A DNA stretch of 64,000 nt from a virus (Duplodnaviria; Caudoviricetes): IMG/VR virus record IMGVR_UViG_3300035670_000193, positions 1,154 to 65,153 of that record; one strand, written 5' to 3'. The notes under the pieces were generated by a model. That model did not search any database, had not been told where the DNA came from, and was given only the letters and a program-made list of their open reading frames with translations. Both the position numbers and the translations under genes were made by a program. The stretch's first letter is position 1, and each line of letters starts with the position of its first letter. Positions 1 through 64,000 of this stretch are shown piece after piece.

Positions 1-1596
1 AACATTAAACAATCAGTTGTTGGTACAAATCAATTTACTGTAGATATTTCTGCAAATCCAACTTTGACATTTGAAATACCAGACACAAATATCGATACTT
101 CAACACTAACTGTCACAGTACAAGATTCTGGTGCAAATAGTTATTATGATGTGTTTACTTTAGCAACCGACTACACAAATCTAACATCAACAAGCCAAGT
201 TTTCTTTTTACAAGAAGGTATTCGTGGTTTTTATGAAATCTATTTTGGTGACGGAATCGTAGGGCAAACATTACAGAATGGAAATATAGTAAATGTTTCT
301 TATCTGTCAACAAAAGGTTCTGCTGCAGAAGGCGCTAATAGTTTTACTCTGTTGGATACAATTGGTGGTTTTTCTGTCACAGACATTACACCGGTTCTTT
401 CTGCAACAAGAGGTAAGAATAGAGAGTCTGTTGATTCAATTAGATTTCAAGCACCAAAAGCTTACGCAACAAATTCCCGAGCTGTATCAAAGAATGACTA
501 TATTACAATCATACAACAAAACAAGTATGGTATAAGTTTAGATGCAGTTAATGTGTGGGGTGGCGAAGAAATGAATCCACCCGTTTATGGTAAAATTTAT
601 GTTTCCATCAAACCATCTGGTGGTTATAGTCTAACTGAAGAACAAAAAAATATTTTAATTAATGATGTTATCAAACCAGTTTCGGTGATGACAGTTACAC
701 CAGAAATAGTTTCACCAGAATATTTGTACTTATTGTTTACTTCAAACGTTACATTTGACCCAAGAAAAACAAATAGAACTGCTGCACAAATACAAGACTT
801 AATTAAAGCAGGCGTAATAACTTTCTGTCAAAATACATTGAACACTTTCAATGCGACTTTTTCTGTCGGTGATTTGATTGTTTATACTCAGGCACTTGAC
901 CGAGCAATCATTGGTATTGACTTTGATGTTACATTACAAAGAAGAATATTACCAGAACTAATCAATGCAAAAACTTATGCGGTTGAGTTTAATAATCCGT
1001 TAAGAAAGTTTGCAAATCAATCTGTTACTTTCCCGGTTTCATTTGGTCAGTACGATATCAATGCAAACTATTACCCACAAGTTTTCTATGAAGAGAGAAA
1101 TGACCTATCAACTGGTTTAGACAGTATCATACTTATAAATGGTGGTTCAGGTTATAGTTCTGCTCCCGTTGTAACAATTTATGGTGATGGTACTGGTGCA
1201 ACCGCAACAGCAGACGTTTTAAATGGTGTCATAACAGATATTCGAATCACAAACTCAGGTAGAAATTATACTCAAGCGTTAGTTGCAATTACAGACACAA
1301 CTGGTACTGGAGCTTCTGCCACCGCAACACTTAAAGATAACTATACAGGTTTGAGAACATACTATTTCCAAAACTTAATTAAGAACGTGTTAACACAAGA
1401 CGCAGGATTAATTGATTATACAAAAGGTATTGTTACACTTACAGACTTCCAACCTTATACAATAAACAGTATTGATGGTTACTTTAAAGTCAATGCGTTG
1501 GCACAAGACAGAGTTGTTGCTTCCAGTTTTAATAAAATTATCACACTTGATTCAAGTGACCCAACAGCAATTACTGTAAATGTAACAACAATCTAA
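1..1596 (+). CDS. gp6: Baseplate wedge subunit, T4 gp6-like (5' truncated by the window edge)
   Basis: Frame is open from base 1. Motifs ESVDSIRFQAPKAYATNSRAVSKNDY and VWGGEE..PPVYGKIYVSIKP are typical of gp6, and the gene lies upstream of gp7/gp8. Confidence 0.9.
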   Translation, partial: NIKQSVVGTNQFTVDISANPTLTFEIPDTNIDTSTLTVTVQDSGANSYYDVFTLATDYTNLTSTSQVFFLQEGIRGFYEIYFGDGIVGQTLQNGNIVNVSYLSTKGSAAEGANSFTLLDTIGGFSVTDITPVLSATRGKNRESVDSIRFQAPKAYATNSRAVSKNDYITIIQQNKYGISLDAVNVWGGEEMNPPVYGKIYVSIKPSGGYSLTEEQKNILINDVIKPVSVMTVTPEIVSPEYLYLLFTSNVTFDPRKTNRTAAQIQDLIKAGVITFCQNTLNTFNATFSVGDLIVYTQALDRAIIGIDFDVTLQRRILPELINAKTYAVEFNNPLRKFANQSVTFPVSFGQYDINANYYPQVFYEERNDLSTGLDSIILINGGSGYSSAPVVTIYGDGTGATATADVLNGVITDIRITNSGRNYTQALVAITDTTGTGASATATLKDNYTGLRTYYFQNLIKNVLTQDAGLIDYTKGIVTLTDFQPYTINSIDGYFKVNALAQDRVVASSFNKIITLDSSDPTAITVNVTTI

Positions 1597-1597
1597 T

Positions 1598-4399
1598 ATG
1601 TCTTTTTCTAAAAAAACATCACTACTAATACCATCACAACTTCCCGCCTTTATTCGGGAAGACCCAAACTATTCTACTTTTGTACTATTTTTACAAGCAT
1701 ATTATGAGTGGATGGAACAACAAGGTGGTGCTGTATATGAATCAAAAAGGATACCAGATTACTATGACATAGACAGTACTTTAGATTCTTTCTTAGATTA
1801 CTTTAAGACACAATTCTTAAATCTTTTTCCTCAAGGTAGTTTAGTTGACGAAAGAAAATTACTTAAACATTCTAGGGAAATATTTGGTACTAAAGGTACA
1901 CCAACATCTTTTCGTTTTCTTTTTAAAGTACTGTATGGTTCCGATGTAGAGGTTTTTAATACAAAAGACTTTGTATTTCGTGCATCTGATGGTAAATGGA
2001 TTGTAACCAAATCAATACAGGTAAACAATATTAATGATGCGTGGAAAGGCACCAGAGGTTATAAGATTTTTGGTGAAACATCACTCGCTTATGCGGTCAT
2101 TGAAAAAATAGAACAAAATGGCCAGTTTACAACATTAATTCTTTCGGATGTTTTTAGAACTTTTGTATCTGGAGAAAACGTAAGAGTAGTTGATGACACA
2201 AATAGCACAGTTTTAATTAATGGTTCTTCAGTAACAGGTCGAATAATTGGTTTAGTTAATTCTGTTAATATAGACCCATCATTTAGAGGTCAAAATTACA
2301 AAATTGGAGACCCTGTAGTATTTTATGGTGGTTTAGATTCTAATGTTGCAAATCCTGTTGGTGCCAATGCAGTTGTTTCTTCTATAACTGATTCAAGCTT
2401 TGTTGCTTTATTAAAACAATTTGCTGGAACAGGATATAGTTTAAACAATACAGAAATTAGTATAACTTCCACTTTAGTGGGTTCTGGTGGTGCTGTAGCT
2501 TCTTTAACTTCTGTTGATGCCAATACTTATTTTGTTAATTGGTTGTCATCTGATACTGTACAAGATGCAGGTTATCCAAATAGAGAAAACATAACTCTCA
2601 ATTCAACATTCGAATTTCCAAACGTTGGTATTACAAACGCAAACGTGGCCCTTAGTGAAGTTTTAAGTTTTTCTAATATAACGACCTTTGGTGTAAATTC
2701 TTTTGTGATTGTTGTTCCTGGAACCGGTTACACTCCAGAAAGCACATCTGTAGATATTATTGGACAATACGTTGTTGCTGACAATGCAAAAACAAATTTT
2801 GCAAGTTCTGGAATGTTGTCACCTATTCTGATATCAGAAGGTGGAATAAACTATGTCATAGGTGAAACTATTATATTCACTGGTGGTTCAGGATTTGGTG
2901 CTTTTGCAAACGTGACCAATGTCGATGGACTAGGAGGCATAACTTCTGTTGAATATGTGCCTGACCCAGCTGGAGAATTAATTTTACCTTTAGGTGGTAT
3001 GGGTTATAGATTAGATGGATTACCAGAACTTTCTGTAAATACTGTTGCCGGAGCAAATGCTGTATTGTATATTCCAGGTTTAGTTGGTGACGATGCAACA
3101 GCAACACCAGCACTTACACCTTCTGGTCAAATTATTTCGATAGAATTTTCTGAAAAAGGTCGAAATTATGTTCAAAAACCAGGAGTTTCTTTTAGGGTAT
3201 TAGATTTATTAGCTTATAATAATAATCCAATTAATTCAGTACAACCTGGTGACAGACTCATACAAACAACAACAGACACACCATCAGGAAATATTAATTT
3301 CTTTGCAAATGTTGATAGTTTGTCTGTTTATACTTCCAATTCAGACCCATTCTATACAACTTATAGTATCAGACTGTTTAATTATTCAAGTGATATTATT
3401 AACACAAGTGCTAATTTAATTGTTGTGCGTGATGGAGAATTAATAGGTTCAAATCTCAGAGTTAACACAGCCAATTCTGGTCTTTATACTTCTGGTAAAT
3501 TAATTTATGGTAATGGGCTCGCTAGAGGTACTGTAAATCTTTCACAAGGATTACAGTATGGAAATGGTATATTTTTGAACTCGGATGGTCAACCATCAGG
3601 TTCTTCAATTCTACAAGATGAAGACTACAATGAGTTTACTTATTTCTTAAAAGTAGACCAGGCACTCAAAGAATATAAAGACACAGCTTTAAGTTTCTTA
3701 CATCCTTCAGGTATACGATATAAGACATTTAACAAATTAGATGATAAGGTGAGTTTCAATCTAGGTTCTTCAAGCCAAACAATACCATTCTCTAAATTGA
3801 GTTCTTTATTGGGTGTTTTCACATACTCAGCAAACATTGCAAATACAAATTACTCAAATACAATTATATTTACTGGATTATCCGGAGTAAATATTGCCAA
3901 TGTTGTTTTGGCAAATTCTTTCTTAACTTTCTATACCACTTATGGAGAACCTTTCACATCAAGGGTGGTTGGTTCAGAAGGTAATAACACAATTATATTG
4001 GAAGATAATTGGATTACCTCAGTTCCAAATGTTGCATTTGGTTTCTCTGTTGGTAATACAAACTCTATAAATATCATAGAGACAACAAATGCGTGGAGCA
4101 TTGCTACTGGTAATATATACACTTATTTGAGTGATTTTGTTAATATTAATGATGATATTACTTTTAATGGAAATACTTCTAATGTCACTCAAATCACTCA
4201 GCAATCTAGATTTCCAACGATTAATTTACACAATATCGTACTAGCAAATTCTAATGGATACATAACATTAACAAGAAATGTTGTAACAAATAATGTTTGG
4301 GTTGCTGGTAATGTTTCAATTGCAGAATTGGTACAAATTCAGACAGAGGCTGGTGACACTCTCACAACTGAACTGTCAGACATACTCATACTAGGATAA
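1598..4399 (+). CDS. gp7: Baseplate wedge initiator, T4 gp7-like
   Basis: N-terminal QLPAFIRED..FVLFLQAYYEWME, KGTPTSFRFLFKVLYG, and C-terminal LQDEDYNEFTY..LHPSG; sits between gp6 and gp8. Confidence 0.8.
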   Translation: MSFSKKTSLLIPSQLPAFIREDPNYSTFVLFLQAYYEWMEQQGGAVYESKRIPDYYDIDSTLDSFLDYFKTQFLNLFPQGSLVDERKLLKHSREIFGTKGTPTSFRFLFKVLYGSDVEVFNTKDFVFRASDGKWIVTKSIQVNNINDAWKGTRGYKIFGETSLAYAVIEKIEQNGQFTTLILSDVFRTFVSGENVRVVDDTNSTVLINGSSVTGRIIGLVNSVNIDPSFRGQNYKIGDPVVFYGGLDSNVANPVGANAVVSSITDSSFVALLKQFAGTGYSLNNTEISITSTLVGSGGAVASLTSVDANTYFVNWLSSDTVQDAGYPNRENITLNSTFEFPNVGITNANVALSEVLSFSNITTFGVNSFVIVVPGTGYTPESTSVDIIGQYVVADNAKTNFASSGMLSPILISEGGINYVIGETIIFTGGSGFGAFANVTNVDGLGGITSVEYVPDPAGELILPLGGMGYRLDGLPELSVNTVAGANAVLYIPGLVGDDATATPALTPSGQIISIEFSEKGRNYVQKPGVSFRVLDLLAYNNNPINSVQPGDRLIQTTTDTPSGNINFFANVDSLSVYTSNSDPFYTTYSIRLFNYSSDIINTSANLIVVRDGELIGSNLRVNTANSGLYTSGKLIYGNGLARGTVNLSQGLQYGNGIFLNSDGQPSGSSILQDEDYNEFTYFLKVDQALKEYKDTALSFLHPSGIRYKTFNKLDDKVSFNLGSSSQTIPFSKLSSLLGVFTYSANIANTNYSNTIIFTGLSGVNIANVVLANSFLTFYTTYGEPFTSRVVGSEGNNTIILEDNWITSVPNVAFGFSVGNTNSINIIETTNAWSIATGNIYTYLSDFVNINDDITFNGNTSNVTQITQQSRFPTINLHNIVLANSNGYITLTRNVVTNNVWVAGNVSIAELVQIQTEAGDTLTTELSDILILG

Positions 4400-4401
4400 A
4401 A

Positions 4402-6213
4402 ATGGCACTCATAAAAATATCACAATTACCTCAGTCAGCAAATTTAAATCCAAATCCTTTTGATTCGTATTTTGTTACTGTTGACTCTGATTCTCTCACA
4501 ACAACCAAAATTAGTGCAAAAGCGGTTGGTGATACTCTTTATGCGAACAATCAACTTTATGTTGGTTCTGGTGGTGTTGCACTCACAAACGTCATTGCAC
4601 AATTTACTGGTTCAGATGCACTATACTTACAAACATCAGTACAAAACTTAGATGCAAATGGTTCTTCGGACTATGTTATTACTGCCGATGACGGTACAAA
4701 TGAAAGTTACTATGTTGATTTAGGATATAATAACTCTGCCTTTAGTGACCCCGATTATTCCGCCATGTCTGCTCACGATGCATATTTGTTTGTAAAGGGT
4801 GAAGTTGATGATAGTTTTGGTGGAAATTTAGTCGTGGGTACTTCGGCACGTGGAGCTAATGTTGTGTTCATTGCTGGTGGCACACTCAGTTCAAACATTG
4901 TTGGAAGATTTCACACAAATTCAATTACATTTTTAAGAGATTTATACATCAATGGTGCTAATGTAATTACAAGTGGACTATATCAATTTGCTGACGGCAC
5001 ACAACAACAAACAGCTGCCATTAAGAGTGACTACATCACATCAGGTTTTAGTGTTGCCAACTCTGCATACACCGCAGCAAACAATGGTTTGTTATTGGCA
5101 AACTCAGCATACAACTATGCCAATGTGAGTGTTTCGTACATCAATTCAATTAACGTTTTACAAAACACCAACATAGAATCAGTTAATACATTTACACAAT
5201 CATCATACGATTCTGCAAATTCAGGATTAATTTTAGCTGATGCTGCTTTTGCGAAAGCCAATGCTGCATTGGCCAATACAACAGGAATATTTGATGGTGA
5301 TTTAACAATTACTGGAAACACTAACGCACAGGCAGTTAACACGGCGAATATATTTGTTGCTGGTACAACAACACTTATTGGTGATGTATTAATGAATGCA
5401 AACACCTATATGACTGGTGCTGTAACTGTCAATAGCACTATGGTTCTTGCAAATACCACCTTTAGTGCATCGGAAGCTGCCTTTAGCATCACGGCCGCAG
5501 GAAGTTCACAAACTCCAACACAGGCCGGTACATTGATGCAATTGACCAGTAAAGCAGATACACCTGCTAGAGTGTTGATTGATTCTTTTGGTACTTCAAA
5601 TACAGCATATCCTATCATTGCTGGTAGAAATGCCAGAGGTACAGTAAATGCCCCAACAGCAACACAGAACAATGATATTCTGTTGCGTATTGCTGGTAAC
5701 TCTTATGGTGATACAGGATATGCACCATTCGGCGATGCAAGAATCGATTTTGTTGCTAGTGAAAATCATACAGATACCGCTCGTGGTTCCAGAATAAGAT
5801 TTTGGAATACACCAAATGGTTCAAATGTTGTAAATGAAATTGCTTCATTTAATGCCGATTCTGTTTATTTTACTGGTACCGTGGCACCAGAAAAAGGTTT
5901 CATTTATACACCAAATATTGAAAGTGCAATAGTAACAACAGTCAATTTAGATTTTGCTAGAGATTCTCTGCGAAAGTTTACTATAAACGATAATCTTACT
6001 ATTACTTTAAGTAATTTTGTATATGGTAAAGTAATTGAAGTTTGGATTGTTAACTCAGCGGCACAAAATAAAACAGTTACTCACGGATGTTTTGCTAACA
6101 ATTCAACAGAACATTCGACAACATTTACGATTGTATCGCAATCATGTGCATATTTGAGATATTTTAGTATTGATGGTGACTTAGCTAATACCTTCGTTTC
6201 TATAACAGCATAA
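4402..6213 (+). CDS. Virion structural / tail-fibre-like protein
   Basis: IKISQLP N-terminus, A/N/T-rich coiled segment and beta-rich repeats; located in the baseplate module. Confidence 0.6.
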   Translation: MALIKISQLPQSANLNPNPFDSYFVTVDSDSLTTTKISAKAVGDTLYANNQLYVGSGGVALTNVIAQFTGSDALYLQTSVQNLDANGSSDYVITADDGTNESYYVDLGYNNSAFSDPDYSAMSAHDAYLFVKGEVDDSFGGNLVVGTSARGANVVFIAGGTLSSNIVGRFHTNSITFLRDLYINGANVITSGLYQFADGTQQQTAAIKSDYITSGFSVANSAYTAANNGLLLANSAYNYANVSVSYINSINVLQNTNIESVNTFTQSSYDSANSGLILADAAFAKANAALANTTGIFDGDLTITGNTNAQAVNTANIFVAGTTTLIGDVLMNANTYMTGAVTVNSTMVLANTTFSASEAAFSITAAGSSQTPTQAGTLMQLTSKADTPARVLIDSFGTSNTAYPIIAGRNARGTVNAPTATQNNDILLRIAGNSYGDTGYAPFGDARIDFVASENHTDTARGSRIRFWNTPNGSNVVNEIASFNADSVYFTGTVAPEKGFIYTPNIESAIVTTVNLDFARDSLRKFTINDNLTITLSNFVYGKVIEVWIVNSAAQNKTVTHGCFANNSTEHSTTFTIVSQSCAYLRYFSIDGDLANTFVSITA

Positions 6214-6223
6214 TAAATAAAAC

Positions 6224-7597
6224 ATGGCAAATACAGTAAACGGATTATTAACATACGAAGGTGCAACGGCAATTATTGGTACGTTGTATCTCTCAAATGC
6301 TCCAACACAATCAACAAACGCACTATCTAGAATCTATACAGTTCTAGGCAAAGTTGATTCTTGGCCAGATGACAATGCACCTCCTATGCCAGGTGAAACA
6401 GCCTATGACTTTAAAGTTGTTTCGAAAAACTTTTTTGCTGGTAAAAAAATTACCGCTTCTTCCATTTCTCCAGTTATACCACGTTTTGACTGGACTTCAG
6501 GATTCATCTACTCACAGTACACAGATTATGATACCATCATAACATATGATGCAGATGGTATAATGAACAATCCATTCTATGTTAGAAATCGATATGACCA
6601 AATTTTCAAATGTCTTTGGAACAATAATGGTTCACCATCGACTGTAGAACCTGTTGTACAACCTGGTTCTACAAATGTCACACAAGCAATGATAATGGAA
6701 GATGGTTACAAATGGATATATCTTACAACGATTGACAAAGGACTGAAAAAGACATTCTTTGATAACAATTGGATGCCAATAACATACGATAGAACTCCAC
6801 CAAATACTTTAGGTGGTGCAAAGTTTGGTTCAATTGATGCAATTAATATCACTAATGCTGGTAATGATTACATAACAGGAATTTCAACGACAACTATTAC
6901 AGTTAATGGTGACGGTGTAGGTGCAGCTGCATATGCCAACGTTATGCACGGTGAAATTCAGGACATTATTGTTACTAGCGCAGGCAACAACTATACGTTT
7001 GCAACAGTAACAATACAATCAACTACAGCCAATGGTTCTGGTGCGACTGCAAATGCAGTAGTATCACCAATTGGTGGCCACGGATACGACATTGTTTCAG
7101 AGTTAGGTTGTAATCACGTAATGATTACTTCTGAGTTTAATGGTAGTGAAAGTTCATCTGTCAATTCAACTTATTTAAGTCAGATACCATTACCAACAGA
7201 CGTTTCTTTTAGACAGGTAGGTTTGATATTGAATCCTCTTTTATCAAACGGTCAGGAAGCAACAGATTTGGTGTACAATATGTCAGATATTTTGACAACA
7301 TCATCTGGTGTTGGCGAATTTGTATCAGGAGAAAGAGTTGAACAGACTGATTTTTCTGCAATTTTAGTATCACATGATACAACAAACAATATTATTTCGT
7401 TAATAAATACAGAAGGCACTTACACTCTTGGTGCTCCTATCGTAGGTGCAAATTCTGGTGTGTCAAGAGTTATTTTAACATATACACCAACAGTCGTAAA
7501 TTTAGCTTCTGGATATTTAATGTACTATGAGAATAGGATACCTGTTGAAAGGTCTCCTTCAGGAAATGAACAGACACGAATAGTCTTACAATTTTAA
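6224..7597 (+). CDS. gp8: Baseplate wedge subunit, T4 gp8-like
   Basis: PRFDWTSG, FYVRNRYDQIFKCLWN, DGYKWIYL, GGHGYD..ELG, FRQVGLILNP and C-terminal YYENR.P..R motifs. Confidence 0.85.
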   Translation: MANTVNGLLTYEGATAIIGTLYLSNAPTQSTNALSRIYTVLGKVDSWPDDNAPPMPGETAYDFKVVSKNFFAGKKITASSISPVIPRFDWTSGFIYSQYTDYDTIITYDADGIMNNPFYVRNRYDQIFKCLWNNNGSPSTVEPVVQPGSTNVTQAMIMEDGYKWIYLTTIDKGLKKTFFDNNWMPITYDRTPPNTLGGAKFGSIDAINITNAGNDYITGISTTTITVNGDGVGAAAYANVMHGEIQDIIVTSAGNNYTFATVTIQSTTANGSGATANAVVSPIGGHGYDIVSELGCNHVMITSEFNGSESSSVNSTYLSQIPLPTDVSFRQVGLILNPLLSNGQEATDLVYNMSDILTTSSGVGEFVSGERVEQTDFSAILVSHDTTNNIISLINTEGTYTLGAPIVGANSGVSRVILTYTPTVVNLASGYLMYYENRIPVERSPSGNEQTRIVLQF

Positions 7598-7606
7598 GGT
7601 AAAAAA

Positions 7607-10600
7607 ATGGCACAAAACTACAATATTGACCCATACTTTGACGATTTTAATCCCGATAAAAATTTCTATAGAATTCTTTTTAAGCCTGGGTATGCCGTTC
7701 AAGCACGTGAGTTAACTCAGTCTCAAACAATCCTACAAAATCAAATTTCTAATTTTGCTGAAGCAATTTATTCTCAAAATACACCTGTGTCTGGTGGTAA
7801 AGTTACCACAAACCTCAATGCAAAGTACATTAAATTAAATTCAACATTTAACAATGCCTCCGTTGTTGCTGCCGATTTCTTAAATAAAAAAATTACTGAT
7901 GTTACTGGCACTATTCTCGCTTCTGTGACCGCTACAGACGAGGCGACAGGAAATGCAATATTAGAAGGTGACCCACCAACTCTTGTTGTAACATATCTTT
8001 CTGGCACACAATTCTCAGACGGCATGACTGTCTATATTACTGATGGTGAGACAGCTACACCATATGCAACAACAATTGGTAATCCAGGTGGCACAACATC
8101 TATCGGTAATTCTTCAACCGTCTCCGTTTCACGTGGTGTTTTTTGGGTTATCAATGGCTATAACACAATTCAAAATGCAGATGGAACAACTTCACAATTT
8201 AGAATTGGTAATTTTGTAACTTGTTTGCCACAAACAGCTATTCTTGATAAGTACGATAATTCGCCAACACTACGTGCTGGTTTAAATATTGTAGAAGAAA
8301 CAGTAACATATATTGATGATTCTTCTTTATTAGACCCAGCTGTTGGTTCTACAAACTATCAAGCGCCTGGTGCAGACCGTTACAAAATCAGTTTGAATCT
8401 CATCACAAAACCAATTACTTTTGGTGACGATGAATCATTTATTGAATTAGTTCGATACGATGCTGGTGAAACTGTAAAACAATCCGACAACACAGTTTAT
8501 TCAGCTATCGATGATTACTTTGCAAAAAGAGACTATGAAACAAATGGTGATTATATTGTCAATGACTTCAAGTTAACACCAGTACCAACTGCAAACGGAA
8601 ATTCTAATTTCTATGACATGATTATCAGTAAGGGTGTTGCGTATGTTCTTGGATATCGTGTCGAAAATCAATCAAACTATGCACTAACTGTACCAAGAGC
8701 AAGAACAACCACTACTGTAACTCCAGGTTCAAACAACACCTTCATCAATTATGGTAGTTACTTTGCAACAGACTATGCAAATGGTAATTTTAATATCTCA
8801 TCTTTCCCACAAGTAGATTTGCATTGTGTTGTTTCACAATCTGTTAACAATGCTACTGAAGCTTCTTATGCATCAACAAAAATAGGTACAGCTTTCCTTC
8901 GTGGATTGCAATTCGTTTATAACACAAGTGATTCAAATACAAAATCATATGTGTACAATGCGTTTGTAAATGATATTGAAACTTTCTCTCTAAGTTCAAA
9001 TGCAGCTGCAGGTTCTACATCAACTGAAATTAAATTCTACGACCTGTCATCATTTAAATTTTCAACATCTGCTAACGCATACTATGGTGGAACAATTCGA
9101 ATCGATTCTGGTACATCTGTTGGAGACATTCGAACAATTGTCTCTTACAATGCATCAACAAAAACAGCCACAGTTGACAGTCCATTTACAGTAACTCCTG
9201 ATGTAACAAGTCAGTTTACTTTGATTTTTGGTACACAGATGGCAAACTCTATTGTCAAAACTGCCAATACTGGTGGTACAGGTACAGTAGCAAGCCCACT
9301 TAGAAAATTTGTTGCCAATACAAACATCAATATTGCAAGTGGTAAAGTAAATGGTGTGCCAGCTGGTTATACTATTTTAAATAGTTCTGCTGCACCAGAA
9401 TTATTGTTCTCACTTGGTAATGAATACGTTGCAAACAATACAATTAATGAAACAACATTCTATTCAACTCAGTTGTTTAGAAATCAATCTTTCTCTGCTG
9501 TTTCAAATAGCTTTACAATTAATACCACATCACCAATGTATTTCCAAGGTACTACAGGTCAAACATATTTTGGTGATTCATTTAAAAATTTATTTACTGT
9601 TATTGATGAAACTACAGGACAAATATTAGCATTTAATGATGGTGCAAATACGGCCACAGTTAACACATCAACATCTGCAACCTTCTCATCAGCAGTATAT
9701 TCAAGAAATGGAAATCCAGTAACAGTTGTTGCTTCTGTCTACGCATCAATACCAGGTGTTGGTGATAGTACAGGTAATGTTTTAAAAATTAAAAATAAAA
9801 TTACAGGTAATGTAAACTTTGCTGGTGCAGGAGTTTTAACTCCTATTGTTAATAGTGCAGGAGGAGCAAACACTAACACATTCTTAGATGTAAATTCTGG
9901 CCAAACTTATGTAACAGCAAACATTGCAAATTTAACTACACCAATATCTTTATATGTTTCTGATTTAATCACAGTACAAAAAATTATTGATACTGGTTCC
10001 GCTGCGGTTGAAATTGCAGCTGGCGATAGTTTATCAAACTTTACAGATATAACAACATCATTTAGTTTTAATGATGGACAAAAAGACAACTTCTATGACC
10101 ACGCAACAATTCAATTAAAACCTGGTGCTATTCCACCATTAGGTAATATGTTAGTTGTCTATGATTATTATTCTCACTCTGGTGGTGATGGATTCTTTAC
10201 TGTAAGTTCTTATATCGATGAAGATTATAGAAAAATACCAACATACATTGCAAAAAATGGTACTGTCTACAGTTTAAGAGATTGTGTTGACTTTAGACCA
10301 ACTAGAAAAAATGGCGTATTAGATTACACTTGGGATTATAAATCTCTACCATCAACAACAAGTGGTGGTATTTTCTTCCCACAAAATAGGTCTAATTTTA
10401 TTTGCGGTTACAATTATTATCTTGGTCGTAGAGATAAACTTGTCTTAACAAAAGACAGCGAATTTTTAATGATAATAGGTACTCCAGCAAAGAACGCACA
10501 ATATCCTATTGAACCAGATGGTTCATTACTATTAGCTCAAATTACATTAGACCCATACACTTCATATGTTCCTGGTGAAGGTCCAAATTATGTTGCTGCT

Positions 10601-13600
10601 GAATCAACATATGGTGTTACATCAACAAGTGAACCATCAAATCTTTCTGTAACAAAAATTCTACACAAACGTTGGGCAAAATCAGACATTACTGATTTAC
10701 AAACTCAAGTTAATAACTTAGAGTATTATACTGCTCTGAGTATTTTAGAATCAAATGCCAATGCATTACAAATTCCAGATGTAAATGGATTAAATCGTTT
10801 TAAAAATGGTATTCTTGTTGATGACTTTAGTTCATTCGCAACAGCTGAAACCTATTCAGAAGATTTCAATGCAAATATTAACATTCGTAAAAAGACTCTT
10901 GGTCCTGTCAGTTTCGTTACGAACTATTCATTACAAAATCCTCAAGTAATAGGAAGTTATGGTACAGCATCACAACCAGTAAATACATTCACTATCAATT
11001 CTTTGAATGGCTCATTAACAAATCTATTCACACTACCATATAGCGTTGAAAATATTGCTGTACAACAATTAGGTAGTGGAACAATCAGTATCAATCCATT
11101 TAACGTTGTTAACTATGAAGGTATTTGTACACTAAATCCTCCAATTGATAATTGGGTTAATTCACATGAAGTACCAAGTATTTTAATTACAGACCCACGA
11201 TATCAATTTACACAAACAACAGGCGGTGTAAACTTAACTAACGCAGGTGACTATCAATCTATACCTGGTACCACACAACAATACAATCAAGAATTAGCTG
11301 CTGCAACAAACGACAGTTATGCTTCACAAACTGTTGGTATTAACAGAGCAACTAACACTTCTTCGGCGGCCGCAGCACCACTTTCTGCACAAAATGGTTA
11401 TGTTACTAATGAAGGTCTTAGAGCGTACATTCGACCACAAGAGGTTATTGTACGTGCAAAAGGTCTTTTAGTAAATTCTCCACTTTCTGCTTGGTTTGAT
11501 GGGTTAAATGTTGACAAGTACATTACTCAACCAGATATAATTGAACTAACTGGTGTAAGAGGAAACTTTAAAGAAGATGATATCATTGGATTCTACGACA
11601 ATACCTACACCTTTAGTTTTTATCCTGTTGGTCGTGTTGTTTCTGCATACAAATATCCAACAAACAATCAAACTCGTTTGTACATTTCTGAGTATATTCA
11701 ATTACCAACTCAAGTACCAACAAATAATTTAATCAATGCATACTTTGCTGCTAATGGAAAATATTTGTATAGTACTGCCTATGGTAATGTAACATTTACA
11801 AATGCAAATTCAATTCTTTATCTAACAACAAGTGGTACTGTTACAGGACCAGGCATTACTTTCACCACATTAGGAAATACAAGTTCAATTAAAACTATTT
11901 ACAAGTCACCAAAGCTCTGGGGAACAGAAGCAGCAGGAACACTTTTAAATAACTACGGAGTTTGGGGTGACAATAACTTTGGAACAACATACAATGTTGG
12001 TAATGGTTTTAGAGTTCCAATCACTTCAAATGGAGTGTACACATTAAAAGTTGTTTCTACTGCTACCGGTACTGTTGGTTTTGGTAATAATGATAGCATT
12101 TTAAGTCCAGCATCAAGCCCAACAAATGTATTAACAGCTGTTAAAAATATAAGTGGCAATGCTTCATTCTTAGCTAACACAACGATTCGTTGGAGCGTAA
12201 CTGCATCTGCTACATCAAACGCTTCTTTTGCAGCTGTTGTTTATGACGCAAATAATAATGTTATTTGGAATACTTTATCACCAAATGATTTAAAATTTGA
12301 TGGTTCAACAGCTAACATTGCTGGACCAGATGGTGGTATTTACTATGCTGGATTAAACACAGTTTCTTTATCAAGAGATTCATCAGATATTACAGATTTT
12401 TATGTAGGTGGTGAAATTACAATTAAATCAACTTACACATATCCATACAATTATCAAGCTACCTATTTGCCTCCTCCACCACAAAAAGTAATTCGTTCTT
12501 ATAGAACTGGTGATGGAGACCCATGGCAACCAATTGCGTATGTGTATGGTGATGATACAGTAAAAATAGCAGAACAACAAACAATACAAGATGCAGAAAG
12601 AAAACAAACAGCAATTTTAATGGAAACTTATACGTTTACTGCAAACATCGTTGACTACAATGGTGTTACAAAAGTAGCGACACTAGATAGACCTGTTGAC
12701 ATTGCAATGGGTACCAGTGCAATATATGGAAACTTAAATTCAAAATATAATATTCGTGGTACAGTTGCTAATGTGGCTGAAGCAAAGAGATTGGGTAATA
12801 CTATTCCTGGACTTTCTTCAAATGAAAATGGAGAATTTGTTGGTGTATTTTCTATACCAGGTTCACAATTCTTTAGTGGTGAAAGGGTATTCCGTGTAGA
12901 TAATAGAAACAGAGCTACAAACAATCCAGCTTCAGCAACAACATTTGCAGAGGCAACTTTCTATGCTGGTGGCATATTTAATTTAAATACACTATCACCA
13001 TCTGTTGATTCTTCAGCAACAACATTTACTAGATTGGATAAACAAAGTTATAACATTATTTCTATTGAATCACCAATGGACCCTCTTGCTCAAACATTTA
13101 TTTTAGACAAGAAAAATTATCCAAATGGTGCTTACTTAAATTCAATTAAATTGTTCTTTGCTCCGTTCCAAAATTTAAAGAAACCAACAACTCCTGTTAC
13201 AGTTTCAATCGTAGAAACATTAAATGGTTACCCAACAGGTAGAATATTGGATTATTCTAGAACTATTGTTGATGCAGCGGATATTAAAACATCCAATAGG
13301 CCACACTATCTAGCCGAAAATACATGGACAGAATTTGTATTTGATGCACCAGTTTATGTTGAATCTGGAGTATTATATGCTGTTCTGATTCAAGCAAATT
13401 CAGCTGACTATCTATTGTATTATGGTGGTCAAAATGAACCAGCGATTATATCAACAGCAAAAGCTTTACCAACAGACCCGGACCCATTAACACCATCTAA
13501 GATTGGTGCTACACCATATGTTGGTTCTCTGTTCGAATCACAAAATTCAATTACTTGGACTGCTGACCAAACTAAAGCGTTAATGTTTGTATTATCTGCT

Positions 13601-14794
13601 TGTAAGTTTGACATTACAAAGAAACCAACAATTTCTTTTGTTATACCAAAAAATCTACCAAACAGAAAACTTGGTTCACAAAGTTTAACCTATGCAATGA
13701 ACGCAAATGTTATACAAAACTTGTATGGTACTTTTGAAACTTCATTAACAAGTGTTCACGCATTTAATCTTACAACAACAGATTTTACTCCAACACAAAC
13801 AAATATTGATTACACATATGCAACGACATTGGGAAGCACATTAGCAAAAACATCACCTGTAGCAATTTCTCCAGGAAGATTTGCTTCACCATTATCTGAA
13901 GATGTTTATTTGAGTGATGGATTAGGCACACGTGTGCTTGTACCAACTTCAAATAATTCTTTTGAAATGATTGCTACACTTTCATCAACTGACCCATATG
14001 TGTCTCCAATTATTTCTGATGATGGTACAACTTTTTATTCCATTATCTACTCTATAAACAATATGGGTTACTCTACTCCACAGATACAAGTTATTGATGG
14101 AGGTACAGGTTACAATAATACTTCTACCGTTGTTATTACATCAGGACTTAGAAACTCAAATACTGTGAATGACTTTGGACAACCAGATTTACCTGTGTTT
14201 GGTTATACAACAAATGCAATTTCTGGTGCAATTCAAAGTGTATATACAACATATAGAGGTTCTGGTTATATTGTTACACCATCAATTGCAATTTCTAATC
14301 CATTAACAAGAGGTGGAAATTCTAACGCAATTATATCAATATCAGGTGAAACATCACCAAATGGTGGTAATGGAAGAGCAAAGTATTATACTAAGAAAGT
14401 TGTTTTGTCACCATCAAATGAATCTGGTGACTTGAGAGTTTACTATAGTGCTTATAAACCACTTGGTTCTGAAGTCTATATTTACTATAGAATTCTCAAT
14501 ACTAGTGATACTGATATTTTACAAAATCAAAATTGGCAATTAATGACACAACTTGATAGTAAAGATGTATATTCTACAAGTAGAACAAATATTATTGAAT
14601 ATGTTTGTGCGCCTGGATATTTTGATAGTCTACAACCAAACAATTCTATTTCATATACAAGCACGACAGGCACAACATATGATACATTTAATCAGTTCCA
14701 AATCAAAGTTGTTATGTCTGCATTAGACCCAACTAATCCACCATTCTTAACGGACATTCGTGCAATTGCTTTACCAGCAGGAACAGGAATTTAA
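7607..14794 (+). CDS. Large virion structural protein (VrlC-like / DUF4815)
   Basis: PYFDDF..KNFYRILFKPGYAVQARELTQSQTILQNQI, APGADRYKI, RFKNGILVDDF and DPLAQTF motifs of the T4-like VrlC family; 2395 aa. Confidence 0.8.
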   Translation: MAQNYNIDPYFDDFNPDKNFYRILFKPGYAVQARELTQSQTILQNQISNFAEAIYSQNTPVSGGKVTTNLNAKYIKLNSTFNNASVVAADFLNKKITDVTGTILASVTATDEATGNAILEGDPPTLVVTYLSGTQFSDGMTVYITDGETATPYATTIGNPGGTTSIGNSSTVSVSRGVFWVINGYNTIQNADGTTSQFRIGNFVTCLPQTAILDKYDNSPTLRAGLNIVEETVTYIDDSSLLDPAVGSTNYQAPGADRYKISLNLITKPITFGDDESFIELVRYDAGETVKQSDNTVYSAIDDYFAKRDYETNGDYIVNDFKLTPVPTANGNSNFYDMIISKGVAYVLGYRVENQSNYALTVPRARTTTTVTPGSNNTFINYGSYFATDYANGNFNISSFPQVDLHCVVSQSVNNATEASYASTKIGTAFLRGLQFVYNTSDSNTKSYVYNAFVNDIETFSLSSNAAAGSTSTEIKFYDLSSFKFSTSANAYYGGTIRIDSGTSVGDIRTIVSYNASTKTATVDSPFTVTPDVTSQFTLIFGTQMANSIVKTANTGGTGTVASPLRKFVANTNINIASGKVNGVPAGYTILNSSAAPELLFSLGNEYVANNTINETTFYSTQLFRNQSFSAVSNSFTINTTSPMYFQGTTGQTYFGDSFKNLFTVIDETTGQILAFNDGANTATVNTSTSATFSSAVYSRNGNPVTVVASVYASIPGVGDSTGNVLKIKNKITGNVNFAGAGVLTPIVNSAGGANTNTFLDVNSGQTYVTANIANLTTPISLYVSDLITVQKIIDTGSAAVEIAAGDSLSNFTDITTSFSFNDGQKDNFYDHATIQLKPGAIPPLGNMLVVYDYYSHSGGDGFFTVSSYIDEDYRKIPTYIAKNGTVYSLRDCVDFRPTRKNGVLDYTWDYKSLPSTTSGGIFFPQNRSNFICGYNYYLGRRDKLVLTKDSEFLMIIGTPAKNAQYPIEPDGSLLLAQITLDPYTSYVPGEGPNYVAAESTYGVTSTSEPSNLSVTKILHKRWAKSDITDLQTQVNNLEYYTALSILESNANALQIPDVNGLNRFKNGILVDDFSSFATAETYSEDFNANINIRKKTLGPVSFVTNYSLQNPQVIGSYGTASQPVNTFTINSLNGSLTNLFTLPYSVENIAVQQLGSGTISINPFNVVNYEGICTLNPPIDNWVNSHEVPSILITDPRYQFTQTTGGVNLTNAGDYQSIPGTTQQYNQELAAATNDSYASQTVGINRATNTSSAAAAPLSAQNGYVTNEGLRAYIRPQEVIVRAKGLLVNSPLSAWFDGLNVDKYITQPDIIELTGVRGNFKEDDIIGFYDNTYTFSFYPVGRVVSAYKYPTNNQTRLYISEYIQLPTQVPTNNLINAYFAANGKYLYSTAYGNVTFTNANSILYLTTSGTVTGPGITFTTLGNTSSIKTIYKSPKLWGTEAAGTLLNNYGVWGDNNFGTTYNVGNGFRVPITSNGVYTLKVVSTATGTVGFGNNDSILSPASSPTNVLTAVKNISGNASFLANTTIRWSVTASATSNASFAAVVYDANNNVIWNTLSPNDLKFDGSTANIAGPDGGIYYAGLNTVSLSRDSSDITDFYVGGEITIKSTYTYPYNYQATYLPPPPQKVIRSYRTGDGDPWQPIAYVYGDDTVKIAEQQTIQDAERKQTAILMETYTFTANIVDYNGVTKVATLDRPVDIAMGTSAIYGNLNSKYNIRGTVANVAEAKRLGNTIPGLSSNENGEFVGVFSIPGSQFFSGERVFRVDNRNRATNNPASATTFAEATFYAGGIFNLNTLSPSVDSSATTFTRLDKQSYNIISIESPMDPLAQTFILDKKNYPNGAYLNSIKLFFAPFQNLKKPTTPVTVSIVETLNGYPTGRILDYSRTIVDAADIKTSNRPHYLAENTWTEFVFDAPVYVESGVLYAVLIQANSADYLLYYGGQNEPAIISTAKALPTDPDPLTPSKIGATPYVGSLFESQNSITWTADQTKALMFVLSACKFDITKKPTISFVIPKNLPNRKLGSQSLTYAMNANVIQNLYGTFETSLTSVHAFNLTTTDFTPTQTNIDYTYATTLGSTLAKTSPVAISPGRFASPLSEDVYLSDGLGTRVLVPTSNNSFEMIATLSSTDPYVSPIISDDGTTFYSIIYSINNMGYSTPQIQVIDGGTGYNNTSTVVITSGLRNSNTVNDFGQPDLPVFGYTTNAISGAIQSVYTTYRGSGYIVTPSIAISNPLTRGGNSNAIISISGETSPNGGNGRAKYYTKKVVLSPSNESGDLRVYYSAYKPLGSEVYIYYRILNTSDTDILQNQNWQLMTQLDSKDVYSTSRTNIIEYVCAPGYFDSLQPNNSISYTSTTGTTYDTFNQFQIKVVMSALDPTNPPFLTDIRAIALPAGTGI

Positions 14795-14795
14795 T

Positions 14796-15017
14796 ATGCC
14801 ACTTGTTAAAATTAACAATTCAAATTTGATTAGAGACACACAAAGTATGGCTCTAATCAATACCGACAATAACGAAAAGAATGAATATTATGCAAAGTTG
14901 CGTTTAATTAAGAACCAAAAAGAGCAAATAAATATAGTGAATAAAGAAATTTCAGATTTAAGAAATGAGATGAGTGATATAAAATCTCTACTTAAACAAT
15001 TACTAGAGAAACAATAA
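14796..15017 (+). CDS. Small conserved coiled-coil protein following the VrlC-like gene
   Basis: ATG at 14796 directly after the upstream stop; LIRD..S.ALIN and EMSDIKSLLKQL motifs. Confidence 0.65.
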   Translation: MPLVKINNSNLIRDTQSMALINTDNNEKNEYYAKLRLIKNQKEQINIVNKEISDLRNEMSDIKSLLKQLLEKQ

Positions 15018-17521
15018 TGGCAAATCAAATAAACACATTAAGTTTAGCAAATACTTTTAGTGAATGGTTAGGTGCAACAGGTCAACTAATTGTTGAAAAC
15101 AATACATTAGGAAAAGGTAACTATACTAAAGATTCTGGACTCTTAACACTCTCTGGTAGTGGTACAGGCCTGTCTGTTGCAAACAATTCTCTATTTGCTG
15201 GTAACGTTGTTTTAAGTGGAACATCAAGCAATACCTTACAGGTAACTGCTAACGCATCTTTTGGTGGTACAATATTTGCAACAAGGTCACTAACAAATCA
15301 ATTAACAACTAATAGTGCAGTCATTAATTTTATGACTGCAAACAATCTTTTTTTTACAAACTTAATTTCTTCAAACGCAACAATTGATAACTCAGCTTTA
15401 AATGTTGCAAGAATTAACACTGCCGTAATTAATGTTGAGACAGTTAATACAAGTACGATAACAACACTTAATTCTACCAATAGTACACTTAATGATATTT
15501 TTGTTACTACTGGAAGAATTTCTACTGCTTTAACTGATAATTTAACTTCAAATTCTTCAACACTTACAAATGCATATTTAAGTGTTGCCAATATTGGAAC
15601 ATCTACACAGAATGATTCCACTATAAATTCTGCATCTATTTCCACAGCAACTATCACAAATGGCACTATAACAAATGGTTCTGTAACAAATCTTGTTGCA
15701 CCAACAGTTAATTCAGATATACTAATTTCTAATGCAGCAACAATCTTATCATCATTTACAACAACAGGTACAATTAATAATGCTCAGTTGAACATTGCAA
15801 GAACTAATGTTTCTTTTCAAAATGTTGTCTCTTCTAATACATCTTTCTTAGATATTACAACAGTTAACACTGCAACGATTAACATTCAAAATGTTAATAC
15901 AGCAATACAAAGAGTTACAAACATTACAGTTGGTGCAAATGTCAACATTGCAAATGCAAATACTTTAAATGTTACTTCAAATGCAACAATTAATTTTGTT
16001 GATATGCCTAATATTAGAATACGGCAAAACACTACGAGTACAGATGGCTCTGAAGCAATATTAATTGGTAAAAATTTACCATTAGTTTCAACTGGAGCAA
16101 CATCTGGTGGTGCTAGAAAAGGTGGTATCGCAATTGGAAGTTATGTTTCTTCAGCAGACGAATTAAAAGCAAATCAAATTTCAATTGGTTATTTGTCTGG
16201 CACAGGTGGTGCGACTGGATATAATGGAACTCTGGCTGGAGAAGAATCTGTTTTTATTGGTGTTAAATCAGGTACTACAGTTATAGGTGGTAGAAACGTT
16301 GGCATTGGTCCAAATGCAGGATACAAACAAGAATCAGATTGTGTTGCTATAGGCGCAAATACTGCTGGTAACACCGCTTCAACCAGTAATAGTCAGCGTG
16401 AAGGTGCAATTGCAATTGGTCGCCATGCAGCTTACACAAAACAAGGTGCAAATTCAATTGCAATTGGTACTGATGCAGGAAGTAATAATCAAGGTGCATA
16501 TGCCATTGCACTCGGTTATCAATCTGGTGAAAATCTACAAGAAAACTATGGCATTGCTATAGGATTTAAAGCAGCAGAAAATTATCAAGACCAATATGGC
16601 ATTGCTATAGGCGCACAAGCAGGAACAATTCAACGATTTGGTGGTGTTGCATTAGGAATACTTTCAGGTATAGAACAAGGTCAATATTCAGTTGCTATTG
16701 GTGGTGGAGCAGGACAAAAATCAAATGCATCTACTGTTTCTATAGGACACAATGCAGGTAAAGGTTCTTCTGGTAGTAATTATCAAGGCAACAACTCAAT
16801 AGCAATAGGTTCATATGCTGCAAGAAGTGGCCAAGTTGCAAATTCGATTGCAATAAATGGTTCTGGACAAGACCAGTTAAATTGGGCAAACAATTCTGGT
16901 CTTTTTATTAATCCTGTCAGACAAGATTCTTCAAATACAGCAAACATTGTTTTCTACAATGCATCAACAAAAGAATTTACTTATGCTGACTTAGGTGCTC
17001 TTGGTACTGGTAACGCAAACACATATGGATATCTTAATAATTCTGTTTTATTTGCTAACAGTACAGGATATGCTTCCAATACTACAAACTTACAATTCTT
17101 TACATCAAATACAACATTTGTATCAGGCAACACACAAATTCGTCACGCAATAGGTGTTGGTACTACACCAGATACCGCTAACGTTGGTTCTATTCGTGCA
17201 ATACACAACATTGTTGCTTACTATTCGGACGAAAGACTGAAAACAAAATTAGGTAACATTGATGATGCAGTAGATAAAGTTATGACATTGAATGGTTTCT
17301 ATTATGAACCAAACGAAGTCGCACAAAGTTTAGGTTATAAACCTGCAAAAGAAGTTGGTTTGTCTGCACAAGAGGTACAGAGAATACTTCCAGAGGTTAT
17401 TTCAACTGCACCAATTAGTGATGAATATTTAACAATTCGTTATGAGAGAATTATACCTCTTCTAGTCGAAGCAATCAAAGAACTCAAAGCAGAAATTGAA
17501 GAATTGAAAAAAGGTAAGTAA
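15017..17521 (+). CDS. Tail fibre with 5-residue repeats, AIG (YadA-like) repeats and a C-terminal S74 intramolecular chaperone
   Basis: SDERLK..GLSAQEVQ..LPE..Y..IIPLLVEAIKEL chaperone motif; ~14-aa AIAIG repeats. Confidence 0.75.
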   Translation: MANQINTLSLANTFSEWLGATGQLIVENNTLGKGNYTKDSGLLTLSGSGTGLSVANNSLFAGNVVLSGTSSNTLQVTANASFGGTIFATRSLTNQLTTNSAVINFMTANNLFFTNLISSNATIDNSALNVARINTAVINVETVNTSTITTLNSTNSTLNDIFVTTGRISTALTDNLTSNSSTLTNAYLSVANIGTSTQNDSTINSASISTATITNGTITNGSVTNLVAPTVNSDILISNAATILSSFTTTGTINNAQLNIARTNVSFQNVVSSNTSFLDITTVNTATINIQNVNTAIQRVTNITVGANVNIANANTLNVTSNATINFVDMPNIRIRQNTTSTDGSEAILIGKNLPLVSTGATSGGARKGGIAIGSYVSSADELKANQISIGYLSGTGGATGYNGTLAGEESVFIGVKSGTTVIGGRNVGIGPNAGYKQESDCVAIGANTAGNTASTSNSQREGAIAIGRHAAYTKQGANSIAIGTDAGSNNQGAYAIALGYQSGENLQENYGIAIGFKAAENYQDQYGIAIGAQAGTIQRFGGVALGILSGIEQGQYSVAIGGGAGQKSNASTVSIGHNAGKGSSGSNYQGNNSIAIGSYAARSGQVANSIAINGSGQDQLNWANNSGLFINPVRQDSSNTANIVFYNASTKEFTYADLGALGTGNANTYGYLNNSVLFANSTGYASNTTNLQFFTSNTTFVSGNTQIRHAIGVGTTPDTANVGSIRAIHNIVAYYSDERLKTKLGNIDDAVDKVMTLNGFYYEPNEVAQSLGYKPAKEVGLSAQEVQRILPEVISTAPISDEYLTIRYERIIPLLVEAIKELKAEIEELKKGK

Positions 17522-17523
17522 AG

Positions 17524-17859
17524 ATGCCAGCTGGATATCAAGACCAGTACCTTGAACAAGGTACAACATTTACATCCGAAATCACACTAGATGATGCGTA
17601 TGGTAATCCATTTGATTTAAATGGTTTTACTGTTGCATCTCAAGCACGCCGTACTTATTATTCTTCAAATACAACTATAGTTTTTGATGCTACAATTACA
17701 GATGCCAATAGTGGCATAATTACTATATCAGCTAACGCAGCTACAACCGCTAATGTTCCAGCAGGTAAGTTAGTATATGATGTTATCATCACAACTGGGA
17801 ATACTGTGACAAGAGTTTTAGAGGGGCAAATATTTGTATCTCCTAGAGTAACAAGATAG
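17524..17859 (+). CDS. Small virion structural protein (tail-fibre associated)
   Basis: EQGTTF..YDVII..RVLEGQIFVSPRVT pattern; tail module context. Confidence 0.6.
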   Translation: MPAGYQDQYLEQGTTFTSEITLDDAYGNPFDLNGFTVASQARRTYYSSNTTIVFDATITDANSGIITISANAATTANVPAGKLVYDVIITTGNTVTRVLEGQIFVSPRVTR

Positions 17860-17867
17860 GGATTTAA

Positions 17868-18188
17868 ATGCCAAATGTTACAGTTACAAACCCTTCCGTA
17901 GTAACAGTTAGAGTAGGAACGGCTCAAACACCTAGAGTTCAGTCTACAGCCACATTCTTTGGTGCTTCTGCTAATCTTACAAATGAAATCAATTCAGCTG
18001 TTGCAATTGCACAAAATGCTGCTGCAACAGCCAACATTGCATACAATGTAGCAACCTATGCGTCAAGTACAGCTAATAATGCATTACCAATTACTGGTGG
18101 AACAGTCACAGGAAATCTGACTGTTCTTGGTGCCTTTGCGGCCAATGCAGAAGTTTTCATGGTATTAGACGGAGGCAACTTTACATAA
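17868..18188 (+). CDS. Short tail-fibre-associated protein
   Basis: LPITGGTVTGNL repeat and C-terminal DGG.F motif shared with neighbouring ORFs. Confidence 0.55.
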   Translation: MPNVTVTNPSVVTVRVGTAQTPRVQSTATFFGASANLTNEINSAVAIAQNAAATANIAYNVATYASSTANNALPITGGTVTGNLTVLGAFAANAEVFMVLDGGNFT

Positions 18189-18227
18189 ATACCCGAATAA
18201 TAACTATAAAAACCAAAGGATTTTAAG

Positions 18228-20114
18228 ATGGCCATTTCGAATACCAGTATTCTAATTAAACGCTCACTTGGTTCAGCGACACCTAGTTCATTAAAACAGG
18301 GTGAATTGGGTTATTCTTACCAGAGTAATACACTCTTTATTGGTACTCCTGATGGAACTGGTTTTCTGGCCATCGGCAGTAACGGAACATTTGAAACAAT
18401 CAGTTCTGCTACCTCAGCTAACGTAGCAAGCACTCTGGTTAAAAGAAATGCAGAAGGTGCTTTCTTTGGTAAACTATTTGGTGTTGCAAACTCGGCGGTT
18501 CAACTAGATACCGCACAAAACTTCTCAGTTACAGGTGAAGTTCTTGCGTCAGCAGTATCTTTTAATGGTACCTCACCAGTTGCACTTGCAGCTGCACTCA
18601 GTACTACCCTTGCTTCTCCTGGCACATATGGTGGTACAACTGCAATTCCAGTTGTTACTGTTGCTGCAAATGGTCGTATCATTGATATTGCAAACACTTC
18701 AGTCACAACTTCATTTACTGTTGCTGGTGATACAGGTACACCTCAAACTGTTAATGGTGGCGATACACTAACACTTGCAGGCGGCGCAGGTATTACCTCA
18801 ACTGCATCAGCAACCGACACAGTTACATTTGATGTAGACAATACTGTTCTTCGTGGAAACACATCAGTTGGAACACAAATCGTTCTTTCAGATGTTGATG
18901 TGTTTGGTAATGTTGCAATTACCGGTAACTTAATCATTTCAGGTAACGTTATTGCGGAAGACATTGACCATTTGGTCATTGGTGACCCATTTATTTACTT
19001 AGCTGCAAATAATTATTCTGCTGACATACTAGACATTGGTTGGGCTGCAAATTACTTTGATGGTGCAGACAATAGACATACAGGTATTTTCCGGCACGCA
19101 TCAAACAAAGAATATTATGTATTTGACAATTATTTACCAGAATTAGAAGCAAATAATGAAGTAAACATTAATGATGCATCATTTAGAGTTGCTACATTAA
19201 ATTCAAATTTAAAATCAATTGTTGCAAATACAAATGTACTGAATGTTTCTGAAGCAAATGCAACAAACATTACAATTACAAGTGCATTAAATCCAAATTA
19301 CTTAACACCAGGAAGTATTACATACTATGATGGTGGAAAAGTTGCTTCTCTTGCAAACGTTGGTACATCTGGTGCATATGGTTCTGCATCTTATATTCCT
19401 GTTATCACAACAGATGCATATGGTAGAGTATCAGCAGTTTCAAATACCGCAGTCGCAATCAATGCTTCACAGATTACAGATGGTACATTACCAATCGCTC
19501 GTGGTGGTACAAATCAAACCACATTTACACCAGGTTCTCTGACCTTCTTTGATGGTACATCACTCGCATCATTCGCAAATTCAACATATACTTTAACTGG
19601 TTCTCTTGCAGCTAGCAAGACAATATCTTCTCTAACTGTAGATGCGTACGGTCGTGTTACTGCTGCAACTGGTGTTGACATTGCAATCGATGCTTCACAG
19701 ATTACATCAGGCACATTAGGTGTAGCAAGAGGTGGTACAGGTGCAGGTTCATTTACTGCTGGTCAAATCATAGTTGGTAATGGCACAGGTGCTCTGTCAC
19801 AAATTGCAAACGTTACACCAACAATAACTGGTGGACTTTCTGCTGGTAATACCATCACATCATTGACGATTGATGATTATGGTCGTGTCACCGCATACAC
19901 AGGTTCTTTAATTTCTGGATTAACAGTATCACAAGGTGGTACAGGCGCAGCAACATTTACAACAAATGGAATGATTTACGGAAACGGAACAGGTGCTCTT
20001 CAAGCAACTGCAGCTGCTGATACATCAGACCAATCTTGGAGTAATCAGATTTTAACTGTAACAAATACAGGAGTTCCAGTTTGGGCGACAAATATGGATG
20101 GAGGAACGTTCTAA
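18228..20114 (+). CDS. Tail fibre protein (Mtd-N-like N-terminus, D.YGRV and RGGT repeats)
   Basis: ILIKRS..PSSLKQGEL N-terminus; repeated VDAYGRVT and LGVARGGTG units. Confidence 0.7.
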   Translation: MAISNTSILIKRSLGSATPSSLKQGELGYSYQSNTLFIGTPDGTGFLAIGSNGTFETISSATSANVASTLVKRNAEGAFFGKLFGVANSAVQLDTAQNFSVTGEVLASAVSFNGTSPVALAAALSTTLASPGTYGGTTAIPVVTVAANGRIIDIANTSVTTSFTVAGDTGTPQTVNGGDTLTLAGGAGITSTASATDTVTFDVDNTVLRGNTSVGTQIVLSDVDVFGNVAITGNLIISGNVIAEDIDHLVIGDPFIYLAANNYSADILDIGWAANYFDGADNRHTGIFRHASNKEYYVFDNYLPELEANNEVNINDASFRVATLNSNLKSIVANTNVLNVSEANATNITITSALNPNYLTPGSITYYDGGKVASLANVGTSGAYGSASYIPVITTDAYGRVSAVSNTAVAINASQITDGTLPIARGGTNQTTFTPGSLTFFDGTSLASFANSTYTLTGSLAASKTISSLTVDAYGRVTAATGVDIAIDASQITSGTLGVARGGTGAGSFTAGQIIVGNGTGALSQIANVTPTITGGLSAGNTITSLTIDDYGRVTAYTGSLISGLTVSQGGTGAATFTTNGMIYGNGTGALQATAAADTSDQSWSNQILTVTNTGVPVWATNMDGGTF

Positions 20115-20149
20115 ATATAATTGTGATTTTTTTATAATAGGGGTTTAAA

Positions 20150-20698
20150 ATGGATAGTGAAAAGTATGTAAATTATTATATTGAAGCTTTGACAGGAACT
20201 TTAAATGAAGCGGTTATAAGAACAATTTCTTTACAGACCAACGCAAGAATAACAAATGAAGTAATTGAAGAACAAAGAAAGACATTAGATACACTAAAAA
20301 ACGAACTAGAGACTTATAAGAAAACTCAGCAAGAAAAGAATCAAACAGAAGTTTCTAGTTTACAGTCTACGATTTCTTCAAAGGATGGTGTGATTGCCGA
20401 TTTAAGACAACAATTGGCAAACCTTGATAAGATGAGGTCTGAATATGATAATGTGAAACATCAAGTGCAACACGTTGATACATTCCGAAATGAGTTGGTG
20501 AAGGAAAGAGAATTACACCAAAAAACTAGGAATGAATTTGAAAATAGAATTAAAGAATTAAGTGACCAAATTGAGTATTTGCAATTAACTCCTGCCAAGC
20601 GAAAAAAGGTTGATGAATCTCGAGCAACAAACAAAGTAGAAACTGTTGTTGTTCAACCCGAAACCGTAACAGTTACAGAGGATGGCGGAAGTTTTTAA
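20150..20698 (+). CDS. Coiled-coil protein, unknown function
   Basis: Heptad-rich sequence ending in EDGGSF like adjacent fibre genes. Confidence 0.55.
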   Translation: MDSEKYVNYYIEALTGTLNEAVIRTISLQTNARITNEVIEEQRKTLDTLKNELETYKKTQQEKNQTEVSSLQSTISSKDGVIADLRQQLANLDKMRSEYDNVKHQVQHVDTFRNELVKERELHQKTRNEFENRIKELSDQIEYLQLTPAKRKKVDESRATNKVETVVVQPETVTVTEDGGSF

Positions 20699-20701
20699 TA
20701 A

Positions 20702-23485
20702 ATGGCAATCGCAAATACCGTAATTCAAATCAAAAAGTCCACATCAAGTGGAAATATACCACCATCACTACAAGATGGTGAGTTGGCTATTAACGCCGCT
20801 GATGGTAAGTTATTCTATAAAGATGACTTAGGCAATATTCAATCAATTCAAAATCAAGATACCTTTGGTACAGTCAATGCCAATGGTTCCTTGATTCTCG
20901 CTACAACATCTACTGATACACTTTCTATAATTCCTGGTACAAACATCACAATTTCTGCTGATGTTGGTGCAAAATCTTTAACTATTAGTTCTACTGCTTC
21001 GGGTGGAGGTGGTGGAGATGATACTGTAGCTTTTGCTGCCTACGCTCAAGCTAATAGTGCAAAACTAAAAGCAAATACTGGTGGTTATGGTGTTGGTAAT
21101 AATATTTCTATTGGATGGGGAGCAGGTCTTACCAGTCAGGGCGTATATGCTGTAGCTATTGGTGATGAAGCAGGCAAAACATCACAAGGAAATTTTGCAA
21201 TTGCTATTGGTGATGCCGCAGGAAGACAAACTCAAGGTAATCAAACTATAGCAATTGGTTTATTATCGGGTGAAGTAAATCAATATCAAGATGCTATCGC
21301 AATAGGTACTGGTTCTGGTCGATATGGTCAAAACACATATTCAGTTGCTATAGGAACTAGTACAGCATTTGCAAATCAACGTTCTCAAGCCACAGCTATA
21401 GGTTATTTAACTGGTTATGAAAATCAAAATGCAGATGCAATTGCAGTTGGTACTGAAAGTGGAAGATACAATCAAGGTGTAGCTTCAATTTCTATTGGTC
21501 AAAATTCAGGTAGAACAAGACAAAATTCTCAAGCTATTTCAATAGGTGTTCAAGCTGGTTATGCAAACCAACAGAGTTATGGTATAGCAATTGGTTCAAA
21601 TGCAGGACAAAATTTTCAATCATATGAAGCAATTTCAATTGGTTACAACTCTGGACTTTCAACTCAAGGAGAAAAATCAATTGCAATTGGTGTTGAATCA
21701 GCTTCATTTGCTCAACAATCAAACTCAATTGCATTAGGTTCTTATTCTGCATATAGTGGTCAAAATTCTAATTCTATTTCAGTTGGTACATATTCTGGTC
21801 ATATTAATCAAGGCGAATCATCGGTTTCTATTGGAACAAGAGCTGGTTTTAATAGCCAAAATTCTTATTCAGTTGCAATTGGTTGGGAATCAGGCGTTGT
21901 TGGACAAGGTGAACGAAGTGTAAGTATAGGTATGAGTTCGGGTTATACTAGCCAAAATGCATATAGTGTTGCTATAGGATATGCTGCTTCAATAGAAAAC
22001 CAAGAATCAGATGCTGTTTCTATAGGAAATTTTGCGGGAGGATATTATCAAGGAGCTTATGCAGTAGGAATTGGTCGTGAAGCTGGTTATCAAAATCAAG
22101 GTTCAACAAGTATAGCTATTGGAAGTTTTTCGGGAAATTACTTTCAAAGTCCATCTGCTATCGCAATCGGAGTCAATTCTGGCAATAATCTTCAAGGTGA
22201 AAAATCAATAGCAATAGGTGAAAGTGCCGGACAGTATAGTCAAAATATTTTTGCGATTGCACTCGGTAGTGCAGCTGGATATCAAAGTCAAAGCGCAAAT
22301 AGTATTGCAATAGGTACTAATTCTGGTGCAAACTTAGCTATCGATTCAATTGCAATTGGTCGTGATTCTGGTGAATCTACAAATACTGGTTCAATCGCAA
22401 TTGGTCCTAGTGCCGGTATTAGCCAAGGTTATCAATCCATTGCGATTGGTAACATTACTGGAAGGTCGCAGGGTCAACGTGCGATTGCAATTGGTTCTGG
22501 TAGAGGATATACTAGCCAAGGTGATTATGCTGTTGCTATTGGTACAGCGTTCACCACCCATTCATACCAAGGACAATACGCAGTTGCTTTAGGATACGAT
22601 ACAGGAAGGTCATATCAAGGAGCATCATCAATAGCAATTGGTAGAGAAGCGGCGTATGCAACTCAAAATTCAGAATCTATTGCAATAGGTTATAGAGCGG
22701 CTTTCGACTCTCAAGGAAATAATTGTATTGCGATAGGTAATTATGCTGCAGGTGAAGGTGGAAAAACCTACGGCAATCCTGGCCAAAATTCAGGTTCTAT
22801 TGTAATAGGTGCTTACGCTGGATTTAACGGTGCAGCAGCTAACTCTATCATATTAAATGCAAATGGTATAGGTGGTGTTGTATATTCAGAAACAGCGTCA
22901 ATATATATTGACCCAATTCGAAACGATTTAACAAATAATACACAAGCACTTTACTATAACACAACAACAAAAGAAATAACTTTTGCACCACCAGCAGGTG
23001 GTGGTGGCGGTGGTTCACAATCATTGCAAGATGTTACTGACATTGGTGCAACGACAACAAATGCCATTGAGATTACAAACACAACAGTATCAACAAGTGT
23101 CTCAACTGGTGCTCTGATTGTTTCTGGTGGTGTTGGTATCAATGGTGCTCTGAATGCTCTAACAAAATCATTTAGTATTCCACACCCAACGAAAAAAGGC
23201 AAAACACTTCGTTATGGTTCTTTAGAGGGACCAGAATATGGTGTGTATGTTCGTGGTCAAACCACAGAAAGAATTATTAAACTACCAGATTACTGGAAAA
23301 AATTAGTAGATGAAAACACAATTACTGTTAACTTAACTCCTGTTGGAGAGTATCAGCAACTATATGTTGAAAAGATAGAAAAGAATAAAGTTTATATACG
23401 AAACAATTTAGGTAAAAATATAAATTGTCATTTCACCATCTATGCAGAAAGAGCTGATATTGATAAATTGACTGTTGAGGGTTAA
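20702..23485 (+). CDS. Tail fibre/adhesin with long 14-aa AIAIG repeat array
   Basis: IQIKKS..LQDGELAIN N-terminus; dozens of Q...AIAIG...G repeats; C-terminal KSFSIPHP..LRYGSLEGPE domain. Confidence 0.75.
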   Translation: MAIANTVIQIKKSTSSGNIPPSLQDGELAINAADGKLFYKDDLGNIQSIQNQDTFGTVNANGSLILATTSTDTLSIIPGTNITISADVGAKSLTISSTASGGGGGDDTVAFAAYAQANSAKLKANTGGYGVGNNISIGWGAGLTSQGVYAVAIGDEAGKTSQGNFAIAIGDAAGRQTQGNQTIAIGLLSGEVNQYQDAIAIGTGSGRYGQNTYSVAIGTSTAFANQRSQATAIGYLTGYENQNADAIAVGTESGRYNQGVASISIGQNSGRTRQNSQAISIGVQAGYANQQSYGIAIGSNAGQNFQSYEAISIGYNSGLSTQGEKSIAIGVESASFAQQSNSIALGSYSAYSGQNSNSISVGTYSGHINQGESSVSIGTRAGFNSQNSYSVAIGWESGVVGQGERSVSIGMSSGYTSQNAYSVAIGYAASIENQESDAVSIGNFAGGYYQGAYAVGIGREAGYQNQGSTSIAIGSFSGNYFQSPSAIAIGVNSGNNLQGEKSIAIGESAGQYSQNIFAIALGSAAGYQSQSANSIAIGTNSGANLAIDSIAIGRDSGESTNTGSIAIGPSAGISQGYQSIAIGNITGRSQGQRAIAIGSGRGYTSQGDYAVAIGTAFTTHSYQGQYAVALGYDTGRSYQGASSIAIGREAAYATQNSESIAIGYRAAFDSQGNNCIAIGNYAAGEGGKTYGNPGQNSGSIVIGAYAGFNGAAANSIILNANGIGGVVYSETASIYIDPIRNDLTNNTQALYYNTTTKEITFAPPAGGGGGGSQSLQDVTDIGATTTNAIEITNTTVSTSVSTGALIVSGGVGINGALNALTKSFSIPHPTKKGKTLRYGSLEGPEYGVYVRGQTTERIIKLPDYWKKLVDENTITVNLTPVGEYQQLYVEKIEKNKVYIRNNLGKNINCHFTIYAERADIDKLTVEG

Positions 23486-23487
23486 TT

Positions 23488-24579
23488 ATGCCAATTGAAA
23501 CTAGGAAAGGTCAGATAAAAATAAATCGTGGAAGCATTAATATCAATGAAGATAAGGAAGATGAATTATTTCCTTTTACATCTTTTACTTTTTTAAATGG
23601 AAATGTTGCATCAAGCGAGACCAGTATTGATAACTTTGTTTCATTCTACAAAACAAAACTTGGATTAAATTTTAGTAGTAATTCTTGGATAGACAATGCT
23701 GAATATTTTAGTCAAGTTGGTGGCATTCAATATTTTACTGTACCGAGAACAGGTACATATAAAATAGTAGCTAGAGGTGCACCATCTGGAACTTGTTATT
23801 CTACTTTTAGTGGACCCAAGTATTCTTCTGGTGCAACAGTAATTGGAGATTTTGACTTAGTTGCAGGTCAAATAATAAAAATATTAGTTGGTAAAAGAGG
23901 TTCAAATACTTATAGTACTTGCGTTGGTTCAGGCGGTGGCGGCGGTGGAGGAACTTTTATTGTGGATGATGCATCAAACACAGCTATAGTTGTGGCTGGA
24001 GGCGGTGGCGGCGGAGGACAGGATTCGACCGGTCCAATAGTTTGGACTGCCATCAATTATGGAAACGCAAACACAACTGGCGGTGGAGCTTATCCAACCA
24101 ATGGAAGACCAGGCGGTGGCTTTAATTCTGGGACAGAAGGTTCAGGAGGTAATGGAGGAGATACACCAGGAGGTACAAGTTGTGCTGCTGTAGCAGGAAG
24201 TGGTGCAGGTTTTTCAGGAAATGGTCTTGGAGGCCCCAATCCAATTCAACTTACTTCTAATCATGGAAAATCTTTTTTAAATGGTGGTGCCGGCGGACTT
24301 TATAGTGCATCAGCATTTGGAGGTTATGGTGGCGGAGGTTCTACTGGTGCTTCAGGATATTCTGGTGGTGGAGGAGGAGGATATTCTGGTGGAGGAGGAG
24401 GAGGTCTAGATAATTGTAGCTGTACCGACCTTGGCGGTGGTGGAGGCGGTGGATGTTATTTCAATCCAGTTTGGGTATCATCACCAGTAACATTTACAGT
24501 ATATAATGCTCCTCCTGCAAGCCCAGTATCTATTCCTGAATTTGATGCAGGAAATGTCACCGTTACTCTTGTATCATAA
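23488..24579 (+). CDS. Glycine-rich domain virion protein
   Basis: FTVP.TGTYKIVARGA, GGGGGTF, and VAGGGGGGG repeats. Confidence 0.6.
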   Translation: MPIETRKGQIKINRGSININEDKEDELFPFTSFTFLNGNVASSETSIDNFVSFYKTKLGLNFSSNSWIDNAEYFSQVGGIQYFTVPRTGTYKIVARGAPSGTCYSTFSGPKYSSGATVIGDFDLVAGQIIKILVGKRGSNTYSTCVGSGGGGGGGTFIVDDASNTAIVVAGGGGGGGQDSTGPIVWTAINYGNANTTGGGAYPTNGRPGGGFNSGTEGSGGNGGDTPGGTSCAAVAGSGAGFSGNGLGGPNPIQLTSNHGKSFLNGGAGGLYSASAFGGYGGGGSTGASGYSGGGGGGYSGGGGGGLDNCSCTDLGGGGGGGCYFNPVWVSSPVTFTVYNAPPASPVSIPEFDAGNVTVTLVS

Positions 24580-24607
24580 ATTTAAAAAAAGGTAAAATAA
24601 ATATAAG

Positions 24608-25288
24608 ATGGCTGATTCAGATAAAAACATTCTCATATATCCTAATGTAGGTTCTTCTGACGAACCTAACATTACCTTTTTGTCTGCGAATACAGGGCTT
24701 ACAGCACAAACTATTGTGTTGAAAGCAAACACCGCCAATGGTGGTTCCCTATTGTTTACAGATATAATTGGAAATCAACTATTTGTTATTCGAAACGGTT
24801 TAGATGACGAAGCAGAACTTTCTGTTTCAGGAAATGTCTTTATCACACAAGATGCATCAATAGGTAGAGCTCTAGCTGTTGGTGCCATTGCACCAGATAT
24901 AGCTAATACTGGTTCAATTCGTGCATCAAATGACATTACGGCATTTTTTTCAGACAAAAGATTAAAAGACATTGAAGGTGTTATACCTGACGCTCTAGAA
25001 AAAATTTCAAAAATTAGTGGAGTATATTACACCGAAAATCAATTAGCAGAATCTTTTGGATTTAACAACAAAGGAAGAAAAGTTGGTGTAATTGCACAAG
25101 AAATACAACAAGTGTTGCCTGAAGTTATTAAACCTGCGCCATTTGATAGGACAAATGTAAATGGTGAAGATGTATCAAAATCAGGACAAGAATATTTAAC
25201 AGTACAATACGAAAAAATTGTACCCCTACTCATCGAAGCAATCAAAGAATTAAATGATAGAGTAGACAAATTAGAAAGAGGTAAATAA
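24608..25288 (+). CDS. Short fibre protein with S74 intramolecular chaperone
   Basis: SDKRLK..GVIAQEIQQVLPEV..YEKIVPLLIEAIKEL. Confidence 0.7.
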   Translation: MADSDKNILIYPNVGSSDEPNITFLSANTGLTAQTIVLKANTANGGSLLFTDIIGNQLFVIRNGLDDEAELSVSGNVFITQDASIGRALAVGAIAPDIANTGSIRASNDITAFFSDKRLKDIEGVIPDALEKISKISGVYYTENQLAESFGFNNKGRKVGVIAQEIQQVLPEVIKPAPFDRTNVNGEDVSKSGQEYLTVQYEKIVPLLIEAIKELNDRVDKLERGK

Positions 25289-26061
25289 TGGCAGCTCCAT
25301 CTTCAAGAGAACAACTCAAAGATTATTGTCTGCGTAGATTAGGATTTCCTGTCATTGATATTAACGTAGACCCCGACCAAGTTGAAGACCGAATCGATGA
25401 TGCTTTGCAATATTGGCAAGATTATCATTTTGACGGCCTTCAAAAAGTTTATTGGGTTAAAACAATTGACCAAACGGATGTAAACAATACTTACTTAGAT
25501 GCATCTACGGCAATAGACAGCAACAACAATAGTGTAGAATTAGTTGGTGTTACAAGAATATTTCCACTTTATGATTCTCAGGCAACAATTAATATGTTTG
25601 ACCTTAGATATCAGCTTCGTTTAAATGAACTCTATGACTTCACCTCCGCATCGTACATCAATTACACCATGACTATGCAGCATCTACGTATGTTAGAACA
25701 ACTATTTACTGGAGAAGTTCCTATTCGTTATCAAAGACATATGGAAAGATTGTACATAGATTGGGCATGGGGAGCATCTGAAGCACCAGTTGGCACAGTA
25801 GTGGTTGCTGAAGCTTACGCCATTATTGACCCAAATGCCTATCATAGAGTTTGGAATGACCGATGGTTAAAAGAGTATGCAACGGCACTTATTAAAAGAA
25901 CTTGGGGAAACAATCTTAAAAAGTTTTCTGGTTTACAATTGCCAGGTGGTGTCACATTAAATGGTGATAAAATATACGAAGAAGCAGTAGAAGAAATTAA
26001 CGAATTAGAGAAAGAGATGGAAAATAATTACGGCGGCGTATTAGAATTCTATCTAAACTAA
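25288..26061 (+). CDS. gp13: Neck protein gp13
   Basis: LKDYCLRRLGFPVIDINVD..Q and WGNNLKKFSGLQLPGGVTLNG. Confidence 0.9.
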   Translation: MAAPSSREQLKDYCLRRLGFPVIDINVDPDQVEDRIDDALQYWQDYHFDGLQKVYWVKTIDQTDVNNTYLDASTAIDSNNNSVELVGVTRIFPLYDSQATINMFDLRYQLRLNELYDFTSASYINYTMTMQHLRMLEQLFTGEVPIRYQRHMERLYIDWAWGASEAPVGTVVVAEAYAIIDPNAYHRVWNDRWLKEYATALIKRTWGNNLKKFSGLQLPGGVTLNGDKIYEEAVEEINELEKEMENNYGGVLEFYLN

Positions 26062-26062
26062 A

Positions 26063-26941
26063 ATGGCAACATCACCATATTTTAATAATTACGGCAGTAT
26101 AGCTGAACAAAGAGTCATTGAAGACTTGATTGTTGAGTCAATCAAAGTTATGGGCTTTGATGCTTTTTATTTGCCCAATAATAATGATGCAGCTCGTGAT
26201 TTGTTATATGGTGAAGACCCTGTTAAAAAATTCAATTCATCTTTTCCAGTAGAGATGTACCTTTCAAATATTATGAACTATGGTGGTGAACAAGACTTCT
26301 TTTCTAAATTTGGTTTAGAAATTAAAGACCAAGTTAATGTATTAGTTTCAAGACGTTCTTTTAATCAAAGAACACCACAAAATATTTTAACCAGACCTAG
26401 AGAAGGTGACCTTGTTTGGATTCCTTTTCTAAATGGTTTTGGTGAATTGTATGAAATTAAATTTGTAGAACAAGCAAAAGACTTTGCTATGTTAGGTAGA
26501 AAGTATCCATATTTTTATGAATTATACTTAGAAAAATTCCGTTACTCACAAGAAGTTATCGATACTGGTCAACCAGACATTGATGATGTTGTTACTAAAT
26601 CTGCATACACATTGACTTTAAATACTGGTGCTGGAACAGGAACTTATACTTTGGGTGAATATGTCTATCAATCGTCTGCCAATATTCAAACTGCAACATC
26701 TATTGCAACAATACAATCTTGGACACCAAGCGCAAATACATTAACAGTCACAAACATTAAAGGTGAATTTACTGTTGGTTCAACATTAAAAGGTAACACA
26801 AGTAACGCACAATATGTTCTTTCTAGTTATGATGTACTAGAAGACCCAGCAATAGAAGAAAATTACGATAACAAATTTATTTACGATTCTGCCAATTCAG
26901 TTGTTGATTTATCAGAATCTAATCCGTTTGGGTTACTATAA
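26063..26941 (+). CDS. gp14: Neck/head completion protein gp14
   Basis: EQRVIEDLIVESIK, FSKFGLEIKD, RPREGDL, C-terminal DLSESNPFG. Confidence 0.9.
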   Translation: MATSPYFNNYGSIAEQRVIEDLIVESIKVMGFDAFYLPNNNDAARDLLYGEDPVKKFNSSFPVEMYLSNIMNYGGEQDFFSKFGLEIKDQVNVLVSRRSFNQRTPQNILTRPREGDLVWIPFLNGFGELYEIKFVEQAKDFAMLGRKYPYFYELYLEKFRYSQEVIDTGQPDIDDVVTKSAYTLTLNTGAGTGTYTLGEYVYQSSANIQTATSIATIQSWTPSANTLTVTNIKGEFTVGSTLKGNTSNAQYVLSSYDVLEDPAIEENYDNKFIYDSANSVVDLSESNPFGLL

Positions 26942-27945
26942 TGGCAGATATTCAATATAACAGAATCATTCGAAAATATGTTTTAGGATTTGGTAGTCTT
27001 TTCGATAAGATTACTATGGTGCGTTATAATCTCGACCAAACTGAACAAGAAAGATTTATTATTCCAATCGCATACGCACCAAAAGAATTGTATGTGATGC
27101 GTTTGCAAGGTGACCCAGATTTAGATAAAAAAATTCAAATGGCTTTACCTAGATTTTCTTTCGAAATGACGGGTTTAACATACGACTCAACAAGAAAACA
27201 AAATACAAATTGGAAAACATTTGTCAACACAGCTTCTGGTGTAAAGTCAATTTATAATCCAGTACCATATAACTTTGATTTTTCTCTCTATCTATATGTT
27301 CGTAACATTGAAGATGGTACACAAGTTATGGAACAAATTCTTCCATACTTTACACCAGATTACACCATTAAATTAAATTTAATACCTGAGATGGGCATTA
27401 TTAAAGAAGTGCCGATTGTTTTAAACTCTACTAGTTATGATATTGATTATGAAGGAACAAGAGAAAGAGATACGAGAATCGTAATATGGACACTAAACTT
27501 TACAGTCAAAGGTTTTATTTTTGGTAAAACATCAGATACAGGACTCATTAAGACTTCAATCACGAATGTTTTAAATAATATAAATTCTGGAACACAAGTC
27601 ATTTTTGATATGGCAAATACCGGTAATGGAATATATCAAACTGGAGAAATTGCATATCAAGGTTTCAGTTTAGGTAATGCAACAGCATCAGGTAAAGTTG
27701 TAAGTTGGAGTAATACAACTTCAGAACTTACGATGACAGATATAAATGGAAACTTTGTATCTTCTACTCCTGTCATAGGTTCTTTAAGTAATGCACAATA
27801 CAACTTTGTTTCTTATAAGGTTGCTCCAGTAAACTTTGCTACAATTACTGTTAGACCTGACCCATCTACCGCCAACGTTGATGATTACTATTCTTATAAT
27901 GTTTCAATTTATGAAGTTGCAAACTCTGGTATTTCTTATGGATGA
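26941..27945 (+). CDS. gp15: Tail sheath stabilizer/terminator gp15
   Basis: IPIAYAPKE, LPRFSFEM, PVPYN, EQILPYFTP, IWTLNFTVKG. Confidence 0.9.
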   Translation: MADIQYNRIIRKYVLGFGSLFDKITMVRYNLDQTEQERFIIPIAYAPKELYVMRLQGDPDLDKKIQMALPRFSFEMTGLTYDSTRKQNTNWKTFVNTASGVKSIYNPVPYNFDFSLYLYVRNIEDGTQVMEQILPYFTPDYTIKLNLIPEMGIIKEVPIVLNSTSYDIDYEGTRERDTRIVIWTLNFTVKGFIFGKTSDTGLIKTSITNVLNNINSGTQVIFDMANTGNGIYQTGEIAYQGFSLGNATASGKVVSWSNTTSELTMTDINGNFVSSTPVIGSLSNAQYNFVSYKVAPVNFATITVRPDPSTANVDDYYSYNVSIYEVANSGISYG

Positions 27946-27950
27946 TAACT

Positions 27951-28373
27951 ATGTCTGATTTTGATAAAAAAATGGAAGAAATTTTTGATGTGCCGGCAAA
28001 AGTAATTAAAAAAGATGTTGTTGAAAAACCAAAAACACTTGTACAACATTATAACGAAGCAGACGTTAAACAAGATTTAAACGATGCTTACCAGCAATCA
28101 AAAGAAAACATACAAGAAATAATTGACCAAGGCAAAGAAGCAATGGAAGAAATTCTACAAATTGCCAAAGCAGGTCAACACCCTCGAGCTTTTGAGGTGT
28201 ATGGTACTTTGCTCAAAAATATGGTTGAAGCAAACGACCGATTATTAAAAATTCAAAAAGAAATGCGTGACATGGAAGGTGTTAAAAAGGAAACTAATAA
28301 CACCAACATCGATAAAGCAATTTTCGTAGGTTCTACCGCAGAATTAAGTAAACTAATCAAAGGTAAGGAATGA
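27951..28373 (+). CDS. gp16: Terminase small subunit gp16
   Basis: HPRAFEV and AIFVGSTAEL motifs; immediately upstream of gp17. Confidence 0.88.
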   Translation: MSDFDKKMEEIFDVPAKVIKKDVVEKPKTLVQHYNEADVKQDLNDAYQQSKENIQEIIDQGKEAMEEILQIAKAGQHPRAFEVYGTLLKNMVEANDRLLKIQKEMRDMEGVKKETNNTNIDKAIFVGSTAELSKLIKGKE

Positions 28374-30034
28374 AAAAAGAATCTTACCGTGACAACCCCC
28401 TACTTAAAAGAGTAGGGGTCAAAGTAAATTTCACACAAGAACAAGTTGATGAATACATCAAATGTTCTCAAGACCCTATTTACTTTGCCAAATATATTAA
28501 AATTATTACACTTGATGAGGGTGTAACAAATTTCAATATGTATGATTTTCAAAGAGACATGATTAGCACGTTCCATGAAAATCGATTTGTTATTATGAAA
28601 TGTCCTCGACAGGTTGGTAAAACTACCACAACTGTTGCATATCTTCTTTGGACAATTTTATTCCAAGATGCTCAAAGTGTTGCAGTTCTGGCCAACCGTG
28701 GTGAAACTGCACGTGGTATTCTTAGCAAATTGCAACTTGCATATGAAAATTTACCTATGTGGTTACAGCAAGGTGTGGTTGAATGGAACAAAGGTCGTGT
28801 AGAACTAGAAAATGGTTCTGTCATTATCGCTTCATCAACCTCATCATCTGCTGCTCGTTCAGGTTCTTTTAACATCGTTTTCTTAGATGAGTTTGCTTTC
28901 GTTCCAGCAAACATCGCTACAGACTTCTTCACATCTGTATATCCTGTTATTACTGCTGGTACAAAAACAAAGATTATCATTGTTTCTACACCTAATGGTA
29001 TGAATTTGTTCTATAAAATATGGAACGATGCAGTCAATAAGAATAACAATTATGTTCCATTTGAAGTTCACTGGTCTATGGTACCAGGTCGTGATGAAAA
29101 ATGGAAAGAAGAAACGATACGAAATACATCTGAAAGACAGTTCAGACAGGAGTTTGAAACTGAGTTCTTGGGTTCATCAAATACACTTGTTTCTGGTTTA
29201 AAATTACAACAACTTGCATATAAACAACACATTGCAGAACATGATGCAATGAAAATATACAAAAAACCAGTTAAAGGTGATGATGAAAACTCAAAAGACC
29301 ATTTATATGCAATACTTGTAGACGTATCTGAAGGTAAAGGATTAGATTATTCTTCATTCTCAGTCATAGATATTTCTACCACACCATATGAACAGGTGGC
29401 CACCTATAGAAGTTCATCTGTTTCTGTAATACTTTTTCCAACAGTCATCTATAATGCCGCCAGATACTATAACGATGCTTATGTTTTAGTTGAAATAAAT
29501 AATAATCCACAGGTGGCAGACATGATTCACCAAGACCTTGAATATGAAAATTTATTCAAGGTATTTACAGGTAACAAAAAACCACAACAGTTATCTGCTG
29601 GTTTTGCTAGAGGTATACAGTTAGGTTTAAAAATGTCTCCACAAGTCAAACGAATAGGTTGTTCAAACCTCAAGACTTTGATTGAAGGTGATAAATTATT
29701 AATTAATGATTTTGATACAATTTCTGAATTAACCACTTTTGTGGCAGATAAAACATCATTCTCAGCCGAATCTGGTTCAAATGATGACATGGTAATGGGT
29801 TTAGTAATGTTTGGATGGGCGACAACTCAAAAATATTTTAGAGAAATCGTCAATCACGACATTCGAAAACAAATTCAACTTGAAAATATGAATCAAGTAG
29901 ACGAAGAGATGCTTCCAGCACCAGTAATCGAAAATGGTTTAGAACCAGATTTAATTCTTCAAGGTGGAGATGTTTGGGAAGTTGCAGATGGCACAGAAAC
30001 ATACTCTAGTTATGTGAGAGATATACATAGATAA
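28370..30034 (+). CDS. gp17: Terminase large subunit gp17
   Basis: Walker A PRQVGKTTT, Walker B FLDEFAF, STPNG, nuclease DVSEG and DDMVM. Confidence 0.95.
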   Translation: MKKESYRDNPLLKRVGVKVNFTQEQVDEYIKCSQDPIYFAKYIKIITLDEGVTNFNMYDFQRDMISTFHENRFVIMKCPRQVGKTTTTVAYLLWTILFQDAQSVAVLANRGETARGILSKLQLAYENLPMWLQQGVVEWNKGRVELENGSVIIASSTSSSAARSGSFNIVFLDEFAFVPANIATDFFTSVYPVITAGTKTKIIIVSTPNGMNLFYKIWNDAVNKNNNYVPFEVHWSMVPGRDEKWKEETIRNTSERQFRQEFETEFLGSSNTLVSGLKLQQLAYKQHIAEHDAMKIYKKPVKGDDENSKDHLYAILVDVSEGKGLDYSSFSVIDISTTPYEQVATYRSSSVSVILFPTVIYNAARYYNDAYVLVEINNNPQVADMIHQDLEYENLFKVFTGNKKPQQLSAGFARGIQLGLKMSPQVKRIGCSNLKTLIEGDKLLINDFDTISELTTFVADKTSFSAESGSNDDMVMGLVMFGWATTQKYFREIVNHDIRKQIQLENMNQVDEEMLPAPVIENGLEPDLILQGGDVWEVADGTETYSSYVRDIHR

Positions 30035-30113
30035 GACTATAAATGTTGCCATTCATAAATATCAATATGGTTTTAAATGCCATCAAAACATATAATAATC
30101 AAGGAGAAAACAA

Positions 30114-31886
30114 ATGCCATTTCAATTGTCTCCAGGCGTAGTTGTTTCTGAGGTTGACCTTACTACGGTCGTTCCTGCGGTTTCAACATCAGCCGGCGCT
30201 TTTGCTGGAGGCTTCTTATGGGGTCCAGTAAACAAAAGAGTTCTAATTCCAAACGAAGATGTTTTAGGAAGAACATTTTCATTTCCAGATGCAAATACTT
30301 ATGTTGAATTCTTTACTTGTTCTAGTTTTTTAGCTTATGCTGATAACCTAACTGTTGTTCGTGCAGCTAATACATCAACAACATTTAATGCAATTGCAAA
30401 TACTACTTTAGCTGCTATAGAAGGAACTTGTATACCAAACGAAGATGTTTTTCAACCAACATATCTGTTACAGAAAAATAACGACACATTTGGACCATTT
30501 ATGGCACGTTACCCAGGAGCTCTTGGTAACTCATTAATGGTTTCTATGATTGATGCTGGTGCAGTAAATCCTGATGGTTCTGTTGATACAGCTAATGTGT
30601 TTAATCAATGGCCATATGAATCATATTTCTCAGGTGCTCCAAATACTTCCACATCTTCTGCATCTTCTGGAGGTGCATATGATGAATTACACATTGTCGT
30701 TATAGACAAATTAGGATATTTAAGTCAAGGCGTTGCAAATACAGTACTTGAAGTATTTCCATTCTTATCAAAAGCAGAAGACGCTATTGATTCATTAGGT
30801 AATTCAAATTACTATAAACAAGTAATTTTTGACCAATCTAAATTCATTTATGCTGTAGACCCACCCGATTATGCAAATACCAATACAACTTGGGGTTCTT
30901 CGTTTATTGGTACACAATTTGCAAGAATTCAATCTACCGCTACTGCAAATCAATACTCTACTTGGTCAACATCTAGTCTTGTAGGTGGTGCTGATGGTGC
31001 AATAACAACTGCAGCTCTACAAACTGCTTGGGATGAATTCACAAATGCTGATGAAGTAGATATTTCTTTAGCAATTACTGGTGACCCAGGCACAACAGTA
31101 CAACAATACGTAATTGACAATATTGCAAATCAACGTAAAGACTGTGTTGCATTCCTTTCACCACCATCAACAGCTGTTATTAACAATGCTGGTAGTGAAA
31201 CAAACGATATTACAACTTGGATTAATTCACTTGCTCGTTCAACTTCTTATGCAGTTGTCGATTCTGGTTGGAAATATATGTTTGACAAGTATAACAACAC
31301 ATATCGTTGGGTGCCACTCAATGGTGACATTGCCGGTTTGTGTGCGTATACCGACCAGGTGCGTGATGCATGGTGGTCACCAGCAGGATTCAATCGTGGT
31401 AACTTAAAGAATGTTGTTCGTCTTGCATGGAATCCAAACAAAACTTACAGAGATGTGTTATATTCAACCGGTGTAAACCCTGTTGCAACGTTCCCAGGAA
31501 ATGGTACTGTTCTGTACGGTGATAAAACACTACAAGCAAAACCATCTGCGTTTGACCGTATCAATGTTCGCCGACTGTTTATTGTCTTAGAAAAGGCAAT
31601 TGCTCGGGCAGCTAAATACTCTCTGTTTGAATTCAACGATGAATTTACAAGAGCTCAGTTTGTTGCACTTGTAACACCATTCTTGCGTGATGTACAAGGT
31701 CGCCGTGGCATCTATGACTTCCGTGTTGTTTGTGATACTACAAATAATACACCACAAGTTATTGATTCTAATCAATTCGTTGGTGACATTTATATCAAGC
31801 CTGCTCGTTCTATCAACTTTATCCAGTTGAACTTCGTTGCAGTAAGAACTGGCGTTGACTTTACAGAAGTCGTTGGTAAGTTCTAA
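30114..31886 (+). CDS. gp18: Tail sheath protein gp18
   Basis: SPGVVVSEVDLT, WWSPAGFNRG, FDRINVRRLF, KPARSINFIQLNF. Confidence 0.95.
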   Translation: MPFQLSPGVVVSEVDLTTVVPAVSTSAGAFAGGFLWGPVNKRVLIPNEDVLGRTFSFPDANTYVEFFTCSSFLAYADNLTVVRAANTSTTFNAIANTTLAAIEGTCIPNEDVFQPTYLLQKNNDTFGPFMARYPGALGNSLMVSMIDAGAVNPDGSVDTANVFNQWPYESYFSGAPNTSTSSASSGGAYDELHIVVIDKLGYLSQGVANTVLEVFPFLSKAEDAIDSLGNSNYYKQVIFDQSKFIYAVDPPDYANTNTTWGSSFIGTQFARIQSTATANQYSTWSTSSLVGGADGAITTAALQTAWDEFTNADEVDISLAITGDPGTTVQQYVIDNIANQRKDCVAFLSPPSTAVINNAGSETNDITTWINSLARSTSYAVVDSGWKYMFDKYNNTYRWVPLNGDIAGLCAYTDQVRDAWWSPAGFNRGNLKNVVRLAWNPNKTYRDVLYSTGVNPVATFPGNGTVLYGDKTLQAKPSAFDRINVRRLFIVLEKAIARAAKYSLFEFNDEFTRAQFVALVTPFLRDVQGRRGIYDFRVVCDTTNNTPQVIDSNQFVGDIYIKPARSINFIQLNFVAVRTGVDFTEVVGKF

Positions 31887-31915
31887 TAAATAATTCAACG
31901 ATATAGGAGAAAAGA

Positions 31916-32458
31916 ATGGCATTCAATGTAGCAGAATTTAGAGCGAATATGATTGGAGACGGTGCCCGTCCTAATCTATTTCAAGTCTCTTTAACGTTCC
32001 CTACCTTTGCTGCAGGTGGTGCTGTTGCCGCATCTAAAACAACATTCATGGCGAAAGCTGCACAGTTACCTGGTTCAACAATTGGCCAGGTACCTGTGTT
32101 TTATTTTGGTCGTGAATTAAAATTTGCTGGCAATAGAAGCTTCGCAGACTGGACACTACAAGTTATCAATGATGAAGACTTTGCAGTACGCAACGCAATG
32201 GAATCATGGATGAACGGTATCAACAGTCACGCAAGTAACCTACGTAATGGTCAAGCAACATCACCATCAGGTTATTCTGTAGATGCAGAAGTTACACAAT
32301 ACAGTAAAGCAGGTGAAGCACTCAAGACATATAAATTTGTCGGTATGTTCCCACTCGATTTGGCACCAATTGATTTAGATTGGGGTTCAAATGATACCAT
32401 TGAAGAATACAGCGTAACATTCGCATATCAATGGTGGGAAGCAATTACAACAAGTTAA
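31916..32458 (+). CDS. gp19: Tail tube protein gp19
   Basis: GARPNLF, FGRELKFAG.R.F.DW, IEEYSVTFAYQWW. Confidence 0.95.
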   Translation: MAFNVAEFRANMIGDGARPNLFQVSLTFPTFAAGGAVAASKTTFMAKAAQLPGSTIGQVPVFYFGRELKFAGNRSFADWTLQVINDEDFAVRNAMESWMNGINSHASNLRNGQATSPSGYSVDAEVTQYSKAGEALKTYKFVGMFPLDLAPIDLDWGSNDTIEEYSVTFAYQWWEAITTS

Positions 32459-32474
32459 TATATACTATTATTAC

Positions 32475-32496
32475 GGAGAGAACTTCGGTTCTCTCC
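32475..32496 (+). terminator. UUCG hairpin after gp19 (terminator or stabilising hairpin)
   Basis: ggagagaac-ttcg-gttctctcc is a perfect 9-bp stem; the U-tract is weak. Confidence 0.55.
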
Positions 32497-32527
32497 ACTA
32501 TGATTTATTTGAATTGGAAAAAAATAT

Positions 32528-34204
32528 ATGGCTGATAGCAAATTCTCTCTTTTTGGATTTACAATTGCACGAAAGAAGGCTGAAGATGAGCAGCTCGTGC
32601 AACAATCCTTCACGCCCCCACAAAACGATGATGGTGCGCTTACTATTCAATCGGCCGCATATTATGGTACATATGTTGACTTAGACGGCACGGCAAAAAA
32701 TGAAGTAGAATTGATTTCACGATATCGTGAGATGGCAATGCAACCAGAAATTGAAGCTGCCATTGATGATATTGTCAATGAAGCAGTCGTACAAGATGAT
32801 GATGGTACAATTTTAAATATTGTGCTTGACAAACTAGACCAACCAGAAAAAATCAAAAAAGCAATTAAAGAAGAATTCAATGTCATATTAAGATTATTAA
32901 ACTACAATAATATGGCACATGACATTTTCCGTAGATACTATGTTGACGGAAGAATGTATTATCAAGTGGTAATTAATAAAGAAAATCCACTTGAAGGTAT
33001 TAAAGAACTAAGATATATCGACCCACGTAAACTACGTAAAGTACGTGAGATTAAAAAAAGAAAAGACGAAAGAACTGGTGTAGAGGTTGTTGATGTTATT
33101 AATGAGTATTACATTTACAACGATAAAGTAACTACGGGCGCATCAAGTAATTTTGGTCCTGTAGGTGTTAGAATCACAACAGATTCTATTCTATCAGTTG
33201 TTTCTGGACTGATGGATTCCCGTCGTGCGGTCGTTCTGAGTTATCTACATAAGGCAATTAAGCCTCTCAATCAGTTACGAATGATTGAAGATGCAACGGT
33301 CATTTATCGTATATCAAGAGCGCCTGAACGCCGCATCTTTTACATTGATGTAGGTAATTTGCCAAAATTAAAGGCAGAACAATATCTGCGTGACATTATG
33401 ATTAAGTATAAAAACAAGCTTGTCTATGATGCACAAACAGGTGAAGTGAGAGATGACCGCAAATTCTTATCAATGATGGAAGATTTTTGGTTACCACGAA
33501 GAGAAGGTGGTAAAGGTACAGAAATCTCAACATTACCTGGTGGTCAAAACTTAGGTGAACTAGAAGATGTTAAGTACTTTGAAAAGAAATTATACAAGTC
33601 ACTTAATGTTCCAGTCTCTCGTTTAAATCCAGAACAAAACGGTTTCTCACTCGGTCGTGTATCTGAAATCACACGTGACGAACTTAAATTTGCCAAGTTT
33701 GTTGACCGTATGCGTAACAAGTTTTCTGAATTGTTTGACCAAGCATTACGTGTACAATGCGTATTAAAAGGCATTTGTACCGCAGAAGAATGGGACGAAT
33801 TTAAAGAATACATCTATTATAGTTTTGTTAAAGATAATAACTTTGCAGAACTCAAAGATGCAGAGTTAATGAGAGAAAGATTATCTTTATTGGCAACTAT
33901 TGACCCCTATACAGGTCGTTATTTCTCACAAGCATGGATTCAACGTAACGTATTACGTTTGAATGATGACCAAATTCAAGAAATGCAAGAAGAAATAGAA
34001 GAAGAAAAAGAAGCAGGTTTAGGATTACCAACACCAGCACTTCAACAACAACAAATGGTTGATATGGGTATGATACCTGACCCAATGGCAAATCCAGACC
34101 AAGGTGCAGGTGTTGAACCAACTGTTCCGAGTAATCAATCACAAGTTCAACCAACAAATACCTCTGAAGAATCGACATTGGTAAAATTGAAAAGAATATT
34201 ATAA
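32528..34204 (+). CDS. gp20: Portal vertex protein gp20
   Basis: YLHKAIKPLNQLRMIEDA.VIYRISRAPERRIFYIDVGN and EDFWLPRREGGKGTEI. Confidence 0.95.
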   Translation: MADSKFSLFGFTIARKKAEDEQLVQQSFTPPQNDDGALTIQSAAYYGTYVDLDGTAKNEVELISRYREMAMQPEIEAAIDDIVNEAVVQDDDGTILNIVLDKLDQPEKIKKAIKEEFNVILRLLNYNNMAHDIFRRYYVDGRMYYQVVINKENPLEGIKELRYIDPRKLRKVREIKKRKDERTGVEVVDVINEYYIYNDKVTTGASSNFGPVGVRITTDSILSVVSGLMDSRRAVVLSYLHKAIKPLNQLRMIEDATVIYRISRAPERRIFYIDVGNLPKLKAEQYLRDIMIKYKNKLVYDAQTGEVRDDRKFLSMMEDFWLPRREGGKGTEISTLPGGQNLGELEDVKYFEKKLYKSLNVPVSRLNPEQNGFSLGRVSEITRDELKFAKFVDRMRNKFSELFDQALRVQCVLKGICTAEEWDEFKEYIYYSFVKDNNFAELKDAELMRERLSLLATIDPYTGRYFSQAWIQRNVLRLNDDQIQEMQEEIEEEKEAGLGLPTPALQQQQMVDMGMIPDPMANPDQGAGVEPTVPSNQSQVQPTNTSEESTLVKLKRIL

Positions 34205-34207
34205 ATA
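34200..34207 (+). promoter_or_regulatory. T4-type late promoter TATAAATA
   Basis: Exact gp55 consensus upstream of head genes. Variants nATAAATA precede other late genes (about 6211, 18185, 24596, 30054, 31885). Confidence 0.65.
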
Positions 34208-34232
34208 ATTTAATACTATATTGGAGAATATA

Positions 34233-34430
34233 ATGACAGATGCAACTAGAACAATCGTAGACTATGCTTTAAATGATGATGCTATTAAATTTAGAGAAGC
34301 ATTATATGCTAGCATACACGATAAAGTAACTGCACATTTAGATGCGGCTAAAGAAATTGTTGCTCAAAATATTGTGACCGGAACAGAAATAGAACCAGAA
34401 GAACAGATAGAGACCGATGAAAACAATTAA
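34233..34430 (+). CDS. Small acidic prohead-core-like protein (gp67 position)
   Basis: GGAG RBS, position after gp20, acidic C-terminus. Confidence 0.55.
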   Translation: MTDATRTIVDYALNDDAIKFREALYASIHDKVTAHLDAAKEIVAQNIVTGTEIEPEEQIETDENN

Positions 34431-34950
34431 AAAATTTTCTGAATATCACAACATAGAAAATAATTCTTCTGAAATATTAGAAGCTACAGATGATGTAGAT
34501 TCAATATTTGAAAATCGTTTTAATCTTCCAAAAGAAAATCATAAATTGGAAGCTGACCCTCCTGCTGTTCTAATTATGCAAAGAAAAGCAATTAGAAACT
34601 ATGGTACCCAACGTATTGCATTGTACTACATTAAACAACTTGATAAATATGTAACAATACCATACGACCATTTAAAATGGTCAATGCAAGGAGAAGAAGT
34701 AGAACAAGTTGAAGAAAGTATTATGCCACATCTTCAACATATTGTTGATAACCATACAGCCAAATCAGTTAAATTTAAAGATGGCAAAACAATGAAAGTA
34801 GATGTACAAACAGCAAATGCTATATTGAAAGTGCATGGTGCTTTAAATGATGAGAATAAAAAGAAAGTATCAGATATGGCACACAAAAGTAAAGAACACT
34901 TTCATAAAGTAGCTGACTTTGCTTGGAAACACGTAACGTACAAAAAATAG
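34417..34950 (+). CDS. Hypothetical head-module protein
   Basis: ORF overlapping the upstream stop; Glu-rich segments typical of prohead proteins. Confidence 0.5.
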   Translation: MKTIKKFSEYHNIENNSSEILEATDDVDSIFENRFNLPKENHKLEADPPAVLIMQRKAIRNYGTQRIALYYIKQLDKYVTIPYDHLKWSMQGEEVEQVEESIMPHLQHIVDNHTAKSVKFKDGKTMKVDVQTANAILKVHGALNDENKKKVSDMAHKSKEHFHKVADFAWKHVTYKK

Positions 34951-34959
34951 GATTAAAAA

Positions 34960-35481
34960 ATGCCAAATTCATATTCATATCAAGTTGTTAAAGATACGAC
35001 AGAACAATGTGTTGTTAAATTAACAGGACTTTTTGATGGTTCTGGACAAGAATCTAATGCACATCGTATTCAAGCAAACACACTTTATGGTGCGTTAAAT
35101 GCTAATACAACACCTGGTTTGCTTGTAAATGGTGGTGATGCTCTATCATACTACGGATTAAACATCAATCGAATTTGGTATAGCTCTTGGACTACAGGTG
35201 GAGAAGTTTCTCTATTTTGGGATGATGACTTCAATACACCAATCGTTTCGTTGTCTGGTGGTGGAGAATATGATGGTGCAGGTAACTGGGTAACAATTAA
35301 TAATCCAAATGCCCCTGGTGCAAATGCCACAGGAGACATTGGTATTTCAACTAGAGGTGCAGTTGCGAACTCAAGTTACAGTTTAGTACTTGAAATTCGT
35401 AAAGACAATGCTTACTATCAACGTGGTCAGTTTAATGACCCAGCTGCATTTAACTATCCACCATATAGCATAACACCTTAA
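34960..35481 (+). CDS. Hypothetical head-module structural protein
   Basis: AGGA RBS and intact ORF between gp20 and gp21. Confidence 0.5.
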   Translation: MPNSYSYQVVKDTTEQCVVKLTGLFDGSGQESNAHRIQANTLYGALNANTTPGLLVNGGDALSYYGLNINRIWYSSWTTGGEVSLFWDDDFNTPIVSLSGGGEYDGAGNWVTINNPNAPGANATGDIGISTRGAVANSSYSLVLEIRKDNAYYQRGQFNDPAAFNYPPYSITP

Positions 35482-35889
35482 ATGAAAGGTTTTATTAATA
35501 GTATACTTTCTAATAAATTAGCTGAAGCAAAAAAAGAATTAGAAAGTACGATACAAGGATTGGTTGAGAAAAAACTCAGCCAATTAAAAATGAAAATGAC
35601 TGCCGAAATGTATGGTGTGCAGTTAGATGAAGCTAATGTAATGCGAATGGGTAGAACAAAAGTTGTACGTGTTCGAATTCGTAAAGGTAAAGTACAAAGA
35701 CGTAAAAAGTTTTCGGCAGTAAAAGGTTTTACAATTCGTGGTGGTAAATTAATTCGTATGTCACCACAAGAAAGAAGAAATAGAAAGATGGCAGCTCGCC
35801 GAGCTAAGTTTAAAAGACGAGCCAAATTAAAACAAGCATTAAGAAAGAGAAATATATCTCTAAGAAAAAGAAGGGCAATGGGACTATGA
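35482..35889 (+). CDS. gp68: Prohead core protein (gp68-like, basic)
   Basis: Arg/Lys-rich C-terminus ending RKRNISLRKRRAMGL; directly upstream of gp21. Confidence 0.7.
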   Translation: MKGFINSILSNKLAEAKKELESTIQGLVEKKLSQLKMKMTAEMYGVQLDEANVMRMGRTKVVRVRIRKGKVQRRKKFSAVKGFTIRGGKLIRMSPQERRNRKMAARRAKFKRRAKLKQALRKRNISLRKRRAMGL

Positions 35890-36533
35890 AACTTATAAAA
35901 GAAGTTTTTGAAACAGTTGAATACCAATATTTGGAAGAAGCAAATGGAAAGAAAAGCCTTTGCATCGAAGGTCCATTTTTGGTTGCTGAAAAGAAAAACA
36001 AAAATGGTAGACTGTATGAATACAATACCATGAAAAAAGAAGTTGCCCGTTATACAGAAGATTACATTAATAAACAACGTGCTTTTGGTGAATTAGGTCA
36101 TCCTGAAACACCAACAATTAACTTGGACCGTGTCTCTCATATGATTACAGGATTGAGAGAAGACGGCAACCAATGGATTGGAAAAGCAAAAATCCTTGAT
36201 ACACCAATGGGTAACATTGCAAAAAGTCTCATTGAGGGTGGTGCGTGTCTCGGTGTTTCATCAAGGGGAATGGGTTCATTGAAAAACGTTAATGGTGTCA
36301 ACGTTGTTCAACCAGATTTTTATCTAGCCACAGCGGCAGATATCGTAGCTGACCCTTCTGCACCAGGTGCTTTTGTACAAGGCATCATGGAAGGGAAAGA
36401 ATGGATGTTAGTCAAAGGCGTATGGACAGAAGTTGAATATGAAGAATCACGCAAACAGATTCAACAGGCCTCTCGTAAAGAGATTGAAGAAGTAAGTCTA
36501 CGCATATTTGAAAACTTCATAAAAAAACTTTAA
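35886..36533 (+). CDS. gp21: Prohead protease gp21
   Basis: NKNGRLY, GELGHP, GVSSRGMGSL, DIVADPSAPGAFV. Confidence 0.95.
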   Translation: MKLIKEVFETVEYQYLEEANGKKSLCIEGPFLVAEKKNKNGRLYEYNTMKKEVARYTEDYINKQRAFGELGHPETPTINLDRVSHMITGLREDGNQWIGKAKILDTPMGNIAKSLIEGGACLGVSSRGMGSLKNVNGVNVVQPDFYLATAADIVADPSAPGAFVQGIMEGKEWMLVKGVWTEVEYEESRKQIQQASRKEIEEVSLRIFENFIKKL

Positions 36534-36534
36534 T

Positions 36535-36542
36535 TATAAATA
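36535..36542 (+). promoter_or_regulatory. T4-type late promoter TATAAATA upstream of gp22/gp23
   Basis: Exact consensus followed by AAGGAG RBS. Confidence 0.65.
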
Positions 36543-36571
36543 TCTAATACCAAATCAAGGAGATTTTCAAA

Positions 36572-37801
36572 ATGGGAAAATTCAATCTGACAGAAGCCGC
36601 TAAAGAAATTCTTGCAGGTAGTGTTGCAAGTGCAGGTGGCGAAAAACAACCTCAAAAGTTGTCTGGTTCAGTCGCTTATGACACACACGAAGCAGGAGAC
36701 ATTGGTTCATCACCTGAAAAAATGGATGACCAAAATCCTGACTACACCAAAGGTACACCTTCAGCAACTCCACCAGGTGCAACTCCACCGGTTGGTTCTG
36801 AACCTGCTAAGAAATTAACAGGTCAACCACAAGAAACACAAGGTCGTGCAGACTTAGCTAAACCTGTACAGGCTGATGCACAAGATATTAACTCTTTAGT
36901 TAATCGTGTAAAAGCAAAACTTGCAGGTCAAACAATGCAAGCAAATCCAGGTGCCACATTCCAGTCTTATGGTGAAGAAACTGAAGCTGCTGAAGAAATG
37001 GTAGCTGAAGAAATGAAAGACGAAGATGAAAAAGAGGACAAAGAAGAAATGAAGAAAAAGGTATCTAAAGAAAAAATGAAAGAAGATATCGATGCTCTTT
37101 TCTCCGGTGAATCTCTTTCTGAAGAATTCAAATTAAAAGTTGAAACAATTTTTGAAGCAGCTGTTATTGCTCGTGCTGAAGAAGTTATTGCTGAAGCAGA
37201 GACAGAATTGATGGAACAATTCCAAGTTGCTGTTGAAGAAATTAAAGAAGAAATGGCATCTAAAATTGATGACTATTTAAATTATATGGTTGAAGAGTGG
37301 ATGGCAGAAAATGAATTAGCAATCGAATCTGGTCTCCGTGCAGAAATTGCCGAAGAATTTATGGAAGGATTGCGTAATCTGTTTGTCGAACACTACATTG
37401 AAATTCCACAAGAGAAAGTAGATGTTATTGAAGAGTTAACAAGCAAAGTTGAAGAACTTGAACAAACTGTTAACGAACAAATCAATAAAAACATTGAACT
37501 CAATAAAGAATTAAATGAACAGAAAAAAATTGAGGCTATCTACACAGCGTGTGAAGGCCTAACACAGACTCAAGTAGAAAAGCTTAAGTCACTTGCAGAA
37601 GGTGTCGAGTATACTACAGAAGAAGAGTTTGGTGCAAAGTTAACTACATTAAAAGAGTCTTATTTTAAGACTGATGTTAAAGTAGCCAACAGTTCAGCTT
37701 TGAATGAAGAAATTGAAATTGAAGAGGAAAAGAAAACAACTTTTGCTGACCCTTCAATGGAAATTTATGCAAAAACAATTTCACAAACTGTGGTAAAATA
37801 A
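36572..37801 (+). CDS. gp22: Prohead scaffolding protein gp22
   Basis: LSEEFK..IFEAAV, YL.YMVEEWM.EN.LAIE.G; acidic coiled coil. Confidence 0.9.
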   Translation: MGKFNLTEAAKEILAGSVASAGGEKQPQKLSGSVAYDTHEAGDIGSSPEKMDDQNPDYTKGTPSATPPGATPPVGSEPAKKLTGQPQETQGRADLAKPVQADAQDINSLVNRVKAKLAGQTMQANPGATFQSYGEETEAAEEMVAEEMKDEDEKEDKEEMKKKVSKEKMKEDIDALFSGESLSEEFKLKVETIFEAAVIARAEEVIAEAETELMEQFQVAVEEIKEEMASKIDDYLNYMVEEWMAENELAIESGLRAEIAEEFMEGLRNLFVEHYIEIPQEKVDVIEELTSKVEELEQTVNEQINKNIELNKELNEQKKIEAIYTACEGLTQTQVEKLKSLAEGVEYTTEEEFGAKLTTLKESYFKTDVKVANSSALNEEIEIEEEKKTTFADPSMEIYAKTISQTVVK

Positions 37802-37847
37802 TTTACTAAATAAATTACCATTAGATACTCATAACAAGGAGATATAA

Positions 37848-39185
37848 ATGTATCTGACCGAAGAACTACAAAAGAAATGGCAGCCAGTTCTGGAACATCC
37901 AGAGCTCGAGTCCATTAAAGACCCATACAAGAAAGCGGTTACCGCTCTTGTATTGGAAAATCAACAACAAGCAATGAACGCTGACAAGCAGGCTCTGATG
38001 GAAGCTACTGCATCTGCACCAACCAACGTTACTGGTTCCGCAGTTGCAAACTTTGACCCAATCCTGATTTCTCTCGTTCGCCGTGCTCTGCCAAATCTGA
38101 TTGCGTATGACGTTGCTGGCGTTCAGCCAATGACAGGTCCTACAGGTCTGATTTTCGCAATGCGTGCTCGTTACAACGACCAGACTGGTTCTGAAGCATT
38201 CTACAATGAAGCTAACACAATCTTTACTGGTAATACATCTGCTGTTGGTACTTACAATAACTACGGTTTCAAAGGTACTGCTGCAACAGACGTTGGTACA
38301 AACCCAATCGCATCTCTGACTGCTAACGCATACACAACTGGTATCGGTATGCAGACAAGCATCGCTGAAGGCCTTGGTGCTGACGGTAATGCTCCTTTCA
38401 ATCAGATGGCATTTAGCATTGAGAAAGTTACTGTAACTGCTCAGTCACGTGCTCTGAAAGCCGAGTACTCACTTGAACTCGCTCAAGACCTGAAGGCAAT
38501 TCATGGTCTGGATGCTGAAACAGAATTGTCTAACATTCTGTCTACAGAAATCCTTGCTGAAATCAACCGTGAAGTTATTCGTACAATCTACACAACTGCT
38601 GTTGCAGGTGCTCAGTATGGTACAACAACTGCTGGTTACTTCGACCTTGACACAGATTCAAATGGTCGTTGGTCAGTTGAGCGTTTCAAAGGTCTGATTT
38701 TCCAAATCGAGCGTGATGCAAACGTTATTGCCAAGCAGACTCGTAGAGGTAAAGGTAACGTTCTGATTGTTTCTTCAGACGTTGCTTCTGCAATGGCCAT
38801 GGCTGGTGTTCTTTCATACACACCTGCTCTGCAAACAGACCTTCAAGTAGATGACACAGGTAACACCTTCGCAGGTCTGTTACATGGTCGTATCAAGGTC
38901 TACATTGACCCATACTTCGGTGGTTACACATCTAACCAAGAGTTGGTAACAGTTGGTTATAAGGGTTCTTCTCCTTATGACGCAGGTATTTTCTACTGCC
39001 CATACGTTCCTCTCCAAATGGTTCGTGCCGTTGACCAGTTCACATTCCAACCAAAGATTGGATTCAAGACTCGTTACGGTATGGTTGCAAACCCATTTGC
39101 ACAAGGTCTGACAGCTGGTAACGGTATTCTGAACGCACGTTCTAACGTTTACTACCGTATCTTTGGTGTTAAGAACCTCATGTAA
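37848..39185 (+). CDS. gp23: Major capsid protein gp23
   Basis: GVQPMTGPTGLIFAMR, SRALKAEYSLELAQDLKAIHGLDAE, FQPKIGFKTRYG. Confidence 0.97.
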   Translation: MYLTEELQKKWQPVLEHPELESIKDPYKKAVTALVLENQQQAMNADKQALMEATASAPTNVTGSAVANFDPILISLVRRALPNLIAYDVAGVQPMTGPTGLIFAMRARYNDQTGSEAFYNEANTIFTGNTSAVGTYNNYGFKGTAATDVGTNPIASLTANAYTTGIGMQTSIAEGLGADGNAPFNQMAFSIEKVTVTAQSRALKAEYSLELAQDLKAIHGLDAETELSNILSTEILAEINREVIRTIYTTAVAGAQYGTTTAGYFDLDTDSNGRWSVERFKGLIFQIERDANVIAKQTRRGKGNVLIVSSDVASAMAMAGVLSYTPALQTDLQVDDTGNTFAGLLHGRIKVYIDPYFGGYTSNQELVTVGYKGSSPYDAGIFYCPYVPLQMVRAVDQFTFQPKIGFKTRYGMVANPFAQGLTAGNGILNARSNVYYRIFGVKNLM

Positions 39186-39212
39186 TAAAACCACCACTAA
39201 GAGTGGTACTTT

Positions 39213-39242
39213 AAAAGGGACTCTTCGGAGTCCCTTTTTTTT
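39213..39242 (+). terminator. Rho-independent terminator after gp23
   Basis: aaaagggactc-ttcg-gagtccc followed by a T8 tract. Confidence 0.9.
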
Positions 39243-39260
39243 ATTCAACTAAATAATAGT

Positions 39261-39785
39261 ATGACAGCGATTACAAGAACCCCACAAAACACGAACTTTC
39301 TTCAACCCACCAAGTTTACCTTGGCGATTGATAGAATAGGTACGGCACAATTCTTTTGCCAATCGGTAAATATACCAGGTGTTAATCTTGGTAGTGCGCC
39401 TATTAATTTTCCAAGTATTGATGTACAGGCACCTGGAAATAAGATTACGTACAATCAGTTGAACATTCGCTTTCTTGTAGACGAAAAGATGCAATCGTGG
39501 CAAGATATACACAATTGGTTTCGGTCTATTGCTGCACCATCAGGTACCGCAGAGAGAAACAAATTAACTGCTATACAAAACAATTTTAAAGGTACCACAG
39601 GTGGTTATTCGGACGGAACACTTACTGTTCTTTCTGCATTGAACAATCCTTTGGTAAGAGTACAGTTCTACAATATGTTTCCAATTGCCTTGTCTGATAT
39701 TGTTTTTGATACCACAATGTCTGCTGAAGATATTATTACGGCAGATGCCACTTTTATGTTCGACTATTTTGACTTTATAACATAA
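39261..39785 (+). CDS. gp3: Tail completion protein gp3
   Basis: NFLQPTKF, FFCQSVNIPG, FLVDE, FP..LS motifs; gp23-gp3-uvsY synteny. Confidence 0.85.
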   Translation: MTAITRTPQNTNFLQPTKFTLAIDRIGTAQFFCQSVNIPGVNLGSAPINFPSIDVQAPGNKITYNQLNIRFLVDEKMQSWQDIHNWFRSIAAPSGTAERNKLTAIQNNFKGTTGGYSDGTLTVLSALNNPLVRVQFYNMFPIALSDIVFDTTMSAEDIITADATFMFDYFDFIT

Positions 39786-39787
39786 GC

Positions 39788-39817
39788 TTGACAATGTAAC
39801 ATTTTTTGTGTTATATT
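39788..39817 (+). promoter_or_regulatory. sigma70-type promoter for the uvsY-uvsW block
   Basis: TTGACA, 18 nt, TATATT with a TG extension. Confidence 0.6.
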
Positions 39818-39848
39818 GCAATTTTAACGTTACTTTTTTGAATACATT

Positions 39849-40283
39849 ATGGAAAACCTAGAACAAGTACTCAAATTTTGGGAAAAAGATACAGTCATTG
39901 ACCAGACGGAACCTGGCAAAGAACTGTTGAAGATTCCAACTCTACACAACAAGTACCTCACTATTCTCACCAAACACAAAATTGCTGCCAAGAAGGCACA
40001 CTTTGACTATCTACGTATGCGTAAGGTCAAATGGGAATATTACAATGGCAAAATGTCACAAGAAGAACTTGCCGAGTACGGATGGGAACCATTTCAATTT
40101 ACATTAAAGTCTGATATTAATACTTACCTGGAAGCAGACAATGATTTAATCAAACTTCTGGAGAAAAAAGTTTACCATGAAGAAGTTGTATCGGTAATTG
40201 AAAGCATATTGAATGAACTGAAACAAAGAACATGGCAACTTAGAGATTTTATTTCTTGGGAGAAATTCATAGGTGGCCAATGA
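39849..40283 (+). CDS. uvsY: Recombination mediator UvsY
   Basis: IPTLHNKYL, KWEYYNGK, YLEAD motifs; synteny. Confidence 0.85.
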   Translation: MENLEQVLKFWEKDTVIDQTEPGKELLKIPTLHNKYLTILTKHKIAAKKAHFDYLRMRKVKWEYYNGKMSQEELAEYGWEPFQFTLKSDINTYLEADNDLIKLLEKKVYHEEVVSVIESILNELKQRTWQLRDFISWEKFIGGQ

Positions 40284-41784
40284 TTTAATAGTCAAAAAGC
40301 AAAATGAAGTATTCGTAAAAGTTGAATGTGAAAAACACTTAGCAAAAGAATTATCAGAATACTTTACTTTTTTTGTCCCTGGATATCAATTTGTTCCTGC
40401 ATATCGTAATCGTATATGGGATGGAAAAATAAGACTTTTTAATTTACAGTCTAATACACTTTATGTTGGATTATTAAATTATCTACAATTATTTTGTGAA
40501 GAAAGAGAATACAACTGTACTCTTTTGGATAACTTAGATGTTGAAGATGAGTTTTCTGTATATCATGCAAAAAAATTTACTGAAGAATTAAAAATATATT
40601 CTGCTGGTAAACCAATTACTGTCAACGAACACCAACTTGATGCGTTTATACATATAATGCAAAAGCGTCGTGCGTTGATTTTATCACCCACAGCATCAGG
40701 CAAATCTCTCATAATATATCTAATAGTAAGGCAACTATTAGATTATCAAAATCTCAAAGGTTTAATTATAGTTCCAACCACATCTTTGGTTGAACAATTG
40801 TATTCTGATTTTGGCGATTATTCAAATCAAGCTGAGTTTAAAAACCATGAATCTGTACATCGCATTTACCAAGGTAAAGAAAAACAAACCGATAAACCAA
40901 TCACCATCTCTACTTGGCAATCTTTATACAAACTACCTAAAGAATACTTTGAACAATTTGATTATATCATTGGTGATGAAGCACATTTGTTTAAAGCACA
41001 ATCACTCACATCAATACTCACATCATGCACAAAGGCAAAATATAGAATTGGTTTAACTGGTACACTTGATGGTACAAAAACACACAAGCTTGTTTTGGAA
41101 GGTTTGTTTGGTCCTGTTCAAAAAGTTATTTCAACAAAAGAATTGATTGATGCTGGTAAATTATCAAACTTTAATATTAAATGTTTAGTCTTAAAACATC
41201 CAGACAATCTGTGTGAAAGACACAAAGACTTTACTTACCAAGAAGAAATAAAGTATCTTATAGAATCTGAACCAAGAAACAAGTTTATTAAAAATCTTGC
41301 GGTTTCTTTGAAGAAAAATACCTTAGTTCTATATCAAATGGTTGACAAACATGGTAGAATATTGTATGATTTAATTAGAAATACTAAGAATATAGGAAAT
41401 AGAAAAGTATTTTTTGTACATGGTGGTGTCGAAGCAACTGATAGAGAAGAAATAAGAAGTATCATGGAAAAAGAAGAAGATGCAATTATTGTAGCTTCTT
41501 TTGGAACTTTCTCTACAGGTATTAATATTAAGAATCTTCATAATATTATATTTGCTATGCCTACAAAGTCAAGCATACGAACTCTACAAAGTATTGGTCG
41601 TGGACTTAGACAGTTGGATGGTAAAGATATGGCAACACTATATGATGTATCTGACGATATGCGTTACAAAAAACACATGAACTATACACTTAAACACTTT
41701 ATTGAACGCACAAAGATATATAATGAAGAACAATTTAATTTTAAAATTTACAAGATAGGTCTTAAAGATGATTCAAATAATTAA
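40273..41784 (+). CDS. uvsW: SF2 DNA helicase UvsW
   Basis: WDGKIRLF, SPTASGKS, DEAH, GLTGT, LQSIGRGLR. Confidence 0.93.
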   Translation: MANDLIVKKQNEVFVKVECEKHLAKELSEYFTFFVPGYQFVPAYRNRIWDGKIRLFNLQSNTLYVGLLNYLQLFCEEREYNCTLLDNLDVEDEFSVYHAKKFTEELKIYSAGKPITVNEHQLDAFIHIMQKRRALILSPTASGKSLIIYLIVRQLLDYQNLKGLIIVPTTSLVEQLYSDFGDYSNQAEFKNHESVHRIYQGKEKQTDKPITISTWQSLYKLPKEYFEQFDYIIGDEAHLFKAQSLTSILTSCTKAKYRIGLTGTLDGTKTHKLVLEGLFGPVQKVISTKELIDAGKLSNFNIKCLVLKHPDNLCERHKDFTYQEEIKYLIESEPRNKFIKNLAVSLKKNTLVLYQMVDKHGRILYDLIRNTKNIGNRKVFFVHGGVEATDREEIRSIMEKEEDAIIVASFGTFSTGINIKNLHNIIFAMPTKSSIRTLQSIGRGLRQLDGKDMATLYDVSDDMRYKKHMNYTLKHFIERTKIYNEEQFNFKIYKIGLKDDSNN

Positions 41785-42145
41785 ACTTCAAAATGGTGAA
41801 AATCTAATCGCTAACGTGTCACTAGAAAATGGACAATATATTTTAGAAGAACCTATGGAGTTTGATGTTGACCATAGAAGTAGTAATTCAACTGGTTCTT
41901 TAATTATGAAACATTGGTTGCCTGTACAACTTCTTAAAAAGAATGAGGTAATTATTAAAACTAGAGATGTTCTTTCGGTTCTAGAACCAGATGAAGAATT
42001 CTCCGAGTACTATCTTCATACGGTTGAAAGAATAAAAAAATTACTTGATGCAAAAAACTCTGTGAAGGTTATGAGTGAAGAAGAAATGAAACAAGTGTTA
42101 GAGGCATTGTTAGATGATTCTGATGAGGATAAAGTACTACATTAA
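41768..42145 (+). CDS. Conserved hypothetical protein between uvsW and gp55
   Basis: IIKL.NGE.LIA motif (Sm-like fold possible); conserved position in T4-like phages. Confidence 0.6.
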   Translation: MIQIIKLQNGENLIANVSLENGQYILEEPMEFDVDHRSSNSTGSLIMKHWLPVQLLKKNEVIIKTRDVLSVLEPDEEFSEYYLHTVERIKKLLDAKNSVKVMSEEEMKQVLEALLDDSDEDKVLH

Positions 42146-42229
42146 TATATTATCTTCAACCCAGGACATACTCGACTTTAAAGACTTGTCAAGCGAATGT
42201 CAATAGAGATGATGAAAGATTACCAAATT

Positions 42230-42772
42230 ATGAGTAAACAAAAACACTATATCAATAACGCAGACTTTTTACAGGCTCTCGTTGAGTACAAAGAGAAATG
42301 CAAAGAGGCTAAAAAAGAAAAGAAAAACAAACCACCTATACCAAATTACATAGGTGAGTGTTTTATGAAAATTGCGGAAGGTTTATCTCATAAACCAAAC
42401 TTTATTAACTACACCTATCGTGATGAAATGGTTTCGGATGGTATAGAAAATTGTTTAATGTATTTTGATAACTTTGACCCAACAAAATCAAAAAATCCAT
42501 TTGCCTATTTTACTCAAATCATTTATTATGCTTTTCTCAGACGCATCAACAAAGAAAAAAAACAGACCTATACCAAATACAAACTTACCGAACAATTTGG
42601 TATTTTAGATGAGTATGAGATGATGGAACTAGACGATGGTACTACGAAACAATTTGAGTTATATGACAACATTGCTGAGTTCATTGAGAACTATGAGGAA
42701 AACAAGAAAACCAAAAAGATAGAAAAAATGGCAAACAAACCAAAAGGTATTGAAAATTTTTTAGGAGAATGA
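42230..42772 (+). CDS. gp55: Late transcription sigma factor gp55
   Basis: HYINN, YIGECFMKIAEGLS, NPFAYFTQI.YYAFLRRI.KEK. Confidence 0.93.
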   Translation: MSKQKHYINNADFLQALVEYKEKCKEAKKEKKNKPPIPNYIGECFMKIAEGLSHKPNFINYTYRDEMVSDGIENCLMYFDNFDPTKSKNPFAYFTQIIYYAFLRRINKEKKQTYTKYKLTEQFGILDEYEMMELDDGTTKQFELYDNIAEFIENYEENKKTKKIEKMANKPKGIENFLGE

Positions 42773-42776
42773 TATA

Positions 42777-42920
42777 ATGTTTAAGGTAACATTTTTGATT
42801 GCAATGAACAGTTCAATGGTGGGTTTTAAGTGGTTTAAATCTAAGCAAGAAGCTTTAGATTATGCTGCAACTGTACCATTAATAGAAATTAAATACTATG
42901 AAAATAGCAATAATAACTGA
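42777..42920 (+). CDS. Small 47-aa ORF missing from the ORF track
   Basis: AGGAG RBS at about 42763; fills the gp55-gp47 gap. It overlaps a TTGAAA-17-TATAAT promoter candidate (42750-42778). Confidence 0.45.
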   Translation: MFKVTFLIAMNSSMVGFKWFKSKQEALDYAATVPLIEIKYYENSNNN

Positions 42921-43980
42921 CCAACATTTTGGCGCAAGAAATGACTCACTAGCTTTTTTAGACTACTATGAAAAATTTTATAGTGAAACATTTTTTCCCA
43001 CACTAATAGAAAACAAGATTAATACTGTACTAATCTTAGGTGACACCTTTGATAGAAGGAAGTATGTTAATTTCTTCACACTTAAACGTACCAAACAGAT
43101 GTTTTTTGACCGACTACATGAACTTAATATTGAAGTTCATATGTTGGCAGGAAACCATGACACATATTTTAAAAATACCAATGAAGTTAATTCTGTTGAT
43201 TTGTTATTGCAAGAATATGATAACATCACAGTAATTGATTCACCACAAACCATACATCTAAAGTATGAAGATGAATCAATGGATGTTTGTATGATACCAT
43301 GGATGTGTACAGATAATTATAAAAACTGTCTACTGGAGATAGAAAACACCTCCGCTTCAATTTGCATGGGACACTTTGAAATTGCCGGTTTTCATCACGT
43401 GCGTGGTATGCCATCAGAAGATGGTATTGATAGAAAGATATTTAAGAAATTCGACATGGTGTTTAGTGGTCATTATCACCACCGCCACACACAAGACAAT
43501 ATTACCTATCTTGGTAATCCATACGAACTCACATGGATTGACTATAACGATAAACGTGGTTTTCATTTGTTTGATTTGGAAACAAGAGAGTTGGAATTTG
43601 TAGAAAATCCAAACAGTATGTTTCACAGAATAGTTTATGACGATAAAGAAGAATCGATTACAGACATTACCAACAAAGACTTGTCAAAATATAAAAACAC
43701 TTATGTCAAAGTTGTGGTACTAAACAAAACAAACCCTTATCTGTTTGATAAATTTATTGAAAACCTTTACAATGTGGCACCTGTTGATATTACCATTGCC
43801 GAAGATTTTTCTGACTTGACAGAAGGTCTAGATGATGATATGATAGACCAAGCAGAAGATACTATTACAATTATCAACAAATTTATTGATAACATTGAAG
43901 AAGACAACATTAATAATGATAGATTGAAAACAGTAATGCGTGAACTCTATGTTGAGGCATTAAACACGGAGAAAACTTAA
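42898..43980 (+). CDS. gp47: Recombination nuclease gp47 (Mre11/SbcD-like)
   Basis: TDQHFG, GDTFDRR, GNHD, SGHYH metallophosphoesterase motifs. Confidence 0.92.
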   Translation: MKIAIITDQHFGARNDSLAFLDYYEKFYSETFFPTLIENKINTVLILGDTFDRRKYVNFFTLKRTKQMFFDRLHELNIEVHMLAGNHDTYFKNTNEVNSVDLLLQEYDNITVIDSPQTIHLKYEDESMDVCMIPWMCTDNYKNCLLEIENTSASICMGHFEIAGFHHVRGMPSEDGIDRKIFKKFDMVFSGHYHHRHTQDNITYLGNPYELTWIDYNDKRGFHLFDLETRELEFVENPNSMFHRIVYDDKEESITDITNKDLSKYKNTYVKVVVLNKTNPYLFDKFIENLYNVAPVDITIAEDFSDLTEGLDDDMIDQAEDTITIINKFIDNIEEDNINNDRLKTVMRELYVEALNTEKT

Positions 43981-44525
43981 TGATACCTTTTGTTTGTAAA
44001 GATAGATTCTTAACAGAAGAAGAAAATAAAAAAATTTTAGATTTTTGTTCAGGTTTAACATTAGAACAAGGTCGTGCTGGTAAAGTTTTAGAAAGTGATT
44101 TGAGAAAAAGTAATGTTAGCTTTTTTAAAAGAGATAAATCTTCGGAGTGGATTTTTGAAAAAATAAATTTACTAGTAAGAGAATCAAATTTTTATTTTTA
44201 TAATTTTAATATCACAGGATATAATTTTATACAATATGCGGAGTATGATTCTCGTTATTTTGGAAGATACGATTGGCACATGGATATGTCTCTCAAAAAA
44301 GAAAGAACGACAACAGAGAGAAAACTATCTGTTTCTATTTTATTGAATGAACCTGAGATTGATTTTGAAGGCGGAGAATTTGAAATAACGGATTCATTTA
44401 ATACAAATTTGAAAAAAAATTCAGCAATTATATTTCCATCTTTTTTATATCATCGTGTTAATACTGTTACAAAAGGTATTAGAAAATCTCTTGTCGTATG
44501 GGCTGAAGGACCTAGTTTTACTTAA
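43980..44525 (+). CDS. 2OG-Fe(II) oxygenase (prolyl-hydroxylase-like)
   Basis: WHMD..RKLS..FEGGEF..FPSFLYHRV..V.KG.RKSLV.W. Confidence 0.85.
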   Translation: MIPFVCKDRFLTEEENKKILDFCSGLTLEQGRAGKVLESDLRKSNVSFFKRDKSSEWIFEKINLLVRESNFYFYNFNITGYNFIQYAEYDSRYFGRYDWHMDMSLKKERTTTERKLSVSILLNEPEIDFEGGEFEITDSFNTNLKKNSAIIFPSFLYHRVNTVTKGIRKSLVVWAEGPSFT

Positions 44526-46240
44526 TGATTATATTTGAAAAAGTTCGTTGGAAGAATTTTCTTTCAACTGGAGCCACATTTACAGAAATCAATCTAACAA
44601 AGTCACCAAATACACTCATTATTGGTAATAATGGTGCAGGTAAATCGACTGTTTTGGATGCTTTGTGTTTTGGTCTGTTTGGTAAACCATTCCGTAAGAT
44701 TAATAAACCACAACTTTTAAACTCAATCAACAAACAGCAATGTGTAGTTGAGATTGAGTTTTCTATTGGTAAAAAGAAATATAAAATTGTACGTGGAATA
44801 AAACCAAATGTCTTTGAAATTATCTGCAATGGAGAGACAATCAATCAAGATGCAGCATCAAAAGATTATCAAGAATACCTTGAGAAGTTTATTCTCAAAC
44901 TCAATTACAAATCCTTTACACAGATTGTGATTCTTGGTTCAGCTTCGTTCACACCATTTATGCAGTTATCTCCTGCTGACCGAAGAGCAATCATTGAAGA
45001 TTTGCTTGATATTCAAATCTTTTCCACCATGAACAGTTTAGTTAAAGAAAAACTTTCTGGTAATAAAGACTTGACTACACAGAAAAAACATGAAATAGTT
45101 TTAACTCAACAACAATATGATATACAGAAAAAACATATCGATGAATTGAAACAAAATAACGAAGACAAGGTAAAAGAATATGATGAAGAGATTCGAAGTC
45201 ATAGCGATACCGTATCCGCCTTACTCAGCAATGTTGCGACCCTTTCCACAGAAACAGAAGAACTCCAACTGGTTGTTGCGAATAAAATTGATACAGAGAC
45301 TAAGGTTAAGAAGATTACAAAACTTGAATCGCAAATTGAAAGCAACTTATCCAAATTTCGAAAGGATATCGGTTTCTTTCAATCGCATGATAATTGTCCA
45401 ACCTGTAGGCAAACCATTGCCAGTTCTTTTAAAGAAGAAGAACTTAGCAGTCTTTCTACCAAGGTTACAGAATGTGAACATGGACTCTCAGAAATAGAGA
45501 AAAAACTATTGGCAGAACAAGAAAAATTAAATGATATTAATGAGAAACAAAAACTTATTAACATCAAACAAGTTCAAATCGCAACCTGTAATGCTACAAT
45601 TACTGAAACAAACAAATACATTCAAAAGTTGCGTGGCATGATTGAAGAACTTAAAAATTCTAAAGTAGTAACAGACTTAGAAGAACAACAATTAAAAGAA
45701 CTCAAGGTGACTTTAAGTACATTGCAATCAGACTTAAAAGATTTAATTGAAGAAAAATCATACTATGAATTCTCTTCTACATTGTTGAAAGATACTGGTA
45801 TAAAAACAAGAATTATTAAACAGTATTTACCAATCATCAATAAATTGGTAAACAAATATTTGGCCGCACTTGATTTCTTTGTTAAGTTTGATATTAATGA
45901 AAATTTTGAAGAGTCTATTAAGAGTAGACACCGTGATGAATTTTCTTATGCCAATTTTTCTGAGGGGGAGAAAATGCGTATCGATTTGGCACTATTATTC
46001 ACATGGCGTCAAATTGCAAAACTTAAAAATTCAACTAACACCAATTTGTTAATACTAGATGAAGTGTTTGATTCTAGCCTTGATGCCGTTGGTACAGAAG
46101 AATTTTTAAAATTGATGAATGAAATGGGACACGATACAAATATATTTGTTATTTCTCATAAAGGTGACCAACTGTTTGATAAGTTTAGGTCAGTTATTAA
46201 ATTTGAAAAGAAAAATAATTTTTCACAGGTGGCAAAATGA
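44525..46240 (+). CDS. gp46: Recombination ATPase gp46 (Rad50/SbcC-like)
   Basis: GNNGAGKS, CPTC zinc hook, FSEGEK, LDEVFD, ISHK. Confidence 0.93.
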   Translation: MIIFEKVRWKNFLSTGATFTEINLTKSPNTLIIGNNGAGKSTVLDALCFGLFGKPFRKINKPQLLNSINKQQCVVEIEFSIGKKKYKIVRGIKPNVFEIICNGETINQDAASKDYQEYLEKFILKLNYKSFTQIVILGSASFTPFMQLSPADRRAIIEDLLDIQIFSTMNSLVKEKLSGNKDLTTQKKHEIVLTQQQYDIQKKHIDELKQNNEDKVKEYDEEIRSHSDTVSALLSNVATLSTETEELQLVVANKIDTETKVKKITKLESQIESNLSKFRKDIGFFQSHDNCPTCRQTIASSFKEEELSSLSTKVTECEHGLSEIEKKLLAEQEKLNDINEKQKLINIKQVQIATCNATITETNKYIQKLRGMIEELKNSKVVTDLEEQQLKELKVTLSTLQSDLKDLIEEKSYYEFSSTLLKDTGIKTRIIKQYLPIINKLVNKYLAALDFFVKFDINENFEESIKSRHRDEFSYANFSEGEKMRIDLALLFTWRQIAKLKNSTNTNLLILDEVFDSSLDAVGTEEFLKLMNEMGHDTNIFVISHKGDQLFDKFRSVIKFEKKNNFSQVAK

Positions 46241-46815
46241 GTCAAATTCTTACAATCAATACAGCAGATGCCTTAACTGGTGATTATTTACAACCTAAAA
46301 AAGAAGTTGCCATATTAAATTTAGTAGGAGAAGATAATCCTATTTTAAAAGAAGTTATGCCAAATTTTAATTTTGACAATCCACCCACAGATGCAAATGC
46401 ACTAGCTTCTTCTTTAGTTGAAACTTGTAAACAACACAGAGGATATGGATTGTCAGCAAATCAATGTGGTTTGAGATATCGTGTTTTTGTTATGGGTACT
46501 GGTGATGATTATGTGGCATTCTTTAATCCAAAAATAATTAAAGAATCTGAGGAACAATCGTATATGGTTGAAGGATGTTTATCGTTTCCTTTACTTGGGC
46601 TTAAAATCTCCAGACCTTCTATCATTGAAGTTGAATACCAAGATTTTACTGGCACAGTTCGGCAAACAAAATTGAGTGGCATTTCTGCACGTTGTTTCCA
46701 ACATGAGCTTGACCATATGAATGGAGTGTTGTATACTAAAAAAGTAAAGCCTGTTGCTTTGGCACTTGGTATCAAAAAACGAAATAAAATGATGAGAGGT
46801 TTGAGAATTAAATAA
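46237..46815 (+). CDS. def: Peptide deformylase
   Basis: GLSANQ, EGCLS and QHELDH signature motifs. Confidence 0.92.
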   Translation: MSQILTINTADALTGDYLQPKKEVAILNLVGEDNPILKEVMPNFNFDNPPTDANALASSLVETCKQHRGYGLSANQCGLRYRVFVMGTGDDYVAFFNPKIIKESEEQSYMVEGCLSFPLLGLKISRPSIIEVEYQDFTGTVRQTKLSGISARCFQHELDHMNGVLYTKKVKPVALALGIKKRNKMMRGLRIK

Positions 46816-48074
46816 TGGCAACTCCAATAGAGTATGTAGACAAACAATGGTCGGAGTGGATTGAAAAAAATTCACAAATAGACCATATTGATACCAATGG
46901 TGTAAAAGAAGCTCTCATTAAAGATTTGACTTATGCATCACAAATGGATGTGCGAGAATATACATTGTATCAAAAGTGGTGTGAAGTAAAAGAAAGATAT
47001 CCTGTTGATGAAGTCAGCACTCTTTGGGGACCTGAACTTCAAATGATTTATCCAGAACAAAAGAAACTTATTGATGAAGTAAAATCTAATTTTTGGATGC
47101 CAAAAGAACCAGACGATTATGAAAAACTAAAACCTAGAATGATGTTGTCGAATGGTGATTTAGCGGAAACCTGGAATGCCATACGAACATTTTCTTCCAC
47201 AATGAAAAACAATTCTAACATTGGAAGAAATCTTTTTTATACTGTTGTTGATGAAGTTACTGGAAAATATCTTGGTGTCATATGCATTTCTTCTGATTTC
47301 TTAGATTTGACACCTAGAGATAGTGCTATTGGTTGGCCAAGAGATGTAAAGACACAACAAGGTATGATTAATCATACAGCAATTGGTTCTACTATTGTGC
47401 CTCTACAACCATTAGGTTATAATTATATGGGTGGCAAATTACTTGCCCTATTGTGTCTCTCTGATACTGTTCAAAAAGACTGGAAGGACAGGTATGGAGA
47501 CATCCTGGTCGGTGTTACGACAACTTCTCTATACGGCAACACAAAATCTAATGGACTGTCACAATATGATGGGTTAGAACATTGGAACAAGATGGGATTC
47601 TCTTCTGGTTCAGTCGCATTTGAACCATCAAGAAAGACCAGTAGAATGGTATTTAATTGGATTAAAGAAAACCATACTAGAAAATATTTTGAGTGGTGGG
47701 AGGCCAAAAACACACAAGGATTACCACTTAAACGTGACCATAAAAACAGGTCACTAAACTTTGCCTACTCAAAACTTTCCATTCCTAAAAATTTAATTAG
47801 AACGGAACACCAGAGGGGCATCTATTTTTCGTATTTGTATAACAATACATCCGAATTCCTCCGTAAAGAAATTACGGAAGAAAAACTGGTAAAGTCGTTT
47901 GATACCAGTGAAGATACCCTTGCCAATATTTGGAAAACCAAGTATGCTAAGGGTCGTATATCGATGTTAAAGAAAAAGAATACCGTTTCGTATGATTCTC
48001 TTTTCTATGACGATTTGATATACTTGTCTTGGGAAGAAACCAAGGCAAAATATTTACCACAAGTTGGTAGATAA
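46815..48074 (+). CDS. DUF4338-like protein (DruA-related domain), function unknown
   Basis: GRNLFYTVVD..TGKYLG, P.QPLGYN..GGKLLALL, TTTSLYG..SQY motifs; family recognised from memory. Confidence 0.55.
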   Translation: MATPIEYVDKQWSEWIEKNSQIDHIDTNGVKEALIKDLTYASQMDVREYTLYQKWCEVKERYPVDEVSTLWGPELQMIYPEQKKLIDEVKSNFWMPKEPDDYEKLKPRMMLSNGDLAETWNAIRTFSSTMKNNSNIGRNLFYTVVDEVTGKYLGVICISSDFLDLTPRDSAIGWPRDVKTQQGMINHTAIGSTIVPLQPLGYNYMGGKLLALLCLSDTVQKDWKDRYGDILVGVTTTSLYGNTKSNGLSQYDGLEHWNKMGFSSGSVAFEPSRKTSRMVFNWIKENHTRKYFEWWEAKNTQGLPLKRDHKNRSLNFAYSKLSIPKNLIRTEHQRGIYFSYLYNNTSEFLRKEITEEKLVKSFDTSEDTLANIWKTKYAKGRISMLKKKNTVSYDSLFYDDLIYLSWEETKAKYLPQVGR

Positions 48075-48148
48075 TGTGTACTATTATATACAAAAACTTA
48101 GGTTATTGGCGATAATAGGATACATGAACAAGTATACCACAAATATGC

Positions 48149-48178
48149 TTGACACACACACATATATAATAGTATGAT
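48149..48178 (+). promoter_or_regulatory. sigma70-type promoter of the small HTH gene
   Basis: TTGACA, 18 nt, TATGAT. Confidence 0.55.
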
Positions 48179-48240
48179 GTGAGTACTCGTTAAGACAACA
48201 GCGAGATTTATTATTAACTTTTAATTAGGAGTCTTTTATA

Positions 48241-48510
48241 ATGGCTAAATTGTCTGCTAAACAGCGTATGTTGAACGCTCTTCTTCAAACCGAAGGTTAC
48301 AACACCTTTACTACCGAACAAGCTCAGCGTCGTTTCGGTATCAGCAATGTTTCTGCTCGTATTTCTGAACTGCGTCAAGAAGGCTATGCCATCTACGCAA
48401 ACAAGAAAAACGTTGATGGTGAAGCAAAAACTTTCTATCGTCTTGGAACACCTTCTAAGACATTTAAGGCACAATGCCGTGCAAATGGCGTTCGCCCACA
48501 ATCAGTCTAA
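48241..48510 (+). CDS. Small winged-HTH DNA-binding protein
   Basis: FGISNVSARISELRQEGYAI...YRL pattern; AGGAG RBS. Confidence 0.7.
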   Translation: MAKLSAKQRMLNALLQTEGYNTFTTEQAQRRFGISNVSARISELRQEGYAIYANKKNVDGEAKTFYRLGTPSKTFKAQCRANGVRPQSV

Positions 48511-48522
48511 TATAGACTAATC

Positions 48523-48562
48523 AATAGGGACTCTCCACGAAAGTGGCAGTCCCTATTTTTTT
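48523..48562 (+). terminator. Rho-independent terminator after the HTH gene
   Basis: aatagggact..ccac-gaaa-gtgg..agtccctatt followed by a T tract. Confidence 0.8.
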
Positions 48563-48577
48563 ATTTACGGAGCTCAA

Positions 48578-49474
48578 ATGGAAATTCAAATTAACGTAGA
48601 TGAACTAAGAAAAAAGAAATTATTTGTAGCTACACCAATGTATGGTGGTCAGAACTACGGTCTATACATGAAAGCTTGCCTTGATTTGCAAGGGCTCTGT
48701 ATGCAGTATGGTATTCAGGTAAAATTTTCTTTCTTGTTTAATGAATCATTAATCACACGTGCTAGAAATTATCTTGTTGATGAATTCTTAAATCGTTCTG
48801 ATTGCACACATATGTTGTTTATCGATTCCGATATTCACTACAATCCACAAGATGTAATTGCACTTCTTGCTTTGGACAAAGATGTGATTGGTGGTCCTTA
48901 TCCTAAGAAAGCAATTAAATGGCGAGCAGTTAAACGTGCTTTGGAAAAGAATCCAACAATGGAAGCAAGTATGTTGGACAACGTAACTGGTGATTATGTT
49001 TTCAATCCAGTAAAAGGTACTGCACAGTTTCAAGTTACAGAACCACTAGAAGTACTAGAAATTGGTACAGGCTTTATGATGATTAAGCGTGAAGTTTTTG
49101 AAAAATGGGAAAAAGCATACCCTAAATTCCGTTACAAACCAGACCATGTTGGTCAAGCACACTTTGATGGCACACGTTACATTCACGCATATTTTGATAC
49201 CGTGATTGATAATGGTTATTCTTTTGATGAAGCACATCGATTGATGGAAAAAGCTGCTAATGGTGAAAATGTAAAAGAAGATTTTAAGAATCTTTTGGAA
49301 AGAGAAAAAGAAGCATCACATCGTTATCTTTCTGAAGATTATATGTTCTGCCAATACTGGCGAAACATTGGTGGTAAAATTTATTTGTGTCCTTGGATGA
49401 GAACATCACACATCGGAACATATCATTTCAAAGGTGATATGCCTGCTGTGGCTAATTTTGTCGGAGAAATGTAA
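48578..49474 (+). CDS. GT-A fold glycosyltransferase-like protein
   Basis: VATPMYGG, ESLITRARN, FIDSD (DxD), GTGFMMI, YLSEDY.FC motifs. Confidence 0.7.
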   Translation: MEIQINVDELRKKKLFVATPMYGGQNYGLYMKACLDLQGLCMQYGIQVKFSFLFNESLITRARNYLVDEFLNRSDCTHMLFIDSDIHYNPQDVIALLALDKDVIGGPYPKKAIKWRAVKRALEKNPTMEASMLDNVTGDYVFNPVKGTAQFQVTEPLEVLEIGTGFMMIKREVFEKWEKAYPKFRYKPDHVGQAHFDGTRYIHAYFDTVIDNGYSFDEAHRLMEKAANGENVKEDFKNLLEREKEASHRYLSEDYMFCQYWRNIGGKIYLCPWMRTSHIGTYHFKGDMPAVANFVGEM

Positions 49475-49842
49475 TGAACAATTGGCGTGTAACTTATGAT
49501 GATGAAGTAAAATCATCACAAACTGCCACTACTGGTGGTCGTAAGTTTGATGGTGGTAAACTACAATATGGTTTGTTGCCGCCACTTGCACTTAAAGCTA
49601 CTGTTGATGTACTAACTTTTGGTGCGGAAAAATATGAACCAAATAATTGGAAGTATGTTCCTGATTCAAAACGTAGATACTTTGATGCTTTAAATCGGCA
49701 TCTTTGGGCATGGAAAGAGGGGGAACAAATTGACCCCGAATCTGGTAGACACCATTTGGCACACGCTTTGTGCTGCTTGATGTTTTTGTATGAACATGAT
49801 ATACTATATTCTGTTAATGATAATGATGAGGTGAAAAAATGA
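49474..49842 (+). CDS. DUF5664-like protein (dATP/dGTP diphosphohydrolase N-terminal family)
   Basis: KFDGGK...LLP, VLTFGAEKY..NNW, RH..AW..GE..DPESG.HHLAHA.C. Confidence 0.75.
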   Translation: MNNWRVTYDDEVKSSQTATTGGRKFDGGKLQYGLLPPLALKATVDVLTFGAEKYEPNNWKYVPDSKRRYFDALNRHLWAWKEGEQIDPESGRHHLAHALCCLMFLYEHDILYSVNDNDEVKK

Positions 49843-50513
49843 AACTTTCTAGTGAAACACTAACCGTACTTAAAAACTTTGCTTCAATTAATGAAGGCAT
49901 TGAATTTAAAAAAGGTACAAAACTGGCAACCGTATCTGGTAACAAAACTGTCTTGGCTGAAGCAGTCTTAAAAGATTCTTTTACAGATGAATTTTGTGTG
50001 GATGATTTGAATGAGTTTTTGTCTGTACATTCTTTGTTCCAAGACAAAGCTGAATTATCTTTTGATGACCATAACATCTTGTTTCAAAGTGGTCGACACA
50101 AGATTAAATATCGTAAAACATCCAAAAATATGATTGTAGTTCCACCTGACCGGTCAATTACTCTTCCATCTGAAGATGTTAAATTTACTTTGAGTTCTGA
50201 AGACTTGGATTGGATTATGAAAACATCTAGGGTTCTTTCTTCACCCAACGTTGCTGTTCAATCTGATGGTAACACAGTACAAATCGTAACCTTTGATGCC
50301 ACTAATGATGCAGCACATACAAACTCAATTGACCTAAGTATTCAATCTGATAAAAAATATAAAATTGTATTTTCTATTGACAACATCAAACTAATTCCTG
50401 GTTCTTATGATGTTACAGTTTGTTTCAAAGGTTTGACACATTTTAAAAATACTAAAGATAATATTCAATACTGGATTGCATCTGAAGCTAAATATACAAA
50501 AGTAGGAGAATAA
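49839..50513 (+). CDS. gp45: Sliding clamp gp45
   Basis: MKLSSETLTVLKNFASIN and DLNEFL, ending YWIA.E. Confidence 0.9.
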   Translation: MKLSSETLTVLKNFASINEGIEFKKGTKLATVSGNKTVLAEAVLKDSFTDEFCVDDLNEFLSVHSLFQDKAELSFDDHNILFQSGRHKIKYRKTSKNMIVVPPDRSITLPSEDVKFTLSSEDLDWIMKTSRVLSSPNVAVQSDGNTVQIVTFDATNDAAHTNSIDLSIQSDKKYKIVFSIDNIKLIPGSYDVTVCFKGLTHFKNTKDNIQYWIASEAKYTKVGE

Positions 50514-50514
50514 T

Positions 50515-50706
50515 ATGTTATTGACATTTACAGATGCAAATAATGGGCAAACATTTGCTTTGAATCCAAAATTTATTGTTGGTGTTTTTGTTGGTGTTGA
50601 AGATAATGTTAAGGATAAAACACTCATTGCTCTTTCAACTGGTACCGTTGTTGTTAAAGAGTCATATTTGGAGGTTGTTGGTCTAATTCAAGGAGAACTC
50701 CATTAA
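50515..50706 (+). CDS. Small hypothetical protein (FlbD-like beta fold)
   Basis: AGGAG RBS; LNPKFI..T.I.L..G..VV.ES..EV pattern. Confidence 0.5.
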   Translation: MLLTFTDANNGQTFALNPKFIVGVFVGVEDNVKDKTLIALSTGTVVVKESYLEVVGLIQGELH

Positions 50707-50707
50707 T

Positions 50708-51352
50708 ATGGAACCTTTAATCGTTGACAATTTTTTGCCTAGTATGTACATCGATTCGTTGTATAATCTTTTGACACATCAAGATACAGAATTGCAATGG
50801 CATTTTGCTAAATTTTCTTCTTATCGAGAAGAACCAGAAGAAGGCACTTTTAATGGTCTTAGTTTTAGAGAAGCTTTTAGGGTTAAAGAACCAACAAAAG
50901 ACCATGCGAGATGTACACATTCTTTCATAGTTGATGACATTGCATTATCTGAAAAGTATTACAAATTTGTTTTACCTTTAGTTGCTCAGTTTGAAAACTA
51001 CATGAGCACTAAAGTAAAAAAAACAAATAGAATTAAAGCAAATATGCTTTTTAATATGGAAGGTGTAAAACTTCAGCCCCCTCATGTTGATGGACAAGGT
51101 ATTGGAGAAGATGGTGTTGTGGAGTGTGTTGGTAAAAAGTCTTTACTTTATTATGTGAATAATTCCGATGGTGATACCGTTTTTTATAATGAAAAATATA
51201 CGGGTCAACCATTAGACTATCTAACAGAAAAAATGAGAGTTTCGCCTAAAAAAGGCCGAGCAGTTATTTTCGATTCAAACCAAGTACACGCTGCAAGTAT
51301 TCCAACTGAAAAAGCCTATAGAGTTGTAATTAATTGTATTTTTACTGTATGA
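50708..51352 (+). CDS. 2OG-Fe(II) oxygenase
   Basis: PHVD, LYYVNNSDGDT, PKKGRAVIFD...HA..P...R.VIN. Confidence 0.8.
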   Translation: MEPLIVDNFLPSMYIDSLYNLLTHQDTELQWHFAKFSSYREEPEEGTFNGLSFREAFRVKEPTKDHARCTHSFIVDDIALSEKYYKFVLPLVAQFENYMSTKVKKTNRIKANMLFNMEGVKLQPPHVDGQGIGEDGVVECVGKKSLLYYVNNSDGDTVFYNEKYTGQPLDYLTEKMRVSPKKGRAVIFDSNQVHAASIPTEKAYRVVINCIFTV

Positions 51353-51379
51353 TGAATTTTTATATTATGGAGTTATTGA

Positions 51380-52312
51380 ATGGAACACTTACTGTGGGTG
51401 GAAAAATATCGTCCTAAAAAAGTTGAAGATTGTATTCTACCAGAAGCAATCAAAAATACTTTTCAAGAATTTGTAAATCGCAAAGAAATACCAAATCTTC
51501 TTCTGTCTGGCACAGCCGGTGTGGGTAAAACCACTATTGCAAAAGCCTTGTGTGAAGAAGTTGGTTGTGATTACATTATCATTAATGGTTCTGACGAATC
51601 TGGAATTGACGTTCTCAGAACTAAAATCAAAAGTTATGCCTCTTCTGTCAGTCTTTCTGGTGGTCGAAAGGTCATCATTATCGATGAGGCAGACTATCTA
51701 AATCCAAATTCAACTCAACCTGCGCTGCGTGGTGCAATTGAGGAATATGCGGAGAACTGTTCTTTCATCTTTACCTGTAATTTTAAAACTCGAATTATTG
51801 ACCCAATTCATTCTCGTTGTTCAGTAATCGATTTCAAAATGAATGGTTCTAAAGCAAAGATGGCTGCACAATTCTTTAAACGTGTAGAATGGATTCTGGA
51901 ACAAGAAGGTATTACATACAAAAAAGAAGTTGTTGCTAATATTGTAACAAAATACTTTCCTGATAATCGCCGTATTCTGAATGAGTTACAAAGATATTCT
52001 ATCTCTGGCACTATTGATGAGAGTACTCTAACACACATTTCGGATATTCAAATTGAAAGTCTTATCAAAGCACTTAAAGAAAAAGACTTTTCTTCCACTA
52101 GAAAATGGGTAACAAGTAATTTGGATAATGACCCCGTAAGATTGTTTCGTAAACTTTACGAAGGGCTTTATGAAGTTCTAAAACCAAATTCTGTTCCACA
52201 ACTTGTTTTAATTCTTGCCAAATATCAATATCAAGCTGCTTTTGTTGCTGACCAAGAAATTAACACTATCGCTTGTCTAACTGAAATTATGGTAGACTGT
52301 GAGTTTAAATGA
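51380..52312 (+). CDS. gp44: Clamp loader large subunit gp44
   Basis: WVEKYRP, GTAGVGKTT, DEAD, SRC. Confidence 0.93.
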   Translation: MEHLLWVEKYRPKKVEDCILPEAIKNTFQEFVNRKEIPNLLLSGTAGVGKTTIAKALCEEVGCDYIIINGSDESGIDVLRTKIKSYASSVSLSGGRKVIIIDEADYLNPNSTQPALRGAIEEYAENCSFIFTCNFKTRIIDPIHSRCSVIDFKMNGSKAKMAAQFFKRVEWILEQEGITYKKEVVANIVTKYFPDNRRILNELQRYSISGTIDESTLTHISDIQIESLIKALKEKDFSSTRKWVTSNLDNDPVRLFRKLYEGLYEVLKPNSVPQLVLILAKYQYQAAFVADQEINTIACLTEIMVDCEFK

Positions 52313-52710
52313 GTTTATGGGGTGATGAGAATTTAGGCAAAATGAAAGTTTGCGCTAAATGCAAACAAGAATTGCCTATAACTTCATTTGCAAAAGCGAA
52401 TGGAAATTACCCAAGGTCTGAATGTAGAGAATGTGGTAAAAGACAAGCAAAAATTAGAGAAGAATTAAAACGTCAACACCAGAAACCTGATGAAACCTAC
52501 ATATGTCCTGTGTGCAAAAGAGACTATGAGGCTGTTAAATTTAATGGTTTTCGTCATGGTGGATGGTGTTTAGACCATGACCACAAAACAGGTCAATTTA
52601 GAGGTTGGTTATGCCACGATTGTAACAAAGCTCTTGGTTTTTTTAAAGATGATGTTACACTTTTGAAATCTGCTATTGAATATATTGAAAATAATGAACA
52701 CACCCTTTGA
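52309..52710 (+). CDS. Endonuclease VII-like HNH nuclease
   Basis: CxxC pairs and LDHDHKTGQFRGWLCHDCNKALG. Confidence 0.85.
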   Translation: MSLWGDENLGKMKVCAKCKQELPITSFAKANGNYPRSECRECGKRQAKIREELKRQHQKPDETYICPVCKRDYEAVKFNGFRHGGWCLDHDHKTGQFRGWLCHDCNKALGFFKDDVTLLKSAIEYIENNEHTL

Positions 52711-53074
52711 ATATGTTGATTTAATTTTAAAGAAAAAGACAACCAAAGAAGAGTTGGACTTTAAAAACTACCAACCTTTTATTGTCAATAGGTCATTATC
52801 GTACCATTTAGATTGTATACCTTATGTCAACGAAATGAATATGTACCCAGGTACAGATAAAGATATGCAATACCAGTATTTTCTAAATAGTATAAGGTCT
52901 ATGAAACGGAAATTCGAACCGTGGCAGAAATCAGAGACCGACAAAAATATAGAATCCGTAAAAAAATACTTTGGTTATTCTAATGAAAAAGCCAAAGAAG
53001 CTTTGCGTATTTTAACTGATGAACAAGTCGCTGAAATTAAAAGAATAACAACAAAAGGCGGAGTGACCAAGTAA
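52694..53074 (+). CDS. gp62: Clamp loader small subunit gp62
   Basis: YQPFIVNRSLS, NEMN, QY.YF.NSIR, YFGYSNEKAKEAL. Confidence 0.88.
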   Translation: MNTPFEYVDLILKKKTTKEELDFKNYQPFIVNRSLSYHLDCIPYVNEMNMYPGTDKDMQYQYFLNSIRSMKRKFEPWQKSETDKNIESVKKYFGYSNEKAKEALRILTDEQVAEIKRITTKGGVTK

Positions 53075-53478
53075 TGATTTCAATATCTAGTTTAATTGAA
53101 GTAACACTAAAAGAAAAAGACGACTTTTTAAAGGTTCGTGAAACACTTACACGAATTGGAGTTGCATCTAAAAAAGAAAGAACATTGTACCAATCTTGCC
53201 ATATCTTACATAAACAAGGCAAATATTATATCGTACACTTTAAAGAATTATTTGCACTTGATGGCAAAGAAACCGATATAACAGAAAACGATTTGGCAAG
53301 ACGCAACGCAATTGCAAAACTACTAGAGGATTGGGAACTAGTTAAGATTGTCAATAAAACTCAAGCAGAAACTCCAACACCAATATTTCTCTCTCAAATC
53401 AAAATAATATCACATAAAGAAAAAGATGATTGGGAATTAGTACCAAAGTATAATATTGGTAAAAAATCTAATCAATAA
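53074..53478 (+). CDS. regA: Translational repressor RegA
   Basis: DDFLKVRETLTRIGVAS and LYQSCHILHKQGKYYIVHFKELF. Confidence 0.95.
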   Translation: MISISSLIEVTLKEKDDFLKVRETLTRIGVASKKERTLYQSCHILHKQGKYYIVHFKELFALDGKETDITENDLARRNAIAKLLEDWELVKIVNKTQAETPTPIFLSQIKIISHKEKDDWELVPKYNIGKKSNQ

Positions 53479-53534
53479 AAAACTGAATATATAATTGGTC
53501 CGCATTTGCGGAGGCAACTTGAGAAGGAGTAATT

Positions 53535-54575
53535 ATGGAGTTTTTGAAACTTATGGATGGTCTTGGCTATCTGTGGATGATTTTTTTCATAATGATAACT
53601 GCTGGACTAGCAAAAGAATATAGTCTTTTTGCCCCAGCGTTCTCTTACGTAAGAAATACATTCCGTTCAAATAAGTTTGTTGTTGTTTTATTAAGTGCAA
53701 TCGGTGGTGTATTACCAATTGAAGGTCGAGTAACTGTATCTGCTGGACTTTTAGATACAGTAGCACCGAAATCTGGTCATGGTCGTGAAAAGATGGGAAT
53801 AGTTGACTATCTTTCTACACACCACTATTATATGTGGTCACCACTTGAAAAAACTGTAATTCTACCTATTGCAGCTTTTGGTCTTACCTATGCAACATTC
53901 ATAGGTATGATTGCACCATTACTGGTGGTTAGTTTATTGTTCATCGGATACTACATCTGGTCTCAAGTAAAAGATGAAGAACTAAACATAGCACCAACAA
54001 ACTTCAAAATGAGTAGTGTCATACGTAATATCTTTCCGATGTTTATAGCATTGGGAACATATGTTGCGGTTGGCGGACACTCAAACGTCTTTACAATTTT
54101 TGGACTGTTAGCACTTTATTATATTTTCTTGACTCAACAATGGAACTATAAAAAGTTATTATCTTACATTAATTGGGAAGTGTTAATTACAGTTGCAATT
54201 GTCATTGTATTAGGAAATTTCTTCAAGTCTTATGGTAATGAATACACAGAACTAATCAAGTCTGTTGGTTTAGACCCAACAACTTTCTTTGGTATGTTAT
54301 TCATTTCTATACTAGGGTTTGTGGCAAGTTTCTTAATGGGCAGTTCTGGTAAATTTATTGCCCTTGCGGTAATAATGGCACAAGTTTTTGGTATTGAATA
54401 CTTTTTATGGTTCTTTGCCGTTGACTATGCTGGCTATCTACTAAGTCCAATGCACAAATGTGTGATGGTAGGAAATAGATATTTTGGTACACCACTCTCT
54501 ACCTACTATAAGGCACTTGGTGGTTGGGCAATTATTTTATTAATTACCGCTGGATTATTGACTTTTGCATTATAA
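53535..54575 (+). CDS. Polytopic membrane protein, putative transporter
   Basis: About 9-10 hydrophobic segments; AAGGAG RBS. Confidence 0.65.
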   Translation: MEFLKLMDGLGYLWMIFFIMITAGLAKEYSLFAPAFSYVRNTFRSNKFVVVLLSAIGGVLPIEGRVTVSAGLLDTVAPKSGHGREKMGIVDYLSTHHYYMWSPLEKTVILPIAAFGLTYATFIGMIAPLLVVSLLFIGYYIWSQVKDEELNIAPTNFKMSSVIRNIFPMFIALGTYVAVGGHSNVFTIFGLLALYYIFLTQQWNYKKLLSYINWEVLITVAIVIVLGNFFKSYGNEYTELIKSVGLDPTTFFGMLFISILGFVASFLMGSSGKFIALAVIMAQVFGIEYFLWFFAVDYAGYLLSPMHKCVMVGNRYFGTPLSTYYKALGGWAIILLITAGLLTFAL

Positions 54576-54588
54576 ACCTGTATAAATA
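54558..54588 (+). promoter_or_regulatory. Overlapping sigma70-like (TTGACT-17-TATAAA) and late (TATAAATA) promoter
   Basis: Both consensus elements precede the phasin-like/Hsp20 block; a GC-rich hairpin follows at 54590-54620. Confidence 0.5.
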
Positions 54589-54653
54589 TAGATGTGGTTG
54601 CCCATGTTGGGAGCCACATCTTTTGACTAACTCGCTTAACTAAGGAGAAAACC

Positions 54654-54869
54654 ATGTTAGCATACGCAAATGCGGCTATTGACGCCGTTCAAAATATCAA
54701 ATCCCAAGCAATTTCAACAATCGTTAAAGATGAAACTTTTGCAACTCCATTGCAATCTTTCGTTGATGCACAAACCTCTTTTGCAAAAACAGCAACAAAA
54801 TCCGTTTATGAATTTGTTGATGCTGTAAGCAAATTTGACTATGCTTCTTTAGCAAAAGTCTCTAAGTAA
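54654..54869 (+). CDS. Small alanine-rich helical protein, phasin-like
   Basis: IDAVQ..K..FVDAQT.FAK pattern; TAAGGAG RBS. Confidence 0.5.
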   Translation: MLAYANAAIDAVQNIKSQAISTIVKDETFATPLQSFVDAQTSFAKTATKSVYEFVDAVSKFDYASLAKVSK

Positions 54870-54882
54870 TAGGAGGTTCATT

Positions 54883-55383
54883 ATGACATTACAACTCGCT
54901 CCATGGGGTAATAGTGCTTCTTTAAAAGATTTGGACAAATTTTTTGTGGGTTTTGATGACCAATGGACTCGTCTTGCAAAGTTCCACGATGAACTGACCA
55001 AGAATGTTCCAAACTATCCTCCATACAACATTCGAAAGACAGACGAAAACAACTATACCATTGAATTGGCTGTGGCTGGTTTTACAAAGTCTAACATCGA
55101 CATTTCAATTGAAAATGATAAATTGATTGTTAAAGGATTCATGCGTGACGACCTTGATGGTGAACCTGAAGATTTTCTTTTCAAAGGTATTGCCAATCGT
55201 GCGTTCACACGTATGTTTGCTTTGAGTGACCAGATTGAAGTACATAATGCGGAACTTGTAAATGGAATGCTTCGTATCTTTTTAGAGAGAATTATTCCTG
55301 AACACAAGAAACCACGAAAAATTGAAGTAAGTGATGTAATCGAAACGACACCAAAAAAAGTTGCCAAAAATGAAGTTTCTTAA
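54883..55383 (+). CDS. Small heat shock protein (IbpA-like Hsp20)
   Basis: NYPPYNI, IELAVAGF, KGIANRAFTR.F.L, NGML.I.L.R.IPE.KKPRKI. Confidence 0.92.
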   Translation: MTLQLAPWGNSASLKDLDKFFVGFDDQWTRLAKFHDELTKNVPNYPPYNIRKTDENNYTIELAVAGFTKSNIDISIENDKLIVKGFMRDDLDGEPEDFLFKGIANRAFTRMFALSDQIEVHNAELVNGMLRIFLERIIPEHKKPRKIEVSDVIETTPKKVAKNEVS

Positions 55384-55513
55384 TAAAGTTTGGAACTATT
55401 TGGTGGAATTTACTGATGAATTTGCGAGAGCAAGAGCTGCAACCGAATTGGCTCGTAGAGGTTTATACAAACAAGCCAATTGCCTTATGACGCAAAAATC
55501 AGATAAAAAATAA
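55370..55513 (+). CDS. Small 47-aa ORF missing from the ORF track
   Basis: ATG overlapping the end of hsp20 (MKFLNKVWNYLVEF...ARAATELARRG); followed by a hairpin at about 55525-55552. Confidence 0.5.
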   Translation: MKFLNKVWNYLVEFTDEFARARAATELARRGLYKQANCLMTQKSDKK

Positions 55514-55574
55514 GTGGCAATAATACTAGGGGGTGGTTGCCATCTCCTAGTAACTCATGTACAATCTTTATATT

Positions 55575-55787
55575 ATGAAAAAATCTAAATCAAACAAATC
55601 ATTTCTGCGGATGAGGAACAAACTCAACCAGGATGTTTACTATACTTTCTCAGAATGGGAATCTAAATTTATTGATGATGTGGAATTTATTTACGTTGTC
55701 AAAAATATTGGTATTAAAGAAACTCCAAAATTGATGCGTAAAGAAAATTTAGAAAGGGTGAAAGATGAAAAAAAAGTATTTGGTTGA
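55575..55787 (+). CDS. Hypothetical protein
   Basis: Intact ORF overlapping the next gene start. Confidence 0.5.
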   Translation: MKKSKSNKSFLRMRNKLNQDVYYTFSEWESKFIDDVEFIYVVKNIGIKETPKLMRKENLERVKDEKKVFG

Positions 55788-56049
55788 AACTGTTTCAATT
55801 TTTCGTATGCGTTACGTTGTTGAAGCAAAAGAAAAAGAACACGCAATGGATGAAGTAGTTTGTTCTTTAGGTGATACTGAATTCAAAGAATTTTCACAAT
55901 CTCATGTTGATGAGTGTATTACTTCTACCAGAGAACTGACGGATGAAGAATATTTCAAAGTCTTTGATGAAGATAATGATTATCTGAAATCTTGGACTGA
56001 TGAACAGAAGTTAAGTTTTGTGAACAAAATTAATTATGATACACAATAG
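55765..56049 (+). CDS. Hypothetical protein
   Basis: YLVETVS.FRMRYVVEA..EFSQ.H..E..FD.DNDYL pattern; translationally coupled. Confidence 0.6.
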   Translation: MKKKYLVETVSIFRMRYVVEAKEKEHAMDEVVCSLGDTEFKEFSQSHVDECITSTRELTDEEYFKVFDEDNDYLKSWTDEQKLSFVNKINYDTQ

Positions 56050-56434
56050 GATTATATTTGTAAACGGAACTTTCGATATACTCCATGTGGGTCACATTAA
56101 ACTCCTAAATTTTGCAAAAAGTTTAGGAGATTATCTTTTGGTTGGTATTGATTCTGATGAAAGAGTGAAAAAATTAAAAGGTAATAATAGACCAATAAAC
56201 AACCAATACGAAAGAAAGTTTCTATTAGAAAATTTAAAATCGGTGGATGAAGTTTCTGTTTTCAATAATGATTCTGAATTGTTGAACTTGATTGAAAAAT
56301 CCAATTTAATGGTCAAAGGTTCTGATTACATCGGTTGTGAAATTATTGGTGCAGATAAAATTGAAATAGAATTTTTTGGAAGAATCGATGATTACTCAAC
56401 AACTCAGAAGATTAAAGATATTATTAGTCGGTGA
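56036..56434 (+). CDS. Cytidylyltransferase-like; HldE/RfaE domain II (ADP-heptose synthase)
   Basis: NGTFDILHVGH (HIGH), DSDERVKKLKG..RPIN, VKGSDY, YSTT. Confidence 0.8.
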   Translation: MIHNRIIFVNGTFDILHVGHIKLLNFAKSLGDYLLVGIDSDERVKKLKGNNRPINNQYERKFLLENLKSVDEVSVFNNDSELLNLIEKSNLMVKGSDYIGCEIIGADKIEIEFFGRIDDYSTTQKIKDIISR

Positions 56435-57140
56435 TGATTGTTTAGATGTGTACCAATATGGTACTGTTGAACGAATCAGTCCTGAAGCTCCTGTTCCCAT
56501 TTTAAAACGTTCTCATACAGAAAAACTTCCAGGTATGGCAGGTAACGTGTATGAGAATTTAACTAAATTGGGTTGTAATGTTTTTTATGTTCACAATGAA
56601 ACTTCCACAAAAACAAGAATAATTGATATTAAATCAAAACAACACATTGTTCGTATCGATGAAGATTTTAAATGCACCCCTTTAACTTTCAATGATGTTA
56701 ATACTTATAACATTGATGCTATAGTTGTTTCTGATTATGATAAAGGTACTATAACGTATGACTTTGTTAAAGAATTAAGAAAAAGATTTGATGGTCCAAT
56801 CTTTGTTGATACAAAGAAAAAAGATTTAAAAGAATTTGAAGGATGCATTGTAAAAATTAATTCGAAAGAATATCGTGAAGCAAAAACTCTTTGTTCAAAT
56901 TTAATTATAACTCTCGGTGAAAAAGGTGCAATTTACAAAGGTAAAAATTATCCAGCTCATCTTGTAAGAGTTGCTGATGTTTGTGGTGCTGGAGATACTT
57001 TTTTGTCATCACTTGTCTATAAGTATTTGTTAACAAAAAATATGGATGATTCAATAGAATTTTCCTTAAAAGCTTCAGCAATTACTGTACAACATACTGG
57101 TGTGTATGCACCATCAATGGAGGAAATAAATGCGACTTGA
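56388..57140 (+). CDS. PfkB sugar kinase; HldE/RfaE domain I (heptose-7-phosphate kinase-like)
   Basis: LVGD.CLD.Y.YG.VERISPEAPVP, SDYDKG, DVCGAGDTF. Confidence 0.82.
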   Translation: MITQQLRRLKILLVGDDCLDVYQYGTVERISPEAPVPILKRSHTEKLPGMAGNVYENLTKLGCNVFYVHNETSTKTRIIDIKSKQHIVRIDEDFKCTPLTFNDVNTYNIDAIVVSDYDKGTITYDFVKELRKRFDGPIFVDTKKKDLKEFEGCIVKINSKEYREAKTLCSNLIITLGEKGAIYKGKNYPAHLVRVADVCGAGDTFLSSLVYKYLLTKNMDDSIEFSLKASAITVQHTGVYAPSMEEINAT

Positions 57141-57486
57141 AGGTAATGTTAAAAAAGGTTGGGGTAGCGAATACATTTTTGCGACCAATGACAAGTATTG
57201 TGGTAAGTTTATGAATTTCCATGAAGGCGCTAAATTCTCCATGCACTTTCATTCCGAAAAAGATGAGACATGGTATGTACTAAAAGGAAAATTTATCGTA
57301 AAATATATCGATACAAAAAATGCAGAAATACAAGATAAAGAATTAAATACTGGTGATGTTTGGCACAACCCACCTTTGTTACCACACCAATTAATATGTG
57401 TCGAACAAGGTACTATTATTGAAGTGTCAACACCAGATTCCGTTGAAGACAATTATAGAGTGATGCCTGGAGATTCACAAAAATGA
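57130..57486 (+). CDS. Cupin (mannose-6-phosphate isomerase-like)
   Basis: KGWG.E, SMHFH..KDETW, HQL, EVSTPD. Confidence 0.75.
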   Translation: MRLEGNVKKGWGSEYIFATNDKYCGKFMNFHEGAKFSMHFHSEKDETWYVLKGKFIVKYIDTKNAEIQDKELNTGDVWHNPPLLPHQLICVEQGTIIEVSTPDSVEDNYRVMPGDSQK

Positions 57487-57977
57487 AACAAAAGTTTGTT
57501 GATGCATATATGGATGTGGCAGAAAGGTTTGCCAAATTGTCTAGTGCAAAACGGTTACAAGTTGGTGCCATCATTGTCAAAGATGACCGAATTATTTCAA
57601 TTGGATACAATGGTATGCCTTCTGGTTGGACCAATGATTGTGAGGAAACCGAGTTCGTTTTGAATAGTGAAATCTACCAAACTCCAGAAGAGATGGAGAA
57701 AATGGGTTATCAGAGAACCGATAAAGGTAATTGGCATAAAAGCAGAACTAAACCAGAAGTCATCCATGCTGAAGCTAATGCTATCGCTAAGCTGGCCAAA
57801 GGGAGTGAGTCTGGAGATGGTTCCGTAATGTTCCTAACTCATTCTCCATGCATAGAATGTGCAAAACAGATATATACAGCTGGAATAAAGAAAGTTTACT
57901 TTAAGAACCACTACCGAAATACTCAAGGAATTAACTTTTTGGAAAAATGTAACGTGGAAGTGGTTGAATATGAGTAG
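57483..57977 (+). CDS. dCMP deaminase
   Basis: VGAIIV, GYNG, HAEANA, PCIECAK. Confidence 0.9.
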   Translation: MKQKFVDAYMDVAERFAKLSSAKRLQVGAIIVKDDRIISIGYNGMPSGWTNDCEETEFVLNSEIYQTPEEMEKMGYQRTDKGNWHKSRTKPEVIHAEANAIAKLAKGSESGDGSVMFLTHSPCIECAKQIYTAGIKKVYFKNHYRNTQGINFLEKCNVEVVEYE

Positions 57978-58326
57978 TTGGGGTTACCACTTAGTCATCG
58001 ATGCCAAAGGTTGTGATACCACTTTAGTCAAAAATTGTGAGTATATACAAACTTTTGTGTCTGAAATGGTAGAAAAAATCAAAATGGTACCATATGGTGA
58101 CCCAATTTTGGCACATTTTGGTCCAGAGCCTTGTAATACCGGATGGACCGTGATACAATTAATTGAAACATCTAGTATTGTTGGCCATTTTATGGATGAA
58201 AGTGGTGACCTTTATCTGGATGTTTTTAGTTGTAAAGAATTTGATAAAAACATAGTTATTGAGTTTTTAAAGAAAAGCTTTAAACCGAAAAAAGTGAAGA
58301 GTAAATTTATCAAAAGGCAAGCATAA
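57970..58326 (+). CDS. speD: S-adenosylmethionine decarboxylase-like protein
   Basis: G.HL..D..GC, QLIETSS (cleavage site region), YLDVFSCK.F. Confidence 0.75.
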   Translation: MSSWGYHLVIDAKGCDTTLVKNCEYIQTFVSEMVEKIKMVPYGDPILAHFGPEPCNTGWTVIQLIETSSIVGHFMDESGDLYLDVFSCKEFDKNIVIEFLKKSFKPKKVKSKFIKRQA

Positions 58327-58346
58327 CTTTTTAAGAGGAAGTAAAA

Positions 58347-58844
58347 ATGAAGTTAAGCATAACTAAGTGTCCAGATAAAAAACTTTTTCGACCTTTTGTA
58401 AAAAGAGCTGCGTTATTTTTTGCTCAAGAATTGATGACTCCAAAAATGTTGGAGAATATTTCAGTATCAATTAAATTTGATAAAAATTTAAATGCCTTTG
58501 GATATGCTGGAATTTTAGATTATAATGACAGCAATAAACCAAGAGAATTTGAAATTGAATTGCATCCAGGAATTGGAGCGCATGATATTTTAGAAACTTT
58601 AGCGCATGAAATGGTTCACGTGAAACAATATGCATATAGCGATTTAAACGAAGCGTGTACTAGATGGCGTGGCAAAAAAGTCGAAAATATGGACTATTAC
58701 GATGAACCTTGGGAAATTGAAGCAAATGGTATATCGTTTAGTTTGTTACAAAAATTTGCAGCAAAAGAAAAACTTTGGGAAGTATTTGAAGATTTTCAAA
58801 ATCCAAACAGAGTTATAGAAAATGAACCTATAAAATGGTTATAA
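58347..58844 (+). CDS. HExxH zinc metallopeptidase-like protein
   Basis: LAHEMVHVKQ...PWEIEA. Confidence 0.75.
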   Translation: MKLSITKCPDKKLFRPFVKRAALFFAQELMTPKMLENISVSIKFDKNLNAFGYAGILDYNDSNKPREFEIELHPGIGAHDILETLAHEMVHVKQYAYSDLNEACTRWRGKKVENMDYYDEPWEIEANGISFSLLQKFAAKEKLWEVFEDFQNPNRVIENEPIKWL

Positions 58845-58873
58845 AAAAACAACTGGTATAAGAAAAATTGAGG

Positions 58874-58893
58874 TGTTGTAAAAAAACAACACT
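58874..58893. repeat. Palindromic operator-like motif TGTTG-N8-CAACA, copy 1
   Basis: Exact 20-bp reverse complement of 60071-60090; both copies lie just upstream of TTGACA boxes. Confidence 0.7.
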
Positions 58894-58907
58894 ACGTTAA
58901 AAAAAGC

Positions 58908-58936
58908 TTGACAAATTTTGGATATATAAGTACAAT
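58908..58936 (+). promoter_or_regulatory. sigma70 promoter P1 of the tRNA array
   Basis: TTGACA, 17 nt, TACAAT. Confidence 0.8.
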
Positions 58937-58967
58937 CGTTTCATTAAATAATTTTTGGAGATTTAAA

Positions 58968-59084
58968 GTGTTTACCCGTTTACAACTCATATCGACACAT
59001 AAGCAGTCTAGTGATTATCGCACATTTATTTGTGGCGAGAATACACCAGCGCTATGGCTTGGCGAAGGGTTTTGTAAAGGATAA
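58968..59084 (+). CDS. Putative 38-aa attenuator leader peptide of the tRNA array
   Basis: GGAG RBS at 58957-58960, GTG start, MFTRLQLISTHKQSSDYRTFICGENTPALWLGEGFCKG, TAA stop; 32 distinct codons in 38. Confidence 0.65.
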   Translation: MFTRLQLISTHKQSSDYRTFICGENTPALWLGEGFCKG

Positions 59085-59110
59085 AATGTAACAAAAATTA
59101 GAATCCAAAC

Positions 59111-59150
59111 ACAAAACCCTAGACCTAAAAAATCTAGGGTTTTTTGTTTT
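59111..59150 (+). terminator. Intrinsic terminator (attenuator) upstream of the tRNA array
   Basis: aaaaccctaga/tctagggtttt stem with a U-tract; its 5' arm is also complementary to 59066-59075. Confidence 0.8.
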
Positions 59151-59158
59151 GGTTTTAC

Positions 59159-59170
59159 TGCTCTTTAAAA
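59159..59170 (+). promoter_or_regulatory. boxA-like antitermination site
   Basis: TGCTCTTTAAAA versus the rrn boxA consensus TGCTCTTTAACA. Confidence 0.65.
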
Positions 59171-59187
59171 ATTAGGTGTTGTTTTGT

Positions 59188-59220
59188 GGGGGTGTGGTGT
59201 ATCGGCTAGCACCCCTTCCA
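59188..59220 (+). pseudogene. tRNA remnant / minihelix ending in UCCA
   Basis: GGGGGTG...CACCCCT-TCCA acceptor-like stem with a D-arm-like insert; no anticodon or T arm. Confidence 0.45.
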
Positions 59221-59222
59221 TT

Positions 59223-59313
59223 CCTTGGATAGTTTAATGGTAAAACAGCGGGCTTATACCCCGTAGCGACAGATAATCGGCTGATATAGGTTCGAATCCT
59301 ATTCCAAGGACCA
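59223..59313 (+). tRNA. tRNA-Ile(TAT) with long variable arm
   Basis: ccttgga/tccaagg acceptor, gcggg-cttatac-cccgt, ~21-nt variable region, TTCGAAT, ACCA. Confidence 0.8.
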
Positions 59314-59385
59314 TATTAAAGCATATTCACTTGTCTCAAGGAGACAGGTTTAGATTCTCAAGGAGTTTCTGAATATGCTTTAATA
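59314..59385 (+). ncRNA. Long-stem spacer element 1 (candidate structured RNA)
   Basis: 16-bp perfect terminal inverted repeat tattaaagcatattca/tgaatatgctttaata enclosing two ctc-aag-gag hairpins. Confidence 0.5.
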
Positions 59386-59393
59386 CGGTCAAT

Positions 59394-59467
59394 GTTGTTC
59401 CTAGTGTAGTGGTCGCACACCTGTCTGTGAAACAGGTAGAGAGGGTTCGATTCCCCGGTTCAACCCA
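59394..59467 (+). tRNA. tRNA-His(GTG)
   Basis: G-1:C73, cctgt-ctgtgaa-acagg, TTCGATT, CCA; two U-U mismatches in the acceptor stem. Confidence 0.8.
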
Positions 59468-59468
59468 T

Positions 59469-59544
59469 GCAACTCTAGCTGATGTGGTCATAGCGGTGGT
59501 CTGAAGAGCCATTGAAACAGGTTCGATTCCTGTGGGTTGCACCA
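59469..59544 (+). tRNA. tRNA-Phe(GAA)
   Basis: Cloverleaf with gtggt-ctgaaga-gccat; ACCA. Confidence 0.88.
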
Positions 59545-59546
59545 AT

Positions 59547-59621
59547 GCCGGGATAGCTCAGAGGCAGAGCACCGTCTTGATAAGGCGGGGGTCGAGATTT
59601 CAAAATTCTCTCCTGGTACCA
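59547..59621 (+). tRNA. tRNA-Ile(GAT)
   Basis: ccgtc-ttgataa-ggcgg; atypical T arm gagat-ttcaaaa-ttctc; ACCA. Confidence 0.8.
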
Positions 59622-59627
59622 AGTTTT

Positions 59628-59710
59628 GCGGAGGTGGTGTAAAGGTAGCCACGATAGTCTTAGAAACTATTGCCAAAAGCGTGTGAGTTCGATTCTCACC
59701 CTCCGCACCA
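59628..59710 (+). tRNA. tRNA-Leu(TAG)
   Basis: atagt-cttagaa-actat, variable arm, ACCA. Confidence 0.88.
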
Positions 59711-59723
59711 GAACCAAAAATAA

Positions 59724-59811
59724 GGAAGTGTGGTCGAGTGGTCTATGGCGCTAGTCTTGAAAACTAGAGGCTCGAAAGGGTCCGTGAGTTCGAATCTCAC
59801 CGCTTCCGCCA
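59724..59811 (+). tRNA. tRNA-Ser(TGA)
   Basis: ctagt-cttgaaa-actag, long variable arm, GCCA. Confidence 0.9.
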
Positions 59812-59817
59812 AATTAT

Positions 59818-59904
59818 GGAGAGTTGACAGAGTGGTAATGTAGCGGATTGCTAATCCGTCGTTTCGAAAGAGGCGCATAGGTTCGAATCCTATACTCTCC
59901 GCCA
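59818..59904 (+). tRNA. tRNA-Ser(GCT)
   Basis: gcgga-ttgctaa-tccgt, long variable arm, GCCA. Confidence 0.9.
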
Positions 59905-59909
59905 AATGT

Positions 59910-59984
59910 ATCTCGCTGGTGTTAACGGCAGCATAGCGGTCTCCAAAACCGAAGGACGGGGTTCGAATCCCTGGCGGGGTGCCA
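59910..59984 (+). tRNA. tRNA-Trp(CCA)
   Basis: cggt-ctccaaa-accg, TTCGAAT, GCCA. Confidence 0.85.
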
Positions 59985-59991
59985 ATTTAAT

Positions 59992-60069
59992 GCATACGTG
60001 GCAGAGTGGTCAAATGCAACAGTCTGCAAAACTGTAAAGTCGCTGGTTCGAATCCAGCCGTATGCTCCA
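59992..60069 (+). tRNA. tRNA-Cys(GCA)
   Basis: acagt-ctgcaaa-actgt, U73, CCA. Confidence 0.9.
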
Positions 60070-60070
60070 G

Positions 60071-60090
60071 AGTGTTGTTTTTTTACAACA
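60071..60090. repeat. Palindromic operator-like motif, copy 2
   Basis: Reverse complement of 58874-58893. Confidence 0.7.
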
Positions 60091-60097
60091 GTACCGC

Positions 60098-60144
60098 TTG
60101 ACAAATTAATGTGGTACTGTTATGATTATATTTGTTCTTTAAAA
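60098..60144 (+). promoter_or_regulatory. Internal sigma70 promoter P2 of the tRNA array plus boxA-like site
   Basis: TTGACA-17-TATGAT (60098-60126); TGTTCTTTAAAA at 60133-60144. Confidence 0.75.
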
Positions 60145-60149
60145 ACGTA

Positions 60150-60226
60150 GCTGGGGGAGTGAGCGCCACACATGGACGCCTATTCTTAAACAACAGCGAC
60201 TATCGGGAGATAGCCAACGTGCCCCT
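60150..60226 (+). ncRNA. Candidate small structured RNA
   Basis: GC-rich island with gggg/cccc ends, a gcgcca-caca-tggacgc hairpin and a ctatc-ggga-gatag GNRA hairpin. Confidence 0.35.
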
Positions 60227-60234
60227 TATTTTAT

Positions 60235-60310
60235 GCACCATTCGTCTATCGGTTTAGGACAACGCCCTTTCACGGCGTAAAGAGGGGTTCGATTCCCCTA
60301 TGGTGTACCA
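60235..60310 (+). tRNA. tRNA-Glu(TTC)
   Basis: acgcc-ctttcac-ggcgt; ACCA. Confidence 0.88.
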
Positions 60311-60312
60311 TT

Positions 60313-60397
60313 GGGTAGCGAGTAGCATTGGTGACTACACCTGACTGTAAATCAGGCGCCTCAGGCATACGGGGTTCGATTCCCTGGCTACCCACCA
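60313..60397 (+). tRNA. tRNA-Tyr(GTA)
   Basis: cctga-ctgtaaa-tcagg, variable arm, ACCA. Confidence 0.88.
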
Positions 60398-60505
60398 TAT
60401 TGAAGTGCATTACTCTCAGCAACAAAGAGCATCTGCGGAGAGGACACGATAACGCTCGACACAATCGAGGCTGCACGGTCGCCGACTCAGTAGTGTGCTT
60501 CAATA
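60398..60505 (+). ncRNA. Long-stem spacer element 2 (candidate structured RNA)
   Basis: 17-bp terminal stem tattgaagtgcattact/agtagtgtgcttcaata (with G-U pairs), related to element 1. Confidence 0.5.
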
Positions 60506-60506
60506 T

Positions 60507-60584
60507 GGTTCGTTAGAATAGCTGGCCTAATTCGTCTGCCTGTCACGCAGAAGACCACGGGTTCGAATCCCGTACGGACCGCCA
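60507..60584 (+). tRNA. tRNA-Asp(GTC)
   Basis: tctgc-ctgtcac-gcaga; GCCA. Confidence 0.88.
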
Positions 60585-60610
60585 TTTGTTTTTAATAAAA
60601 AGGATCCAAA

Positions 60611-61096
60611 ATGCCAAATTATGATTTTGCAAAAGACTTGCCAATCGCTAAGAAAACAGAAAAACAAATTGCTGATTATCTTTGTGAAACGCAAGACATG
60701 AGTTTGGTTGGAACATCAGATACAATTAGTGGTGTTCGTAAATCAGATTTTGATGTGCGTATGAAATTTAATAAAAGTGGAAAAGTTGTTGATATTGAAA
60801 TCAAAGAAGATTTTAGTTGTGCGAGAACAGGTAATATAGGTGTTGAATTTTCTAGTTGGGGTCGCCAATCAGGAATTGAAGTGTCTAAGGCAGACTACTA
60901 CCTATATAAAGTTCACACAGCAGATGGTCGAAAAAGTGTATACATAATTCAGACAAAAAAATTAAAAGAAATGATTGAAAATAAACTCTATCATCGTATT
61001 GTTACGGGGGGTGACCCTGGTTCTGAAAGTAAAAATTATTTGTTTACATTGGCAGTAGTAAAAGAGAATTTTAAATTTTTAGGTTTCATTGTCTAG
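60611..61096 (+). CDS. PD-(D/E)XK nuclease-fold protein inside the tRNA array
   Basis: E..FDV..DIEIKED..TGNIGVE..SGI..SKADYY motif; AAGGA RBS. Confidence 0.65.
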   Translation: MPNYDFAKDLPIAKKTEKQIADYLCETQDMSLVGTSDTISGVRKSDFDVRMKFNKSGKVVDIEIKEDFSCARTGNIGVEFSSWGRQSGIEVSKADYYLYKVHTADGRKSVYIIQTKKLKEMIENKLYHRIVTGGDPGSESKNYLFTLAVVKENFKFLGFIV

Positions 61097-61165
61097 TAGC
61101 TCAGTTGGTAGAGTAGATGACTGTTAATCATTTGGTCCCTGGTTCGAGCCCAGGCTAGACAGCCA
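61090..61165 (+). tRNA. tRNA-Asn(GTT)
   Basis: gatga-ctgttaa-tcatt; GCCA; overlaps the nuclease stop codon. Confidence 0.88.
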
Positions 61166-61170
61166 GTTTC

Positions 61171-61246
61171 GCCGGAGTAGCTCAGTCGGTAGAGCAGCTC
61201 ACTTGTAATGAGAAGGTCGAGGGTTCGATTCCTTTCTCCGGCACCA
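61171..61246 (+). tRNA. tRNA-Thr(TGT)
   Basis: ctca-cttgtaa-tgag; ACCA. Confidence 0.9.
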
Positions 61247-61249
61247 AAT

Positions 61250-61326
61250 TGCGGGTTAGTAGTTCTGGAGAACTCATCGGTCTCATAAGCCGGTCTAGGT
61301 AGGTTCGATTCCTGCACCCGCTACCA
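61250..61326 (+). tRNA. tRNA-Met(CAT), initiator-like
   Basis: U1-U72 mismatch, tcggt-ctcataa-gccgg, ACCA. Confidence 0.75.
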
Positions 61327-61328
61327 AA

Positions 61329-61562
61329 CCCGCTGGGGTAACGCCCGGCTACTGTGACCCGCAGGAAGTGAAGTGAGTTCGTTACTCAGGGGTGGTTCCC
61401 CTCCTTGGATGGAGGCATCGAAAGGTGGGTCTTACCGAACCGGCGTTGGCAATACGAGAATCCTTTGTGGTCGAGGAGTGGGCGGAAGGAGAGCAGGTAA
61501 GACTGGAAGATATCTCGGTCAGTAAGTCTCTCTATAATTACCACCGTACAAAGGAAGCATCT
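61329..61562 (+). ncRNA. Candidate ~230-nt structured RNA of unknown class
   Basis: GC-rich non-tRNA segment between tRNA-Met and tRNA-Pro with several short and long-range helices. Confidence 0.55.
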
Positions 61563-61565
61563 TTT

Positions 61566-61644
61566 CCGAGATTAGGCTAGTCTGGTTTAAGTCGCCTGCT
61601 TTGGGAGCAGGAAATCGCAGGTTCGAATCCTGCATCTCGGACCA
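61566..61644 (+). tRNA. tRNA-Pro(TGG)
   Basis: cctgc-tttggga-gcagg; C1-G72, ACCA. Confidence 0.9.
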
Positions 61645-61661
61645 AATTCTAGGAGGTAAAT

Positions 61662-61859
61662 ATGGCAGATGGTGGTAAAGGAAGTAATTCAAGACCATTT
61701 AGTGTCGATAAAAAAACTTTTGATAAAAATTGGGATGCAATTTTCAAAAACAATGAAGAAAGAAGAGAAAAAATAGAGAAGTTAAATAATGAATATCAAG
61801 ACATTCTTTCAACAGAAGAATGTGTAATTGAAGCTCTTAATAAAATTGAAAAAAAATAA
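61662..61859 (+). CDS. Small hypothetical protein
   Basis: AGGAGG RBS; MADGGKGS..RP.SV...F..NWDAIF pattern. Confidence 0.65.
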   Translation: MADGGKGSNSRPFSVDKKTFDKNWDAIFKNNEERREKIEKLNNEYQDILSTEECVIEALNKIEKK

Positions 61860-63343
61860 TGAATCATGCTTTAATATTTAATTTGGGTACAGATAAAAAT
61901 GGTTACACAGTTAGGTCTGTGGGAGCATATAGAATCGCATCTTTTTTGCGTGAACACCAATGGGATGTGGAGGTCATAGATTTTTTTGATACATTTGAAA
62001 TAAATGAATTATTTAATTTATTGAAAAGTAGAGTTAATAAAAATACTAAATTTTTTGGTTTAAGTTGGCTTTTTCCATACTACGATAATGATTTGAATTT
62101 AAAATTAGAAACGATAAAGGTCACATATAAAACAATACCTATAATATCTGGTTCTAATGCTCATTTAAATATGAACTATGATGCAATTGATTATCATGTT
62201 TATGGTTATGGTGAAAATGCTCTTTTAGAATTATTAAAATATTTGTTTTCGAATAGCAATAGACCACCATTTAATATTAATTTAAATGGTCACAAGACAA
62301 AATATTTGGATGCAAACAAATATTATCCTTCTTTTCCTATGCCAGACTTGACTGTGAGATATGAAAAAAGAGATTTCTTATTAAAAGATGAATTTTTAAA
62401 TACACAAATGTCCAGAGGTTGTATATTTAAATGTAAATTTTGTAATTTTCCAAACATAGGTATTAAAGATGATTACACAAGGTCTGTTGAAAGTATTGAT
62501 GAGGAATTAAGATTAAATTATGACCAATGGGGAATAAAAAATTATGTTTTAGCAGATGAAACTTTTAATGACAGAACTGAAAAAATAATTAAGTATGCTG
62601 ATGCTGTTGAAAAATTAAATTTTAAACCTTGGTTTTCAGCTTTTATGAAACCAGAATTAATGGCTACAAGAAGAGGAGATTGGGAACATCTAGTGAGAAT
62701 GGGAGTTTTTGGACATTTCTATGGCATAGAATCTTTTAATAAAGAAACAAGAAAAATTATTTACAAAGGATATGATGCCGATAAAATGAAAGCAAAAGTT
62801 TTAGAAATTTCAAATTACTTTAAATCTTACAATTCGAACTCATTAGTAACTTTAAGTTTTATTGTTGGTTTACCTGAAGAAACAAAAGAAACTATAAAAG
62901 AAACAAAAAAATGGTTGATAGATAATTGGAAAAATGATAACACAGTTGTTTTTGCACTATCATTATCTAAAGGTTTAAATGAAAGAAAATCTGAGTTAGA
63001 TTTAACTTGTCAAAATTATGGATATATTGAAATGACTGAACATGAAGTTATAGAAGAAATAAAAAAACAATCTGTGTTTAGTCAAGGTTTAATGACACCT
63101 ACAGTTCTTCATTGGAAAAATAAACATATGAACTATTTGGATGCTTGTAAAATAGCTGATGATTTTTTCAAATCAACTCACAACGCAAGTACTAAAAAAC
63201 CAGACATTTTTGGTATGGGTGCCTTTGGTATTGATGGTGATGTAGAAGATAGAATCAAATTTGGTAATGTTGATTTTATTGATATTAGTAAAAGAGCAAA
63301 TGAAAAAATTAAAAATTATAGAGATAAAAAATTATCACTATAA
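61859..63343 (+). CDS. Radical SAM protein with cobalamin-binding-like N-terminus
   Basis: SRGCIFKCKFC (CxxxCxxC), DETFND, GIESF, FIVGLP.ET; N-terminal GAYRIA..G.GE. Confidence 0.85.
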   Translation: MNHALIFNLGTDKNGYTVRSVGAYRIASFLREHQWDVEVIDFFDTFEINELFNLLKSRVNKNTKFFGLSWLFPYYDNDLNLKLETIKVTYKTIPIISGSNAHLNMNYDAIDYHVYGYGENALLELLKYLFSNSNRPPFNINLNGHKTKYLDANKYYPSFPMPDLTVRYEKRDFLLKDEFLNTQMSRGCIFKCKFCNFPNIGIKDDYTRSVESIDEELRLNYDQWGIKNYVLADETFNDRTEKIIKYADAVEKLNFKPWFSAFMKPELMATRRGDWEHLVRMGVFGHFYGIESFNKETRKIIYKGYDADKMKAKVLEISNYFKSYNSNSLVTLSFIVGLPEETKETIKETKKWLIDNWKNDNTVVFALSLSKGLNERKSELDLTCQNYGYIEMTEHEVIEEIKKQSVFSQGLMTPTVLHWKNKHMNYLDACKIADDFFKSTHNASTKKPDIFGMGAFGIDGDVEDRIKFGNVDFIDISKRANEKIKNYRDKKLSL

Positions 63344-63354
63344 GTAATAAAATA

Positions 63355-63430
63355 GGGGATGTAGCTCAGTTGGGAGAGCAGGTGCTTTGCAAGCATCAGG
63401 TCGCAGGTTCGAAGCCTGTCATCTCCACCA
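63355..63430 (+). tRNA. tRNA-Ala(TGC)
   Basis: G3-U70, ggtgc-tttgcaa-gcatc, ACCA. Confidence 0.9.
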
Positions 63431-63434
63431 TAAT

Positions 63435-63507
63435 GCGGGAGTTCTCCTGGGAGAGGACTCAGCCTTCCAAGCTGATGGAGAGGGTTCGAATCCCTTCTCC
63501 CGCTCCA
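63435..63507 (+). tRNA. tRNA-Gly(TCC)
   Basis: tcagc-cttccaa-gctga, U73, CCA; atypical D arm. Confidence 0.82.
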
Positions 63508-63513
63508 AATAAT

Positions 63514-63598
63514 GCGATTGTGGTGAAATAGGTAGACACAAGAGACTTAAAATCTCTCGACTTCGGTCGTGCCGGTTCGATTCCGGCCAATCGCACCA
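63514..63598 (+). tRNA. tRNA-Leu(TAA)
   Basis: agaga-cttaaaa-tctct, variable arm, ACCA. Confidence 0.9.
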
Positions 63599-63603
63599 AA
63601 TAT

Positions 63604-63679
63604 CCGACCGTAGCGTAGTGGATAACGCAGGTGTCTTCTAAACATCTATACGGGGGTTCGATTCCTCCCGGTCGGGCCA
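63604..63679 (+). tRNA. tRNA-Arg(TCT)
   Basis: ggtgt-cttctaa-acatc; GCCA. Confidence 0.87.
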
Positions 63680-63758
63680 TATGGATAAATAATAAGTTGT
63701 GAGTATTGCCATTTTCTTTTGATTTAAATAATGTAAACTACAAAAGGAAAAGGCTAAA

Positions 63759-64000
63759 ATGAAAAAAATAATTGTCGGAATCGTTATGATGACGGCGGCT
63801 GTTTCAGTATTCGCACAAGCTATTGTAACTGAATCTACATCCAATAGCACAACAAATTCAAATTCAAAATCTGAGACTACTGTAAAGTCTCCACCTCCAT
63901 CAGCAATTGCGCCATCAGTCAACACGATGAACAATGACCTATGTACTGTAGGCGTATCTGGTGCAGCACAAACACAAATTCTCGGTATTGAATTGGTTCT
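63759..64000 (+). CDS. Exported protein with signal peptide (3' truncated by the window edge)
   Basis: MKKIIVGIVMMTAAVSVFAQA signal peptide, then SPPPSAIAP..DLC; open to the window end. Confidence 0.65.
   Translation, partial: MKKIIVGIVMMTAAVSVFAQAIVTESTSNSTTNSNSKSETTVKSPPPSAIAPSVNTMNNDLCTVGVSGAAQTQILGIELV

What the first reader, a model, noticed from the sequence alone, without database searches (positions are those of the whole stretch)
58908..59170. Candidate ribosome-dependent attenuator that turns on the phage tRNA array when translation stalls
Seen: promoter TTGACA-17-TACAAT (58908-58936), GGAG RBS, a 38-codon ORF (58968-59084), an intrinsic terminator (aaaaccctaga/tctagggtttt plus U-tract, 59113-59145), a boxA (59159), then the first tRNA. 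The end of the ORF carries agggttttgt (59066-59075), a perfect 10-bp complement of acaaaaccct (59111-59120), which is the terminator 5' arm. ggat/atcc (59079/59103) can pair inside that helix, and the two structures are mutually exclusive. Established: this is the layout of trp/his-type attenuators. Inference: a ribosome reaching the stop codon covers 59066-59075, so transcription terminates, whereas a ribosome stalled earlier frees it and allows read-through into the tRNAs. The phage would make tRNAs on demand, for example after host tRNA cleavage by anticodon-nuclease defences or under starvation. I do not know of this being described for a phage tRNA array; a literature check is needed.
Basis: partly seen in the sequence, partly recalled or inferred. 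Interest (0 to 1): 0.92.

Follow-up and report, generated by a model that had tools for sequence, protein, structure and literature searches.

The report
Leader-peptide attenuator before phage tRNAs
A tiny translated gene that uses nearly every amino acid, wired to a switchable transcription stop, sits in front of this uncultured phage's tRNA genes and probably lets more tRNA be made when ribosomes run slowly.

Summary
The antiterminator hairpin 59066-59120 is the minimum-energy fold of 59060-59124: -15.1 kcal/mol, matched by 0 of 200 shuffles.

The unit is conserved. Of 80 viral loci fetched by the neighbouring SprT-like gene, 43 carry a homologous short ORF, a terminator and an ORF end complementary to the terminator's 5' arm. 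Each ORF end pairs best with its own terminator arm: -16.3 against -13.2 kcal/mol, 0 of 10000 permutations, 31 pairing variants.

A DNA-pattern scan found 53 more viral loci; 45 of the 46 with enough sequence have a tRNA within 200 nt. The same pattern in bacterial genomes gave 0 of 43.

The leader peptides nearly cover the alphabet: 31 of 54 contain all 20 amino acids, and the window's has 19.

Best reading: a ribosome-mediated transcription attenuator gating tRNA genes. No bench or RNA evidence exists.

Caveats: 25 of 40 relatives have a second promoter after the terminator; region 1:2 pairing is weak; codon-level tuning is not significant.

I found no published account. This scan reported the same family before on other DNA.

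The parts
58873..58892 (.). Inverted repeat just upstream of the -35 hexamer; a near-copy lies before the second tRNA promoter at about 60072-60091
   Evidence: listed as a minus-strand hairpin. A similar repeat precedes the second promoter in relatives (sequences printed). Function not tested.
58908..58936 (+). Sigma-70-type promoter P1 (TTGACA, 17 nt, TACAAT)
   Evidence: 11 of 12. 31 of 40 distinct relatives have a promoter scoring 10 of 12 or better at a fixed distance from the leader start codon.
58957..58960 (+). GGAG ribosome-binding site, 7 nt before the GTG start
   Evidence: Relatives fall into two classes: a 5' UTR of about 31-35 nt that mostly carries an SD-like motif, or an ATG exactly 6 nt after the -10 hexamer, which looks leaderless (15 loci).
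58968..59084 (+). Leader ORF of 38 codons using 19 of the 20 amino acids (Val is missing)
   Evidence: Homologous ORFs of 22-45 codons occur in 43 of 80 loci. Among the 38 distinct frames the coding frame has no stops, while the other two frames have 61 and 130 stops and never reach 19 amino acids.
59011..59046 (+). Hairpin in the middle of the ORF (possible pause hairpin)
   Evidence: Folds. A local hairpin appears in the middle of the ORF in relatives, at a similar position (mean z -1.80; 17 of 37 below -2), but in the window it is no better than shuffles (z -0.17).
59066..59082 (+). Region 2, the 5' strand of the antiterminator (59066-59075 plus GGAT 59079-59082). It overlaps the last ORF codons and the first base of the stop codon.
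59082..59084 (+). TAA stop codon of the leader, lying inside the antiterminator hairpin
   Evidence: In relatives the stop starts -6 to +18 nt from the end of region 2 and ends 14-27 nt before region 3.
59103..59120 (+). Region 3, shared by the antiterminator (3' strand) and the terminator (5' arm)
59113..59150 (+). Intrinsic terminator: 11-bp stem, 9-nt loop and T-run. The stem can extend over 59100-59157.
   Evidence: On alignment A2, 90.7% of cells are paired, against 39-71% with slid partners.
59159..59171 (+). boxA-like element after the terminator
   Evidence: a second copy lies at 60133-60145. A boxA-like motif lies between the terminator and the first tRNA in 26 of 40 relatives. That it resembles rrn/lambda boxA is from recall.
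59223..60069 (+). First tRNA unit: nine tRNAs, from Ile(tat) to Cys(gca), with no promoter between the terminator and the first tRNA
   Evidence: The best promoter-like match in 59144-59222 scores 7 of 12. The leader holds a cognate codon for 9 of these 9 tRNAs.

Best explanation
This is a ribosome-mediated (leader-peptide) transcription attenuator placed in front of phage tRNA genes.

Proposed mechanism: P1 starts an RNA whose first feature is a 38-codon ORF. As RNA polymerase moves on, the ORF's last codons (region 2, 59066-59082) pair with 59103-59120 (region 3). This blocks the terminator hairpin (regions 3:4), and transcription runs on through boxA into the nine tRNA genes.

If a ribosome reaches the stop codon, which lies inside that hairpin, in time, it covers region 2. 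Region 3 then pairs with region 4 and transcription stops at about 59150. A ribosome delayed anywhere in roughly the first 28 codons leaves region 2 free, so slow decoding raises tRNA transcription.

Because the ORF contains almost every amino acid, a shortage of almost any charged tRNA could delay the ribosome.

Shown: the sequence features, their conservation, the co-variation of the pairing, the amino-acid coverage and the link to tRNA genes. Inferred: translation of the ORF, the ribosome footprint geometry (established knowledge of bacterial ribosome footprints) and the direction and size of the response.
For: Structure in the window:
- All parts are present and the fold is non-random.
- The transcript cut at 59124 folds into the antiterminator in both the MFE and the centroid.

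Conservation:
- 43 of 80 loci fetched via the neighbouring gene have the ORF, terminator and complementary ORF end, with a 2:3 duplex of -13 to -23 kcal/mol in all 43.
- There are 31 distinct pairing variants.
- Cognate ORF-end/arm pairs are more stable than non-cognate ones: -16.3 against -13.2 kcal/mol, 0 of 10000 permutations.
- Column counts on a MAFFT alignment: antiterminator 79.2% paired (slid controls 24-63%), covariation score 0.135 against 0.107 in shuffles, 0 of 500.
- The stop codon always lies within or beside the antiterminator.

Signs of translation:
- The frame stays open in 38 of 38 distinct leaders, while the other two frames hold 61 and 130 stops.
- Leaders start either after an SD-bearing 5' UTR or at an ATG exactly 6 nt after the -10 hexamer.

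Amino-acid coverage:
- 31 of 54 distinct peptides (22-45 aa) have all 20 amino acids and 14 have 19. A null drawn from the leaders' own pooled composition expects 0.34 of 54.
- Windows of the same length from the phage's proteins average 14.5 distinct amino acids.
- The window's leader holds a cognate codon for 18 of 20 tRNAs in the window and for 9 of 9 in the first unit (null P 0.0012 and 0.0008).

Link to tRNA genes:
- 45 of the 46 pattern-found viral loci with at least 250 nt downstream have a plus-strand tRNA within 200 nt.
- 0 of 43 bacterial-genome matches to the same pattern do.
- In 15 of 40 loci, the window included, no promoter lies between the terminator and the first tRNA. In 12 of them the gap is only 4-24 nt, so tRNA transcripts must pass this terminator.
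Against: - There is no expression, ribosome-occupancy or read-through data of any kind.
- In 25 of 40 relatives a promoter scoring 10 of 12 or better, mostly followed by a boxA-like motif, lies between the terminator and the tRNAs. There the tRNAs need not depend on read-through.
- Region 1:2 pairing is weak: -12.0 against -10.8 kcal/mol, mean z -1.25. In the window 66 of 200 shuffles do as well.
- The mid-ORF hairpin is not significant in the window.
- Leader codons are not enriched for those read by the phage tRNAs: 25 of 37 against a background of 0.64, p 0.41.
- With the peptide fixed, synonymous codon choice does not raise tRNA coverage significantly: p 0.10 and 0.07 in the window, and 2 of 11 relatives below 0.05.
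- Part of the amino-acid coverage lies outside the predicted sensing zone. Val lies only outside it in 24 of 38 leaders and Trp in 20-21 of 38.
- Codon-position differences are only mildly biased to third positions (284/265/380), so the evidence for protein-level selection is modest.
- The sequences are related, so permutation P values overstate independence.
Confidence: 0.65

Rival explanations
1. The unit is an independent small gene, or a small RNA, with its own promoter and terminator. The peptide or the roughly 205-nt RNA is the product. The tRNAs are made mainly from other promoters or by ordinary leak-through, and the ORF-end/terminator complement serves RNA stability or folding.
For: 25 of 40 relatives have a strong second promoter, mostly followed by a boxA-like motif, after the terminator. 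Several peptide positions recur across the family (alignment). Attenuator RNAs and leader peptides acting in trans have been reported for Sinorhizobium trpL (PMC7298713 and PMC7968998; I saw only the search listing and abstract starts).
Against: Once the full RNA is made, the terminator hairpin is the stable state, so a conserved, co-varying 2:3 pairing matters only during transcription. The nearly complete amino-acid coverage is hard to explain for a folded microprotein. Amino-acid-level constraint is weak: 127 synonymous against 464 non-synonymous codon differences. In 12 of 40 loci the first tRNA starts 4-24 nt after the terminator with no promoter between.
Confidence: 0.13
2. It is a constitutive, leaky terminator or insulator that merely sets a fixed, low level of read-through from P1 and upstream genes into the tRNAs. 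The ORF is not used for sensing.
For: Intrinsic terminators are rarely complete (established knowledge). No data show regulation. A terminator without a separate leader ORF follows the SprT-like gene directly in L033, L034 and L036.
Against: This does not explain the conserved ORF, the fixed position of the stop codon, the co-varying antiterminator or the amino-acid coverage.
Confidence: 0.1
3. It is a leader RNA switch that senses a ligand, a protein or a tRNA directly (riboswitch-like or T-box-like). The open frame is incidental.
For: There are a structured leader, alternative terminator and antiterminator structures, and a mid-ORF hairpin in relatives.
Against: No Rfam family matches the leader at E up to 1, apart from a sub-threshold OhsC hit over the terminator (32 bits against a gathering score of 50). 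The frame is open in 38 of 38 distinct leaders, with start signals at fixed distances from the promoter. The amino-acid coverage exists only in the coding frame (0 of 38 in each of the other frames).
Confidence: 0.07

Closest known systems
Leader-peptide transcription attenuators of amino-acid operons (trp, his, leu, phe; multivalent thr and ilvGMEDA) of proteobacteria. This is textbook knowledge and I read no paper on it here.
   Same: A promoter-proximal short ORF, an intrinsic terminator before the regulated genes, an antiterminator that shares the terminator's 5' arm, and a stop codon placed so that a terminating ribosome masks the antiterminator.
   Different: The regulated genes are tRNA genes of a phage. 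There is no run of one regulatory codon; coverage of 19-20 amino acids takes its place. The 1:2 anti-antiterminator is weak or absent, so an untranslated leader should read through rather than terminate. Many members are leaderless, and many have a second promoter after the gate.
Leaderless polycysteine short ORFs acting as cysteine-responsive attenuators in mycobacteria (bioRxiv 10.1101/834739; I saw only the search listing and abstract start)
   Same: A short ORF beginning at the 5' end of the transcript is used as a translation-speed sensor for downstream genes.
   Different: That system senses one amino acid and controls protein-coding operons. I have not read its mechanism.
Ribosome-stalling leader attenuators of antibiotic-resistance genes, for example mef/mel(msrD) (PMC4335068; I saw only the search listing and abstract start)
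   Same: A general slowing of the ribosome on a leader ORF opens a terminator.
   Different: The signal is a drug-bound ribosome and the targets are resistance genes, not tRNAs.
The cryptic long tRNA operon of Anabaena, induced under translational stress (PMC8421152, where I searched the text for four words; TrcR repressor in PMC10272220, listing and abstract start only)
   Same: A supplementary tRNA array whose expression rises when translation is impaired.
   Different: It is a bacterial megaplasmid array, and by the 2023 abstract control is by a protein repressor. The words 'attenuat', 'leader' and 'terminator' occur 0 times in the 2021 text.
rrn/lambda-type boxA antitermination (from recall)
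   Same: A boxA-like 13-mer lies downstream of each of the window's two tRNA promoters, and a boxA-like motif is conserved in relatives.
   Different: Here it lies after the terminator, so it cannot help polymerase pass it. It would protect the untranslated tRNA transcript further downstream. Binding of Nus factors was not tested.

Membership tests
Ribosome-mediated leader-peptide transcription attenuator (trp/his type) | A short ORF with translation start signals close to the promoter | tested here: met
   GGAG lies 7 nt before GTG 58968. Relatives have a 5' UTR of about 31-35 nt that mostly carries an SD-like motif, or an ATG exactly 6 nt after the -10 hexamer (15 loci).
Ribosome-mediated leader-peptide transcription attenuator (trp/his type) | An intrinsic terminator between the leader ORF and the regulated genes | tested here: met
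   Terminator at 59113-59150, -13.2 kcal/mol for the core and -22.0 extended. It is present in all 43 homologous loci.
Ribosome-mediated leader-peptide transcription attenuator (trp/his type) | A mutually exclusive antiterminator that uses the terminator's 5' arm, conserved by compensatory change | tested here: met
   0 of 10000 permutations; 31 pairing variants.
Ribosome-mediated leader-peptide transcription attenuator (trp/his type) | A stop codon placed so that a terminating ribosome masks the antiterminator strand | tested here: met
   In the window the stop starts 6 nt after 59075 and overlaps the inner helix. In relatives it lies -6 to +18 nt from the end of region 2. The size of the ribosome footprint is established knowledge, not measured here.
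Ribosome-mediated leader-peptide transcription attenuator (trp/his type) | A run or excess of codons for the amino acid whose pathway is controlled | tested here: not met
   There is no run. The leader instead uses 19 of 20 amino acids, and 31 of 54 relatives use all 20.
Ribosome-mediated leader-peptide transcription attenuator (trp/his type) | An anti-antiterminator / pause hairpin (region 1:2) | tested here: inconclusive
   The signal is weak across the family (p 0.0011, mean z -1.25), and in the window 66 of 200 shuffles do as well. The untranslated window transcript folds as the antiterminator. The mid-ORF hairpin has z below -2 in 17 of 37 relatives but z -0.17 in the window.
Ribosome-mediated leader-peptide transcription attenuator (trp/his type) | Read-through responds to ribosome position on the leader | not testable with these tools
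   This needs reporter, Term-seq or in-vitro coupled assays.
T-box riboswitch | A match to the T-box leader model (Stem I specifier plus T-box antiterminator) | tested here: not met
   There is no T-box hit at E up to 1 in 58000-64000.
OhsC / type I toxin-antitoxin RNA | An Rfam gathering score, with a hydrophobic toxin ORF | tested here: not met
   The hit scores 32 bits against a gathering score of 50 and lies over the terminator only. The leader peptide covers 19 amino-acid types and is not a hydrophobic toxin-type peptide.
boxA-dependent (Nus factor) antitermination | A boxA sequence on the nascent RNA downstream of the promoter | tested here: inconclusive
   The 13-mer is present at 59159 and 60133, but with up to one mismatch the window has 3 matches against 1.97 expected by chance. 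A boxA-like motif is conserved in 26 of 40 relatives. Likeness to the known consensus is from recall, and factor binding is not testable.

The most novel reading that the evidence does not exclude
The leader is a census device for decoding capacity. It is a frame of about 35 codons kept under selection to contain every amino acid. Shortage of almost any one charged tRNA, whether from codon-usage mismatch, host shut-off or a tRNA-cleaving defence, delays the ribosome and opens transcription into the phage's own tRNA genes.

This would be a virus-encoded homeostatic loop and the first attenuator known to control tRNA genes.

The leader's make-up may track the tRNA set behind it. In L015, 15 of 22 leader residues belong to the six amino acids of the tRNAs that follow (p 0.00016). 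Its close relative L014 lacks both the Trp residue and the tRNA-Trp.
Probability: 0.45. Interest if true: 0.9.

Novelty: new variant of a known kind. Interest (0 to 1): 0.8.

Why it matters
Phage tRNA genes are usually discussed as fixed codon-usage supplements or as counter-measures to tRNA-targeting defences. How their expression is controlled is largely unknown.

A conserved leader-peptide switch in front of tRNA arrays would show that a large group of uncultured T4-like phages measures how well the infected cell translates and adjusts tRNA supply accordingly. Well over 90 loci were seen here, and the neighbour-gene scan reported more than 571 relatives.

It would also extend classical attenuation from single-amino-acid sensing to sensing of all amino acids. 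The element is compact, about 250 nt, and can be tested directly in reporter or cell-free systems.

Six searches of open-access full text found no description of it. Subscription journals and supplementary files were not searchable.

Tried and rejected
- RNAalifold on the full-length MAFFT alignment A1 predicted only 3 terminator pairs, because the 5' half is poorly aligned. I relied on alignment-free duplex tests instead.
- Fixed-column pair counts on A2 are diluted by register shifts in divergent members.
- Region 1:2 pairing and the mid-ORF hairpin are suggestive in the family but not significant in the window.
- Enrichment of codons read by the phage tRNAs was not found. Synonymous-codon tuning was not significant.
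- RNA evidence: no RNA holder was listed among 21 runs.
- Named phages: blastn of the window region and of a typical relative's leader hit only tRNA genes. tblastn of the SprT-like protein found 18 records, all below 60% identity. The two I opened (Melnitz-3 and Cr30) have no tRNA genes annotated beside the gene. No cultured host-phage pair with this leader was found.
- Bacterial genomes: the 43 pattern matches are unrelated and mostly palindromic (hit on both strands); 0 of 43 lie next to a tRNA.
- Rfam gave no family for the leader and none for the structured RNA in the alternative upstream arrangement of L007.
- Rows dropped: L033, L034, L036 (terminator but no separate leader ORF) and L014 (21-codon leader, below my 22-codon cut) were dropped from the leader set. 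L119, L127 and L134 (wrong-frame or truncated ORF calls) were dropped from the 54-peptide count.
- Not run: large protein-database searches, structure prediction, complex prediction and covariance models. The questions were about RNA pairing and context, which the tests above address.

Full report
**What is there.** The window is part of a 65-kb viral contig, with completeness estimated at 39%. Its genes look T4-like: an SMC/gp46-like ATPase, a dCMP deaminase and an AdoMet decarboxylase-like protein.

After a SprT-like gene (58347-58844) come, in order:
- an inverted repeat (58873-58892);
- a near-consensus promoter (58908-58936);
- GGAG, then a GTG-start ORF of 38 codons (58968-59084);
- a terminator (59113-59150);
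- a boxA-like 13-mer (59159);
- nine tRNA genes (59223-60069).

A second promoter with its own boxA-like 13-mer (60098-60145) heads further tRNAs. The window holds 20 tRNAs in all.

- The 10-nt complement 59066-59075 / 59111-59120 and the inner GGAT/ATCC pairs are exact.
- They form the minimum-energy fold of 59060-59124: -15.1 kcal/mol, z -4.29, 0 of 200 shuffles.
- The terminator core is -13.2 kcal/mol and the extended stem -22.0.
- The full leader folds with the terminator formed.
- The transcript cut just before region 4 folds with the antiterminator formed, in both MFE and centroid.
- The terminator motif is unique in the window.

**Relatives.** The SprT-like protein has more than 571 relatives in viral contigs, of which 80 loci were fetched.
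- 72 of 80 have tRNA genes called downstream.
- 43 of 80 carry a homologous leader: an ORF of 22-45 codons that ends 14-27 nt before region 3, followed by a terminator. L014 has a 21-codon version that I read by eye.
- All 43 have a region 2:3 duplex of -13 to -23 kcal/mol, in 31 distinct sequence variants.
- Each ORF end pairs better with its own terminator arm than with others': -16.3 against -13.2 kcal/mol, 0 of 10000 permutations over 37 distinct combinations.
- Shuffled ORF ends pair far worse in most loci. In that first test four loci were no better than shuffles because a 30-nt window cut off their region 2; this was corrected.
- Column counts on a MAFFT alignment agree but are weaker. 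The antiterminator is 79.2% paired against 24-63% when partners are slid, with covariation 0.135 against 0.107 (0 of 500). The terminator is 90.7% paired, with 0.156 against 0.105 (0 of 500).
- The sequences are related, so these P values overstate independence.

**Link to tRNA genes, tested without using the neighbouring gene.** A DNA pattern made of region 2, a gap and region 3 found 53 viral stretches. Of the 46 with at least 250 nt downstream, 45 have a plus-strand tRNA within 200 nt. This is mostly tRNA-Gln at about 117 nt, heading arrays of up to 27 tRNAs. The same pattern matched 43 stretches in 596 Gb of bacterial genomes. Most were palindromic hits and 0 of 43 had a tRNA within 400 nt.

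**Signs that the ORF is translated.**
- Of 40 distinct upstream regions, 31 have a promoter scoring 10 of 12 or better.
- The distance from the -10 hexamer to the start codon falls into two classes: exactly 6 nt (15 loci, so the ATG would be at the transcript's 5' end) or about 31-35 nt, mostly with an SD-like motif.
- The frame is open in 38 of 38 distinct leaders, while the other two frames hold 61 and 130 stops.
- Codon-position differences are only mildly biased to third positions (284/265/380). Synonymous codon differences number 127 against 464 non-synonymous. The exact peptide is therefore weakly constrained.

**Amino-acid coverage.** A lead from earlier notes of this scan was tested here.
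- The window's 38-residue peptide uses 19 amino acids; Val is missing. Windows of the same length from the phage's own proteins average 15.1, with P 0.023 of reaching 19.
- Across the 38 distinct leaders of the first set, 17 use all 20 amino acids and 10 use 19.
- Across 54 distinct leaders from both sets, 31 use all 20 and 14 use 19.
- Drawing residues from the leaders' own pooled composition gives 0.34 of 54 with all 20, and at most 4 in 5000 trials.
- Neither of the other two frames reaches 19 amino acids in any of the 38 leaders.
- The window's leader holds a cognate codon, by strict wobble rules, for 18 of the 20 tRNAs in the window and for 9 of the 9 in the first unit (null P 0.0012 and 0.0008).
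- This reflects amino-acid coverage rather than codon choice. The share of leader codons readable by phage tRNAs equals the background (25 of 37 against 0.64). With the peptide fixed, synonymous choice is not significant (p 0.10 and 0.07; 2 of 11 relatives below 0.05).

**Mechanism and its limits.** With TAA (59082) in the A site, a ribosome should cover roughly 59067-59095. That is region 2 and the inner helix, so the terminator can form. A ribosome held up in about the first 28 codons leaves region 2 free. Footprint sizes are established knowledge, not measured here.

On this geometry 18 of the window's 19 amino-acid types lie in the sensing zone. Across leaders the average is 16.4-16.5 of 18.8. 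Val lies only outside the zone in 24 of 38 leaders and Trp in 20-21 of 38, which the simple model does not explain.

An upstream partner for region 2 (region 1) is only weakly supported: p 0.0011 across the family, and 66 of 200 shuffles do as well in the window. The scheme is therefore simpler than trp: no translation should give read-through. A mid-ORF hairpin recurs in relatives (17 of 37 with z below -2) but is not significant in the window.

**The main complication.** In 25 of the 40 loci with a tRNA called after the terminator, a strong promoter lies between the two, and 26 of 40 have a boxA-like motif. In those phages the gate can only add to tRNA transcription. In 15 of 40 there is no such promoter. 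In 12 of these the tRNA starts 4-24 nt after the terminator. In the window, L037 and L056 only a boxA-like motif intervenes. In the window the best promoter-like match between terminator and tRNA scores 7 of 12, so the first nine tRNAs appear to depend on passing this terminator.

**Known things.** Rfam has no family for the leader. Six full-text searches found no attenuator of tRNA genes. The nearest case in print is the stress-induced tRNA operon of Anabaena. The 2021 paper never uses the words 'attenuat', 'leader' or 'terminator', and the 2023 abstract names a repressor, TrcR. No cultured phage in the 50,697-record collection carries the leader at blastn sensitivity.

This scan has reported the same family before on other DNA, and look-alike arrangements in unrelated phages. 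Those are AI notes and not independent evidence.

**Verdict.** The attenuator reading is supported by conservation, co-variation, context and the unusual amino-acid coverage, but not by any experiment. It is a new variant of a known kind of control.

Noticed in passing
window 58873-58892 and about 60072-60091; relatives L041-L082, between terminator and second promoter: An inverted repeat of the form GTGTTG...CAACAC sits just upstream of the -35 hexamer of both tRNA promoters in the window, and upstream of the second promoter in many relatives (sequences). It may be an operator or an upstream terminator remnant.
   Followed up: partly
L004-L032 (for example L007:3498-3810): The closest relatives by SprT-like identity (63-70%) lack the leader, except L014, L015 and L024. 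They have instead a promoter, a structured RNA of about 75 nt ending in a tRNA-like CCACCGCTCCA, and a Lys-rich ORF of about 60 codons running up to tRNA-Thr. Rfam gives no match for the RNA.
   Followed up: partly
L014 and L015, downstream of the SprT-like gene: These loci have short leaders of 21-22 codons. In L015, 15 of 22 residues belong to the six amino acids of the tRNAs that follow (p 0.00016). L014 lacks both the leader's Trp and the tRNA-Trp.
   Followed up: partly
L033 and L034, end of the SprT-like gene: Here the SprT-like gene itself is extended, and its last codons carry the complement of the terminator's 5' arm. There is no separate leader ORF, and a promoter plus boxA-like motif follow.
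   Followed up: no
window 59223-59313: The first tRNA, Ile(tat), is 91 nt long, far longer than a standard Ile tRNA.
   Followed up: no
window 60611-61096 and 61859-63343: Protein genes are embedded in the tRNA region: a 161-aa ORF with no Pfam match and a 494-aa radical SAM protein.
   Followed up: no
window 59080-59148: A sub-threshold Rfam match to OhsC (32 bits against a gathering score of 50, E 0.061) lies over the terminator hairpin. I read it as chance.
   Followed up: yes
L141, L144, L149, L152, L160-L164, L168-L172, L176 (Pseudomonas genomes): The region 2/region 3 pattern matches palindromic repeats scattered through Pseudomonas genomes, with conserved flanks such as TGTGGGAGC. They are unrelated to the phage element.
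   Followed up: no

What the first reader, a model, noticed from the sequence alone, without database searches (positions are those of the whole stretch)
58968..59084. The leader ORF looks like a pan-codon sensor rather than a single-amino-acid sensor
Seen: the first 18 codons are all different, 28 of the first 31 are distinct, and 32 of 38 overall. All amino acids except internal Met and Val occur. Synonymous codons are mostly spread out: Leu TTA/CTC/CTA/CTT, Ser TCG/TCT/AGT, Gln CAA/CAG, Lys AAG/AAA, Glu GAG/GAA, Arg CGT/CGC, Ile ATA/ATT, Gly GGC/GGG/GGA. These include GC-ending codons that are uncommon in this AT-rich genome. Established: classical leaders repeat one amino acid. Inference: this one polls nearly every tRNA species, matching an array that supplies tRNAs for 17 amino acids within the window, including those for ATA, CTA and TTA.
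Basis: partly seen in the sequence, partly recalled or inferred. Interest (0 to 1): 0.8.

Follow-up and report, generated by a model that had tools for sequence, protein, structure and literature searches.

The report
All-amino-acid leader peptide before phage tRNAs
A tiny reading frame that uses almost every amino acid sits inside a stop-or-go RNA switch just upstream of this phage's tRNA genes, so it probably raises tRNA transcription whenever ribosomes decode slowly, but this is untested at the bench.

Summary
Codon diversity of 32/38 is reached by 3 of 17,194 windows of this phage's genes, but by 5.3% of shuffles of the ORF itself, so the window alone is only suggestive.

Relatives carry the case. 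The unit (promoter, ORF, terminator) recurs in 40 related IMG/VR loci and 57 more found by motif. The ORF is intact in 41/41 and 52/52 full-length units. A tRNA array follows in 53/53 motif-found units with room.

Of 59 distinct peptides (30-47 aa), 41 contain all 20 amino acids, counting the initiator Met, and 12 contain 19. The other two frames average 15-16, and column-shuffled chimeras never reach the observed mean.

The ORF's 3' end pairs alternatively with the terminator's 5' arm, with compensatory changes.

Best reading: a trp-type attenuator whose leader polls all amino acids. Spread over synonymous codons is only weakly supported, and leader codons are not matched to the array's anticodons.

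This scan has noted the same family before on other DNA. I found no published account.

The parts
58874..58893 (.). 20-bp palindrome just upstream of the promoter. In relatives a similar palindrome lies between the terminator and the second promoter.
Evidence: Function not tested.
58908..58936 (+). Sigma-70-type promoter: TTGACA, 17 nt, TACAAT (11 of 12 matches). The inferred transcript start is near 58943.
   Evidence: The homologous promoter is aligned in 40 loci. The start site is inferred from spacing only.
58957..58960 (+). GGAG Shine-Dalgarno-like motif, 7 nt before the GTG start.
   Evidence: Relatives have either a purine-rich tract plus ATG/GTG/TTG (20 units) or an ATG within 8 nt of the -10 box (18 units, all ATG).
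58968..59084 (+). Leader ORF of 38 sense codons plus TAA, with 19 different amino acids counting the initiator.
   Evidence: The family ORF is intact in 41/41 and 52/52 full-length units.
58975..58989 (+). Region 1 (codons 3-8): the 5' base of the long hairpin, able to pair with region 2.
   Evidence: dG12 is -9.9 in the window. Statistically weak across the family (8 of 39 at p<=0.05).
59016..59043 (+). Apical hairpin inside the ORF (TATCGC...). Its third codon positions are conserved.
   Evidence: Compensatory inner-stem changes between clades were seen by eye.
59065..59083 (+). Region 2: the last codons (Gly-Phe-Cys-Lys-Gly) and the stop. It pairs either with region 1 or with region 3.
   Evidence: window dG23 -18.2, z -4.7.
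59102..59121 (+). Region 3: the linker plus the 5' arm of the terminator, complementary to region 2 (antiterminator).
   Evidence: In one search, 84.8% of cells are paired and 7 of 11 pairs have changes on both sides.
59116..59145 (+). Intrinsic terminator: an 8-bp stem, 9-nt loop and T6. The pattern scan missed it because its loop limit is 8.
   Evidence: In one search, 80.2% of cells are paired and 6 of 8 pairs have changes on both sides.
59159..59170 (+). boxA-like motif (TGCTCTTTAAAA) between the terminator and the first tRNA.
Evidence: a like motif follows the second promoter in 20 of the 22 relatives that have one. Function not tested.
59223..60069 (+). First block of nine tRNA genes. 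No promoter-like site lies between the terminator and the first tRNA.

Best explanation
The ORF is the leader peptide of a ribosome-mediated (trp-type) transcription attenuator at the head of the phage tRNA array.

Shown: a strong promoter, a short ORF with start signals, an intrinsic terminator, and a conserved alternative pairing between the ORF's 3' end (region 2) and the terminator's 5' arm (region 3). The peptide family keeps nearly all 20 amino acids in about 36 residues.

Inferred: without a ribosome, region 2 stays inside the long ORF hairpin and the terminator forms. A ribosome that reaches the stop codon covers region 2 and the terminator again forms. A ribosome delayed upstream leaves region 2 free to pair with region 3, so RNA polymerase runs on into the tRNA genes. 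Because the leader contains every amino acid and no run of any one, shortage of any charged tRNA could delay the ribosome. The switch would then report general decoding speed rather than one amino acid.

In the window no other promoter precedes the first nine tRNAs, so they would depend on read-through.
For: Anatomy.

Homology: nhmmer finds the unit in 43 of the 80 loci plus the window. The family ORF is intact in 41/41 full-length units. A motif scan found 57 further non-identical units; 52/52 full-length ones keep the ORF, and 53/53 with at least 150 nt of room have tRNA-Gln 45-114 nt downstream.

Start signals: 18 units have an ATG within 8 nt of the -10 box, and 20 have a 5' UTR with ATG, GTG or TTG.

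Amino-acid completeness:
- 41 of 59 distinct peptides have all 20 amino acids and 12 have 19.
- Frame 0 averages 19.1, against 15.8 and 15.4 in the other two frames, and exceeds both in 34/36.
- Against own stop-free shuffles the median P is 0.03, with 23/36 below 0.05. Fisher's test over 15 clade representatives gives p = 1e-8.
- Column-shuffled chimeras reach the real mean in 0 of 5,000 trials; 2.2 all-20 peptides are expected and 19 are seen.
- Of 4,387 small ORFs in all loci, 40 have all 20 amino acids, and 31 of those are family members.

Antiterminator: duplex dG is -13 to -23 against a terminator of -10 to -17, and 36/39 have p<=0.05. On an unfitted MAFFT alignment, 7/11 pairs have double changes, matched by 1 of 500 shuffles.

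Geometry: the stop codon lies -5 to +18 nt from the end of region 2, and the terminator starts 26-34 nt after the stop, in 38/38 units.

Ribosome-mask folding: free RNA forms the terminator in 31/38. An antiterminator window of at least 5 codons appears in 31/38. The terminator forms with a ribosome at the stop in 36/38.

No promoter-like site lies between terminator and first tRNA in 13/35 units, including the window. Arrays of 20 or more tRNAs cover 17-20 amino acids.
Against: - There are no expression or translation data. The RNA runs held only contig fragments.
- The window's own values are borderline against its composition: codon diversity P = 0.053 and amino-acid diversity P = 0.10.
- The coding signal is weak. 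pN/pS is 0.67 in frame 0 against 0.85 and 1.28 in the other frames. Third positions in the core are conserved, so RNA structure explains part of the 'conserved peptide'.
- The 1:2 pairing is not significant (8/39 at p<=0.05).
- In the equilibrium model the window flips to the antiterminator only with the A site at codons 1-5, and 7/38 units have no such window. Late codons may therefore not be sensed.
- 22/35 units have a second promoter after the terminator, so most arrays do not depend on read-through alone.
- Leader codons are not enriched for codons read by the array.
- 35/59 peptides lack an internal Met, and one short clade has only 16-18 amino acids.
Confidence: 0.6

Rival explanations
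1. The switch is ribosome-dependent but senses only whether ribosomes are present and keeping pace with RNA polymerase, for example through a few early codons over region 1. The all-amino-acid make-up would then play no part in sensing.
For: In the ribosome-mask model, the antiterminator is favoured mainly with the A site in the first 5-24 codons. In the window this holds only for codons 1-5. Amino acids placed in or after region 2 cannot signal in a simple model.
Against: It leaves unexplained why 41/59 peptides carry all 20 amino acids. It also leaves unexplained why only the reading frame shows this, and why losses appear to be made good elsewhere in the peptide (His/Arg exchange between clades).
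Confidence: 0.15
2. The unit is an autonomous small gene or small RNA with its own promoter and terminator. It lies beside the tRNA array only by conserved gene order and does not control it.
For: 22/35 units have a good second promoter plus a boxA-like motif after the terminator. The ORF region is structured (mean z -2.1 in 15 representatives; window transcript z -3.45). Third positions of the core are conserved.
Against: An ordinary terminator does not need a conserved, covarying pairing between region 2 and its own 5' arm. In 13/35 units the first tRNA follows the terminator with no promoter-like site between them, as close as 7 nt. The peptide has no confident fold (pLDDT 54, pTM 0.14) and no Pfam, PHROG or Rfam family.
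Confidence: 0.12
3. The terminator/antiterminator choice is set by a protein or an RNA, such as a tRNA binding the apical hairpin, and not by a translating ribosome. The open frame would be incidental.
For: The apical hairpin is the most conserved part at the nucleotide level, and pN/pS is weak.
Against: The ORF is open in 93/93 full-length units, while the other frames are stop-free in 4/36 and 0/36. Start codons fit their context, with ATG only where there is no leader. No T-box or other Rfam match was found.
Confidence: 0.08
4. The codon diversity is a chance or compositional by-product of a balanced, GC-richer stretch.
For: Shuffles of the ORF itself reach 32 distinct codons in 5.3% of cases. 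Uniform codon use reaches it in 6.6%.
Against: The pattern recurs across clades, is specific to the reading frame, and exceeds composition-matched shuffles.
Confidence: 0.03

Closest known systems
Leader-peptide transcription attenuators of amino-acid operons (trpL, hisL, leuL, pheL). Named from my own knowledge, not from a call.
   Same: A promoter-proximal short ORF, an intrinsic terminator, and a mutually exclusive antiterminator that uses the terminator's 5' arm. The stop codon is placed so that a terminating ribosome covers region 2.
   Different: There is no run of codons for one amino acid; instead nearly all 20 amino acids occur about once or twice. The controlled genes are tRNAs, not biosynthetic enzymes. 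The element is viral, and some relatives are leaderless mRNAs.
Multivalent leaders (thr: Thr + Ile; ilvGMEDA: Ile, Leu, Val). Recalled.
   Same: One leader reports on more than one amino acid.
   Different: Those leaders poll two or three amino acids with repeated codons. This one polls 19-20 without repeats.
Leader ORFs that sense stalled ribosomes in general, as in antibiotic-inducible resistance genes such as ermC, bmrCD and vmlR. Recalled.
   Same: Any slowing of the ribosome on a short upstream ORF changes a downstream RNA structure.
   Different: Those systems rely on drug-dependent arrest at particular peptide motifs and control resistance genes. No arrest motif was tested here.
Long tRNA array (trn operon) of Anabaena sp. 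PCC 7120, induced under translational stress (PMC8421152, passages read; PMC10272220, abstract and outline read).
   Same: An accessory tRNA array is switched on when translation is impaired.
   Different: Control there acts at the promoter, through direct repeats bound by the repressor TrcR. The words 'leader', 'attenuat' and 'terminator' occur 0 times in PMC8421152.
Earlier notes of this scan on other genomes: e1-5679282, e1-5679294, e1-6051197, e1-6051203 and e1-6051215 (same family), and e1-5618024 and others (codon-matched leaders in giant phages).
   Same: An all-amino-acid leader inside a terminator/antiterminator switch before the tRNA arrays of T4-like phages. These notes share short sequence words with this stretch.
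   Different: They are AI notes, not publications. The window's copy has a GTG start with a Shine-Dalgarno motif, no second promoter, and tRNA-Ile(tat) rather than tRNA-Gln as the first gene.

Membership tests
Ribosome-mediated leader-peptide attenuator | A short ORF with translation start signals just downstream of a promoter | tested here: met
   Promoter with 11/12 matches. GGAG lies 7 nt before the GTG. The ORF is intact in 41/41 and 52/52 units.
Ribosome-mediated leader-peptide attenuator | An intrinsic terminator between the leader ORF and the controlled genes | tested here: met
   An 8-bp GC-rich stem plus T6 at 59116-59145. 80.2% of cells are paired and 6/8 pairs have double changes. 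The first tRNA lies 7-114 nt downstream.
Ribosome-mediated leader-peptide attenuator | An antiterminator pairing that excludes the terminator and overlaps the end of the ORF | tested here: met
   36/39 units have p<=0.05 and the median dG is -18.2. 84.8% of cells are paired and 7/11 pairs have double changes, matched by 1 of 500 shuffles. Slid controls give 24-64% paired.
Ribosome-mediated leader-peptide attenuator | A 1:2 pairing that holds region 2 when no ribosome is present | tested here: inconclusive
   It is present in the MFE folds, and free RNA forms the terminator in 31/38. The 1:2 duplex beats shuffles in only 8/39.
Ribosome-mediated leader-peptide attenuator | A run of control codons for the regulated amino acid | tested here: not met
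   1 of 59 peptides has a run of three or more identical residues. The commonest residue occurs 3-6 times. This is the point of difference, so I file it as a variant.
Ribosome-mediated leader-peptide attenuator | Read-through that depends on translation of the leader | not testable with these tools
   Only contigs of RNA runs were available, and they cover the terminator and tRNA parts only.
T-box or other described RNA leader (Rfam) | A match to a curated covariance model | tested here: not met
   In 58000-64000 at E<=1 the matches were tRNAs and tRNA-overlapping chance hits, plus a sub-threshold ohsC_RNA match over the terminator (32 bits against a gathering score of 50, E 0.061).
rrn-type boxA antitermination site | A boxA-like motif downstream of the promoter of an untranslated operon | tested here: inconclusive
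   A motif is present at 59159-59170, and after the second promoter in 20 of the 22 relatives that have one. The consensus is recalled and binding was not tested.

The most novel reading that the evidence does not exclude
The leader is a 'tRNA census'. By spelling all 20 amino acids once or twice in about 36 codons, it lets loss of any single host tRNA stall the ribosome and open transcription into a near-complete phage tRNA set. The loss could come from host shut-off, codon-usage mismatch, or a host anticodon nuclease acting as defence. The element would then be an inducible counter-measure to tRNA depletion that regulates itself through its own products.
Probability: 0.35. Interest if true: 0.9.

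Novelty: new variant of a known kind. Interest (0 to 1): 0.8.

Why it matters
Phage tRNA arrays are usually discussed as constitutive cargo that corrects codon-usage mismatch or replaces degraded host tRNAs. A translated switch at their head would mean that the phage measures how well the cell is decoding and adjusts its tRNA supply to match.

A leader peptide kept complete for all amino acids is a design not described for classical attenuators, which repeat one to three amino acids. It is directly testable. In a reconstituted transcription-translation system, leaving out any one amino acid or tRNA decoded upstream of region 2 should raise read-through. It would also give a compact natural reporter of global decoding speed.

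Tried and rejected
- DNA searches of the phage collection found nothing useful. The window unit gave no match. A relative's unit gave only a 47-nt chance match to an Enterococcus phage.
- The neighbouring WLM-like gene in Methylophilales phage Melnitz is not followed by a tRNA array, so no cultured carrier was identified. The major capsid protein is 67% identical to those of Melnitz and of Pelagibacter phage Mosig.
- Pfam and PHROGs gave no family. Rfam gave none.
- RNAalifold on the plain MAFFT alignment predicted 0 pairs, because the hairpin arms are misaligned by indels. I therefore used alignment-free duplex energies and named structures.
- AlphaFold2 on the 36-row alignment gave pLDDT 54 and pTM 0.14 with no secondary structure. 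This is no evidence for a folded peptide.
- A profile search of 1.84 billion representatives found 21 clusters at E<=0.001. The 18 that I read are all the same family, some with N-terminal extensions through the promoter. The family is rarely called as a gene and I saw no wider relatives.
- Sequencing runs: 20 runs were listed, and the RNA runs held 5-6% of the sampled words. Laid contigs of two RNA runs cover only the terminator (37 nt, apparently a relative) and tRNA parts. Contigs cannot show RNA ends or levels, so nothing follows for expression.
- Codon-anticodon matching of the leader to the array is not enriched.
- Literature searches found no account of leader-peptide attenuation of tRNA genes or of an all-amino-acid leader. 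One search found the Anabaena papers. Supplements were not opened and may hold details of the Anabaena promoter mapping. Subscription-only papers are not covered by these searches.

Rows dropped:
- Identical sequences were collapsed throughout: 41 units gave 36 distinct CDSs, and 39 distinct transcripts were used.
- A1 holds 34 of those 39 transcripts. L045, L056, L069, L074 and L078 were left out as near-duplicates.
- L050 was dropped because my terminator finder picked the wrong hairpin for it.
- L021, L030, L031 and L032 carry partial or distant versions and were not counted.

Full report
WHAT IS THERE. The stretch 58968-59084 is a GTG-to-TAA frame of 38 sense codons.

The surrounding anatomy is as follows:
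- a near-consensus promoter, TTGACA-17-TACAAT, at 58908-58936;
- GGAG 7 nt before the GTG;
- 31 nt after the stop, an 8-bp GC-rich hairpin followed by T6 at 59116-59145;
- a boxA-like motif at 59159;
- the first of 20 tRNA genes at 59223.

No promoter-like site lies between the terminator and that tRNA.

IS THE CODON DIVERSITY MORE THAN CHANCE? Against this phage's own genes it is extreme. 38-codon windows average 23.0 distinct codons, and 3 of 17,194 reach 32. Off-frame stop-free windows reach 32 in 0.07% of cases.

Composition accounts for much of this. The ORF is 43% GC in a 35% GC window. Stop-free dinucleotide shuffles of the ORF itself average 28.5 and reach 32 in 5.3% of cases.

RELATIVES. 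No cultured phage matched the DNA. The capsid protein places the phage among T4-like Kyanoviridae, 67% identical to Methylophilales phage Melnitz.

The neighbouring WLM-like gene (58347-58844) brought in 80 IMG/VR loci. A nucleotide profile of the unit found it in 43 of them plus the window, 40 at full length. All 41 full-length units, window included, keep a homologous ORF in the same frame that starts downstream of the -10 box.

Start signals fit translation. In 18 units an ATG lies within 8 nt of the -10 box, which would give a leaderless mRNA, and the codon is always ATG. In 20 units a purine-rich tract precedes ATG, GTG or TTG.

A motif scan that did not rely on the neighbouring gene found 57 further non-identical units. 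All 53 with at least 150 nt of downstream sequence have tRNA-Gln 45-114 nt on, heading arrays of up to 32 tRNAs. All 52 full-length ones keep the ORF.

THE PEPTIDE FAMILY IS AN AMINO-ACID PANGRAM. Of 59 distinct peptides (30-47 residues, median 36), 41 contain all 20 amino acids counting the initiator Met. Twelve contain 19, three contain 18, two contain 17 and one contains 16. Counting internal residues only, 18 have all 20 and 28 have 19, and Met is the usual absentee (35 of 59).

Four controls were run:
(a) Frame control. The same nucleotides read in the other two frames give 15.8 and 15.4 different amino acids against 19.1, and frame 0 exceeds both in 34 of 36. This control keeps both composition and hairpin complementarity.
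(b) Shuffle control. Against own stop-free dinucleotide shuffles the median P is 0.03, with 23 of 36 below 0.05. Fisher's test over 15 representatives less than 60% identical to each other gives p = 1e-8, although these share ancestry.
(c) Column control. Shuffling residues within alignment columns keeps each column's conservation. It gives a mean of 17.73 (sd 0.17), and 0 of 5,000 shuffles reach 19.11. It predicts 2.2 all-20 peptides where 19 are seen. So completeness is held by compensation between positions. One example is that clades with Tyr-His in place of Tyr-Arg carry Arg where the others carry His.
(d) Small-ORF control. Of 4,387 distinct ORFs of 30-47 codons in all six frames of all loci, 40 have all 20 amino acids, and 31 of those are family members.

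In the phage's real proteins, 15 of 17,194 windows of 38 residues have all 20. No peptide shows the repeated control codons of classical leaders.

At the level of synonymous codons the signal is weaker. Given each peptide, distinct-codon counts exceed expectation with median P 0.18; 10 of 36 fall below 0.05, and the window gives 0.008. Rare codons are 2.3 times more frequent than expected, 236 against 104. Leader codons are not preferentially those read by the array. The supportable claim is therefore 'pan-amino-acid'. 'Every tRNA species' is not supported.

THE RNA SWITCH. The ORF region folds as a long imperfect hairpin (mean z -2.1 in 15 representatives). Its apical stem keeps even third codon positions. 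This explains why part of the peptide looks conserved and why pN/pS is only 0.67.

The last codons of the ORF (region 2, Gly-Phe-Cys) are the reverse complement of the linker plus the 5' arm of the terminator (region 3):
- Alignment-free duplex energies are -13 to -23 kcal/mol (median -18.2), against -10 to -17 for the terminator hairpin. They beat shuffles at p<=0.05 in 36 of 39.
- On a MAFFT alignment not fitted to any structure, 84.8% of cells pair and 7 of 11 pairs show changes on both sides (1 of 500 shuffles matches). Slid controls pair at 24-64%.
- The terminator itself pairs in 80.2% of cells, with 6 of 8 pairs doubly changed.

The stop codon lies -5 to +18 nt from the end of region 2, and the terminator begins 26-34 nt after the stop, in 38 of 38 units.

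I also ran a crude equilibrium model with a 30-nt ribosome mask:
- the terminator forms in free RNA in 31 of 38;
- the terminator forms with a ribosome at the stop in 36 of 38;
- the antiterminator forms over at least 5 consecutive A-site positions in 31 of 38, mostly early codons, and in the window only codons 1-5.

The 1:2 pairing that should hold region 2 in free RNA is present in the folds but is not significant by itself (8 of 39).

HOW IT MOST LIKELY WORKS. The parts and their conservation are shown. The logic below is inferred.
- Without a ribosome, or with one that reaches the stop in time, the terminator forms.
- A ribosome delayed upstream of region 2 lets region 2 capture region 3, and transcription continues into the tRNAs.
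- A leader that contains each amino acid but repeats none would respond to shortage of any charged tRNA, or simply to slow decoding overall.

In 13 of 35 units, including the window, nothing promoter-like separates the terminator from the first tRNA. In 22 of 35 a second promoter and a boxA-like motif follow, so read-through there adds to a basal level. Complete arrays in relatives carry tRNAs for 17-20 amino acids, which matches the breadth of the leader.

WHAT WEAKENS IT.
- There are no transcript or ribosome data.
- The window's own statistics are borderline.
- Late codons may not be sensed.
- Elongator Met is often not polled.
- One short clade has only 16-18 amino acids.
- The peptide may have some other role, although it has no predicted fold and no family.

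COMPARISON AND NOVELTY. The element works like a trp-type attenuator and meets four of that family's structural criteria. It fails the criterion of repeated control codons, so I class it as a new variant. The nearest published biology I could find is the Anabaena tRNA array, which is induced by translational stress but controlled by the repressor TrcR at the promoter, not by a leader. Four other literature searches found nothing.

This scan has already noted the same family on other genomes, with the same reading, and a broader class of codon-matched leaders before the tRNA arrays of giant phages. I reached my reading before I saw those notes. They are unchecked AI notes and count as agreement, not as independent evidence.

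Noticed in passing
window 58874-58893 and 60071-60090; relatives L038-L079 between terminator and second promoter: A TGTTG...CAACA palindrome precedes the promoter here and also the second tRNA promoter at 60098. In relatives a like palindrome sits just upstream of the second promoter, after the terminator. The window's single promoter therefore resembles the relatives' second promoter, as if the leader unit had been moved behind it or the intervening promoter had been lost.
   Followed up: partly
window 59159-59170 and 60133-60144; relatives: A boxA-like motif (TG[CT]TCTTTAAAA) follows the tRNA promoters. It is present after the second promoter in 20 of the 22 relatives that have one.
   Followed up: partly
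L001-L033, gap after the WLM-like gene: The relatives closest by the neighbouring gene lack the pangram leader. Between a strong promoter and tRNA-Thr they carry a different conserved Lys-rich ORF of about 55 aa. Directly after the promoter lies a stretch whose translation looks like a tRNA T-arm, possibly an undetected tRNA-like RNA.
   Followed up: no
L021 and L032: A shorter, distant version of the leader (about 25 aa) sits before tRNA-Trp or tRNA-Ser. It may be a further branch of the family.
   Followed up: no
window 59223-59313: The first tRNA is Ile with anticodon tat. It is 91 nt long with a long variable region, which is unusual for tRNA-Ile.
   Followed up: no
window 58885-59114 in run X5: In one DNA run the contigs of a close strain stop at 58884 and resume at 59115. 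The promoter and leader stretch is thus the part not covered, which could mean that the leader is a hotspot of strain variation or only an assembly break.
   Followed up: no
window 57483-58844: Upstream genes look like a dCMP deaminase, a small pyruvoyl-type decarboxylase-like protein and a WLM/SprT-like metalloprotease (HExxH). These are judged by eye from the translations. One hit is annotated as a WLM protease domain protein.
   Followed up: no
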